In this document: piece by piece, positions 1 through 64,000 of the stretch
Layout: every line of letters starts with the position of its first letter
Position numbering within the stretch: position 1 is the first letter of the stretch
Source: Dendrobates tinctorius
Lineage: Eukaryota
DNA length: 64,000 bases
Assembly (NCBI RefSeq): GCF_039654945.1
Contig: NW_027361678.1
Location: forward strand, 12,834,001 to 12,898,000
Direction of reading: 5' to 3'
Notes under the pieces: generated by a model
Told to the model about the DNA's origin: nothing
Databases searched by the model: none
The model's input: only the letters and a program-made list of their open reading frames with translations
Translations under genes and position numbers: made by a program

Positions 1-3000
1 CAGAGATCAGGTGTGGAGTGCAGATAGCAGGGTGCGCAGTGCAGGACAGAGGGGGATCAGAGATCAGGTGTGGAGGGCAGATAGCACGGTGCGCAGTGCA
101 GGACAAAGGGGATCAAAGATCAGGTGTGGAGTGCAGATAGCAGGGTGCGCAATGCAGGACAGAGGGGCTCAGAGATCAGGTTATGAGTGCAGATAACAGG
201 GTGTGCAGTGCAGGACAGAGGGGCTCAGAGATCAGGTGAGGAGTGCAGATAGCAGGGTGCGCAGTGCAGGACAGAGGGGCTCAGAGATCAGGTGTGGAGT
301 GCAGATAGCAGGGTGCGCAGTGCAGGACAGAGGGGCTCAGAGATCAGGTGTGGAGTGCAGATAGCAGGGTGCGGAGTGCAGGACAGAGGGGGATCAGAGA
401 TCAGGTGTGGAGGGCAGATAGCAGGGTGCGCAGTGCAGGACAGAGGGGATCAGGTGTGGAGTGCAGATAGCAGGGTGCGCTGTGCAGGACAGAGGGGCTG
501 AGAGATCAGGTGTGGAGTGCAGATAGCAGGGTGCGCAGTGCAGGACAGGGGCTCAGAGATCAGGTGTGGAGTGCAGATAGCAGGGTGCGCAGTGCAGGAC
601 AGAGGGGCTCAGATCAGGTGTGGAGTGCAGATAGCAGGGTGCGCAGTGCAGGACAGAGGGGCTCAGAGATCAGGTGTGGAGCTCAGATAGAGTGCACAGT
701 GCAGGACAGGGGCTCAGAGATCAGGTGTGGAGTGCAGATAGCAGGGTGCGCAGTGCAGGACAGAGGGGGCTCAGAGATCAGGTGTGGAGTACAGATAGCA
801 GGGTGCGCAGTGCAGGACAGAGGGGATCAGAGATCAGGTGTGGAGGGCAGAGAGCAGTGTGCGCAGTGCAGGACAGAGGGGCTCAGAGATCAGGTGTGGA
901 GTGCAGATAGCATGGTGCGCAGTGCAGGACAGAGGGGATCAGGTGTGGAGTGCAGATAGCAGGGTGCGCAGTGCAGGACAGAGGGGCTGAGAGATCAGGT
1001 GTGGAGTGCAGATAGCAGGGTGCGCAGTGCAGGACAGAGGGGCTGAGAGATCAGGTGTGTAGTGCAGATAGCATTGTGCACAGTGCAGGACAGAGGGGCT
1101 CAGAGATCAGGTGTGGAGTGCAGATAGCAGGGTGCGCAGTGCAGGACAGAGGGGGATCAGAGATCAGGTGTGGAGGGCAGATAGCAGGGTGCGCAGTGCA
1201 GGACAGAGGGGATCAGGTGTGGAGTGCAGATAGCAGGGTGCACTGTGCAGGACAGAGGAGCTGAGAGATCAGGTGTGGAGTGCAGATAGCAGGGTGCGCA
1301 GTGCAGGACAGAGGGGCTCAGAGATCAGGTGTGGAGTGCAGATAGCAGGGTGCGCAGTGCAGGACAGAGGGGGCTGAGATCAGGTGTGGAGTGCAGATAG
1401 CAGGGTGCGCAGTGCAGGACAGAGGGGGATCAGAGATCAGGTGTAGAGTGCAGATAGCAGGGTGCGCAGTGCAGGACAGAGGGGGATCAGAGATCAGGTG
1501 TAGAGTGCAGATAGCAGGGTGCGCAGTGCAGGACAGAGGTGGATCAGAGATCAGGTGTGGAGTGCAGATAGCAGGGTGCGCAGTGCAGGACAGAGGGGCT
1601 GAGAGATCAGGTGTGGAGTGCAGATAGCAGGGTGCGCAGTGCAGGACAGAGGGGACTCAGAGATCAGGTGTGGAGTGCAGGACAGAGGGGCTCAGAGATC
1701 AGGTGATGAGTGCAGATAGCAGGGTGCGCAGTGCAGGACAGAGGGGCTCAGAGATCAGGTGAGGAGTGCAGATAGCAGGGTGCGCAGTGCAGGACAGAGG
1801 GGATCAGAGATCAGGTGTGGAGTGCAGATAGCAGGGTGCGCAGTGCAGGACAGAGGGAGCTCAGAGATCAGGTGTGGAGTGCAGATAGCAGGGTGCGTAG
1901 TGCAGGACAGAGGGGGCTCAGAGATCAGGTGTGGAGTGCAGATAGCAGGGTGCGCAGTGCAGGACAGAGAGGGACCAGAGATCAGGTGTGGAGTGCAGAT
2001 AGCAGGGTGCGCAGTGCAGGACAGAGGGGATCAGGTGTGGAGTGCAGATAGCAGGGTGCGCAGTGCAGGACAGAGGGGCTGAGAGATCAGGTGTGGAGTG
2101 CAGATAGCAGGGTGCGCAGTGCAGGACAAAGGGGGATCAGAGATCAGGTGTGGAGGGCAGATAGCAGGGTGCGCAGTGCAGGACAGAGGGGATCAGGTGT
2201 GGAGTGCAGATAGCAGGGTGCGCAGTGCAGGAGAGAGGGTCTCAGAGATCAGGTGTGGAGTGCAGATAGCAGGGTGCACAGTGTAGGACAGAGGGGATCA
2301 GAGATCAGGTGTGGAGTGCAGATAGCAGGGTGCTTAGTGCAGGACAGAGGGGCTCAGAGATCAAGTGTGGAGTGCAGATAGCAGGGTGCGCAGTGCAGGA
2401 CAGATGGGCTCAGAGATCAGGTGTGGAGTGCAGATAGCAGGGTGCACAGTGCAGGACAGAGGGGCTCAGAGATCAGGTGTGGAGTGCAGATAGTAGGGTG
2501 CGCAGTGCAGGACAGAGGGGCTCAGAGATCAGGTGTGGAGTGCAGATAGCAGGGTGCGCAGTGCAGGACAGAGGGGCTCAGATATCAGGTGTGGAGTGCA
2601 GATGGCAGGGTGCACAGTGCAGGACAGAGGGGCTCAGAGTTCAGGTGTGGAGTGCAGATAGCAGGGTGCGCAGTGCAGGACAGAGGGGCTCAGAAGTTAG
2701 TTGTGGAGTGCAGATAGCAGGGTGCGCAGTGCAGGACAGAGGGGATCAAAGATCAGGTGTGGAGTGCAGATAGCAGGGTGCGCAGTGCAGGACAGAGGGG
2801 CTCAGAGATCAGGTGAGGAGTGCAGATAGCAGGGTGCGCAGTTCAGGACAGAGGGGCTCAGAGATCAGGTGTGGAGTGCAGATAGCAGGGTGCGCAGTGC
2901 AGGACAGAGGGGCTCAGAGATCAGGTGTGGAGTGCAGATAGCAGGGTGTGCAGTGCAGGACAGAGGGGGATCAGAGATCAGGTGTGGAGGGCAGATAGCA

Positions 3001-6000
3001 GGGTGCGCAGTGCAGGACAGAGGGGATCAGGTGTGGAGTGCAGATAGCAGGGTGCGCTGTGCAGGACAGAGGGGCTGAGAGATCAGGTGTGGAGTGCAGA
3101 TAGCAGGTTGCGCAGTGCAGGACAGGGGCTCAGAGATCAGGTGTGGAGTGCAGAAAGCAGGGTGCGCAGTGCAGGACAGAGGGGATCAGAGATCAGGTGT
3201 GGAGTGCAGATAGCAGGGTGCGCAGTGCAGGACAGAGGGGCTCAGAGATCAGGTGTGGAGCGCAGATAGAGTGCACAGTGCAGGACAAAGGGGATCAGAG
3301 ATCAGGTGTGGAGTGCAGAGAGCAGTGTGCGCAGTGCAGGACAGAGGGGCTCAGAGATCAGGTGTGGAGTGCAGATAGCATGGTGCGCAGTGCAGGACAG
3401 AGGGGATCAGGTGTGGAGTGCAGATAGCAGGATGCACAGTGCAGGACAGAGGGGCTCAGAGCTCAGGTGTGGAGTGCAGATAGCAGTGTGCGCAGTGCAG
3501 GACAGAGGTGGCTCAGAGATCAGGTGTGGAGTGCAGATAGCAGGGTGCGCAGTGCAGGACAGAGGGGGCTCAGAGTTCAGGTGTGGAGTGTAGATAGCAG
3601 GGTGCGCAGTGCAGGACAGAGGGGCTCAGAGATCAGGAGTGGAGTGCAGATAGCAGGGTGCGCAGTGCAGGACAGAGGGGCTCAGAGATCAGGTGAGGAG
3701 TGCAGATAGCAGGGTGCGCAGTGCAGGACAGAGGGGCCCAGAGATCAGGTGTGGAGTGCAGATAGCAGGGTGCACAGTGCAGGACAGAGGGGCCCAGAGA
3801 TCAGGTGTGGAGTGTAGATAGCAGGGTGCGCAGTGCAGGACAGAGGGGTTCAGAGATCAGGTGAGGAGTGCAGATAGCAGGGTGCGCAGTGCAGGACAGA
3901 GGGGCCCAGAGATCAGGTGTGGAGTGCAGATAGCAGGGTGCGCAGTGCAGGACAGAGGGGCCCAGAGATCAGGTGTGGAGTGCAGATAGCAGGGTGCGTA
4001 GTGCAGGACAGAGGGGCTCAGAGATCAGGTGTGGAGTGCAGATAGCAGGGTGTGCAGTGCAGGACAGAGGGTCCCAGAGATCAGGTGTGGAGTGCAGATA
4101 GCAGGGTGCGCAGTGCTGGATAGAGGGGCTCAGAAGTTAGGTGTGGAGTGCAGATAGCAGGGTGTGCAGTGCAGGACAGAGGGGGCTCAGAGATCAGGTG
4201 TGGAGCGCAGATAGCAGGGTGCACAGTGCAGCACAGAGGGGATCAGAGATCAGGTGAGGAGTGCAGATAGTAGGGTGCGCAGTGCAGGACAGAGGGGCTC
4301 AGAGATCAGGTGTGGAGTGCAGATAGCAGGATGCTCAGTGCAGGACAGAGGGGACTCAGAGATCAGGTGTGGAGTGCAGATAGCAGGGTGCGCAGTGCAG
4401 GACAGAGAGGGCTCAGAGATCAGGTGTGGAGTGCAGATAGCAGGGTGCACAGTGCAGGACAGAGGGGGCTCAGAGATCAGGTGTGGAGTGCAGATAGCAG
4501 GGTGCGCAGTGCAGGACAGAGAGGGCTCAGAGATCAGGTGTGGAGTGCAGATAGCAGGGTGCGCAGTGCAGGACAGAGAGGGCTCAGAGATCAGGTGTGG
4601 AGTGCAGATAGCAGGGTGCGCAGTGCAGGACAGAGGGGCTCAGAGATCAGGTGTGGAGTGCAGATAGCAGGATGCTCAGTGCAGGACAGAGGGGACTCAG
4701 ATCAGGTGTGGAGTGCAGATAGCAGGGTGCGCAGTGCAGGACAAAGAGGGCTCAGAGATCAGGTGTGGAGTGCAGATAGCAGGGTGCGCAGTGCAGGACA
4801 GAGAGGGCTCAGAGATCAGGTGTGGAGTGCAGATAGCAGGGTGCGCAGTGCAGGACAGAGGGGCTCAGATCAGGTGTGGAGTGCAGATAGCAGGGTGCGC
4901 AGTGCAGGACAGAGGGGCTCAGAGATCAGGTGTGGAGTGCAGATAGCAGGATGCTCAGTGCAGGACAGAGGGGACTCAGAGATCAGGTGTGGAGTGCAGA
5001 TAGCAGGGTGCGCAGTGCAGGACAGAGAGGGATCAGAGATCAGGTGTGGAGTGCAGATAGCAGGGTGCGCAGTGCAGGACAGAGGGGCCCAGAGATCAGG
5101 TGTGGAGTGCAGATAGCAGGGTGCACAGTGCAGGACAGAGGGGGCTCAGATCAGGTGTGGAGTACAGATAGTAGGGTGCACAGTGCAGCACAGAGTGGGC
5201 TCAGAGATCAGGTGTGGAGTGCAGATAGCAGGGTGCACAGTGCAGGACAGAGGGGGCTCAGAGATCAGGTGTGGAGTACAGATAGTAGGGTGCACAGTGC
5301 AGCACAGAGGGGGATCAGAGATCAGGTGTGGAGTGCAGATAGCAGGGTGCACAGTGCAGGACAGAGGGGCTCAGAGATCAGGTGAGGAGTGCAGATAGCA
5401 GGGTGCGCAGTGCAGGACAGAGGGGGCTCAGAGATCAGGTGTGGAGTGCAGATAGCAGGGTGCGCAGTGCAGGACAGAGGGGGCTCAGAGATCAGGTGTG
5501 GAGTGCAGATAGCAGGGTGCGCAGTGCAGGACAGAGGGGGCTCAGAGATCGGGTGTGGAGTGCAGATAGCAGGGTGCGCAGTGCAGGACAGAGGGGGCTC
5601 AGAGATCAGGTGTGGAGTGCAGATAGCAGGTTGCGCAGTGCAGGACAGAGGGGGCTCAGAGATCAGGTGTGGAGTGCAGATAGCAGGGTGCGCAGTGCAG
5701 GACAGAGGGGGCTCAGAGATCAGGTGTGGAGTGCAGATAGCAGGGTGCGCAGTGCAGGACAGAGGGGGCTCAGAGATCAGGTGTGGAGTGCAGATAGCAG
5801 GGTGCTCAGTGCAGGACAGAGGGGGCTCAGAGATCAGGTGTGGAGTGCAGATAGCAGGGTGCGCAGTGCAGGACAGAGGGGGCTCAGAGATCAGGTGTGG
5901 AGTGCAGATAGCAGGGTGCGCAGTGCAGGACAGAGGGGGCTCAGAGATCAGGTGTGGAGTGCAGATAGCAGGGTGCACAGTGCAGGACAGAGGGGGCTCA

Positions 6001-8583
6001 GCGATCAGGTGTGGAGTGCAGATAGCAGGGTGCGCAGTGCAGGACAGAGGGGCTCAGAGATCAGGTGTGGAGTGCAGATAGCAGGGTGCGCAGTGCAGGA
6101 CAGAGAGGGCTCAGAGATCAGGTGTGGAGTGCAGATAGCAGGGTGCGCAGTGCAGGACAGAGGGGCTCAGAGATCAGGTGTGGAGTGCAGATAGCAGGGT
6201 GCGCAGTGCAGGACCGAGGGGCTCAGAGATCAGGTGTGGAGTGCAGATAGCAAGGTGCGCAGTGCAGGACCGAGGGGCTCAGAGATCAGGTGTGGAGTGC
6301 AGATAGCAGGGTGCGCAGTGCAGGACAGAGGGGGCTCAGAGATCAGGTGTGGAGTGCAGATAGCAGGGTGCGCAGTGCAGGACAGAGGGGGCTCAGAGAT
6401 CAGGTGTGGAGTGCAGATAGCAGGGTGCACAGTGCAGGACAGAGGGGGCTCAGAGATCAGGTGTGGAGTGCAGATAGCAGGGTGCTCAGTGCAGGACAGA
6501 GGGGGCTCAGAGATCAGGTGTGGAGTGCAGATAGCAGGGTGTGCAGTGCAGGACAGAGGGGGCTCAGAGATCAGGTGTGGAGTGCAGATAGCAGGGTGCG
6601 CAGTGCAGGACAGAGGGGGCTCAGAGATCAGGTGTGGAGTGCAGATAGGATGCACAGTGCAGGACAGAGGGGGCTCAGAGATCAGGTGTGGAGTGCAGAT
6701 AGCAGGGTGCGCAGTGCAGGACAGAGGGGCTCAGAGATCAGGTGTGGAGTGCAGATAGCAGGGTGCGCAGTGCAGGACAGAGAGGGCTCAGAGATCAGGT
6801 GTGGAGTACAGATAGCAGGGTGCGCAGTGCAGGACAGAGGGGGCTCAGAGATCAGGTGTGGAGTGCAGATAGCAGGGTGCGCAGTGCAGGACAGAGGGGC
6901 TCAGAGATCAGGTGTGGAGTGCAGATAGCAGGGTGCACAGTGCAGGACAGAGGGGGCTCAGATCAGGTGTGGAGTACAGATAGTAGGGTGCACAGTGCAG
7001 CACAGAGTGGGCTCAGAGATCAGGTGTGGAGTGCAAATAGCAGGGTGCACAGTGCAGGACAGAGGGGGCTCAGAGATCAGGTGTGGAGTGCAGATAGCAG
7101 GGTGCGCAGTGCAGGACAGAGGGGCTCAGAGATCAGGTGTGGAGTGCAGATAGCAGGGTGCACAGTGCAGGACAGAGGGGGCTCAGATCAGGTGTGGAGT
7201 ACAGATAGTAGGGTGCACAGTGCAGCACAGAGTGGGCTCAGAGATCAGGTGTGGAGTGCAGATAGCAGGGTGCGCAGTGCAGGACAGAGGGGGCTCAGAG
7301 ATCAGGTGTGGAGTGCAGATAGCAGGGTGCGCAGTGCAGGACAGAGGGGGCTCAGAGATCAGGTGTGGAGTGCAGATAGCAGGGTGCGCAGTGCAGCACA
7401 GAGTGGGCTCAGAGATCAGGTGTGGAGTGCAGATAGCAGGGTGCGCAGTGCAGGACAGAGGGGGCTCAGAGATCAGGTGTGGAGTGCAGATAGCAGGGTG
7501 CGCAGTGCAGGACAGAGGGGCTCAGAGATCAGGTGTGGAGTGCAGATAGCAGGGTGCGCAGTGCAGGACAGAGGGGCTCAGAGATCAGGTGTGGAGTGCA
7601 GATAGCAGGGTGCGCAGTGCAGGACAGAGGGGGCTCAGAGATCAGGTGTGGAGTGCAGATAGCAGGGTGCGCAGTGCAGGACAGAGGGGGCTCAGAGATC
7701 AGGTGTGGAGTGCAGATAGCAGGGTGCGCAGTGCAGCACAGAGTGGGCTCAGAGATCAGGTGTGGAGTGCAGATAGCAGGGTGCGCAGTGCAGGACAGAG
7801 GGGGCTCAGAGATCAGGTGTGGAGTGCAGATAGCAGGGTGCGCAGTGCAGGACCGAGGGGCTCAGAGATCAGGTGTGGAGTGCAGATAGTAGGGTGCACA
7901 GTGCAGCACAGAGTGGGCTCAGAGATCAGGTGTGGAGTGCAGATAGCAGGGTGCGCAGTGCAGGACCGAGGGGCTCAGAGATCAGGTGTGGAGTGCAGAT
8001 AGCAGGGTGCGCAGTGCAGGACCGAGGGGCTCAGAGATCAGGTGTGGAGTACAGATAGCAGGGTGCGCAGTGCAGGACAGAGGGGCTCAGAGATCAGGTG
8101 TGGAGAGCAGATAGCATGGTGCGCAGTGCAGGACAGAGGGGCTCAGAGATCAGGTGTGGAGTGCAGATAGCAGGGTGCGCAGTGCAGGACAGAGAGGGCT
8201 CAGAGATCAGGTGTGGAGTGCAGATAGCAGGGTGCGCAGTGCAGGACCGAGGGGCTCAGAGATCAGGTGTGGAGTGCAGATAGCAGGGTGCGCAGTGCAG
8301 GACAGAGGGGCTCAGAGATCAGGTGTGGAGTGCAGATAGCAGGGTGCGCAGTGCAGGACAGAGAGGGCTCAGAGATCAGGTGTGGAGTGCAGATAGCAGG
8401 GTGCGCAGTGCAGGACAGAGGGGCTCAGAGATCAGGTGTGGAGTGCAGATAGCAGGGTGCTCAGTGCAGGACAGAGGGGCTCAGAGATCAGGTGTGGAGT
8501 GCAGATAGCAGGGTGCGCAGTGCAGGACAGAGGGGCTCAGAGATCAGGTGTGGAGTGCAGATAGTAGGTTGCACAGTGCAGGA
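1..8583. repeat. Tandem satellite, 56/57-bp unit (CAGAGATCAGGTGTGGAGTGCAGATAGCAGGGTGCGCAGTGCAGGACAGAGGGG[G]CT), ~150 copies, runs off the window start
   Basis: Unit visible directly throughout 1-8583; decays into unique sequence at ~8580; all ORFs here are translations of the repeat. Confidence 0.98.
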
Positions 8584-8781
8584 AGAGTGCTGCTGAACAA
8601 AGGTGAAGCTCTCCACCCTCTGGCAGTCAGGTAAAGCACCGCTAGCTGCTGGCTGAGAAGTTGTGAGACGATGAAGGAGGAGTCAGCCTGCTCCTCTCCT
8701 TTAATAACAGTCCCGCCTGCAGTTTTGGAGCGGCTCTCTCCCTATTCAGAGCATCCCCAGCACTAATGCCCTCTCCTCCCC

Positions 8782-8789
8782 TGACGTCA
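8782..8789 (+). promoter_or_regulatory. Canonical cAMP response element TGACGTCA of the dio2 promoter
   Basis: Perfect palindrome ~70 bp upstream of the TATA box; same arrangement as the known functional CRE of mammalian DIO2. Confidence 0.85.
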
Positions 8790-8830
8790 AAGAGCAGATC
8801 ACAGGAAGATTAGGGTTTTTCATTTCTCTT

Positions 8831-8841
8831 ATTGCAGCAAT
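8831..8841 (+). promoter_or_regulatory. C/EBP-like element ATTGCAGCAAT
   Basis: Quasi-palindrome between the CRE and TATA box; factor identity is inference. Confidence 0.45.
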
Positions 8842-8854
8842 TAGCCCGGGACTG

Positions 8855-8861
8855 TATAAAA
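8855..8861 (+). promoter_or_regulatory. TATA box TATAAAA (TSS inferred near 8885)
   Basis: TGTATAAAAGG downstream of the CRE and ~490 bp upstream of the dio2 ATG. Confidence 0.8.
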
Positions 8862-9037
8862 GGACGAGAGAAAGGGGAGGGAGGCAGAGGGAAACGTGGG
8901 GACAAAAAGAGACAGCTGAGAGGCAGAGACAGCCAGAGGAGGGTGGGAGGAAGGAAGAAAGGGGAGTTTAGCCTCTTCCAGCTGAAAAAAAAATCCACCT
9001 GGTCCAACAAAGTTCCGAAACTTTTTTCCTATAAGCA

Positions 9038-9055
9038 ATGAGAGGAAGCAGCTGA
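9038..9055 (+). other. Upstream ORF MRGSS* in the inferred dio2 5' UTR
   Basis: ATG AGA GGA AGC AGC TGA, G at -3; first ATG after the TATA box. Confidence 0.6.
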
Positions 9056-9061
9056 AGCCAC

Positions 9062-9269
9062 GCTGCAGACGCTCCTCTGTGAGGACAGCAGTGCTGCAGA
9101 CGATCCTATGTGAGGACAGACAGCAGTGCTGCAGACGATCCTATGTGAGGACAGACAGCAGTGCTGCAGACGATCCTATGTGAGGACAGACAGCAGTGCT
9201 GCAGACGATCCTATGTGAGGACAGACAGCAGTGCTGCAGACGATCCTATGTGAGGACAGACAGCAGTGC
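9062..9269 (+). repeat. 35-bp minisatellite in the inferred dio2 5' UTR; 5 identical units plus a degenerate first unit; each full unit contains ATGTGA
   Basis: Unit CAGCAGTGCTGCAGACGATCCTATGTGAGGACAGA; ATG at 9108, 9143, 9178, 9213, 9248. Confidence 0.95.
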
Positions 9270-9343
9270 CGCGGACACCTGCTCAGTGCATCCTTCTCAT
9301 TCCCGGCAGTAAGCGCCGCTCAGTGTGGAGGAAGGCGGCCGTG

Positions 9344-9565
9344 ATGGGGCTGCTCAGTGTGGACCTGCTCATCACTCTGCAGATCCTGCCCGGCTTCGTC
9401 TCGAACTGTCTCTTCCTGGCTCTCTATGACTCTGTGGTGCTGGTGAAGCACGTGCTCCTGCAGCTGAACCGCTCCCGCTCCCGGCAGAGCCCATGGCGGC
9501 GGATGCTCACCCCGGAGGGGCTGCGCTGTGTCTGGAACAGCTTCCTATTGGACGCTTACAAGCAG
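9344..9565 (+). CDS. dio2: Type II iodothyronine deiodinase, coding exon 1 (74 codons, N-terminal membrane anchor)
   Basis: MGLLSVDLLITLQILPGFVSNCLFLALYDSVVLVKH...WRRMLTPEGLRCVWNSFLLDAYKQ is the D2 N-terminus; strong Kozak context GTGATGG; donor CAG|GTATGA, phase 0. Confidence 0.97.
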
Positions 9566-9845
9566 GTATGAGTGGCGCCGCTTCTGCGCGGCGGCTGCAC
9601 GTGTGCTTAGCGCTGACGATAGTGTCCCCTCTGCTGCACAGGTCTGTGACGTGCTGTGTGCACAGGATTAATACGCATGCTGATTGTATTGCTTTACATG
9701 AAGTGCCGGCTCCTCTGGGGACAGTGAAAAGTGACATTGCTAGGATGTGAACATTAGACCCTCTCTGGAGACAACGTTTCCACAGCCACCAGAACCTTTC
9801 CCCAGAGGGAATCTGCAGGGATTGTGCTTTCCAGAAAGTGCAGAT

Positions 9846-10787
9846 CATCCGCGCTGTCGTCGGAGGGGTCATCCGCGCTGTCGTCGGAGGGCGCATCCGC
9901 GCTGTCGTCGGTGGGGGCATCCGCGCTGTCGTCGGAGGGGTCATCCGCGCTGTCGTCGGAGGGGTCATCCGCGCTGTCGTCGGAGGGGTCATCCGCGCTG
10001 TCGTCGGAGGGGTCATCCGCGCTGTCGTCGGTGGGCGCATCCGCGCTGTCGTCGGAGGGGTCATCCGCGCTGTCGTCGGTGGGCGCATCCGCGCTGTCGT
10101 CGGTGGGCGCATCCGCGCTGTCGTCGGTGGGCGCATCCGCGCTGTCGTCGGAGGGGTCATCCGCGCTGTCGTCGGTGGGCGCATCCGCGCTGTCGTCGGA
10201 GGGGTCATCCGCGCTGTCGTCGGTGGGCGCATCCGCGCTGTCGTCGGAGGGGTCATCCGCGCTGTCGTCGGTGGGCGCATCCGCGCTGTCGTCGGAGGGG
10301 TCATCCGCGCTGTCGTCGGTGGGCGCATCCGCGCTGTCGTCGGAGGGGTCATCCGCGCTGTCGTCGGTGGGGGCATCCGCGCTGTCGTCGGTGGGGGCAT
10401 CCGCGCTGTCGTCGGTGGGGGCATCCGCGCTGTCGTCGGTGGGGGCATCCGCGCTGTCGTCGGAGGGGTCATCCGCGCTGTCGTCGGAGGGGTCATCCGC
10501 GCTGTCGTCGGAGGGGTCATCCGCGCTGTCGTCGGTGGGCGCATCCGCGCTGTCGTCGGAGGGGTCATCCGCGCTGTCGTCGGTGGGCGCATCCGCGCTG
10601 TCGTCGGAGGGGTCATCCGCGCTGTCGTCGGTGGGGGCATCCGCGCTGTCGTCGGTGGGCGCATCCGCGCTGTCGTCGGTGGGCGCATCCGCGCTGTCGT
10701 CGGTGGGGGCATCCGCGCTGTCGTCGGTGGGGGCATCCGCGCTGTCGTCGGTGGGGGCATCCGCGCTGTCGTCGGTGGGCGCATCCA
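9846..10787. repeat. CpG-rich 21-bp minisatellite (CATCCGCGCTGTCGTCGG plus variable AGGGGT/TGGGCG/TGGGGG ending), ~45 copies
   Basis: Directly visible; a stop-free unit with length divisible by 3 explains the long ORFs in five frames. Confidence 0.97.
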
Positions 10788-11341
10788 AGCTATCGTTAGT
10801 AGGGCGCATCTGCTCTGTCATCGTTGGGTTCGTACTCTGTCGTTGGTGGTCATATCTGTATTGAGAAGAGTCCTGCAGGGTGAAGTGGTGTTGTTGTAAA
10901 CAATCCCTATGTTGTGCCACCTTCAGTTGGCATCAGGGCATCATACCTCAATACTGCCCTCTGCTGGTGCACACATCTGATCAATCATTACTGCAGTTGT
11001 TGCAGGACTTTATTGCCTGGGCAGTTTTACTGAACAGCTCTGGAAACACAAGGTCTTTAATGTATGAATGAACAATTTAATTAGTGGATTCCTGCAGAAA
11101 TTTGCTGCTCAGTTCATTTTTTCGGTTGTTTTCTATGGAAATTCCACTCGAAGAAATAAGTAAATGTTTTCATGAAGAAGAGGCCACAATGCAAAAATGA
11201 CAAGTGCAATATCATATAGAGCAGCCTGGGCACCTTTATCTCCTTCGCTGCACACCGTAGTAGGAATGCTGTTGTATTCGTAGCTAATGATGGGCAGGAT
11301 GACAACGTCATCGGAACCATCTCTAGATGCAGACTCTAATG

Positions 11342-11799
11342 CAGGGGTCCCCAACCTGTAGCTCGGGAGCCACATGTGGCTCGCGGTCGCATGAGTTGTG
11401 GCTCGCGGCTGTCTGCCAGCTTGGTTTATTAGCTCCAGGTCTAGCAAACAGGTATGAAGAGCACATCTCAAACTGCTGAATTTTGTGAGTAGCCCTGCAC
11501 AGAAGAGCAGATCTGGATGCACATATACTGGTATTAGGGGTTTCGATTTAATTTAAGTAAGGTATGCTGGAGACAGGATGATACTACCTGTGAGAGGTGG
11601 TGCCTGAAGCTGGATGGGAGGATACTGAATGGGGGTATTGTGGGGATCACTGGATCTTGTACTGCTTCGGGGTGATTTCTGTGGAGAAGCTTTAGTTATC
11701 ATTAAACCTGTGATGGGGGGTGCAGGTGCTGGATGTGGCTCGCGACCCTCTCTCAGAGCTGAATGTGGTTCTCTAGGTCAGAAAGGTTGGGGACAACTG
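11342..11799. mobile_element. Non-autonomous hAT MITE
   Basis: TIRs CAGGGGTCCCCAACCT / AGGTTGGGGACAACTG; 8-bp TSD CTCTAATG at 11334-11341 and 11800-11807. Confidence 0.88.
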
Positions 11800-13257
11800 C
11801 TCTAATGTATGCTGTGAGATACACTATGACATTTGCACGGTGCTGACCACTTCCTAGCGTCGGCTCTCGGTGTCCCATCACACAGCTGATAGTACGAGGT
11901 TTGCCAGAGAGGCTTTATGCGACTGCGTGCCTCTCGCTGGCAAGTGCACAACTCATTCAAGAGAAGGTCCAGTGAAATGCCAAGCAGGAGGCGGATTAAT
12001 ATCCAGGATGATCTGGCATACAACACATGCCAACGTCATAGGTCTCCAGCCATGCTGCGCTGCCACGCGTGGGAGGCTGGGGCTATTGTGCAGAGCCGGT
12101 CAGCACACCTAGAAGTAGAGGAGCAGACAGGCATTGTTTGATTTCCTTGAGAAATCTGGCAGCGCGAAGGTGAAAAGAGAATATGTTCTACCATGCCAAG
12201 ACTAAAGGCTTGCCATGCCGCAGTCTGAGATTGTAACTTTTCTCTTGTGGTTTATTTTTTTACTAAGTATTTGCTGAATAAGGGAAAATGCAATTTGTAC
12301 ATAACTTGTTGCAATGGGTGGAGATGCAAGGCGTAGTTACTTTATTTCTTATGGTGTTCTCAGTAATCTCTTGGCATTCATTAATGGGCAAGATCCAGAT
12401 TGTCTCCAGGGAATGACTAAACCATAGTGAACCTGCCAGCTGTACAAGAGCTCCCCTTGGGCAGATCCGTCTGCTTTGCATTAGTGCAGAATGTGTGTGC
12501 AAAAGGGGAAAAAAACCTTTTCTGCAGAAATGTCTAAATCCCAGCTGATAAAGAGAACATGTGGCTGAGTGTCTGGGCTCGGGAACACACCGTTACCAGA
12601 GAGCCTTTGCTTTCCATTCTGTTCTAGATGGAGGTTTGAGCAATTTGTCACTTGTGCACCACATGTAATACTCCACCAAGACAAACAGCCCAAGTAATTT
12701 ATGACTTGGTCCCGATACATATTCATACATCCCCCCGAGAGGTGATACAGGTGTTTCTCTGGTACAGAAGAAATCTTTCCAGCTCTTTCTGCGGTCTCTG
12801 AAGGATCACCAGTAGCTCCGGCTTCTCATGTGTGTTCCAGTTTAGACTTTATTGGTCAGCGTTTTGGACTCTGCGGTGCGTCTGGAATTCTAGATTGCCA
12901 ACAATGTGTTTCTGGAATGTACATTATTCAACGAAAGGAAAAAAAAGTCAAAGGGACACCAGGCATAAGTAACTGGCATGTCTCCGTCAACTCACGATAG
13001 TGAAGGGTGGCTCAACCTGTGGCCGTGATCAGGCGAAAGCTACTGAAGTCAGTGAGACAGATTACTGTACGGAGCTGTGACAGCTGGAGGGGAGTGATGG
13101 GGAACGGAAAATTTGGCTTTGTTCTTTGCCTCAAACACGATTGTCTTCTAAGCGAAAAACCCAGCACTTATGGTTAGGTTCAACCAGTCTTATTACTTGT
13201 ACCAACTGCAGAAAGTAATCTTGTATTCCTGTGTCTCCCGAAACAGATGAGGCCTTA

Positions 13258-13782
13258 GGGTCTTGTTTCACATAGTGACGCACCAGCGATCCCGACAACG
13301 ATGCGACCTGGTAGGGATCACTGGTGCGTCGCTAGTAAGATGTCAAACAGGCAGATCTCTTTAACGACGCACTAGCGATCCCGACAACAATGCGACCTGG
13401 TAAGGATCCCTGGTGCGTCGCTATTAAGATGTCAAACAGGCAGATCTCTTTAACGACGCACCAGCGATCCCGACAACGATGCGACCTGGTAACGATCCCT
13501 GGTGCGTTGTCACACAGCAGCTATTCTGAAAGATTCCAGCCTGCGTCCCTGAGTTCTGCGTCGCCAACGAAATCGCTCGTCGGCGTCAAACACAGCCATG
13601 CGCTCTGGCCAGCGGGACGCCAACGATGAAAAAATGGCCCAGGACATTCGAGCACGATCAGGAATATCCAGCGGGGGGCCGGTCGCTACTATGTGGCACA
13701 CGTAGCGAGATCACAGGCGAGATCACTGTTGCGTCACAAAATCGGTGACGCGCTAGCAATCTCGCTATGTGAGACGGGGCCT
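13258..13782. mobile_element. PIF/Harbinger-like MITE with an internal ~89-bp tandem repeat
   Basis: Imperfect TIRs GGGTCTTGTTTCACATAG / CTATGTGAGACGGGGCCT, TTA on both flanks; related copies at 19681 and 55070. Confidence 0.7.
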
Positions 13783-15518
13783 TTAGAAATATTTTACAGC
13801 AATATTCTGAAAAGTTGCAGCAAATTAATTCATTATTATTTAGATCAATAAAAAAATGGATAAACAGAAAATATTTCGCATTTTTTTTATTCATGCATAA
13901 CCAGTTTCATATTCTCTCATTACATTTGGGATAATTTGTTAGCCACAGCAGGACCTTAGTTTTCTACTTAACTGACGTCAACGACTGATAGGATGGTCAG
14001 AAAAAAAATCTGATCTCTGCCTTATCGGTAAATTATCACAATATGGAGAGGAGTTATACATCCTCTCTGGGTTTGAAGCACGTACAAATAAGACATTGAT
14101 TAGAGAAACTTTTTTGTCCGGCTCCATACGCATACGGCCTGCCTCTCTATGAATAATATTTTAGCATAACCCAGAATCCATGTGTCCTCAGGGGTAAGAA
14201 GCCAAATGCAATCAGGATACAGGAAAACATTGCATAAGCAGGAAAAAATGAGCATGAAATGGTGAGTGCCAATGGCTTTGGTGTTTACGATGCCGTAAAC
14301 TTTTAAGTGCTTTTCTCACAAAAGTTTTCCAAAGCCTGTGTGAAGCGTGAGAACAGAACGTCGCTCACAAGCCAAGAAAGGAGAGTCAGATGGAAATGGT
14401 TTGGCCATGCTCTGGGGTCAGCGACCGAGCAGCTGATGGCTGAGTCACATTGGACAGAGCTCATCCACTAACCCAGGACCCGGAGAGCAGTTACATTAAG
14501 TCCTCCAATGAGCAGAGAATCAAAACTAATAGGAGTAATGTACTAGGAAGAAAACTACTAAGCGTCTGCAATTTTCATGTGGACATACCAGCAAAAATGA
14601 GACCAGCAAAGAAAATAAACAATGGTTGGGTTTGTAGTTCTGCTGTTTTACATCGCACCTGGGTTGTTGCCTCTTAACAGTCATATTATTAGGTGGTTTA
14701 CACAGGATGGATAGTGAAGTGAGAGGATTCACAATATAGATAAGACTGTGTGGAATAGTCCAATGGTCCCCACTTTAGAAAAATGGATCTGACTACAATA
14801 ACAGACAGTGAAAACAGATGTCCACAATGATGCTGTCCAAGTGCATACAGCCGCTAAACCTCAGCTGAGAACATGTGCTGCGCAGCCGGGAAACACTCCA
14901 GCCAATTCTATAGTGCAGCCCAAGCTGAAGGTCTGCACCAAGTACATGAATCACATACGTCCTATCCATTCAAAGTTGACATTTTTGTTGCTAACAGTAT
15001 GTAAGAGAGAGTGTACAATGGAAGATGAGATTCCCCAGTGGTGTGCACCATTTGTGATCAGAGACTGACGCCTACTGCTCAAGCGGAACTAGAAGAAAGA
15101 AGACGTGTTGCAGGAAGGAAGGGTCTCCGGGAACTGTCCAACTTGGGAAAGAAATCGGAGGAGGGGTCTGTTAAACTAACGCGCCCCATGGTCAAGGAGC
15201 ACAATGTGGGGCTTTGCACCCCTGAAAGAGGGTATGAAGACTCTGAAGATATAGTTTCTTAAAGACATACTACCTGGGTCAAGTTCAATGGGCAACACAT
15301 CCACTGTTTAATGGACACCGGGTCCCAGGTGACCACTTCCCAGACTTAGCCCACTGCACAAAAGAACCAACCATCCCACTAGTGGCTGCCAAACAGCTGC
15401 TCATTCCTGTGGCTGGAGTAGTGTGAATATCCAAACAAGTGTGCGGGAAAGATCTGAACAAGAAGGGGTTCGTATTAGTGTGAGGCACCTCAAGGGGGGG
15501 GAGGGAGGGAGGGGGGGG

Positions 15519-16304
15519 CCCATTGTGACCCTGGAAATGAATATCTTGAAAGAAGTTTGGCAATTCCTGGCTGATGGATGACACAATGCAAGCAAGAGAG
15601 TGTTATCAGCTTGTATGAGTCAGGTAGATTCAGAGGTTGCCAGACGCCTCCCAGTGCCTCGGCAAAGTAGTAGTACACCAGGATGCTACTGTGACCTTCC
15701 TTTCCAGTGGGGCAGACTGTACTCACCATGCCAGTACAGGCCCATGTGCCAGTGGAACAAGTAGAAGTACATATTGAAGTACCCATTGTGACCCTGGAAA
15801 TGAATATCTTGAAAGAAGTTTGGCAATTCCTGGCTGATGGATGACACAATGCAAGCAAGAGAGTGTTATCAGCTTGTATGAGTCAGGTAGATTCAGAGGT
15901 TGCCAGACGCCTCCCAGTGCCTCGGCAAAGTAGTAGTACACCAGGATGCTACTGTGACCTTCCTTTCCAGTGGGGCAGACTGTACTCACCATGCCAGTAC
16001 AGGCCCATGTGCCAGTGGAACAAGTAGAAGTACATATTGAAGTACCCATTGTGACCCTGGAAATGAATATCTTGAAAGAAGTTTGGCAATTCCTGGCTGA
16101 TGGATGACACAATGCAAGCAAGAGAGTGTTATCAGCTTGTATGAGTCAGGTAGATTCAGAGGTTGCCAGACGCCTCCCAGTGCCTCGGCAAAGTAGTAGT
16201 ACACCAGGATGCTACTGTGACCTTCCTTTCCAGTGGGGCAGACTGTACTCACCATGCCAGTACAGACCCATGTGCCAGTGGAACAAGTAGAAGTACATAT
16301 TGAA
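15519..16304. repeat. 263-bp tandem triplication inside the Gypsy relic
   Basis: Units start at 15519, 15782 and 16045; essentially identical. Confidence 0.92.
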
Positions 16305-16575
16305 CCAACAGACGGATTGCTGGTTATCGGGAGCCTAGCCGCCGTGCGTCGAAAATGCGCACCTGTGCACTGTATCAACTTAAGTGGAACAAGATTACAG
16401 TTAACTCCCTTGAAGGAAATGTGTGAAGTGCACGTAATCACAAAAGATCTCATAAGGTCTGATGCCATAGAACTGACTCGTGTGAAAGGTGACCCATGGA
16501 CTCTGTCAGTATCTTTTCAACACCAAGGAGAGTAAGGGTGAAGTTCAAACCGGCCACAATCTCTTGGAGCAGATA

Positions 16576-16812
16576 ATAACAATAATCTTTATTTTTATAT
16601 AGCGCTAACATATTCCGCAGTGCTTTACAGTTTGCACACATTACCATCGCTGTCCCCGATGGGGCTCACAATCTAAATTCCCTATCAGTATGTCTTTGGA
16701 ATGTGGGAGGAAACCGGAGTACCCGGAGGAAACCCACGCAAACACAGATGTTGTCCTTGGTGGGATTCGAAGCCAGGACTCCAGCGCTAACCACTGAGCC
16801 ACCGTGCCGCCC
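16576..16812 (-). mobile_element. tRNA-derived V-SINE with an L2-like tail
   Basis: Minus strand begins GGGCGGCACGGTGGCTCAGTGG (A box), then GCTTCGAATCC (B box) and the V-domain GCGTGGGTTTCCTCCGGGTACTCCGGTTTCCTCCCACA; AT-rich tail; AGATA on both flanks. Confidence 0.8.
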
Positions 16813-18028
16813 AGATAGAAGCAAATCGGACAGAGTTCACCCCCTGATAAGTGGGGCAGGTAGAAGACCTACTATGGCTGTACCAATGGTTGTTCATTTA
16901 ACATAACTACTCTGGGTGCACTAAAGCCATTCAACAAGAGATCCCTATGGGAACTATAGCCCCCATCCGAGAAAGGTAACAGCAGATCCCACCTCAAATG
17001 TAACAGAAAGTGAAGGATTTGCTATCACATATGCTGCAAAATTGAGTGATATGGGAGAGTTAAAATCATTGGGCTGCACCCATTGCAATGATTCGGAAGA
17101 AGGATGGGATATTGAGATTCAACGTGGACTAGTGATGACTGAATGCTTGCACCGTACGAGAATCTTACCCACTGCCAAAGATAGAAGAATTTCTGAACAC
17201 CTTGGGCAAGGCCAAATACTTCTCGTCCCTTCATTTGGCCAGTGGCTTTTGGCAGGTCCCCCGTAACTGCTAAGGACCGACCAAACACTGGCCTTCATCT
17301 TTTCTATGGAGCTATTAGAGTTCAACCGGATGCTGTTCTTGTTAACTAATGCACCAGAAACGTTTCAACACCTGATGGAAAGGTGCCTCGGAGACCTGAA
17401 CTTTGAAGCAACCTGATATATCTTGATGATATTTACCCTGCCACCTTCGAAGAACATCTTGTTAGGTTGAAACAACTCCAGAGGCATGGGCTGAAGATCA
17501 AGTCTCGGAAGTGCCACTTGGGACAAACTCTCCATCGCGGGGGTCTATCCCACCATGGAGAAAAGTAGCTGCTGTACAAAAATGGCATACACCTATGACA
17601 CTAACAGAGCTGAGAACGTTTCCTGTGGCTGGTACTACTGAAGGCTCTTCAAGAAGTCCAAAACTGTGGCACCGTTACTTGAGTTGTTAAGAGGAACAGA
17701 GTTAGGGACCAAGCAACAGCTGATCTGATGGGGTCCCAGGCAAGAGGAAGCTTTCAGGGCACTGAAGCTGGCCCTGACCAATGCCCCCATTTTGGCATAC
17801 GCCAATTTCTCCCAGCCCTTCGTATAGTACTCCACTGGAAACCTGTGCATGTTAGGGGTAGTGTTGGCTCAGGTGCACGAATAGAGCGAAAGAATGATCG
17901 CCTGTGCCAGTCGTTCGCTGAAGGACCCGAAAAGAAACATAATACATAATTACAGCTCATTCAAGTTGAAATTGGTGGTGCTGGTGTGGGTTAAGACTGA
18001 CAAATTTGTGGAGTACCTGTTGGGACCA

Positions 18029-18177
18029 TGAGACCATTAATAAGATATTTTAGTCGAAATGCGTCGGTTTATGCTCAAGGGTATCAGTGGTATGCCTGTC
18101 TATCTGTTTTTTAATAAAAAGACTTACAATAAAGGTGAAGTTTTGTCCTTAGTCAGCACTGGAGATGACTTTTTACT
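18029..18177 (+). mobile_element. Short Penelope-like (pLTR) insert with a degenerate hammerhead remnant
   Basis: Flanked by near-direct repeats CTGTTGGGACCA / CTGTTGGGATCA; contains TGA-GAC..GTC-GAAATGCGTC and AATAAA. Confidence 0.4.
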
Positions 18178-18224
18178 CTGTTGGGATCAGAAGTAAATGT
18201 ACGAAAGGATAACAATCAACAAGT

Positions 18225-20590
18225 TATTCTTATTTATTTATATAGCACCATTAATTCCATGGTGCTGTATATGAGAAGCGGTTACATACAAAGTTATAGA
18301 TATCGTTTACAGTAAACAAATTTACGATGACAGACTGGTACAGAGGGGATAGGACTCTGCCCTTGCGTGCTTATATTCTACAGGATAATGGGGAAGAGAC
18401 AGAAGGTCGGGGGTGCAGCAGCTCTGGTGGTAGAGAGGCGGCGGCTCGGGTGGTGGTGAGGTGGCAGAATGGTTATTGCAAGCTGTAAGTTTTCCTGAAG
18501 AGATGGGTTTTCAGGTTCCGTCTGAAGGATCCGAGGGTGGTGGATAATCGGACGTGTTGAGGTGTGGAATTCCAGAGGATGGGGGATATTCGGGAGAAGT
18601 CTTGGAGGCGGTTGTGTGAGGAACGAATAAGTGTGGAGCAGAGTAGGAGGACTTGGGAGGATTGACGATTACGTGAGGGAAGATATTGGGAGATTAATTC
18701 AGAGATATAGGGAGGGGACAGGTTGTGGATGGCTTTGTAGGTCAGTGTTAGTAGTTTAACCTGTATTCGTTGAGGAATTGGGAGCCAGTGGAGAGATTTG
18801 CAGAGGGGAGAAACAGGGAGTAGCAAGGAGAGAGGTGGATTAGTCGGGCAGCAGAGGTGAGGACAGGCTGTAGTGGTGCAAGAGAGTTAGCAGGGAGGCC
18901 ACAGAGGAGGGTGTTACAGTAATCAAAGCGGGAGATGATGAGGGCATGCACAAGAGTTTTAGTAGATTGAGGGGTGAGAAAGGGACGGATTCTGGAAATA
19001 TTTTTGAGTTGGAAGCGACAGGAGGTAGCAAGAGTTTGGACATGCAGTTCAGTTTGAAGGACAGGTCAGAGTCGAGAGTTACTCCGAGGAAGCGGATTTC
19101 AGTTGCGGGAGAGAACGTGATGCCGTTTACCATAATAGATAGGTCTGGTAGGGGAGATACGCAAGATGGAGGAAAGATGATGAGTTCGGGTTTGTCTACA
19201 TTGAGTTTTAGAAAGCGAGAGGTGAAGAAGGAGGATATGGCTGATAGACACTCTGGGATTCTGGACAGCAGAGAGGTGACATCTGGGCCAGAGAGGTAGA
19301 TCTGAGTGTCGTCCGCATTCAGGTGGTACTGGAAGCCATGGGACTTTGAGTTGTCCTAGGCCAAGGGTATAGATGGAAAAAAGTAGGAGCCTCAGGACAG
19401 AGCCTTAAGGGACTCCAACAGAGAGAGAGCGGGATGAGGAAGTGGTGTGGGAAACGCTAAATGTGCGGTCAGAAAGGTATGAGGCAATCTAGGACAGGGC
19501 AAGGTCTTTGATGCCAAGGGAAGAAAGAATCTGTAACAGTAGGCAGTGGTCGACTGTGTCGAAGGCAGAGGACAGGTCGAGAAGGAGGAGGATGGAGAAC
19601 TGTCTGTTAGCTTTGGCTGTGAGTAAGTCAGTAAGTGGTGGGGGCAAAAGTCAGATTGGAGATTGTCAAGGAGAGAGTTAGTGTCCCGTTACATTTAGCG
19701 ATGCATCGGCAATCCCAACAACAATACGACCCAGTCAGGATCGCTGGTGCATCACTAAATGGTCGCTAGTAAGCTGCCAAGCAGGCAGATCTCACCAGCG
19801 ACGCAGCAACGATCCAGCGATGCTCAGCAGTCGCTCTTACCTGTCACACCGCAGCCATGATGATGACTTCCGGCTGCGTCCATGCGTCGCTAGTAGGCGC
19901 CAGCGTGACGTCAATGAGGAGAAAATGGCCCAGGACGTTCCAGCGCGATCAGCGATATCCAGCAGGGGGGCCGGTCACAGGTACGTGTCACATGTAGCGA
20001 GATTGCTAGCGATATCACTGTTGCGTCACAAAATCGGTGACGCTTTAGCGATATCGCTATGTGTAAAAGGCCCTTTAGATGAGAGGTGGGAGGAGAGTTG
20101 AGCATGGACATGCTGCTCAAGGAGTTTGGAAGCAAACGGGAGCAGTGATATGGAGCAATAGCTGGGCATAGCAGTTGGGTCAAGGTTAGTTTTTTTTTGA
20201 GGATGGTTGTGATGGTGGCATGTTTGAAGGCAGAGGGAAAGGTACCAGAAGAGAGCGATAGGTTGAAGAGATGGGTTAGGGCTGGAATGAGCGTGTTAGT
20301 GAGGTTGGGGAGCAGGTGAGAAGGAATGGGGTCAAGTGCACAGGTGGTAAGGTGTGATTTGGAAAGGAGGTGAGTAAGCTCTCCTTCAGTGATGTTGACG
20401 AGGGAGGTTATTAGGGAAGGGCAGAGGTCTGGTATATGGAGTGGTTGGGGTGGTGGAACAGTAAAGGTTTGCCTTGTTTGGTCGATCTTATTTTTGAAGT
20501 AGGTGGCAAAGTCCTCGGCAGAGATGAGGGAGTTGGAGGTGGCAGTGATGGGCGGAGGAGAGAGTTGAATGTGTTGAACAGTTGTTTTGG
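18225..20590 (-). mobile_element. 5'-truncated L2-clade LINE (reverse transcriptase fragments)
   Basis: Minus-strand fragments TTCALDPIPS, GTFPSAFKHA, LDLSSAFDTVDH, GVP.GS.L, FLGVTLDSDLSF, SRFDYCN, SLHWLPIPQRI; 3' stem-loop CAGCACCATGGAATTAATGGTGCT plus TAAA repeats. Confidence 0.85.
19681..20074. mobile_element. PIF/Harbinger-like MITE nested in the L2 element
   Basis: TTA TSD at 19678-19680 and 20075-20077; similar to the 13258-13782 element; removing it rejoins the L2 sequence. Confidence 0.75.
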
Positions 20591-21594
20591 GTTGTAGGAT
20601 AATAAAGATACAAGTTGGGCTCATTGGAACAGAGGTGGGTTGCAAGAATGTCCAAATACTTGTAGTAGATCTCGTCGGTCAAAGTCTGAGAACACGTATG
20701 CAGACGCCTTGTCACGGGTGACTCAGGAGGGCCTGAGGAAGGATGCAGATAGGGAGCTGCAGAGTGACGGAATCCCAGACTGCAAGCATTTGTGGCAGCC
20801 GTAGTAGCCCCCCAAGAAGCAGGGGTGGAGCCCAAACTCACTCAGATCACGGGCTGCCTGAATTGGCGGAATTACGTAAATGGGTTGCTCTAAGATAGAA
20901 GCCCAAGAGGGAGAAAAGAATGGGTTTGTCTGCAAGTGCTTTGCAGATCCTGGGGCAATGGGAAAGACTTTTCATGAAAAATGGTTTGCTGTACTGAACA
21001 TTTCAGCTAACTCGAGTGTTTGGCATCACCTAGCAAGTAGTGATCCCAGAGAGGATTGCGGGAAAAACTGGCCAAGGAATCCCACGAGAAAGGTGCCCAC
21101 TTTGGTACTGAAAAGTCCTTCCGGTGGCTGAAACATCTGGTGTATTGGCCTCAACTACGTCAAATGGTGGGAGAGGCCTGCCAACGGTGTTAGTTGGCCA
21201 CATCTCCAAAACATAGAGCCCTTACCAAAGTAATCCAGACCTCCGCACACCTGGAAGTTTTAATGGTCAACTATCTGATGACCGGGACATCTCCTAATGG
21301 TTACAAATATTGTCTGGTGATGACTGATCATTTCACTACGTTACCAGTGGTGACTTCAATGAGGGACCAGACAGCTGAGACTGCGGCCAAGGCCATATCT
21401 TGGGACTTCATTCGCGCGTATGGGTTCTGAAGAGAATACATTTGGACAAGGGGCCAGCTTCCAAGGGATGGTAATGGAAGAATTACACCACCTATTTGGT
21501 GTTAAGTCTTGGATGACACCATACCACCCGCAAGGGAATGGAGCCTGTGTGCACTTCAGCTGAACGCTGCTTCCTAAGCTGATGTACGATAGAG

Positions 21595-21753
21595 CAGGGT
21601 TCCCCAACTCCAGTCCTCAAGGCCCACCAACAGGTCATGTTTTCAGGATTTCCTTAGTATTGCCCAGGTGATAATTGCATCACCTGTACTTATTGTAAAT
21701 CCTGAAAACATGACCTGTTGGTGGGCCTTGAGGACTGGAGTTGGGGAACCCTG
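21595..21753. mobile_element. 159-bp palindromic hAT MITE
   Basis: ~60-bp near-perfect TIRs beginning CAGGGTTCCCCAACTCC; 8-bp TSD CGATAGAG. Confidence 0.92.
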
Positions 21754-22878
21754 CGATAGAGGTTTCGATCTGGGGCGGTGCAGCAGATGGGATGGAGGCC
21801 AGCCTGTGTTAGGAAGGCCCAGAAAGCTTGAATTGATTTTGTCATCTTCCCATGTGGTCAGTGGAATTAATTTTACCACGGAACAGATTCTCTATTTAGA
21901 CTTCTTTAACTCTTTTCCTGGAGCCCAATTTATCCACTTAACATCACCCATTAGGACACAATCCATCCAGCAATGGTGTCCTCATGTGGTTTATGTCCCT
22001 TGGGACTGAGCTAGACCACCATCTTGCTTCCTAGATCTTTATGTAGATTCTGAATAATACAAAGAACATTTCTGCGAGCCAGAAGATGACATTCAGCCTT
22101 ATTTTTTTAATTTTGTATTCTCATAGATGGATAGTAATTTGAGTCTACAGTATTTCTGATAACTCTTTATTACTCCGTATTCTAGGCAAGCTATGTAAGA
22201 CAGGCCAAATTAATTGTACATCTTACATGGGCAAAAAAGATAGTCTTGATATAGAATTTTCGATTACAAAAATGGTAGTAAGAGCTCAAATCTGCATATC
22301 AATTCAGCTGTGGTGCGTTTTTGTCTATTTTTTTCCGCACGTATTAATGACAAAACCTGATGTCGTGGAGTATTTTTGACTTGCAGATTTGGTGCAGAAA
22401 GTAATCTGCAGCGTCAATTCTCTGTGAATTTTGCCAGAGGTTTTCACCATTCACTTCACTCAAATACGCACTAAAAACAGGTGTTTTTGCAGCTGCTTTT
22501 TTCCTGCCAATAAATGCAGAAATTACACTCAATGTCTGCACATACCCTTTGAGTTGACGATGATGAGCCTCTCTCCAGCGTCACTAAAGATATATAATTC
22601 TTATTAGACACTTCTCACCACCAAGCTCCAGGAACCACGGCTCTTGGCTGAAGAGATGATGACTTGAAGTATGGATTTTCCACTCTTGGTGTCATACAAG
22701 GTATTACTAATTATGGGGGATCCTGTCTCCCTGTCCTCTCATCAGGAATAATGCTCAGCCTGGACTTCTCCATGTTATCCTGTCCCATGTATTGTTAGGC
22801 CACATTACCTACTGACTATAGTCTACGCTGGATGATACGTTTGGTACATCTTTAGTTATTGGTCTCTTGACCGACTTA

Positions 22879-23225
22879 GGCTATGTGCACACGCTGCGGT
22901 TTTTGCTGCGGTTCCACTGCGGTTTTGGCCCTGCGGAACTGCAGCAGTTCCGCAGACATGGTGCAGTAACATGTAACCCTATGGGTTTTCAAAACCGCAG
23001 TGCTCACGCTGCGGTGTTTTCTGCGCGGTTTTGCTGTGGGTTTTTTTTCCGCAGCATGTCAATTGTTTCTGCGGATTCCGCTGCGGTTTCACACCTTTAA
23101 CATAGTAGAGGTGTGAAACTGCAGGGCAAAACCGCAGGCCAAACCGCAGCAAAACCGCAGGTCACTTTACCTGCGGTTCCGCGGGAAAAAACCCGCAGGT
23201 GAATCTGCAGCGTGTGCACATTGCC
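22879..23225. mobile_element. PIF/Harbinger-like MITE rich in TGCGG/CCGCA repeats
   Basis: TIRs GGCTATGTGCACACGCTGC / GCAGCGTGTGCACATTGCC; TTA TSD. Confidence 0.8.
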
Positions 23226-25259
23226 TTACTTTTGGACTTTTTAAATACCTAATATTTCATGACCGTTACCATAGCTTTTTCTGGTCATGAACCATTCCGG
23301 TAAATTCAGTTTCTCTTTTCGAATACAGCATAAACCCTGTACTAAACACATAATAAATAGGACTAGATGTGACTATTTGCTTCAATATTTGGTGCAGGTT
23401 TCCAGCAAAGTCAATATGCAATCAAAGCAGTAAAACAGCAGCAATGTCCAAGTGTTACCGACTAGTGGGAAAAATCCAACACAGACCATGAAGTAGGAAT
23501 AATTGTGGAGCGACAGATATGTGTGGTGGCACTGACAGATCAGAGCTCTGCCCACCAGGGACATGGCAACGGGATCGGAGCACTCGTTCCCCGCACGCTG
23601 ACCTTGTGCTGGAGTTTGCCTGGGAGACGCCAGGTGCACAGACAGATTTAGGGGCTTGTCCCTCCCAGTAATGATGTGAATTTACTAGCTGATATTTCTG
23701 GCTTGATTTCAGTAATAAATATTAACCGATTGTATGACAGCGGCTTTCCTGTCACACTGAGCCCTTCCATCCATTCTTGCATCAAGGCTGGAACCCTAAT
23801 GACTTGTCGTGTGGAGCAGAGTTCTCTCCAGCTTTCTTTATGTTTAGTAGGTGGTAATGAAGTATGTCCGGCCGCTGCAGGCTCCAGTGATATTTACAGC
23901 TCGAACACGATTTCACACTTTAATTCTGCATATAATAAGTAACCTCACTACGTTTACTTGCGGTGCTCTGCTCACATGTCCAGCTGCATTCTCAATTCTA
24001 CCAGTTGTCATTTCAGACAATGCATCTTCATTTTTGCTCAAATTCTCTCTCTGCTTAGTTGTGATCTTCTTGTTCTGGAGCTAGGTTCCTGGTGGGCTAG
24101 GTCCCTGGTGGGCTAGGTTTTCTTCCTATGTCCCTCAGTCCCGACTGCTTCCTCTTCTTTGGGTCTAATTGTACAGTGATCTCTTATAGCTTCACATAAT
24201 TGCTTGTAGGGAGAACTTTGCCATCCGCATCTGGAAGTGCAGCAGGGGATGTATGGCTTCATATACAGTCGGCACTGTACATGAAGGGTTTGTACCAGTG
24301 CAAATCAACGCTAAGTGTTTTAAGATCTAGACCGGATCTTAAAGTTCATGCTTTCATACATGCAAATTATTATGTTTGTATCCCATTCACATGCTGCAGG
24401 AAACAAATAAATCAGTGCTGGTTTTATGCTGCAGATTTGTGACTGCAGCCGACCTATCGCAATCCATACAGTCTTCTTATGGGTCTTGGGATGTCACTAG
24501 ACTGAACATATTGGAGGCAGATGGTGCAAACTTACAAACATACACAGGAGCGTTGTCAAGTGAATCAGAAAACAGGACCCAATCAGTGCCACCCGCGCTT
24601 TATGACTTTGTAAAAAGCAGAAGCTGAAGAAATTCCCAACCTGTTCTGCAATCATTTAAACTCTGGCTCTTGTAAATTGATGATTGAAGGGTCAGTTCCC
24701 TGCATTTAACCCCTTAATGCCATATGACTGGTATAGTACGTCATGAGAAGGTGGCAGTTCTCTTCATTTAAGTCAAGTGATTTAAGTGATTAAAAACTAA
24801 AATGTAAACCGTGAAATAAACATCTGCTGACATAGTCCAGACAGGAAGATGCAAAAGCACATAGAGTTCTCTGTAGGTACCCACTAGCCTCGTATATCGT
24901 CTATAGGTGGATGATGAAGGTAGCGTGTGCTGCACAGAGGGCCCCCATAACGCCTGGTGCATCGTCCTACAGGCGGATGATGGGGGCAGTGTGTGCTGCA
25001 TAGAGGGCCCCGTAACATCTGTCACTCTGACTCATCTACCTACATGTGGCAACCAGTAGTGTAAAACATTAATAACGTTCTGCAATGACGAGATTTCTGG
25101 CCTCAGCCATAATACACAGAATTGTATCAGCACAGTTGGAGCCAATTAGAGACCACATATCCACGTCCACAGCTAATAATAAGACTATTGTGGAAAGAAA
25201 TGGCTCCAATTACTGTTGATACAGAACACAGACACAGGCAGGGGAGATTTAATAGATGT

Positions 25260-26935
25260 CTGACAGATGAGCGGCCGGCCGCCTACCCCAATGACATGCA
25301 CACTGATCGATGATCAGCGCCCACCTACCCCACTGACGGATGATCAGCGGCCGCCAACCCCACTGATATGCACACTGACTCATGATCAGCGACCACCTAC
25401 TCCACTGACATGCATACTAACGGATGATCAGTCGCCGCATAACCCAGTGACATGCACACTGACGGATGATCAGCGGCCACATAACCCACTGACATGCACA
25501 CTGACGGATGATCAGCGGCCACATAACCCACTGACATGCACACTGACGGATGATCAGCGGCCACATAACCCACTGACATGCACACTGACGGATGATCAGC
25601 GGCCACATAACCCACTGACATGCACACTGACGGATGATCAGCGGCCACATAACCCACTGACATGCACACTGACGGATGATCAGCGGCCACATAACCCACT
25701 GACATGCACACTGACGGATGATCAGCGGCCACATAACCCACTGACATGCACACTGACGGATGATCAGCGGCCACATAACCCACTGACATGCACACTGACG
25801 GATGATCAGCGGCCACATAACCCACTGACATGCACACTGACGGATGATCAGCGACCACATAACCCACTGACATGCACACTGACGGATGATCAGCGGCCAC
25901 ATAACCCACTGACATGTACACCGACAGATGATCAGCGGCAGCTTATCCAACTGACATGCACACTGACTGATGATCAGTGACCACCTACCCCACGGACATG
26001 CACACTGACAGATGATCAGTCGCCGCATAACCCACTGACATGCACACTGACGGATGATCAGCGGCAGCCTATCCCACTGACATGCACACTGACTGATGAT
26101 CAGTGACCACCTACCCCACAGACATGCACACTGATGGATGATCAGCGGCCACATAACCCCCTGACATGCACACTGATGGATGATCAGCGGCGGCCTATCC
26201 CACTGAAATGCACACTGACGGATGATCAGCGGCCGCCTACCCCACTGACATACACACTGACGGATGATCAGTGGCCGCCTACCCCACTGACATGCACATT
26301 GACAGATGATCAGCGGCCACCTACCCCAGTGACATGCACACTGACTGATGATCAGTGACCACCTACCCCACTGACATTCACACTGACTGATGATCAGTGA
26401 CCCCCTACCCCACTGACATGCACACTGATCAGCGGCAGCCTATCCCACTGACATACACACGGACGGATGATCAGCGACTGCCTACCCCACTAACATACAC
26501 ATGGACGAATGATCAGTTGCTACCTACCCCACGGACATACACACTGACCGATTATCAGTGGCAGCCTACCCTGCTGACAGATGATCAGCAGCAGCCTAAC
26601 CCACTGATGATCAGTGGCCGCCTACCCCATGGATATACACACTGACAGATGATCAGCGGATACCTAAACCACGGACAAACACACTGACCGATTATCAGGG
26701 GAAGCCTACCCCACTGACATACAAACTGATCAATTATCAGGGGCAGCCTACCCCATGGACACACACACACTGACCGATGGACAGCAGCATTCTACCCCAC
26801 GGACACACACTGACCGATGATCAGCAGCATCCTACCCCACTGATTTACACACTGACCGATTATCAGGGGCAGCTTACCCCACGGGCATACACACTGACCG
26901 ATGATCAGCAGCAGCCTATCCCACTGACTTACACA
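25260..26935. repeat. 42-bp minisatellite (CCACTGACATGCACACTGACGGATGATCAGCGGCCACATAAC); homogeneous core, degenerate edges
   Basis: Directly visible; produces the 14-aa periodic ORF TCTLTDDQRPHNPL. Confidence 0.95.
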
Positions 26936-28102
26936 CAGGAAAAAGACCATCACCGACATCATCAAGGAGCCATTTATCCCAGAAGACGCCGCATTAGAGA
27001 GCAGTGAATTGCACAATCCTATTGCAGTGAATGAGCATTGTTGCCCAGAACTTAAGAATTGATGACGTATTGATATATCTGCTGGTTGGTGGGGGTGCCA
27101 GTTGTCAAATCCCCACCTACCTGAAATTGCTGGCCTTTTCTATGGATCCGTCAGCGGCCGAATAGACTCCATGCACAGAGTACAGCACTGCCATGCACGG
27201 CTGTATATCAGCAATACAAAAGAAGTAAGAAATGTTTGGGGCTGATGATTGCACTCCCGTACATCACACTTGCAGGACAGTATTCAGCTGAGCAGCGGGG
27301 GTGGCGGAGCGCGAACCCCACATCCAATACTGATGACCGGAGAATGGTCACTGTCCTCCCTTTCACAGCTGCTATTTAGAGGCCATATCACCGACCTCTG
27401 TAGCAGTAAAAAGAAATGGAAACTCACCAACTAGAAAACAAGGACCTTTCTGGATTTACCGTAGCAAATCAGGTCACACTCATCCCCACACTGTCTTCAC
27501 TCAGGTCGCTCAGGTACGGGTGGTGTCACAGCGATCAACCAGATGAGTTACTATGTTTTGGACATATGGAGATCTTTTCCGCTCTACAGCAATATCTGAG
27601 GGCGCTGGTGGTAAAAGATTCAATGCAGTATCCTTGTAAATTATTGATCAATCTTTGCTCATTCTGTGTCCAGGAGTCCAGTGGGCAGTCTCAGGCAGCG
27701 ATTGGTCCCAGGCATCAATTGACTGCACCCTGACACTAGGTTACACTTTATGAACACTGTCGCATGGCTGACATGACTGAAATGCTTAAAATAGTATTCA
27801 GGAGTGGTGTTCACACCAAACTAAAACAGAAGAACTAGGGAGTCACAATGTAAAACTAACTGTTTGGAGGGAAGAATGGATGCAAAATATTAATGAACTC
27901 AAAGAGTACTAGTGATAGAAATCTATCCCAAGATGAAAAAGGAAATAGCATAAGGGCTACAAAGATCTGTGTGGTCCTCTCCTGCCATCAGTCTTCTAGG
28001 TTTTTATGTTTTACTGTCAGTTGCATTTACCTTTTGTTCTTCATTTTCTTCTGCTTTACACTGTATGTTACTGACAGTCATCCCTTTTCTCATTTTCTGT
28101 AG

Positions 28103-28663
28103 GTAAAATTAGGAGGAGAAGCACCAAACTCCAGTGTCATCCATGTGTCCCGCAAGAAAGCAAGTAGCATCTCTGCAAAACCAGGGGCACCATGTAACCT
28201 TCTAGACTTTGCCAGCTCTGAGCGTCCATTGGTTGTCAATTTTGGATCAGCCACATGACCCCCCTTCGTAAGCCAGCTGTCAGTCTTCAGCAAGCTGGTG
28301 GAGGAGTTTTCCAATGTAGCCGATTTCCTTTTGGTCTACATTGATGAAGCTCATCCCTCGGATGGCTGGGCTGCTCCTGGTGTGGGCTCCTATGAAGTCA
28401 AAAAACACAGAAACCAAGAAGACCGATGTGCTGCAGCCAACAAACTCCTAGAGAAATACTCCCTCCCACCACAGTGCCAGGTGGTTGCTGACTGTATGGA
28501 CAATAATGCCAATGTTGCCTATGGTGTCTCCTTTGAAAGGGTATGCATTGTGCAAAGGCAAAAAATTGTTTATCTTGGAGGTAAAGGACCTTTCTTCTAT
28601 AACCTCCATGAAGTGCAGCAGTGGCTGGAACAGACATTTGGGGACAGAAGGTTGAACGATTAA
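28103..28663 (+). CDS. dio2: Type II iodothyronine deiodinase, coding exon 2 (catalytic domain, contains Sec)
   Basis: VKLGGEAPNSSVIHV...LLDFASSERPLVVNFGSAT-U-PPF...ADFLLVYIDEAHPSDGW...YGVSFERVCIVQRQKIVYLGGKGPF; ends at TAA 28661-28663; total 260 aa. Confidence 0.97.
28256..28258 (+). other. dio2: In-frame UGA selenocysteine codon (Sec126)
   Basis: GCC ACA TGA CCC CCC TTC gives the D2 active-site motif SATUPPF. Confidence 0.95.
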
Positions 28664-29638
28664 GTAGTTAGAGCTGGGCCTGGAGAAACGATTCCTGAGG
28701 ATGACCCAATGCACGGCCATCATGAAACAATGGTTGACACGTGATATTTCAGACCTTTGTCTTTGAAAATGAACACATGAAAACAACCACACTACAAAAA
28801 GTCACAATCCAGATGTGTGACATTAGCCTCACTGTGACCCCATCTCCACAGACCTCAAACCGTTGATCCCTCTTGTTCTAAAGGAATACACAGCAGTATC
28901 GGCAGAATGTAGGAAGACCAGGGTGCGGTAAAGGCAAGAAGGGAAAGAAATCAAAGAACCCCCCCCCACTTGACAGCTGTTGGAGAAACTAGTGGCCTTG
29001 CCATGTTCCTGGGAAACAGAAAGACAACGAGAAGGAAGACGGAGAAGCAGCAGGACTTATTACTTCACTCTTCAGGTGGACCTCATCCCGTCTCTTCAGA
29101 TAATTTATTGTGTATTCATGAGTTGACAGCATCCACACATGACGCAGTTACCTCACGACTGATGCGCTCCCAGGAGCAATGGTCGGCACGGTCCTCATTG
29201 TTAGGTTTTTATTATTATTTTGGAGGAAGTTGGAGTCTTAGTAATTAATGTGTGGAAGCTGTAGGTACAGCCATAAATAAGCCTCCATGTGTTCTAATCA
29301 CCACAAGGTGACATTTCCGGCATCAATTAGACACCAGCTTTAGGCAAGGTTTTGATAGGTGATGTTGACATTAAACACTGGTCCTATCTTAATGGCGGGC
29401 GTTTAGTCCTGAGGGCTCACACATGGGGCTGCACGCATCTCAAGGCCCTGACACATGGACATGAAAACCACAAAAATGCAGATTTACATCATAGGCTTCC
29501 ATTTCTGCAAATGTATTCATGGTCGGGGATCAATGTCACATCTTAAAACAAGTCTGTAAAGCAGGGATCAAAAGAAACAGATTGTGGTTTTTCTCTTTAT
29601 GGATACCAGCAAACGACCCCACAGAGTGACTGCATTAC

Positions 29639-30138
29639 AAGGAATCTGTCAGCTAGCGTCCCTTCTGAGACGTCTATATGGCCATGTAGATTGTAGGAAG
29701 TTGAATACGACACCTGATATTTTGTGATCCGATCTCTTATTCCAGACAAATCCATGTTTTTCTTAATATGTAAATGAGCTGTTAAGATCTATGTACCAAA
29801 CATAGATCTCCCTGAGACTCTGCCTCCAGAGCGTATTTTAAATAAAAGGGGGTGTTACCAATGTTAGATATGCAATTACTGACAGTCTGCTTTCCTTATC
29901 TACATGTCTCACCCTGGTAACGCCCTTTTTCATTTAAAATAAGCTCTGGAGGCAGAGTCTCAGGAAGATCTATGTCCGACCCATAGATCTTAACACTTCA
30001 TTTAAATACTAAGAAAAACGTGGATTCCTCTGGAATAAGACATCGGATTGCAGATATCAAGGTGTCATTTTAGTCGTCTTCCTACAAACTACATGGCCAT
30101 ATAGACTGCTCAGAAGGGATGATCACTAATAGATCCCT
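29639..30138. mobile_element. Fold-back MITE (TTAA-type, Kolobok/T2-like) inside the dio2 3' UTR
   Basis: Arms ~29640-29860 and ~29915-30138 are imperfect reverse complements, e.g. CTGAGACTCTGCCTCCAGAGC / GCTCTGGAGGCAGAGTCTCAG; right end CCCT-TTAA. Confidence 0.8.
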
Positions 30139-31546
30139 TTAATGACATCATCCAGCCATATCAGATGGCGTATGCAATACTGGACCTGCAGTATCATTTG
30201 GTGATGCTAGGACAGTAAGACACAGTAGTAACGTGGGGCGATCTACTGCAGTTGTGCTGAGGTGCTACTGTGGAGAGCTCAGCTGTGTGCTATAATGAGC
30301 TGTTCACACTTTGCTTCATACAGTCTCATTGCACTGCAGGAAATGACATAGTGCTCTTTACTATGAATAATAATAAATAGCTTTACATTGCTTGCCAGTG
30401 ACAGAAGCGTGCTGCCTAGTCTGAACATGATGGATTACTTCTGTATTTTACCAATCCCGTGCTGCCCGACCATGGTTCACTGTAATTTGCAGAACTTCAG
30501 GAAGGCTTAGATAGGGCTGGATCAGCAAGTAATGGTGGGTCCTAATGAAGAGGGAAGAATTATTCCAGAGGACATTGAATCTTTTGGAGCATTATAACAA
30601 ATACCTCAGCAATGCATGTACCCACTGAGGGTAAAAGAGTGGAAAGAAAGGTGGGTGGAGGAAAGGATTGAGTTCCCGTGTAGGCGCCAGGTGACATGTC
30701 ATAAGCCGAGCACTCCCCTCCATGTTGTGCAGATCTATCTGATGCTTGCAGATAAATCCCAGACATCCTTCTATGCTCCTTCTTTCTGGCTCATCCTTCC
30801 CACCCAGCAGACATATGGAGGGGTGACTATACAGTAGGTGACAGCGACGCGGCCTCATTGTGTGCGACTACTGCAGATCATTCTCGGCGTATACCATTGC
30901 CATCCAGGGATAAGAACTTTTTTCAATGCTGCCTGGCGATATAAGCAGGTACTGACATACTGCCGTATATTGTGTGCTGTATCCATATTCTGTTGTACTG
31001 TAGCTCAACATGTCAGCTCTCTATCCATATACCTTAGCAAGGTGGACGAACGGAGAAAGACGGAAACCTGGTTATGGGTGCAGGACTGAAAGAAAACTGT
31101 GTGTGCCTGGAACTGATGAGCACGTTGACATGGATGTAATTTGTCATTTATGCTTTTATACGACTTTTCAATGTCTCTGTTATGCTGTAATCACCAAAGG
31201 TGTCTTGATACTTAGCAGTCACATTGGCTGTGTCCTCCAGCACCAATGTCACCACCACTAGTGCCACCACCGTGCTCATTTATTTCCTTAAGGGCAGGCT
31301 GACAATTATCTACGAGTATGTATATTTTATATCATTTTTTATAATTATCCACTTTCATAGAAGACTCTTTATTTTGCTCTTTGTGGTATCACTTTATCTT
31401 TTGTTTTATATGATGCACCAGCAATCGGCCACTGGCAAACAGGTGTCATAATCCTGTGCCAGCCAAGATATTACCAATATATGTATACAGGGAAATGATA
31501 CGTGAGGATAAGCCAAACATGAGCTGAGAGGGGAGGAGGCCATGCT

Positions 31547-31650
31547 CCTGCCGGGCGGCCACTGTGATGTGGGTATGATGGGCACCATTGAAAGAGACCA
31601 GCTCTCTGTTGCTGCCTGGATGGAGTCACATCATTGCTGCCCCCGGCAGG
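31547..31650 (+). promoter_or_regulatory. SECIS element (form 2) of dio2
   Basis: ATGAT (31575) / GGAT (31618) core; 11-nt helix II; AAA at 31591; apical mini-stem GAGA-ccagc-TCTC; helix I TGATGTG/CACATCA; outer stem CCTGCCGGG/CCCGGCAGG. Confidence 0.93.
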
Positions 31651-31783
31651 CGTAATCTTCACCCCTTCAGACCTGCTGGCTTCAGCACTCATCCTCTCCT
31701 CAATAACAGAGATGACCAGAACCCAACCTCTACAATATGGTGCTTCAGTAAGTATCAGTTAGCCATTGTCTTACTTGTATTTT

Positions 31784-31789
31784 AATAAA
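31784..31789 (+). terminator. Probable dio2 polyadenylation signal AATAAA
   Basis: First AATAAA after the SECIS, ~135 nt downstream; D2 SECIS elements lie near the mRNA 3' end. Confidence 0.75.
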
Positions 31790-32534
31790 AAAATGGAAGA
31801 AAGCCTAATGGTTGTTTCGTATGTTAACTCCCACATTTACACTCAACCAACAAGCAGCCGTCATGTCACACAGAAGCAACCGACGTGATTCTCCCCATGG
31901 AAAAACAGAAGGAACAAGTAAGGAAAGCATGGCTCTGCAGTCATGAGCCACTCATCAGTGTCTGAAAAGTAGGCAGAAACTAGATTATAAATAGAGATGA
32001 GCGACGTTGCCTTTTTTTTATGGTCGAATTGGGTTTAATGAAACCCGACTTTCGCAAAAGTCGGGTCGAACGAAATCGTCCGACTATAGGGAAAAGCCGG
32101 AAGTCCGACTGAAACACGAAACCCCGTATAAGAAAATGGAGAAGCAAAGTCGGCAGGTAGTGGAGGACAGTAAACACCTACAGTGCCTATTTCAAGGCCA
32201 AAAACATCAATTCTTATTACTGAAGCTTGTCAACCTTAATTTACTTCATAATAATAGTTACGCATTGAAAACTGGGGCTTATTTGGCTAAAGTTGTCTGG
32301 GGTAGGGCTGGCTCCAGGTTTTCGTGTGCCCTGGGCCAAAGAGTGTCAGTGCGCCCCTTTAACACATACCACAACTCGTGATGCTCCGATACGGCACAGA
32401 AATATAGGTATAGTAGAATGACAAATACTTCACTGCTTACATGACATGACTGATCTATTTTAAATTGTACAATAGCTCAAAAAAAGGACAGTATATTACT
32501 CCATTGTGCGCCATACAGAATAATGAGCCCCATA

Positions 32535-33396
32535 TGTTGTGAGTTCATTCTCTGGTTTACCAGTTATGAGTTCTCCTTCCAGACTCCCTCTGGTGGTAAC
32601 AGGAGGTAGTGAGGCTGATTTGATCGGTGGAGATCTGCCACCTGAGAATGAGGATGAAGATTGGACCTCAGGAGTCTCAGATTGGATTTAAGACAGCCGA
32701 CGCCCTATTCAGTTGCTGGTTATTCCTTCTGGCTTGTCAGCTCTTGGTTTTCAGCTCTGTTCCAGTCATCTAAAGCTAAGTTTTTCTGCTAATGTTCACA
32801 CTTGATTTTGTTGGTCTATTCAGTTTTTTTGTGTGGTCAGCCAGCCCTGGCTGGGGGCTGTGCTAAATTTCCACTCTTATTTATCAGTATTTTGCCAATT
32901 TGCTTTTTGTCCCTTACTAGTTTGGTCTCTTTTTGCTCTGTCTCAGAATATTTCAGAGTGCTGATATAGTGGGAGAAGTCTAGTGACTTTAGGGTTAATT
33001 TTGCTATCAGAAGTGTTGGACATTATTTTTGTAGGGTTTTTGCAGGTTGCAGACAGTGTCTTTCCTTTCCAGTTAGTTTGGGCCCCATTGTTTGCTCAGC
33101 CTATTTTCCTGCCTGTGTTTGTGCCTTCATGTTGTTTCACCGTCAATAAATGTGTGGGGGCTATCTATTCCTTTGGGGTCTGCTCTGGGGCAGTTAGTTT
33201 TCCCCTTTTCATGCTTCAGGCTTATTTAGTCCTCCGGCTGTGACGAAGCGTCTAGGAACATCGTAGGTACGCTCCACGGCTGCTGCTAGTTGTGTGGTAG
33301 GATCAGGGATCTGCAATCTGCATAGTTACCAACCTCTCTGGTTTTCTGTGACTTGGCTTGTTTTGCTTTTTTCTCCTCGGTGACCCATTCATAACA
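32535..33396 (+). mobile_element. Solo LTR (862 bp)
   Basis: TGTTGTGA...TCATAACA termini; CCCATA duplicated on both sides; AATAAA near 33146. Confidence 0.7.
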
Positions 33397-33439
33397 CCCA
33401 TATATTTTTCCATACAGAATAATTGGTCACATATAATGT

Positions 33440-33945
33440 TCCATACAGTGTATGATGAGCTCCACATAATGCTCCAATATATGATGGGCCTCATGGATGA
33501 TGCTCCAGTGTCTGATGGGCCCTAATAATGCTCCCTATGTAATGGGCTCCATTTCTAATGCTCCAGTGTATCATGTGCCCCATAGATGCTGCTCCAGTGT
33601 CTGATCTGCCCCATTTACAATGCTCCAGTATATGATGGGCCTCATGGATGATGCTCCAGTGTATGATGGGCCCTAATAATGCTCCATATATAATGGGCCC
33701 CATTTCTAATGCTCCAGTGTATCATGTGCCCGATAGATGCTGCTCCAGTGTCTGATCTGCCCCATTTATAATGCGCCAGTATTTGATGGGCCTCGGATGA
33801 TGCTTCAGTGTATGATGGGCCCTAATAATGCTCCATATATAATGGGCCCCATTTCTAATGCTCCAGTGTATATTGGGCCCCGTAAATGCTGCTCCAGTGT
33901 CTGATGTCCCCCATTTGGAATGCTCCAGTATATGATGAGCCCCAT
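33440..33945. repeat. ~30-bp degenerate minisatellite (ATGCTCCAGTGTATGATGGGCCC...)
   Basis: Directly visible periodic repeat. Confidence 0.85.
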
Positions 33946-33957
33946 TTTTAATTAACC

Positions 33958-34366
33958 GAGGCATGGTATGTGAAAAGAGCTCCATGGAGTAATCTGAAGT
34001 GTGTGCTGCCGCAGCCTTCACTTTTGGTGTGGGTGAAGGACACAAGGAAAGGGGTTGCTCCTGACCAGAAGCCTGCAGTTACGACTCAGTGTTTGCATTT
34101 TGTTAAACTTCAGAAAAGGCGATAGAGCTGGAGGCTGTTTCAGCAATGTAAGCCAAAAACAGTTCCTGATGCTCCGGCTTTAAAAGTCTACCTACTCGCA
34201 GAAAACGGAGCCTTACAGGCCTTCCAGAGCTACACCATGATGCAGGCTCAACACCTCCTGCCTTAGCTGCTATTGTGTTTTTGGCACTACCAGCAGATGC
34301 ACCACCACCACCATCAGTACCAGGTGGCCCCCCACGCCCACATCCTCTTCCACCATACTTCCTCAT
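33958..34366 (-). pseudogene. Second, diverged fragment of the hAT transposase N-terminus
   Basis: MRKYGGRG...AAKAGGVEPAS...LKPEHQE...AAHTSDYSMELFSHTMP, homologous to 46790-47213. Confidence 0.75.
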
Positions 34367-35439
34367 GTTTTGGAAAATGGACCCAAAATACCAGCAGATA
34401 TATGGTACTGTATCAGAAGAGTACAGCTCTATACAGTCTAGGGATAACAGTAAATCTCCGTATATATTTCATGATTCATACACAGACGCTCACAGGCTCC
34501 GTATGGATTACCCAATAAAATAAAAAGTTGAAAAAGGGTAAAGTATCACCAGATACAAGGTATATATAGTATAGTGTAAATATTCTGAATCTCCGCATAC
34601 ATTTCAGGAGGCAGACACAAATGCTCTCAGGCCCAGTATGGATTACACAAGAATATGAAAAGCTGTAAATGGGTAATGTAACACTAGCGTATAGCTGTAT
34701 ACAGTGTTGGGGTAATCTTAAAGGTCCTAATATATTGCTGGAGTAACAGACAGATGTTCACAGGCTCATTATGGATTACACTAGAATATAAATAGCTAAA
34801 AAGGTTACTGTATCAGGAAGCGTACATCTGTATACAGTGTTGGCCAAATTTGAAATCTCGGTATATATTTCCAGAGTCACCCTCAGATGCTCACTCAGTC
34901 TGGGTTTGACCATAATAAAAAATGTTGTAAAAAAGGTACTGGATAACAAGATAGCAAGTATATATATTATAGGGTACAATTGAATTCTCTGTATACATAG
35001 TCCCGTAGTCACTCTCAGACGCTTACTCAGTATGGATTTGACCGTAATACTAAATGTCGAACAAAGGTACTGTATAACAAGATACAAGCTGTATTGAGTA
35101 TAGGGTAAAAAATTGGTATCTCCGATTCACCGTATATATAGAAGGCGTAAACCACACATGCTCACTCACTATGGATGATACCGTAATACAAAATTTGGAA
35201 CAAAAGTACTGTATCAGCACATAGCAGATGTATCCAGTTTAGGGGTAATTGTAAATTTCCGTCTATACTTCCGGCGTCAGACACAGACACTCACAGGCTC
35301 ACTATGTATTACACCAGAATTTAAAAAGTAGAAAAAGGGAAAGGTAGTCGAAGCGTACAACAGTATACAGTGTTGTGTTACTTTTAAATCTTCGTATATA
35401 TTTCAATCTCAGTAAGCCAGTCCAGACTCTCCGCTACTG

Positions 35440-36017
35440 GAAACTACATGGATACAAGGACAGGCGGAAAGTCAAGTGTTAGCAGAAATTTGGGAATTAC
35501 TCATCACAGGAAAACCTCCCGGTAGATGTTGCAGAGGCGATGCAGACCCTCAATTACTGTGTCTGTGGAGACAGCCAAAAAGGTTCTTTGTGAAGAAAGG
35601 ATTGCTTTATCGCAGTAGCGTGGATCACATCACCGTTACTCGTCTCCATCAAATTGTGATCACAGAGAGAGATGTAGACATGGTCCTCACTGCCTATCAT
35701 GATGTGTCTGGTCATTTTGGAGTGCAAAAGACAGAAGCCACAGGCCGTAGGTGATTCTATTGGATTGGCATGAGAGGAGACATTGAAAAATGGTGGCAGG
35801 AATGTCACACGTCTGTGACTATCACAACTGTGAAAGGTGATCATAAAGCACCACTGCATCCGCTTGTAAGTTGACGTCCATTACAAAGGGTAACCATTGA
35901 TCATCTAAAGGTAGAGGCCAGCAGGACAGGCCATAGCTACATCTTAACCATCCTCGATCAATACCCCAAATTTCTAGTGACCGTCCCTGTGAAGGATTTA
36001 ACTGCCCAGACTACACA
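35440..36017 (+). mobile_element. Gypsy integrase fragment (zinc-binding region and start of core)
   Basis: KGLLYR, YHDVSGHFGVQKT, FYWIGMRGDIEKW, VTIDHL motifs with stops. Confidence 0.65.
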
Positions 36018-36313
36018 GCGGTGGAGCAGGGAGAGGTAAGGATTGCAACTTGCAAGTGCTGTGGCCATGACCAAGCAGGGGGGCACACTCATGGTCGACG
36101 GTACTTGCACAGGGCCCCTCATAGTACGCTGGTGTGTCTGACGGCGAGTGAGCCCCCCCCACCATCAGAGTCACTGTATTGTACTATGAGGGGCCCTGTG
36201 CCAGTGCCGTCGGCCATCAGTGGGCCCATCCACCTGTTCAGAGCAATGGCACTTGCCCGGGTGCGCCAGGTGTTGACCCCAGCCATTGGGGGGGGCAGCC
36301 CAGTTAGGGAGGT

Positions 36314-37117
36314 TTAAAAAATGGCATATGTTGATGTGTTGGCTGGACATTCAGCTGCTACAAAGGGCAGAATTGGGCAAGTCCGAGGAAGAGGAGGACA
36401 AAAGCGAGGCAGTTTTCTGGCAACCAATGTGTCATCAGGGGAAGGTGGGACCAAATCCTTTGAAACCCATGCATGGTTTATTTTAATGAAGGTTAGATCA
36501 TCAACATTTTGGGTCGACAGACGGGTCCTTTTTTCTGTCAGGATTGATCCAGCAGCACTGATGACTCTTTCAGATAACACACTAGCAGCAGGGCAAGCGA
36601 GCTCCTGTAAGGCATATTGTGCCAATTCAGGCCAGGTGTCCAGTTTAGAGGCCCAATAGTCAAAGGGGAATGACCTGTGAGGGAGAACATCGATATGGGA
36701 GGAGAAGTAGTTTGTAACCATAGTTGACAACTGCTGTCTCCTGTCACTTTTAATCAATGCAGTATTAGCAGTCGTGTGAGCGGTACTTGAGAAATCATTC
36801 CACAACATGGTCATTAAACCCCTTTCTCCAACGCCACTTCGGCTGTGTGCACCACGAACACCTCTTCCATTGTGCCCACTATGGCTCGTGGGAGAACCAG
36901 CACCGCTGCTGTGTGCTGGGATAGCCTCAAACAAACGGTTTACCAGAGTTGCTTGTTTCTTAGCCAATATTCTCTAGGTTCTCCTGTGGCATAATGTGTA
37001 ATTTGCCTTTGTAGCGTGGATCGAGGATGCTGGCCAGCCAGTAGCCGTCATCCCTCATCATTTTGGCAATGCGGGGGTCCCTTTTTAGGAGCCGCAAGGC
37101 ATAATCGCACATGTGGG
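36314..37117 (-). pseudogene. hAT transposase C-terminal part (hATC dimerisation domain)
   Basis: YWASKLDTWPELAQYALQELACPAASVLSERVISAAG..RTRLS; upstream YWLASILDPRYK. Confidence 0.85.
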
Positions 37118-38587
37118 TGTGACGAAAGCACACCCTGTGCCACCAATACGTCGCGATCCCACCACTGACACGGGTATGTCAACGGACGGAGGGATGCGAT
37201 GCACTGCCTGCACACGGCTATCACAGGCACAGTGGGGGCTTATCTTAGTTAGCCCGCCACTGGTACCATGTGACAAACATACAGCAAGCTAATCTTGCTC
37301 TAACAATTTATCGCAGGGGGGTATTTTGGATGCCCCACCACTGCTAACAACCTTCCAAGAACTGTGGGGATTTATGCATATCCCACTTTCTCAGTTCCAC
37401 TTTGGAACTCGCAGCTCTCCGGCGCTCCCCCCTTACCCTCAGGTCAGTCAGGGAACTGCACCTAGGATAATTAGTCGCCGGATGGGCTGCTTGTTGTGCC
37501 CGGGCAATTAGACTACTGCAGTAAGGGAATTATCAATGCTTTGGCCATCTTGACACTCATTCAGCACATAAGACCCTTCCATACTGCCAACTAGCCCAAA
37601 CAGCCAAACACACCACGTTGCCACCAGCCACGATTCACTTAATCAACGAGTTAAGAGGGTCCGTGGCAAACCCCCAAATTAGTAGCGATTATCTAAAAAA
37701 GGCGCATCGTTTGTTTCTTAGAGCATGGAGACAAACTGATAATTTTATCATTTATTCCCAAAAGGTGGGCAGTGATTACACAGATAAAAGTTGTTACAAA
37801 GTTGAGACATTAAATATGTACATTGCAAGTGTAACGCTCTCGGCCGTGCCCGGCCTCGCCTCTGCTCCGGCGGCGCCAGCTGTTACCACCTCCCACCGGC
37901 ACCCTCGCCGCAGAGCGATCTCTCACCCAGCTCTGTCCTCCGACGTCCCTGCGCCCCCTCCTTAGGTCGCGGGCGCGCCAGCGCTCTCTCTTCTGTCGGC
38001 GGTGGGCGGCGCTGAGGGCGGTGCGTACCGCCCACTTCCGGGTCCTATGATATTTCAGGCGTTCTCTCTGTAGAGAGGACGCCTGAGGATAGTGTGTTAC
38101 CTTACGCTCTGTTCTGGCCCCCTCTGTCTTTACAGGGATCTAGTTTAGGTCCTCTTCCCGTCTCCCTGCTGGTCTCCATTCTGTCTCGCCTTCTCCTTGT
38201 CTCTCCCTCTTCCCGCTCCCTAGGTCTTGTATGTAACCCATCCCTGTACTTCCATCTGTGTCCTCCTGGTGTGCACTCCCTCTGCTCCGGTGCCTCCTCC
38301 TGTGTCCCTACTAGTAGCTGCTGCCTGCCGTCTCCTCATCCTACAACCCTGCTCGGGTTCTCTACACCTCTTTCCAGTGTTCTTGGTCACGCTGTTGCTC
38401 CGTGTCCCCAAGCCGTCCCTCCTGGTACCGGCTGTCGCGGTTCTGTCCTCTGCGGTTTTGCCCCTAACGATCCCTGTATAGGGGTCGGTCATCACCTGGC
38501 GCTCGACCCAGGGGCTCCAGATCCGTGACCCAGAGGGTCCACTCTCGGACATTGTCCATTCCCTGTCCGCTACAGTATCCTCAGGCC

Positions 38588-39613
38588 ATGGACCCTGCCG
38601 GTGCCGCGGCCGCTACGCAGAAGGAACTGCTGTTCCTGCGTGAAAATCAGACCTGGATAATGTCCTTCATGAAGTCCATGGACACCCGGTTGTCTGCTCT
38701 GCAAACCTCTGACCCAGGGCACGCTCCCCTCCTAGTCTGCCTTCAGCAGGAGCTCGCGCAGCAGCGCGATGCCCAGTCCCACATTTTGGGTTATATGGCG
38801 TCCGTTGACGACCGACTGCTTGCCTTGCAGTCCGCCGCGGCCGCCGCTACCCCACCCAGGGACGCAGCCTCGTCTCCGCCCCCCCGACTGGGAAAGCCTC
38901 CCCGGTATAGCGGAGATCCTAAGCTATGTCGGGGATTTTTAAATCAGTGCAGACTGCACTTTGAGCTCTTGCCCCAACAATACCCCACTGATTGCGCCAA
39001 GGTGGCGTTCATTGTTTCCCATCTTGAGGGAGAAGCCCTGGCCTGCGTGAATCCTCTATAGGAGAGGGACGATCCTGTCGTGTCTAGTATTCAAAACTTT
39101 CTGGAAACGTTCCACAAAGTTTTTGACGAGCCCGGGTGCTTAGCGTCTACTACAGAGGCCCTCTTTAACCTCCGCCAGGGGTCCCTTACGGTGGGACAGT
39201 ACGCCATCCGCTTTCGGACTTTGTCGTCGGAACTTGGATGGAATAATGAGGCACTTGTGGGGGCCTTCTGGAGAGGCCTCTCAAGTAAAATTAAGGATGA
39301 ACTTGCCGGTCGGGATACCCCAACCACCCTGGAGGATCTCATATCCCTGGCCACGTGCATAGACCTGCGGTTTCTGGAGAGCGCTCGAGAATCGGTTAGG
39401 GAGCGCAGACCCTTCAGGCTGTATCAAGCGCCCATTCCGCGCTCCTCAGCTCCCTCTACTAGTACTGGTCCCGAGCCTATGCAGGTAGATCGGATTAGGT
39501 TGACTGAGCAGCGTCGCAGGGAGAGGATGACGAACGGGCTCTGCCTGTACTGCGGTGGAGCCAATCACTTTGTGCGCACCTGTCTGGAGAGACCGGGAAA
39601 CGCCTCCACCTAG
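38588..39613 (+). pseudogene. gag (PEG10/sushi-like capsid plus zinc knuckle), one premature TAG at 39059
   Basis: PPRYSGDPKLCRGFLNQC, LRQGSLTVGQYAIRF, EPMQVD, CLYCGGANHFVRTC. Confidence 0.88.
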
Positions 39614-42600
39614 GTCAGGTAAGAGGGGTCTCCCTAGGTGATCATAATTCCTCTCTGCCCCTTACCCTTTCAGCTTTAATTATTTCAGGTCGGGAGCGCA
39701 GATCTGTGGAGGCGTATGTGGACTCAGGTGCGGCGGGTAATTTTATCCGGCAAGATGAGGTGGATAAACTCCAGATTCCGGTGGTCATCTTAAAGGATCC
39801 GCGTGCTATCACCTCCGTCGATGGAAAACCTCTTCCCGAGCTCGTCACCATGGTTACGGCCGAAGTAGACCTACAAATTGGAGCGCTTCATGTTGAAAGA
39901 ATTGCCTTCTATGTCCTGCCTAATTTGTCCCACGCTGTCCTCTTGGGATTACCCTGGCTCCGGCTGCACGAGCCAGTCGTCGACTGGCGCTCTGGGGGGA
40001 TCCTATGCTGGGGTCATTCCTGCCACGCACGATGTTTGCTGCCCATCCTTCTTCCTCGTTCCCTGCCTATGCCAGCCAATCTTCCGGGTCTTCCCGCACC
40101 GTACTACGCGTACGCCGACGTTTTTAGTAAAAAAGAAGCCGATTCCCTGCCCCCGCATCGGGCCTATGACTGCCCCATCAACCTGATTCCTGGAGCCACG
40201 CCGCCCAGAGGGAGAACGTATCCCTTGTCCCCAGCTGAGACCACGGCCATGACTGAGTACATACAGGAGAACTTGGCCAAGGGGTTTATTCGGAAATCCG
40301 TGTCCCTAGCAGGCGCAGGCTTTTTCTTCGTTCGGAAGAAGGACGGATCCCTCAGATCATGTATCTACTACCGGGGTCTGAACAATATCACGGTTAAGAA
40401 TCGATAACCGCTCCCGCTGATTCCGGAATTGTTCGACCGGCTGAGAGGGGCTCGGATCTTCACGAAGCTGGATCTACGGGGAGCCTACAATTTGATCCGG
40501 ATCCGCGCAGGGGATGAGTGGAAGATGGCCTTCAATACCTGTGACGGCCATTATGAGTATTTGGTCATGCCGTTTGGTCTCTGCAATGCTCCAGCCGTGT
40601 TCCAGGAGTTCGTTAATGAAGTGTTTCGGGATCTCCTGTATTCGTGCGTAGTAGTGTACCTGGATGATATTCTTATCTTTTCGCCTGACTTATCCTCTCA
40701 TCGGAGAAGCGTACGCATGGTTCTGCACCGACTCCGGGAGAATCACCTCTACGCCAAAATTGAAAAGTGTCTCTTCGAACAGACCTCGCTACCCTTCTTG
40801 GGGTATATTATCACAGACTCCGGTCTAAAGATGGATCCCGAGAAACTCTCTGCGGTACTCAAGTGGCCCCGTCCTGTCGGTATAAAGGCCATCCAGCGTT
40901 TCCTTGGATTCGCGAATTATTACCGACAGTTCGTGCCGCATTTTTCCACGGTGACCAAACCCCTCACGGTCCTGACCCGGAAAGGAACTAAGCCAAACAG
41001 CTGGTCTCCCAAGGCTGAAGACGCTTTTCTGGCGCTAAAACGCTCCTTTGCCTCAGCGCCGGTCTTACATCGGCCAGTGGTCAGTAGGCCTTTTGTTCTA
41101 GAAGTGGACGCCTCTTCCACCGGAGCTGGGGCGGTTCTCTCTCAGCAAGCCTCCTCAGAACAACTGGTGCCCTGCGGGTTCTTTTCCAGATCCTTCTCAC
41201 CTGCAGAGTGCAACTACTCCATTGGAGACCGGGAATTGCTGGCCATTAAGATGGCTCTAGAAGAATGGCGGTACTTGCTCGAGGGGGCGGTGCATCCCTT
41301 TACTATCTTCACGGACCACAAAAATGTGGCCTATCTGCAGTCCGCACAGAGGCTCAACTCCAGACAGGCCAGATGGGCCTTGTATTTTTCTCGGTTTGAT
41401 TTCAAGCTGCACTTCCGGCCCGGCGATAAGAACGTCAAGGCGGATGCACTCTCCAGGTCCTTACAGTCGCCTGAGGAGGACGAGGGTCCATCATATATTA
41501 TTGAGCCTACCAAAATGATCACTGTGGCCCCTGTGAACTTTTCTGCCCCTCCACCAGGCAAGACCTTCGTGCCTAGGAATAAGCGTCTGGAGGTGTTACG
41601 CTGGGGGCACTCCTCCAAGGTTGCTGGGCACGTCGGGACCAAGAAGACCCTCTCGCTTCTCGCCCATTACTGGTGGGCCACCCTCCGCCAAGACGTGGTG
41701 GATTATGTTGCTTCTTGCACAACCTGTGCTCGGAACAAGGTCCCAAGAACCCTTCCCTCCGGCCTACTCCATCCGTTGCCTGTTCCGGAGGCTCCATGGC
41801 AGCAAATTGCTATGGATTTCGTGACTGACTTGCCTCGCTCAGCCGGTTGCACCACCATCTTAGTCGTAGCGGACCGCTTCTCTAAGATGGCTCATTTTGT
41901 CCCCCTGGCCGGATTGCCGTCAGCTCCGGAGTTGGCCGAGATCTTCATCCACCAGATCTTCAGATTACATGGTCTCCCCCTACGGATTGTGTCTGATCGT
42001 GGGGTTCAGTTTACGTCTCGCTTTTGGAGGGCTCTCTGCCGACTTATGGGTACATCCACCGATTTCTCCTCTGCTTATCATCCACAGACCAACGGGCAAG
42101 TGGAACGGATAAATCAGGGCCTGACAACCTATCTGCGTCACTTTTCCAACGCTCATCAGGACAACTGGGTCTCACTTCTACCTTGGGCAGAATTCGCCCA
42201 TAACAACCACCCCAGTGAGTCGACCACCAAATCTCCGTTCTTTGTGGTCTCTGGCCGCAATCCGGGTGTTCCACTGCCCTTTATCACGTCATCAGGAGTT
42301 CCCGCAGCTGATGCTCTCGCCAAAGAATTTTCAAAGATTTGGAAGGAGACCAGAGAGTCCCTCGTGAATGCCAGTGCTCGAATCAAGAAACATGTGGACA
42401 AGAGACGAAGGGACCTTCCTCGGTACCGTCCTGGCGACAAGGTCTGGCTCTAGACCAAGCACATCCGCTTGAAAGTTCCTTCCTATATGTTGAGTCCTCG
42501 TTACATCGGTCCCTTCGAGGTGCTAAAACGCATCAATGAGGTGGCTTATAAACTGAGATTGCCGGCTTCACTCCGGGTCCCCAACGCCTTTCATGTCTCG

Positions 42601-42858
42601 CTCCTGAAACCTGTAGTTCTGAATCGGTTCCAACCGGTCTCCATTGCCCCTCCTTCGCCTGTTGGCTCGGATGACATCTTTGAAATAAGGGACATTTTAG
42701 CCATGAAAAAGGTCAGGGGGAGATCCCTCTTTCTTATTGATTGGAAGGGGTTTGGCCCTGAGGAGAGGTCCTGGGAGCCTCGAGAAAACATCAACGCCCC
42801 CCTAATATTGAAAAGATTTCTGGCCAATCTCAGAAAGGGGGCATGTAAGGGGGGGTAC
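39595..42858 (+). pseudogene. pol (protease, RT, RNase H, integrase, chromodomain) in the -1 frame; premature stops at 40405 and 42451
   Basis: YVDSGA, KLDLRGAY, YLDDILI, EVDAS, HHCC, IAMDFV, SDRGVQF, HPQTNGQVER, GPF, WKGFGPEERSWEP; the frame continues into the 3' LTR. Confidence 0.92.
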
Positions 42859-44384
42859 TGTAACGCTCTCGGCCGTGCCCGGCCTCGCCTCCGCTCCGGC
42901 GGAGCCAGCTGTTACCACCTCCCACCGGCACCCTCGCAGCAGCGCGATCTCACCCAGCTCTCTGTCCTCCGACGTCCCTGCGCCCCCTCCTTATGTCGCG
43001 GGCGCGCGCCAGCGCTCTCTCTTCTGTCGGCGGTGGGCGGCGCTGAGGGCGGTGCGTACCGCCCACTTCCGGGTCCTATGATATTTCAGGTGTTCTCTCT
43101 GTAGAGAGGACGCCTGAGGATAGTGTGTTACCTTACGCTCTGTTCTGGCCCCCTCTGTCTTTACAGGGATCTAGTTTAGGTCCTCTTCCCGTCTCCCTGC
43201 TGGTCTCCGTTCTGTCTCGCCTTCTCCTTGTCTCTCCCTCTTCCCGCTCCCTAGGTCTTGTATGTAACCCGTCCCTGTACTTCCATCTGTGTCCTCCTGG
43301 TGTGCACTCCCTCTGCTCCGGTGCCTCCTCCTGTGTAGTAGTACTAGTAGTGGCTGCCTGCCGTCTCCTCATCCTACATCCCTGCTCGGGTTCTCTACAC
43401 CTCTTTCCAGTGTTCTTGGTCATGCTGTTGCTCCGTGTCCCCGAGCCGTCCCTCCTGGTACCGGCTGTCGCGGTTCTGTCCTCTGCGGTTTTGCCCCTAA
43501 CGATCCCTGTATAGGGGTCGGTCATCACCTGGCGCTCGACCCAGGGGCTCCAGATCCGTGACCCAGAGGGTCCACTCTCGGACATTGTCCATTCCCTGTC
43601 CACTACAGCAAGTATAAAGCAACAAGGATTAAAAAAACAGAGTAACACTTACATGTGCTTAGTTGGTATTAGGCAGACCATGTGTAGCAAGGGGGATGGG
43701 CCGCTTAGCCAGACATCCCCGGACATCTGCAGGTCTTTCTAGCATGGCATCTGCAGCTTCAACTGATGAATTCCAAGTAAGGGATATCTTATAGCCTAGG
43801 GTCGGTTACATCACGAAAGGGGCAGTCTACAGAAGTTCAGCCCCCCTTTCTCCAAGTTGCCATTTAGCTAAAAAAAATTATAATAACCATATCTTAACGA
43901 GGGAAGATCGAATAGACACACCGAGGGTCTCATTGGTTGTAGTTTATCGAATACAGTAAAACAACATCAAACATGCCATAATTAAGACACTCCATTTGGG
44001 AGCAATCCATATCTCAGTTTCTGGAGGGGTTAGAGCCGTGAGAATTAGGGATTAGAGAGTTGGTTTCGTGCCCTTTGCAGAAATGTAATTATTATATCTC
44101 TGCCGCGAGGGAGGTGCACGCTAGAGCTTCTTTAATATCTCTCATTGTTTTATTTCAGCCGCATGTCCCAGAACAAAAAACATCCTTTCACTTAGCTGTG
44201 CAGGGAGGGGGGAGGAGAAGGCTATGAGAGGAAATGAGCAGTGTCCTTTTACCAGCAGGCAGAGGGGGGAGGTAAGGGGGAATGCTGCAGCTATGTGACA
44301 CGATTTTCTCCTAGCATGGAGGATTCTGGAAGGTTCCAGCAAGATCAAAGGTTACTTAACATACATATCTTGCAGTACATTACA

Positions 44385-47213
44385 GTGGGCCAATGTTCCA
44401 GGTGTCAATGCTGCACTGGCACTCCTGAGTGGAGGAGCACTTTCTGGCAAATCCACATCCCTACAGTCACGCACAAACACTGTACCTAACCTTGGCACGC
44501 CCACATATTCTCTTGCCCCCTCAGAAGCATTCTCCTGCCCAAAATAATCATCCCCCTCATTCTCCTCCTCCTCCTCTTCCTCTTCTTCCTCCACCTCGTC
44601 CAGGACAGTTCCTTGACCAGACAATGGCTGACTGTCATCAAGGCTTTCCTCCTCCTCCTCCGCTGCAGATGCCTGATCCTTAATGTGTGTCAAACTTTGC
44701 ATGAGCAGACGCATAAGTGGGATGCTCATGCTTATGATGGCGTCGTCTGCGCTTTCCAGCCATGTGCATTCCTCAAAACACTGAAGGACTTTACAGAGGT
44801 CTTTCAGCTTTGACCACTGCACACCCGACAATTCCATGTCTTTCTTCAAACTGCCTGCCCGTGTATCCTCCCACAAATGCATTACAGCCTGCCTCTGTTC
44901 GCACAGCCTCACAACCATGCGCAGGGTGGAGTTCCACCTTGTTGCAATGTCTAGGACTAGGCGGTGCTTGGGGAGCAATTGCTGCAGCTTCTGTATACGA
45001 GTGGAGTGGACGTTTGAGCGACGGATGTGCGAGCACAGTCTTCGCACCTTATGTAGCAGGGATGTTAACTCTGGATAATTATTAAGGAAGCACTGCACCA
45101 CCAGGTTCAAAGTGTGAGCAGGCAAGGTATGTGTGTGAGTTTTGCATGGGCTATGGCTGCCACAAAATTACGGCCGTTATCACTGACTACCTTGCCTGCC
45201 TCAAGATGTAGACTGCCCAGCCATGACTCAGTTTGTCACTGCAAGAAGTCGGCCAGTACCTCCGCGGTGTGTCTGTTGTCGCCCAAAGACATCATCTGTA
45301 ACACAGCCTGCTGACGCTTACCACTAGCTGTTCGATAGTGGGCACCTCGTGTGCAACACTGCCAGCTGCGGATGGAGTGCTCGTGCGACTGCGCTCTGTG
45401 GACGAGCTTTCGCTGATGGAGGAGGAGGGTTGAAAGCCTACAGCCAACTGTTTCCTATACAGTGGGCTAGGCAGCACTGTTCCACCGCCGCTGTCCCCTG
45501 CGGAGCCTGCATCCACCACATTAACCCAGTGCACAGTGATGGACACGTAACGGCCCTGGCCATGCCTACTAGTCCATGCATCTGTTGTGAGGTGCACCTT
45601 CCACTCACTGACTGTTTTAGTGCATGAACAATGCGGTCTTTCACATGCCGGTGGTGGGCAGGGATGGCTTTTTGAGAAAAGAAGTGCCGACTGGGTAGGT
45701 CATAGCGTGGGACAGCGTAGGCCATGAGCTCGCGGAAAGCTTCGCTTTCAACCAAACGGTAGGGCATCATCTCTAATGAGATTAGTTTGGCAATGTAGGC
45801 ATTCAAACACAGTGTACGCGGATGAGAGGATGAGTTCTTTCTTGTCCTACTCAGAGTGTCTGGTAGGGTGAGCTGGACTGGAGAGCTGCATATGGGGGAA
45901 GTAGCGGTGGACCGGATGGAGTGAGAGGGGGTTGGTGATGGTATTGGTGGTGATGGCCTAGATTCAGTGTTGTGTTGCAAAACCATTGTGATTCCCTGAG
46001 TGCTTTGGCCTTGCGACGACACCTTCACATTTAGTGCTGGTGGTGTGCTTAACGGTGGCGGTGGTCTTACAGTGGGGGAAGCGATGGAGCGTTGCTGGCT
46101 ACCTTCAGTCGGAGCAGGTGCACATGTGCTACCTGAGGTTTTGTAGTCCGTCCACGCTTGCAAGTGCATGTTGATTAAATGTCTAAGCATGCAACTGGTA
46201 TTCAAATTTCTGAGTTGTTTACCTCGGCTGAAAGTCCTTCCTCACTTCTTACGGGTAACCTTTGCCTCATCAGTAGGATTTTGGACAAAGAAGTGCCACA
46301 CTGCACTCTTCCTACTATGGTATACATTTTCTGGCCTTGCACGCTGTGCTAAGTTGACCGTCTGGCCCAGCTGTCCTGCAACTCTTTTAGTTTTTGGTCC
46401 ACGTTTTTGGACAGCTACGGGTCTGCCAGATAACCGCTGCTGCGATGTCAATGCCTGCTGCGGATCCTTCTCCTTATCTGAACTATTGCCAGCGCCACCC
46501 TCCTCCCCCAATGGATGCCAATCCGGGTCAAGAACTGGGTCATCCATCACATCCTCTTCAAAGTCATCTGCACTTTCCTCTTTACCTTCCTCTGTGTCAC
46601 CGTGTAAGGTGGAATAGTATGCGGGAAGGGGCACCTGAGTTTCATCAGGGTCAGATTCTGGCTCACTAGACTGCGAGGGCAATGTAGTGCTCTGGGTCAA
46701 TGTACCAGCAGAATCATCTAGCAGTGGCTGTGCATCAGTGCACTCCATGTCAGATTCATCTTGGACTGGGGAATTCAGGATTTGACTGGATAACCCAGGC
46801 ATGGTATGTGAAAACAGCTCCATAGAGTAATCTGAAGTGTGGGCTGCCGCATCCTTAACTTTTGGTGGAGGTGAAGGACACAGGGAAAGGTGTTTTTCCT
46901 GACCAGAACCCTGCACTGACGACTCCGTGCTTGCAGGTTTCGAACGTTCAGAAGAGGAGGCAATAGAGCTGGTGGCTGTTTCGGCAATGTACGCCAAAAC
47001 CTGTTCCTGATGCTCCGGCTTTAAAAGCGGTTTTCCTACTCCAAGAAAAGGCTACCTTACAGGCCTTCTTGGGCCAGATGATGACGCAGGCTCAACACCT
47101 CCTGCCTTAGCTGCTATTGTGCTTTTGCCAGAACCAGCCGATGCACCACCACTATCAGTACCAGCTGCGCCCCCCTGCCCACGTCCATGGCCTCTTCCAC
47201 CATACTTCCTCAT
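44385..47213 (-). pseudogene. hAT (ZBED-like) transposase N-terminal and central part, frameshifted
   Basis: MRKYGG start at 47213; BED finger SAVWHFF..NTSCMLRHL..MH; HLTTDAWTS; AHTLNLVV; ATRWNST. Confidence 0.85.
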
Positions 47214-47451
47214 GTTTGGGAAAATGTACCAAAAATACCAGCAGAGAGATCGTACTGTATGAGGAGCGTCCACCTGTGTAAGGTGTATTAAAAAAATTAA
47301 ATCTACTTATATATTTGTTAGTCACAGACGCTTTCACAGTATGTATTTGACCGTAATCCAACAAGCAGACATACGGAACTGTATCAGATGTGTACAGCTG
47401 TATACGTTTTTTGTGTAACTAACAATCTCCGTATATGTATTTACAGAGTGT

Positions 47452-47484
<33 letters not shown>

Positions 47485-47539
47485 ACTCTATATAGATGTG
47501 ACTGTAATGCAAACGGCAGATATACAATACTGTTTGAGA

Positions 47540-48070
47540 ATCGGACAGCTCTATATGGTGTGTGTATGAAAAATTGTCAATCTCCATCTATTTGTATACG
47601 GACTGACACACGCTGTCTCTGTCTAGTTTTGACCATAGTCAAACAGCAGATATACAAAACTGTTTGAAAAGCGGACAGCTCTCTAAGGTGTAGGTCTGGA
47701 AAAATGGAAAATCTCCTCGACTTGTTTTCTAGAGTCACACACAGATAGCTTCTGTTTGTCCGTGATACAAGGCGGTACACGGTAGTGTGTAAGGAGCATA
47801 CACCGCTATACGGTGTCTGTATGGAAAATTGTCAATCTCCATCTATTTGCATACGGACTGACACACGCTGTCTCTGTCTAGTTTTGACCATAGTCAAACA
47901 GCAGATATACGAAACTGTTTGAAAAGCGGACAGGTCTATAAGGCGTAGGTCTGGAAAAGTGGAAAAACTCCTCGGCTTGTTTTCCAGAGTCACACCCAGA
48001 TAGCTTCTATTTGTCCGTGATACCAGCCGGTACACGGTAGTGTGTGAGGAGCGTACACTGCTATATGGTG
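47540..48070. repeat. ~255-bp tandem duplication in the hAT subterminal region, preceded by (CA)n at 47452-47480
   Basis: Near-identical blocks (ORFs 47577-47780 and 47832-48035). Confidence 0.75.
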
Positions 48071-48753
48071 TGTGAAATAATGAACGCTCAGTAACTCACC
48101 AGAGCAAAATAATAAAAGTTGGAGTGCTTTGAAAAAAACAGTTTGAACAGCAGTGTGCACACAGCAATTCAGCTAGCAGGTAGCCTTAAAAGGCAGCCTA
48201 ATCACCACCGGCGCTGCTGCACAGAACAAAAATCCTCCCCTTTCACTGCACACTAACTGTACAGTGAAAAGCGCTAGCAGCAGAAGCAATTTTTTTTTTC
48301 TTCTTCCCTGCTTAACGCTCTCCCTATTCAGAAGCAGCAGCAGCAGCAGCAACACCTCTCCCTATTGTAAGATTGGCGGAAGTAAGATGGCGGTCGGTGG
48401 TCACAGCCTTTTATACCCACTGTGACGCCACACAAAGCCAGACAATCACTTCAATGCCCTTCTCTAAGATGGTAGTGACCACTGCGCATGTCATCGCATT
48501 GCCCACAGTGTGCGTCCCCCATCATTGGCTGAGAAAAGGCGCTGGAAGCATTATTTGAAACGCGACTTTGGTGCTCTGATCGGCGACCTCATGGCCGACC
48601 TCACGCTATGGTCGGGTTTCGATCAGCGAAACCCGACTTTGGCTAAAGTCGGCTATTTTTTAATTTGACTGACCCGTTTCGCTCAACTCTAATTATAAAT
48701 GAGGAAGGCAATATCTGTAAATCCTTCCACAACCAAGAAACATTCTTTATATA

Positions 48754-50359
48754 CAGTGGGGAAAAAAAGTATTTAGTCAGTCAGCAATAGTGCAAGTTCC
48801 ACCACTTAAAAAGATGAGAGGCGTCTGTAATTTACATCATAGGTAGACCTCAACTATGGGAGACAAACTGAGAAAAAAAAATCCAGAAAATCACATTGTC
48901 TGTTTTTTTTTCATTTTATTTGCATATTATGGTGGAAAATAAGTATTTGGTCAGAAACAAAATTTCATCTCAATACTTTGTGATATATCCTTTGTTGGCA
49001 ATGACAGAGGTCAAACGTTTTCTGTAAGTCTTCACAAGGTTGCCACACACTGTTGTTGGTATGTTGGCCCATTCCTCCATGCAGATCTCCTCTAGAGCAG
49101 TGATGTTTTTGGCTTTTCGCTTGGCAACACGGACTTTCAACTCCCTCCAAAGGTTTTCTATAGGGTTGAGATCTGGAGACTGGCTAGGCCACTCCAGGAC
49201 CTTGAAATGCTTCTTACGAAGCCACTCCTTCGTTGCCCTGGCGGTGTGCTTTGGATCATTGTCATGTTGAAAGACCCAGCCACGTTTCATCTTCAATGCC
49301 CTTGCTGATGGAAGGAGGTTTGCACTCAAAATCTCACGATACATGGCCCCATTCATTCTTTCATTTACCCGGATCAGTCGTCCTGGCCCCTTTGCAGAGA
49401 AACAGCCCCAAAGCATGATGTTTCCACCACCATGCTTTACAGTAGGTATGGTGTTTGATGGATGCAACTCAGTATTCTTTTTCCTCCAAACACGACAAGT
49501 TGTGTTTCTACCAAACAGTTCCAGTTTGGTTTCATCAGACCATAGGACATTCTCCCAAAACTCCTCTGGATCATCCAAATGCTCTCTAGCAAACTTCAGA
49601 CGGGCCCGGACATGTACAGGCTTAAGCAGTGGGACACGTCTGGCACTGCAGGATCTGAGTCCATGGTGGCGTAGTGTGTTACTTATGGTAGGCCTTGTTA
49701 CATTGGTCCCAGCTCTCTGCAGTTCATTCACTAGGTCCCCCCGCGTGGTTCTGGGATTTTTGCTCACCGTTCTTGTGATCATTCTGACCCCACGGGGTGG
49801 GATTTTGCGTGGAGCACCAGATCGAGGGAGATTATCAGTGGTCTTGTATGTCTTCCATTTTCTAATTATTGCTCCCACAGTTGATTTCTTCACTACAAGC
49901 TGGTTGGCTATTGCAGATTCAGTCTTCCCAGCCTGGTGCAGGGCTACAATTTTGTTTCTGGTGTCCTTTGACAGCTCTTTGGTCTTCACCATAGTGGAGT
50001 TTGGAGTCAGACTGTTTGAGGGTGTGCACAGGTGTCTTTTTATACTGATAACAAGTTTAAACAGGTGCCATTACTACAGGTAATGAGTGGAGGAAAGAGG
50101 AGACTCTTAAAGAAGAAGTTACAGGTCTGTGAGAGCCAGAAATCTTGATTGCTTGTTTCTGACCAAATACTTATTTTCCACCATAATATGCAAATAAAAT
50201 GAAAAAAAAACAGACAATGTGATTTTCTGGATTTTTTTTTCTCAGTTTGTCTCCCATAGTTGAGGTCTACCTATGATGTAAATTACAGACGCCTCTCATC
50301 TTTTTAAGTGGTGGAACTTGCACTATTGCTGACTGACTAAATACTTTTTTTCCCCACTG
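48754..50359 (-). mobile_element. Full-length Tc1 DNA transposon (1606 bp, IR/DR type)
   Basis: 207-bp TIRs 48754-48960 and 50153-50359 that appear identical; TA TSD; intact transposase ORF. Confidence 0.96.
48970..49992 (-). CDS. Intact Tc1 DD34E transposase, 340 aa
   Basis: Paired-like HTH, GAPRK linker, [26 protein letters not shown]; 34 residues between the second D and E; no stops or frameshifts. Confidence 0.95.
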
Positions 50360-50909
50360 TATGAAACTGAGAGATGCTCTGGAGAGGACGCAACTAGAGA
50401 AGAAAAAAACTAAACTTCAAGTTTGGAGTTCATATCGGACACTAGGCCTGGTGCTAAACTCTGAACACGGACATCTCCCGGAAGTCCATTTTAATGTTAG
50501 GAGTTTCGGGGGGAAGGAGAGTGAGTGAGAGAATTTTCCATCTCCAAAGTTCGGGTCTCCATAGTTTTCAATGGAGCTCTTGTTTGGACTATCAGGTCCG
50601 CTAATTCCTAGACACGACGCGTTTCATGATGGCGGATTGTAGGGGTTGTTCTGCTGCCTGAAAGCACCTCACATTATCAGCAGTACAGCAGGTCTTGTAC
50701 TCAGGTGCAGAAACATAATATGATGGCCTCTGCCATGTCGCCACTATTATTTCTACCGTTTCTCATCTCACTCTTTCCATAATTGAAGAGAAAAGTAGAT
50801 GGGATTAAGCAGTAGTGGGGGCGCACAGATTACCATCGCTTAGCACAAGTCTGTTATATTTTAGACTGAAGAGCCCGGTGCTGCCTGGGCATAGTACCTA
50901 ACTGTGGGT

Positions 50910-52812
50910 CCCGCTCTCTTCCTTAACAGCCTCGCTCTCCACCCGCCATCATGCTCTGTCTTTCCGCAGCCCCGCTCTTCACCCGCCATCACACTCTCTA
51001 CTTCCACAGCCCAGCTCTCCACCCACCATCACGCTCTATCCTTCCACAACCCCGCTCTCCACCCGCCGTCCCGTTCTATCCCTCCGTAGCCCTCCACAGC
51101 CCCGCTCTCTTCCTTCACAGCCCCACACTCCCGCTGTCTCCCTCCACAGCCCCGCTGTCTTCCTCCACAGCCCCGCTGTCCCCCTCCACAGCCCCACTCT
51201 ATTCCTTCACAGCCCCGCTCTCCCCATCTACAGCCCTGCTGTCTTCCTCCACAGCCCTGCTCTCCCGTGCTCTCCCTCCATAGCCCTGCTCTCCCGCTCT
51301 CCCTCCACAGCCCCGCTGTCTTCCTCCACAGCCCTGCTCTCCCCCTCCACAGCCCCGCTGTCTTCCTCCACAGCCCTGCTCTCCCGCTCTCTCCCTCCCC
51401 AGCCCCGCTCTCCTGCTCTCTCCTTCCACAGCCCCGCTGTCTTCCTCCACAGCCCTGCTCTCCCGCTCTCTCCCTCCACAGCCCTGCTCTCCCGCTCTCT
51501 CCCGCCACAGCCCTGCTCTCCCGCTCTCTCCCTCCACAGCCCCGCTGTCTTCCTCCACAGCCCTGCTCTCCCGCTCTCTCCCTCCACAGCCCCGCTCTCC
51601 CGCTCTCTCCCTCCACAGCCCTGTCTTCCTCCACAGCCCTGCTCTCCTGCTCTCTCCCTCCACAGTCCCGCTCTCCCGCTCTCCGTCCACAGCCTCGCTG
51701 TCTTCCTTCACAGCCCCGCTCTCCCGCTCTCTCCCTCCACAGCCCCGCTGTCTTCCTCCACAGCCCTGCTCTCCCGCTCTCTCCCTCCACAGCCCCGCTG
51801 TCTTCCTCCACAGCCCTGCTCTCCCGCTCTCTCCCTCCCCAGCCCCGCTCTCCTGCTCTCTCCTTCCACAGCCCCGCTGTCTTCCTCCACAGCCCTGCTC
51901 TCCTGTTGTCTTCCTCCACAGCCCTGCTCTCCCGCTCTCTCCCTCCACAGCCCTGTCTTCCTCCACAGCCCTGCTCTCCCGCTCTCTCCTTTCACAGCAC
52001 TGCTCTCCCGCTCTCTCCCTCCACAGCCCCGCTGTCTTCCTCTACAGCCCTGCTCTCCCGCTCTCTCCCTCCACAGCCCCGCTCTCCCGCTCTCTCCCTC
52101 CACAGCTCTGTCTTCCTCCACAGCCCTGCTCTCCCGCTCTCTCCCTTCACAGCACTGCTCTCCCGCTCTCTCCCTCCACAGCCCCGCTGTCTTCCTCCAC
52201 AGCCCTGCTCTCCCGCTCTCTCCCTCCACAGCCCCGCTCTCCCGCTCTCTCCCTCCACAGCCCTGTCTTCCTCCACAGCCCTGCTCTCCCGCTCTCTCCC
52301 TCCACAGTCCCGCTCTCCCCCTCTCTCCCTCCACAGCCCCGCTGTCTTCCTCCACAGCCCTGCTCTCCCGCTCTCTCCCTCCACAGCCGCGCTGTCTTCC
52401 TCCACAGCCCTGCTCTCCCGCTCTCTCCCTCCCCAGCCCCGCTCTCCTGCTCTCTCCTTCCACAGCCCCGCTGTCTTCCTCCACAGCCCTGCTCTCCCGT
52501 TGTCTTCCTCCACAGCCCTGCTCTCCCGCTCTCTCTCTCCACAGTCCTGTCTTCCTCCACAGCCCTGCTCTCCCGCTCTCTCCCTCCACAGCCCTGCTCT
52601 CCCGCTCTCTCCCTCCACAGCCCCGCTGTCTTCCTCCACAGCCCTGCTCTCCCGCTCTCTCCCTCCACAGCCCCGCTCTCCCGCTCTCTCCCTCCACAGC
52701 CCTGTCTTCCTCCACAGCCCTGCTCTCCCGCTCTCTCCCTCCACAGTCCCGCTCTCCCGCTCTCTCCGTCCACAGCCTCGCTGTCTTCCTCCACAGCGTC
52801 AGCCCCGCTCTC
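50910..52812. repeat. Pyrimidine-rich compound satellite made of alternating ~29-bp and ~21-bp CCACAGCCC-containing units
   Basis: Directly visible; strong C/T strand bias; source of spurious long ORFs. Confidence 0.93.
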
Positions 52813-55069
52813 CATGCACCACGCACAGTGATGCCGGGACCAGGAGAGAGAGCTGCGCAGATTGGCCGGAGTTGGCAGAGCTAGAGCGGAGCTGCAGCGC
52901 ATGTGGGAAGAAGGGCCCCCGCCGAGTGTCCGTGCCAGAACCAAGGGGACCGTCACCTAGGTTCTGGGGGAATCTGTTCCCGGGGGACAGAGTTCAGGGA
53001 CGGACCGTTGAGATGGACAGATGGGCTGGGGGAGGAGCCAGTATAAAAGGGGCGGGGAACGCTAATCACGGTGAGTCAGCAGACAGAAGCAGCAGGAGAC
53101 CGTGGGAGCGACTGAGAGCCAAAGCGACTTACCAGAGCCAGGAGAGACGTTCACCTAGGACATCAGAGGGACGGCGCCCAGACGATCTGAGAACCGCTGC
53201 CCCGCTTCAATCCGCGGCCGCTGCCCCGCTTCAACTTGCGGCTGTTGCCCCTCATCCCAGCCCGCGGCTGCGGCCTGCCCGCGGTCCACTCACGGCCGTT
53301 GCCGCCTCACCCCAGCCCGCGGCTGCGGCCTGCCGCTGTCGCTCGCGGCCGTTGCTGCGGCCTGTCTCCTGCCATGCGCAGCCGCCCTGCTCTCACCCAT
53401 GGCCGCGGCAAGTCCCCTGCCATCGGTGACCACCACTGTCCCGCTCCGGTCCGTGGCAAGGGCTGGGCCGTTGCTCGCCGCGGATTCCCTGTCGCAACTG
53501 TTATCTGCACAGGTGGCCTGCCAATCGCCACCCCACATCGCTGTCGCTTGCCCCAGTCTGGGGGCTATGGCCCATCCATCCAAGGACTCCTCCGGTGCCT
53601 GTGGTGCCCCAGTGTCACCGGAGCGTCAGAATGCTCGAAGACTATGTCAACTCTTCAGCAACTGGGCCCAGCGGCTGCTACGCCGAAAAACCACCATCCA
53701 GAACACCAAGGGACGTCAGGATGGCTAAGTTGACTATATAGTTAAGGACCCGTAGTCTGCCATACAGCGGCCCTATAGTGACCGGCTTTCGTCGGGCGTA
53801 GTCGTGTTCCACTCTGTTCGTGTTTGCTTGTATTGAGCCCCTGCGAGGGCAACTCTTGTTACCCCTTTGGTTGGTCAGGCTATGACTAAGGACAGTTTCC
53901 TCTAGGCCTATAAATGTTATTACTAAAAGCACTAAACCGTCTCGCGCCTCGTCACTGCGTCCTGCGTACCTGCTAGTACCACACGTGTGTGACTGGGCGG
54001 CCTGCGGGGGGCATGGCCTAGCGCTATAGTAGGCTGCAGTAGAAGTCGGGAACTAAATTTAGTCCGGGAAGCTGCAGGGGAGAGAGGGGATAGCGCGGTT
54101 GGCGAAGGGGAGCACCGACTGAGCCGGGACAGGGCTGGGAGGCCTCTGTCCTGAAGACTGTCTTCCTCCACAGCCCCGCTCTACATGCACTGTCCTGCTG
54201 TAGCTATATTGTCCTCAGCACCCCTCTCCATCCGCGTCCCACTCTGATGCTTCGTGATTGGTTGGTGTCCCACTCTGCTGCTTCGTGATTGGTTGGTGAT
54301 ACACACATACATACATTCATTTATATATATATATATAGATTGGGGATGGTGTGCAACCAAAGATGGGCTAAAGGTAAAAACAACGAAGCACAAAGCACTT
54401 CGCTAGCAGAAACCACAATTTTATTAAACTGGAGCATTATTTTAAAAACCTGTATGGAATAAGAAAAACATGGCTGTCTTCCAGAAATTGAAACCACAGA
54501 TTATGTCTAGTACTGCTGCTCAACTCCATAGACGATAATGAGGCATTGCCAGACATAACCTGTGAACAGGGGTGGCGCTATTTCCAGTCTAGCTCAGATT
54601 CTTGTTCCTGGCAGCTTTATGCAGTAGAGACTGCTCCCCTCAGTGTTGCAAGGTCTAGTCATAAATCCCAGACCCAAGCACACTAATTAATTAATCATTG
54701 ATGATCATTGTGATGCAGCAGCTGGAAGCTCGTCGGTGCTAATGTGAGATGTGTGCGCACATTGCGGCTGTCACCTTCATCACCATGAATAATTAGCCAA
54801 CAGCAGAGGAAGCTCGCGGGACAACTCATCACAACCTCCTGCAAGATCTTACCAGACAAATCTGACTTTATTCCAGATCCAGAATTACATTTCCGGTAAA
54901 GTCCTAGCAAACATGATGAATGGGTGTGCAGAGCAGTGTTCTGGGCCTGGATAATGATGAAAATAAACCACAAGGTCCACATGAGAGGGAGGTCAAGAGG
55001 TTAATCCCATGCCCCATGGCCACCAACGGGAAGAAGGAGCCACAGAACTTGGAGAGAGTTATGATATGA

Positions 55070-55637
55070 ACTTGTCAGGATCGCTGGTGTGTCGCTAAAT
55101 GATCGCTGGTGAGCTGCCAAACAGGCAGATCTCAGCAGTGATCAGGACAGCGACACGCGGGTAACAAGCGACGCACGTCGCTTAGTTACCCGCAGTGTAC
55201 GTTAAGATACCAGCACGCTGGGGCAGGGAGCTGGTAACCAAGGTAAACATCGGGTTTCTAAGCGCCGCGCGGTGCTTAGAAACCCGATGTTTACCTTGGT
55301 TACCAATTCCCTGCACCAGCGCACTGGTATCTAATGTACATATCGGGTGTCTAAGCGCCGCGCGGTGCATAGAAACCCGATGTTTACCTTGGTTTCCAGC
55401 TTGCTGATCGCTGGTCTCCCACTTGCCACACGCAGCGATGCGTGCTGGCCAGCGGGAGACCAACGATCAAAAAAATGTCCAGGCCATTCGAGCACGATCA
55501 GCGATACCCGGCAGGGGGGCCGGTCGCTGATAAGTGTCACACACAGCGATCTCGCTGGTGAAATCGCTGTTGCGTCACAAAACTGATGACTCATCAGCGA
55601 TCCCGCTAGCGAGATCGCTGTGTGTGACGTGGGCTTT
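55070..55637. mobile_element. Harbinger-like MITE of the 13258/19681 family with internal palindromic repeats
   Basis: Shares GATCGCTGGT.., CAGGCAGATCTC, TTGCGTCACAAAA and terminal TGTGTGACGTGGGCT motifs; left end truncated. Confidence 0.65.
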
Positions 55638-56129
55638 ACACGCATGCCAGGGAGCACTACGTGTGCTGTCTGTGATTAACACTGTGATGTTTGCTGTGCA
55701 ATTTATTCTATCTTTGAAAATCACTAATGAAACATTGATGGTAAAAACTGACATAGTGACCCAAAACTGATAGAAGTCTGATCCAAAACACTGATGATCA
55801 TCAGACCAGGTTTTAACGAAGAAGAAAAGTCATGGACTTCTGTCTGAATGAAGCCTTAGGGCTCATTCCCACTTTAGATGAAATCGGACGAATGCAATCA
55901 GATAAAAAAAATCCGAATTGAATTCGTACCAATGTTATTCTATAATTGTGTCTTCTTTTTTCTAGCTCGGATCACTATCGGACTGGAAAAAAATCGCAGC
56001 ATGCTGCGATTGTAATCAGTATTTGGATCGCATCCCACAATAGAAGTCAATGGGTGCGAGAAAAAAAATCGAACAGCACTCGCACCATGCGAAAAGGTGA
56101 ACGGATGGACTCTACGGGCCTGGTTCCCA

Positions 56130-56691
56130 CCGATAAGCATGGAGGAGGAGGTGTGATGGTGTGGGGGTGCTTTGCTGGTGACACTGCTGGGGATTTTTCA
56201 AAATTGAAGGCATACTGAACCAGCATGGCTACCACAGCATCTTGCAGCGGCATGCTATTCCATCCGGTTTGCGTTTAGTTGGACCAACATTTATTTTTCA
56301 ACAGGACAATGACCCCAAACACACCTCCAGGCTGTGTAAGGGCTATCTGACCAAGAAGGAGAGTGATGGGGTGCTATGCCAGATGACCTGGCCTCCACTG
56401 TCACCAGACCTGAACCCAGTCGAGATGGTTTGGGTGAGCTGGACCGCAGAGTGAAGGCAAAAGGGCCAACAAGTGCTAAGCATCTCTGGGAACTCCTTCA
56501 AGACTGTTGGAAGACCATTTCCGGTGACTACCTCTTGAAGCTCATCAAGAGAATGCCAAGAGTGTGGAAAGCAGTAATCAAAGCAAAAGCATAGTTTGAT
56601 GCCTTCAAAGTGAATCTACAATTTTCATAGTCATGAAAATAAAGAAAACTCTTTGAATGAGAAGGTGTGTCCAAACTTTTGGTCTGTACTG
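56130..56691 (+). mobile_element. 3' fragment of a Tc1 element
   Basis: KHGGGGVMVWGCF, FQQDNDPKH, SPDLNPVE; right TIR ending ..GGTCTGTACTG followed by TA. Confidence 0.82.
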
Positions 56692-57284
56692 TATATATAT
56701 TGCATAGAGAGATAGATAGAAGATTAGCAGGTTAAACATTACTGTTAAATATATTACTGCTTTTCTTCTATCTATCTCTCTACGCAATATAAATACATAT
56801 ATATGTCTGTGTCACTGATAGAAAATATATGTATATATATATTTTTTTTCTATGTATATATATATCTATTCTATCTATTCTATTCTAACCTGTCACTCTG
56901 TGATTATACTGTAAGCGACAGATCATTTGCCGGCTTTTAATCTATCATATACAGGGGTTGGACAAAATAATGGAAACACCTGGAAACATCAACAAAAGTT
57001 AGTTTAATATGGTGTAGGTCCACCTTTTGTGGCAATTACAGCCTCAATTCTCCGAGGTATGCATTCATATGAATTGTAGCCCATTCTTCAGTTAAAACAC
57101 CCTCCAGTTCTTTGAGCGACGATGGCGGCGGAAATTGACGTCTAACTTGAATCTCTAAAATCGACCATAAATGCTCAATAATGTTGAGGTCTGAGGATTG
57201 TGGGGGCCAGATGAGATGCTCAACTTCATTACAATGTTCCTCGTGCTATGCTTTAACGATTCTAGCTGTATGAATTGGTGCATT

Positions 57285-60200
57285 TGTGGTGCCCCTGTGG
57301 GACCAGTTGCCACAGAGGTACTGCATCTCATCCAGAGGTGTGGTATCTCACGACTGGGTAAGATGGGGGCATCTCACCACACTCTTAACACTGCACTCAA
57401 CACACACACTAGCTAGTCAGGGCATCTGGGTGTACCCTTCGGGAGGATGGCCTCATCCCAGACTGGCTAGGAAAGGATGTTGGGAGCTAGTGGGGAAGGT
57501 AGGAAAAGGGGAGGAGCTTAGAAAGTGAAGTGATGTAGAGCAGCCAATGGGAACAGCGAGTGGGCGGAGCTTAGAGAAAGAGTGGGAGATTTGAAAGGAG
57601 TTGAGAGAGTTCCCTCACGGGGAGAGCAGGTGGAACGATGCGCTTGAAACAGCTCCTGTCAGGAGGAGCTGCCGGATAGATTGGCTGGGAGGGAAAGCTC
57701 CCGGGAGGAAAGAATGGAATTTCTAGAGTCCCACGCTGATTGCTATCAGGTGGGAGAAGAAATTAGGTCACAGAAGGGACTCAGCCCCTAGCCTAGCGAA
57801 GTTAACAACGAACTTAACTAGCAAGCTGACAGTTGGGGTTGCTGTATGGGCCACAGCGAATCCCACAGTTACCTTCCCAGAAAGACAGCCATATAGGATC
57901 AAGGAACTGCCTGAGTGACGAATTCTGACAGGATCCGCGGCAGTCTGGCCAGGTGGTGTTAGATCTGGCCTGGGACCGGAAAGTGTCATCTGGGGGGGAA
58001 GCAGAAAAACAAGGCCCCATACCACCAGCAGTCAGCGATGACTATTCTACCCAGCAGCTGCGCCAGTACGCTAAAGAGCAAGAGGAAAGGAGGAGATGAC
58101 ATCTGGCCCTGGAGGAAAAAGATCTCCAGATTAAGAAGTGGATCCGGAGTATTACAATCAAAGACCCTTAGCGAGTGGGCTGGGGTAAGGTCCTAGAGTT
58201 TGACAATACCCAGGGCTATGGGTTTGTAGCCGATTCCAGGGGCTCCCCAGACCTCTTCGTTAACCACCGTGATGTGGAGGCCCACTTAATAAAGGGACAT
58301 CCAGGCTGCAATTTGACACCAGATGACCTGGTTTCATTCACCCGGCATCTGGGACCACGAGGCTGGTATGCCCTCAATGTTCAGAGAATCCCACCAGAAC
58401 TGGCCAGTGTATATGAGCAGCAGGATGCCGCAAATAAGGTAGCAGCAGTGGCAGCAGAGATCGCCAGGCCGGTTACAACAATCTATCCTGGAGGGAAGAT
58501 AATAACAACTCTAGCCCCTGCATCTGGAGCAGCTACACCCCAGGCTGCAATTGCCCCCACTACAGCAAGCACCAAACCAGCTCCACCAGGGGGAATTCAA
58601 CCAACACTGGAAGAAAACCTCCAATATGTCAAGTCCCGTGGAAGTCAACGGGAAGTACTTCCTTTGAAGCAACCAGGCTATAAGGCTTCCATCACCCTAG
58701 GGGGTGATCACAATGAAAAAGCTCATTTAAAGTACTGAACAGTTACCCAGGAGGGTATAAGAACCATTGTGCCTTGTTGATTTAGCCTGTTTACAGTTTT
58801 GCCCCAGTTGGGCATCAGTTCAGTTGCACTCAGAAACTGAGAGATCTCGAACTGGAAGTGGTCTCAAACTTTTTGTGAATAATTGCGCCTCTTAAGGTGC
58901 TTCTTCTTGGTTTTACACAAACCGTTTTCACACAAAAAAACTACCTCAGACCAGAACAAAAACTCGCGGGTGTGGCCGAACCCTGGTTCTGGAAGTAAAG
59001 ACCAGTAAGTCCTGCAGCCCACCCAGGACCACCGTTGGAGGTTTAGGGCAAGTCCTCCACCAGCAAAAGAGACTCTGCAAGAAATCTCAGCTGGGAGCGG
59101 TGTCCAGCACTTTCAAGAATTATTAATGTTTTACTGTGAAGTCTTTTATATCGTGCCTTATGACAATGTTGGTGGCAATGTTTAGCTGCAGTACTAGAAA
59201 TAGATAATTTGCAGAACCTAGTTTAAAAGTAATGTTCAATAGAAATGTGACGTTTTAAATAAAAAATTTGAACCAGGTGGCGAACGATAGTTAGCGGTTG
59301 TCACCAGCAGTGAAAACTTGAACCAGGTGGTGAACCATAGCTAGTGGTTGTCACCAATTAACACTTTGAGCTACAAGCAGCATAAATAAAGTTATAGTAG
59401 GAAACATTAAAAGAAAAGGTACCTCTCCCTGGAGAAGAAGTTTTATAGCCTAATATATATTAATAACTGTAGGCAGTATTGTTTGAAGAATATGTATTGT
59501 TATCTACCAGTAGTAATGCTTTAAAAATGTTTTGTATGTTATTTTGTAACATCTCGTGTTTTATTTTCAGCCCGCTGGGTTTAACAGGGGGGAATGTGGT
59601 GCCCCTGTGGGTCCAGTTGCGACAGAGGTACTGCATCTCATCCAGAGGTGTGGTATCTCACGACCTGGTAAGATGGGGGCATCTCACCACATTCTTAACA
59701 CTGCGCTCAACACACACACTAGCTAGTCAGGGTATCTGGGTGTACCCTTCGGGAGGATGGCCTCATCCTAGACTGGTTAGGAAAGGATGTTGGGAGCTAG
59801 TGGGGAAGGTAGGAAAAGGGGAGGAGCTTAGTGGAGTGATGTAGAGCAGCCAATGGGAACAGCGAGTGGGCGGAGCTTAGAGAAAGAGTGGGAGATTTGA
59901 AAGGAGTTGAGAGAGTTCCCTCAGGGGGAGCGCAGGTGGAACGATGCGCTTGAAGCAGCTCCTGTCAGGAGGAGCTGCTGGATAGTTTGGCTGGGAGGGA
60001 AAGCTCCTGGGAGGAAAGAATGGAATTTCTAGAGTCCCACGCTGATTGCTATCAGGTGGGAGAAGAAATTAGGTTGCAGAAGGGACTCAGCCCCTAGCCT
60101 AGTGAAGTTAACAACGAACTTAACTAGCAAGCTGACAGTTGTGGTTGCTGTATGGGCCACAGCGAATCCCACAGTTACCTTCCCAGAAAGGCAGCCACAT

Positions 60201-60818
60201 AGGATCAAGGAACCGCCTGAGTGACGAATTCTGACAGGATCCGCGGCAGCTAGCCTGGGACACTGACTGTGAAGGTGCTGGAACGGGAGAAAGGAGAGGA
60301 AACCAGTACAGTGAGATGGCCTAGAAAGGAACATACTGAAAGGGAGTGTTGGAGGGGTGTACTCAGCTACCTGGAAGTTTACTGGACCCCTGACCTGGAG
60401 GACTCAGCACTGAAGAGGGTATCTGTACTGCAGACAGACTGTGAGTAAAGCCCATTGAACTACATGCGATTGTGTCCTCCATTTTATTCCTGTGCCACTC
60501 CTCCACTTCACACCACAACCCTACCAACAACTTCATCTATTCTGCCCTGGGACTACAGCCCTACCTGTGGAGGGCTACAACATCATAGCTGCGCCCAACA
60601 TCCATCCCAGAGAAGCAACACTGCAGCGCTGGTCACCTCTGACCAGAATGCCACAGGTGGCTTCACGTATCCAACCATAAACTTTATTCCTATCTCCGTA
60701 AATACCACCCAAGCAATTGCCTTTGACTGCCTGGGGCCACCGACCGGGTCCCAGCCACCGTGACACCGTCCCTCATTGAAGTCGACAGGCCCGGATCCGA
60801 GAACCCCGGGGCGCGTCA
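57285..60818 (+). mobile_element. Deleted LTR retroelement: truncated 5' LTR 57285-~57945, internal remnant, PPT, full 3' LTR 59595-60818
   Basis: ~660-bp direct repeat starting TGTGGTGCCCC at 57285 and 59595; purine tract AACAGGGGGGAA before the 3' LTR; probable 4-bp TSD CATT/TATT. Confidence 0.82.
58175..58738 (+). pseudogene. Cold-shock-domain ORF remnant carried inside the LTR element
   Basis: GKVLEFDNTQGYGFV (RNP1), DLFVNH (RNP2), LVSFT..GPRGWYALNV; the frame extends upstream through two stops (58097, 58169). Confidence 0.75.
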
Positions 60819-61282
60819 TATTTTCATCCTGAAAGATGGCGTTCCTCTCCGGGAACAGTGCTTGAACCATAGGATGCACTTGGTCGCCCAAAATGCCTGA
60901 ATAATCGCAGCTGTTAATTCTTCCATGAAGGGATATCATTGGCCCGGCGGATCTCCACGAAACAGCATCCCAGATCATCACAGAACCTCCACCCTGTTTT
61001 ACGATTGGGAAAAGGCAGTCTGGATGGAATGCTTCTTTCGGCTGTCTCCAAACGTACACTCGGCCGGAGGTCTGAAATAGGGTAAACGAAAATTCGTCTG
61101 AGAATCAATGTTCTTACAATTCTGCAAAACAAACAGTTAATTTACATGCACATATCACATAATACAAATAATCAACTACAAAACATTACCATATGTCACG
61201 GTTTGCATGTTTATAACATGTTCGAAGATTATGATGCCAAAACGTTAAGTGTTTCCATTATTTTGTCCAACCCCTGTTTATA

Positions 61283-62027
61283 AAGCTCTGGCAAAAATTA
61301 AGAGACCACTGCACAGTTTTATAAAAAATCAACTTCTCTACATCAGTGTCAGTTGAATTCCAACCAGAGGACACCTCATTCCACTTAATGCGCTTCTGAT
61401 TAGGTGATCACCTGAACCAAATCTTATTTAACTAAGGAAAGTATAAAAAACCCTGCTGTGGTGTTCACAATCCTCTTGCAATAGGACAAGCTGGATGGCA
61501 AAGCAAGTGCTACTAATATCCCAAAAGTAATATTAATGAAAAAAATAACTTTAAACCATGCCAAAGGAGTTTAAAAGAAAAGTCTTGAGTGAGGGCTCAA
61601 TTCTAGCTTTACTAGCAGAGGGATACAGTGAACGTCATGTTGCCTCCATCCCTAAAATTTCGGGAGTCCATTACAACAAGGTCAATCAGCAGACATTGGG
61701 GACAACAAAGCTACAGACCAGCAGAGGGCAAGCGAAAACGACTCTCCACTGACTAGGATGACCGTCAACTTATTCAAATGTCACTCAGCAACTGCATGAT
61801 GACATCAAGTGACCTACAAAAGGAATGGCTAATGGCAGCTGGTTGTGAAATGCACGGTAAGAACAGTTTTGTAACAGGCACCTAGAGGCAGGGCTCAAGT
61901 CATGTAAAGCTAGAAAAAAGCCTTTTATCAATGATAAGCAAAGGAGAGCCAGGCTGAAGTTTGCCAAAGACCATAAGGATTGGACCATAGAAGACCGGAG
62001 TAAGGTAATTTTCTCTGATGAGTCTAA
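61283..62027 (+). mobile_element. 5' fragment of another Tc1 element
   Basis: TIR-like GCTCTGGCAAAAATTAAGAGACCACTG; frameshifted MPKEFKRKVLSE.., ARKKPFI, RLKFAKDHKDWT, KVIFSDES. Confidence 0.75.
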
Positions 62028-62029
62028 AC

Positions 62030-63224
62030 AACAGTCAGCTGATGCACCAGGTGACCTGTTTTGAGACCCCTAGTGTATGACAAGTCTTCAACCCCACAAG
62101 TTTGACCGGGGGGGTATGTGAGACAGTGATCGGCCTTGTTGTAAATGTATGTGTCGCTGCGGAGGAGGTCCGCTGCGCTGTAAGCTTGAAATGTTGCTCT
62201 GGGACCTGTAATTCCACGAGCCTTGTTTTTGTTTATAAAGGAAAGCTTACAGGGTTAGCCAGAGAGTTGGGTGGGGCTGGCTAGCCACACACGACTCCCA
62301 CCTATTGGGGTGGTTACAGCTACATAATGTGACCGTGGTTTGGGTCACATGGTATAGGTTGTAAGGTCCTGCCAGAGGTCAGGCCAGTGTGTAGGAAGGT
62401 CCTATGAGTGGACGGGCTTCCTGAAGAGCACATGGTGAGGCTGTGTACCTGGAAGATCTCTGTGTTGGAAGGTCCTGGGAGTGGACCAGATTCCTGAATA
62501 GCAAATGGAGAGACCGTGGACCTGGATGGTCGCTTTGTTGGAAGGCCCTGCGAGTGGACTGGATTCCCAAATAGCACAGTGTGAGACCATGTACTCGTAG
62601 AGTCTGTGATAGCACTGCGTTGAAGAAGCTACCATCCTTCTGAGGGTCTGGACTGTCGGGTATGGCCTGTGGAACAAGTCAGCATGTGGAGCGGAGCTCT
62701 AGGACAGTGATCCCAGTTAGGCAGCTTCCTTGGGAACCTAGGACTGACAAGGAGTCAGTGTGTGGAGCACGAGCTCCTGTAAGGTAACTCCAGACAAGGG
62801 GGTGATAGTAAGGGCAGATAAGTATCTGCCATTGGAACAGACTGTTGGTGCTTGTTATGTTCCGTGGAAGTTAATGAACTGTGGGTCACCCACGGTAACT
62901 AGACGAAGTGAGGTTTAGAGACTGCAATCTAATGTTGTGTATCATGGAGTAAAGTTGTGAGAGACTTTGGCACGACGTGCGGTCGCCCACGGTAACTGGA
63001 CATAGAGAAGTCCGGCGTGTTTAGTGACTGCGAGTTAAAGTCGTGAATTATGAAGTGCTATGGACTATATGTTAGGTCTGTGATATATAACATGGCCTAC
63101 AGTGGTTTATTGAGTGCATAATAAACCGCATGGACTGTTTGAGTGAAAAAAAAATGTTCCTGTGTGCCTTAATCCCGCAGCCAAGTGAGTGTCCCCCAAC
63201 ACACGCAGTAAGTGCTGCCTTACA
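62030..63224 (+). mobile_element. LTR-like fragment (5' end missing)
   Basis: TATAAA near 62235, short internal repeats, AATAAA at 63120, ends GCCTTACA. Confidence 0.45.
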
Positions 63225-64000
63225 ATATATATATGTGTGTGTGTGGGTTTGTGTGTTTTGAAGAATATTTAGTTTGAAAACGATGTGTAAATGACAGAGA
63301 ATTGCTGTATGTAAAAGCTCATGTTAAAATCGCTTTGCAATCAGATAGCAATCCCACGCATTCTGATGTAAATCGGATGCTAGGTGTGAAAAATCAGATT
63401 GTACTCACATAAAAAACGCATGACACTTGCATTACATTCATCCGACTTTCCTGCATCAAATTCGGACCGATTTTAAAATCGTTAGTGTCTCCAGTCTTAA
63501 GGAGAGAACTGGACTCCTGACAGATATGTGGAGTATCAGTAGTCCACTACATTGGAAAGACGTTCACAAAAATCTTCACAGCCAGAGATAAAGGCTGGAT
63601 AACCAGAAATGTTGCTTTTTTGCTGCATCCAAAACCTGATCTCTTAGCAGTATAAAATCAGGTTTTGCTGCTTTTCTTGCTGCGTTTTTCAGGATCCCAA
63701 AGTTCAGCTTTGCTTCCACCACACAAGAATGATCATTTTTGGAGAAAAGGGCAATTTGATCAAATAATTTAGTGGAAAACGATTTTTATGTCTGAAAAAA
63801 TAGTTACTATTCTGAACAAAAAAGTTCATGAGAAAATATATAATTACAAATGTAACAACAGCGGGGGTAGATGAATTGGTCGGGCATAGTTTACATAAGA
63901 CATTGGCAGGGCATTGAGTTGGTCGGCCATTGTTTATTTTCACACATTGCATAGGGTCATTGTATAGGTCAGGCTTAGTTTATTGTACACATATCACTAA

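What the first reader, a model, noticed from the sequence alone, without database searches (positions are those of the whole stretch)
9038..9346. Minisatellite-encoded array of AUG-UGA start-stop elements in the 5' UTR of a SECIS-bearing mRNA: candidate copy-number and selenium-sensitive translational control of dio2
Seen: five identical 35-bp units each carry ATG-TGA (9108, 9143, 9178, 9213, 9248). The degenerate first unit has CTG-TGA, so the AUG appears to have been gained and then amplified. The AUGs at 9143, 9248 and 9038 are in frame with the Dio2 ATG at 9344. In that frame the only stops between 9038 and 9344 are UGA (9053, 9080, 9146, 9251). Known: D2 translation is repressed by uORFs, minimal AUG-stop elements can stall ribosomes (e.g. 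plant NIP5;1), and a SECIS can recode UGA in cis. Inference: repeat number could tune D2 output, and so local T3 production and metamorphic timing. Sec insertion at 9251 would give a 32-aa N-terminal extension (M-U-GQTAVPRTPAQCILLIPGSKRRSVWRKAAV). Caveats: the Kozak context is weak (C at -3, U at +4), the TSS is inferred, and the UGA-only frame may simply reflect the repeat's sequence.
Basis: partly seen in the sequence, partly recalled or inferred. Interest (0 to 1): 0.8.

Follow-up and report, generated by a model that had tools for sequence, protein, structure and literature searches.

The report
Start-stop repeat in frog dio2 leader
A young 35-base tandem repeat in the untranslated leader of a poison frog's dio2 gene (the enzyme that activates thyroid hormone) carries five copies of a start codon followed at once by a stop codon. 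It is real and present in the mRNA, but it is not conserved, is probably at most a mild brake on translation, and shows no support for the proposed selenium link.

Summary
Five identical 35-bp units (9093-9267) each hold ATG-TGA, a degenerate first unit holds CTG-TGA, and the array lies between a CRE/TATA promoter and the dio2 ATG (9344).

cDNA contigs spliced exon1|exon2 show the array is in the mRNA leader.

Comparison with other frogs dates it:
- Ranitomeya imitator has an orthologous 31-bp x3 repeat with CTGGAA, so no ATG and no TGA.
- A closer relative (organism B) has two ATG-TGA units.
- Ranid, other neobatrachian, Pelobates and Xenopus leaders have no start-stop.

What frogs do conserve is a different element, the 5-codon uORF at 9038.

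The selenium idea fails. The last ATG-TGA is out of frame with dio2 in organism B (net +7 nt of indels), the "extension" region is the fastest-changing part of the leader, and the UGA-only frame follows trivially from the unit's sequence.

A quarter of this window is minisatellite. My best reading is a recent, probably near-neutral minisatellite that adds weak-context start-stop elements, with at most a modest copy-number-graded repression. Start-stop elements and 5'UTR VNTRs are both already known.

The parts
8782..8789 (+). Consensus CRE (TGACGTCA), 73 nt upstream of the TATA box
   Evidence: Read directly. The same spacing is conserved in Ranitomeya, the ranid, Pelobates and X. laevis.
8855..8861 (+). 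TATAAAA box. It predicts a start near 8886, which is not proven.
   Evidence: cDNA contigs nevertheless extend upstream of it.
9038..9055 (+). uORF1: ATG plus 4 codons plus TGA (MRGSS*), with G at -3. This is the conserved uORF of frog dio2 leaders.
   Evidence: Orthologues are MRGSS* in Ranitomeya, MRETS* in the ranid, MRETN* in other neobatrachians and MS* in Pelobates.
9062..9092 (+). Degenerate 31-nt first unit with CTG-TGA (CTG-GAA in organism B and in Ranitomeya-type units)
9093..9267 (+). Five identical 35-nt units, each with a start-stop ATG-TGA (ATG at 9108, 9143, 9178, 9213, 9248) in weak context (C at -3, T at +4)
   Evidence: Repeat unitigs are present in cDNA runs X1, X8 and X9.
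9268..9343 (+). Diverged last partial unit and unique tail before the main ATG. This is the putative N-terminal extension frame and is fast-evolving.
   Evidence: There are 11 substitutions and 6 indels (net +7 nt) against organism B. It is much shorter in Ranitomeya.
9344..9565 (+). dio2 exon 1 coding part (74 aa, phase 0), with the splice donor GT at 9566
   Evidence: Spliced contigs continue into exon 2.
28103..28663 (+). dio2 exon 2 coding part. The Sec codon TGA is at 28256-28258 and the stop TAA at 28661-28663.
   Evidence: The C-terminal domain is 122/122 identical to Ranitomeya imitator Dio2.
31567..31631 (+). Candidate SECIS in the 3'UTR (AUGA, 12 nt, AAA, 3' GA). It scores below Rfam's threshold.
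   Evidence: SECIS_1 gives 21.3 bits against a gathering score of 35, E=9.9. The hairpin has z=-3.3. It is nearly invariant against Ranitomeya, while the rest of the 3'UTR is 88-90% identical.

Best explanation
This is a young, lineage-specific minisatellite in the 5' leader of the dio2 mRNA of a dendrobatid frog. An older 31-bp repeat without a start codon (still seen in Ranitomeya) acquired an ATG-TGA variant unit in the common ancestor of the window species and its close relative B. That unit also carries a 4-bp ACAG duplication, which makes it 35 bp. In the window species it was amplified to five identical copies. Each unit is a start-stop element in poor initiation context. Most scanning 43S complexes should leak past it. 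The minority that initiate terminate at once and may resume scanning. The expected net effect is a modest, roughly multiplicative, copy-number-graded reduction in initiation at the strong-context dio2 AUG. This acts on top of the conserved 5-codon uORF1. With assumed capture of 5-30% per unit and 30-80% re-initiation, five units leave 31-95% of the flux (toy model). The array is most likely a near-neutral by-product of this genome's very active minisatellite formation, not a selected or selenium-responsive switch. Shown: the sequence, its presence in spliced cDNA, its evolutionary origin and the between-species copy number. Inferred: any translational effect and its size.
For: Presence in mRNA: the organism-B contig runs 8631..9117, 17 nt, 9233..9568 and on into exon 2. 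Organism-A runs X1, X8 and X9 hold both flanks spliced to exon 2. They also hold the two unitigs (46 and 49 nt, i.e. 16 + 19 = 35 k-mers) expected from a 35-bp cycle. Origin: Ranitomeya has 31-bp x3.3 units reading CTGGAAGG. Organism B has two ATGTGA units. The ranid, other neobatrachians, Pelobates and X. laevis have none. Context is weak for the units, whereas uORF1 has G at -3 and the main ATG has G at -3 and G at +4. 25% of the window is tandem repeat, and orthologous arrays flank the promoter and sit in intron 1 of Ranitomeya. Start-stops repress reporters in human cells and occur up to nine per leader (PMC13338717). D2 translation is known to be controlled by short 5'UTR ORFs (PMC11301063 citing Gereben 2002). 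The leader's predicted structure is unremarkable (z=-1.05).
Against: There is no functional datum: no ribosome footprints, no reporter and no protein measurement. The transcription start is not mapped, and contigs cannot show ends. Human start-stops can retain ribosomes more strongly than ordinary uORFs, so five of them could be more repressive than a leaky-scanning estimate suggests. Five perfectly identical units could also reflect recent selection for expansion rather than drift. Copy number in the RNA-sampled animals is not determined.
Confidence: 0.6

Rival explanations
1. Strong, selected translational gate. The start-stop units stall 80S ribosomes, as in human start-stop elements, the mouse Hoxa11 TIE or plant NIP5;1. 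Repeat number then acts as a heritable rheostat for D2 protein, local T3 and developmental timing.
For: Start-stops are more repressive than minimal uORFs and retain ribosomes. Hoxa11 shows that a suboptimal-context start-stop can still stall an 80S. Copy number differs between related species at 0, 2 and 5. The five units are identical, so the expansion is recent. Dendrobatids have lost the second uORF that ranids and other neobatrachians keep at -65/-76, so the units could compensate for it.
Against: Context is the weakest class (pyrimidine at -3, U at +4). There is no strong downstream hairpin like that of Hoxa11; the local stems are 4 bp and the overall z is -1.05. The units are absent from Ranitomeya and all other frogs examined. 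The genome makes minisatellites everywhere, so an ATG-stop-bearing unit in some leader is expected by chance.
Confidence: 0.1
2. No measurable effect. Scanning ribosomes ignore the weak AUGs, and the array is functionally silent spacer in the leader.
For: The context is weak. There is no conservation. ATG-stop hexamers are at chance frequency in the window. Re-initiation after a one-codon ORF is normally efficient (established knowledge of re-initiation after very short uORFs).
Against: Five uAUGs in series, plus 175 nt of added GC-rich leader, rarely have zero effect. Human start-stops without an optimal context were still repressive as a class.
Confidence: 0.25
3. Selenium-sensitive recoding. 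The 3'UTR SECIS recodes the UGA at 9251 (and 9146) as Sec, giving an N-terminally extended D2 or making uORF termination depend on selenium.
For: The mRNA must carry a SECIS, because it has an in-frame Sec codon at 28256 and a conserved candidate at 31567-31631. In the window species the ATG at 9248 is in frame with 9344 with no other stop between.
Against: In organism B the same unit is 103 nt from the main ATG, in frame +1. The extension region has frame-breaking indels and the highest divergence in the leader. It is absent in Ranitomeya. The UGA-only frame follows from the unit's composition. A weak AUG multiplied by inefficient Sec decoding (collisions at UGA, PMC12632765 abstract) would give a negligible product. 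The extension would place a basic segment in front of D2's N-terminal membrane anchor.
Confidence: 0.02
4. DNA-level element. The array acts as a promoter-proximal or downstream transcriptional element (repeated factor sites), as proposed for the TYMS 5'UTR 28-bp VNTR, rather than through translation.
For: It lies within about 200-400 bp of the CRE/TATA core promoter. The TYMS VNTR is a precedent (PMC3320636).
Against: No recognisable repeated factor motif was identified. The older 31-bp repeat is poorly conserved in sequence between genera. This was not tested further.
Confidence: 0.03

Closest known systems
Start-stop elements (AUG immediately followed by a stop) in animal 5'UTRs: human ATF4, MORF4L1, SLC39A1, PSPC1, MAP2K6 (Rendleman et al., NAR 2026, PMC13338717); mouse Hoxa11 TIE (PMC8172242)
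   Same: It is an AUG-stop hexamer in the leader of a low-abundance regulatory gene's mRNA. Several can occur per leader (up to nine in some human genes). A species-specific, non-conserved start-stop is also reported for Hoxa11.
   Different: Here the elements are copies of one minisatellite unit, identical and spaced 35 nt apart. The context is very weak and there is no strong downstream stem-loop. No occupancy or reporter evidence exists.
Arabidopsis NIP5;1 AUG-UAA (Tanaka et al. 2016, as cited in PMC8172242)
   Same: It is a minimal AUG-stop that could stall ribosomes and lower main-ORF translation.
   Different: NIP5;1 responds to a ligand (boron) and triggers mRNA decay. Nothing here indicates a ligand, and the selenium analogy fails the frame-conservation test.
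Short inhibitory ORFs of amniote DIO2 5'UTRs (Gereben et al. 2002, Mol Endocrinol 16:1667, cited in PMC11301063)
   Same: The gene and the principle are the same: long leaders with several very short uORFs that lower D2 translation. Frog leaders examined here all carry 1-3 uORFs of 2-11 codons.
   Different: The conserved frog element is uORF1 at 9038, not the repeat. The start-stop units are an addition in one dendrobatid lineage. Homology of uORF1 to the human tripeptide sORF was not tested.
TYMS 5'UTR 28-bp VNTR (2R/3R) (PMC3320636)
   Same: It is a minisatellite inside a 5'UTR whose copy number is proposed to set expression.
   Different: TYMS units carry E-box-like sites and no uAUG. Polymorphism within the species is documented for TYMS and untested here.

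Membership tests
Start-stop element (minimal uORF) | AUG directly followed by a stop codon | tested here: met
   ATGTGA at 9108, 9143, 9178, 9213 and 9248
Start-stop element (minimal uORF) | Lies in the 5' leader of the mature mRNA | tested here: met
   The organism-B contig is continuous from 8631 through the units into exon 2. Organism-A runs hold both flanks and the repeat unitigs. The transcription start itself is not mapped.
Start-stop element (minimal uORF) | Ribosome occupancy on the element, and derepression when it is mutated | not testable with these tools
   No ribosome profiling or reporter data are available.
Start-stop element (minimal uORF) | Conservation above flanking sequence, as seen for the functional human set | tested here: not met
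   Present only in the window species and organism B. Absent in Ranitomeya, the ranid, other neobatrachians, Pelobates and X. laevis.
Minisatellite / VNTR | Head-to-tail units of 10-100 bp | tested here: met
   TRF period 35, 6.3 copies, 95% matches
Minisatellite / VNTR | Copy number varies among individuals | tested here: inconclusive
   It varies between species at 3 x 31 bp, 2 and 5 ATGTGA units. Within the species, contigs break in the repeat. The unitig depth ratio of 1.43-1.49 against 1.25 expected for five units is only a hint.
SECIS-directed UGA recoding site | UGA in a reading frame that is conserved through and beyond the codon | tested here: not met
   The frame is shifted by +7 nt in organism B. 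There is no ATG or TGA in Ranitomeya. Indels in the extension region are not multiples of three.
SECIS-directed UGA recoding site | SECIS element in the same mRNA | tested here: inconclusive
   There is no hit at Rfam's gathering score. SECIS_1 gives 21.3 bits, E=9.9, at 31567-31631 with AUGA/AAA/GA. The site is nearly invariant against Ranitomeya. A SECIS is required by the genuine Sec codon at 28256.
Conserved DIO2 leader uORF | Same position and length across species | tested here: met
   This is met for uORF1 at 9038, not for the repeat. It has five codons plus TGA in dendrobatids, the ranid and other neobatrachians, and is shortened to two codons in Pelobates.

The most novel reading that the evidence does not exclude
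A minisatellite has turned a single start-stop element into a copy-number-variable array (0, 2 and 5 units in three related poison frogs). The array works as an evolvable, heritable rheostat of D2 translation, replacing the ancestral second uORF that dendrobatids lost, and so shifts tissue T3 activation between species or individuals.
Probability: 0.1. Interest if true: 0.55.

Novelty: new member of a known kind. Interest (0 to 1): 0.3.

Why it matters
If the units are read by ribosomes, related poison frogs offer a natural allelic series (0, 2 and 5 identical start-stops at fixed 35-nt spacing). The series sits in the leader of a gene whose protein output is known to be set after transcription. 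That would be a clean natural test of how start-stop elements add up, and an example of tandem-repeat dynamics creating translational control. If they are not read, it is one more case of a functional-looking motif amplified by chance in a genome where a quarter of this locus is minisatellite. The more solid biological result here is a side product. Frog dio2 leaders share one conserved 5-codon uORF (9038), while the other uORFs turn over.

Tried and rejected
- Rfam at gathering thresholds on the whole window gave nothing. The permissive run gave only a sub-threshold SECIS_1 hit and chance miRNA-like hairpins.
- Folding the leader looked for a special structure or a Hoxa11-like downstream stem. 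The result was unremarkable, z=-1.05.
- I looked for the window's own or organism B's Dio2 fragments in the protein collection to fetch their contigs. They were not present. The nearest hits were a ranid and other neobatrachians, so organism B's leader had to be rebuilt from the difference tables. That rebuild is approximate in indel placement but exact in net length (13 gap letters).
- Copy number could not be read from contig depth in organism-A RNA runs. The k=31 graph collapses the 35-bp cycle, so it is not decisive.
- Earlier scan notes searched by words returned nothing.
- Literature searches found no paper on uORF UGA recoding in selenoprotein mRNAs, nor one on dio2 uORFs in amphibians.
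- Several protein hits looked mammalian or primate. I fetched no contigs for them and did not follow them up.

Full report
WHAT IS THERE

The stretch 9062-9276 is a tandem repeat of period 35 (6.3 copies, 95% matches). In register it consists of:
- a 31-nt degenerate unit (9062-9092);
- five identical 35-nt units (9093-9267);
- a diverged tail.

Each full unit contains ATG-TGA, with the ATG at 9108, 9143, 9178, 9213 and 9248. The first unit has CTG-TGA at 9077.

Downstream, ATG 9344 opens Dio2 exon 1 (74 aa), whose relatives all carry Pfam T4_deiodinase. Exon 2 starts at 28103, holds the selenocysteine codon TGA at 28256 and ends at TAA 28661. Upstream are a consensus CRE (8782) and TATAAAA (8855), 73 nt apart.

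IS IT IN THE mRNA?

I laid Logan contigs of four public runs on 8600-9800. All four runs hold contigs that leave the genome at the exon-1 donor and continue with the first letters of exon 2, so they are cDNA.

In the related organism B, one 2.5-kb contig runs from 8631 through the repeat region and exon 1 into exon 2.

In organism A (the window's species; three runs from two studies) the k=31 graph breaks inside the array. Even so, both flanks are present (8554/8663-9113, and 9240-9568 spliced to exon 2). The two unitigs expected from a 35-bp cycle are also present: 46 nt plus 49 nt, which is 16 + 19 = 35 k-mers. No GT..AG joint removes the array.

So the array is part of the leader. The transcription start remains open. 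Contigs run upstream of the TATA box in the dendrobatids (to 8631, 8663 and <=8554) and in a ranid. Contigs cannot show RNA ends.

WHERE IT CAME FROM

The window's Dio2 C-terminal domain is 122/122 identical to that of Ranitomeya imitator, so the genome is a dendrobatid. An earlier scan note calls it the dyeing poison frog; I did not verify this independently.

The Ranitomeya locus (L012) is collinear with the window. It has:
- an orthologous upstream minisatellite;
- the same CRE and TATA;
- the same 5-codon uORF1;
- an orthologous intronic 24-bp array;
- at the position of the finding, a 31-bp x3.3 repeat whose units read CTGGAAGG, with no ATG and no TGA.

I rebuilt organism B's leader from the difference tables. 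It has a first unit with CTG-GAA, a 31-nt unit with ATG-TGA, an 11-nt fragment and one 35-nt unit with ATG-TGA.

Other leaders have at most a single proto-unit and no ATG-stop hexamer. These are a ranid (L001-L009), other unidentified neobatrachians (L013-L018), Pelobates (L011) and Xenopus laevis (L010).

The order of events is therefore:
1. An old 31-bp repeat existed.
2. A unit gained ATG-TGA (CTGGAA to ATGTGA) plus a 4-bp ACAG duplication in the A+B ancestor.
3. That unit was amplified to five identical copies in the window species.

WHAT IS CONSERVED INSTEAD

uORF1 (ATG 9038, four more codons, TGA; G at -3) keeps its position, length and stop codon in Ranitomeya (MRGSS), the ranid (MRETS) and the other neobatrachians (MRETN). 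It is shortened to two codons in Pelobates.

A second uORF at -65/-76 is shared by the ranid and the other neobatrachians but has lost its ATG in dendrobatids.

Every frog leader examined has one to three uORFs of 2-11 codons. This fits what is known for amniote DIO2, where short 5'UTR ORFs regulate translation (PMC11301063 citing Gereben et al. 2002).

THE SELENIUM PART

The mRNA must carry a SECIS because of the genuine Sec codon. Rfam finds none at its gathering score. A sub-threshold SECIS_1 match (21.3 bits, E=9.9) at 31567-31631 has AUGA, a 12-nt arm, AAA and a 3' GA. It is nearly invariant against Ranitomeya, while the surrounding 3'UTR is 88-90% identical. It is a reasonable candidate.

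Recoding of the leader UGAs is not supported, for these reasons:
- In organism B both ATG-TGA units lie in frame +1 relative to the dio2 ATG, at 103 and 145 nt.
- The 76 nt between the array and the ATG carry 11 substitutions and six indels of 1, 1, 2, 1, 1 and 7 nt between A and B. This is the most divergent part of the leader.
- That stretch is mostly missing in Ranitomeya.
- The UGA-only frame is explained by the unit holding a single stop triplet and by 35 = 2 mod 3.
- A weak AUG multiplied by inefficient Sec decoding would give a negligible product.

HOW IT MOST LIKELY WORKS

Each unit's AUG has C at -3 and U at +4, the weakest context class. uORF1 has G at -3, and the main AUG has G at -3 and G at +4. 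The leader's predicted structure is not unusual (z=-1.05). There is no strong stem at +14 to +20 like the one that makes the Hoxa11 start-stop effective.

By the scanning model, most 43S complexes pass each unit. Those that initiate terminate at once and may resume scanning.

I ran a toy calculation with 5-30% capture per unit and 30-80% re-initiation. Both ranges are assumptions, not measurements.

| Units | Flux reaching the main AUG |
|---|---|
| 2 | 62-98% |
| 5 | 31-95% |

Human start-stops, which occur in about 1,400 genes and up to nine per leader, are repressive and retain ribosomes. A larger effect therefore cannot be excluded.

BACKGROUND RATE

A quarter of this window is tandem repeat. 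Earlier notes on this genome list hundreds of minisatellites that copy gene-proximal signals. ATG-stop hexamers are at chance frequency in the window, and a 35-nt unit has about a 3% chance of holding one. An array like this somewhere among the genome's leaders is expected without selection.

VERDICT

This is a real, transcribed, recently expanded minisatellite of start-stop elements in the dio2 leader, with between-species copy-number differences. It is probably near-neutral or a mild translational damper, and it is not a selenium sensor.

It combines two known kinds of element, start-stop elements and 5'UTR VNTRs, and is best filed as a new member of these. The natural 0/2/5 series is a convenient test system if someone wants one.

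Noticed in passing
window 1-8587; L012:1-2191: An 8.6-kb minisatellite of 56-bp units abuts the dio2 promoter. An orthologous 51-bp array sits at the same place in Ranitomeya imitator. cDNA contigs of run X8 run into its last unit.
   Followed up: partly
window 8554-8886: cDNA contigs of three frog lineages extend upstream of the conserved CRE/TATA core promoter. A conserved TTTAATAA lies at 8700, and a ranid contig has an adapter junction at the equivalent of about 8749. There may be a second, upstream start, which would add uORFs at 8671 (31 codons) and 8766 (15 codons).
   Followed up: partly
window 9038-9055: The five-codon uORF1 (MRGSS*) is conserved in position, length and TGA stop across dendrobatid, ranid and other neobatrachian dio2 leaders. 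It is the likeliest functional uORF of the gene in frogs.
   Followed up: yes
window 9320-9343; L002:433-456; L013:184-216: A second uORF (ATGAAGGAAG..., 7-10 codons, 65-76 nt before the main ATG) is shared by the ranid and other neobatrachians but has lost its ATG in dendrobatids (GTGGAGGAAGG).
   Followed up: partly
window 9846-10828; L012:3323-4085: A 24-bp x41 minisatellite lies 280 bp into intron 1 and is orthologous between the two dendrobatid genera.
   Followed up: no
window 31567-31631: The candidate dio2 SECIS lies 2.9 kb after the stop codon. It is below Rfam's threshold but nearly invariant between genera. Similarity to Ranitomeya ends at about 31992, which is possibly the 3' end of the gene.
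   Followed up: partly
window 28640-28663: This frog Dio2 ends ...GDRRLND followed by TAA. It has no second, C-terminal UGA codon of the kind present in mammalian DIO2.
   Followed up: no
runs X1 and X8: The depth ratio of the two repeat unitigs is 1.43-1.49. The expected ratio is 1.25 for five units, 1.33 for four and 1.5 for three. This is a weak hint that the RNA-sampled animals carry fewer units than the assembly.
   Followed up: partly
window 55226-55311 and 56682-56806: Long perfect hairpins gave sub-threshold matches to unrelated miRNA families in the permissive Rfam run. They are probably inverted repeats of transposable elements.
   Followed up: no
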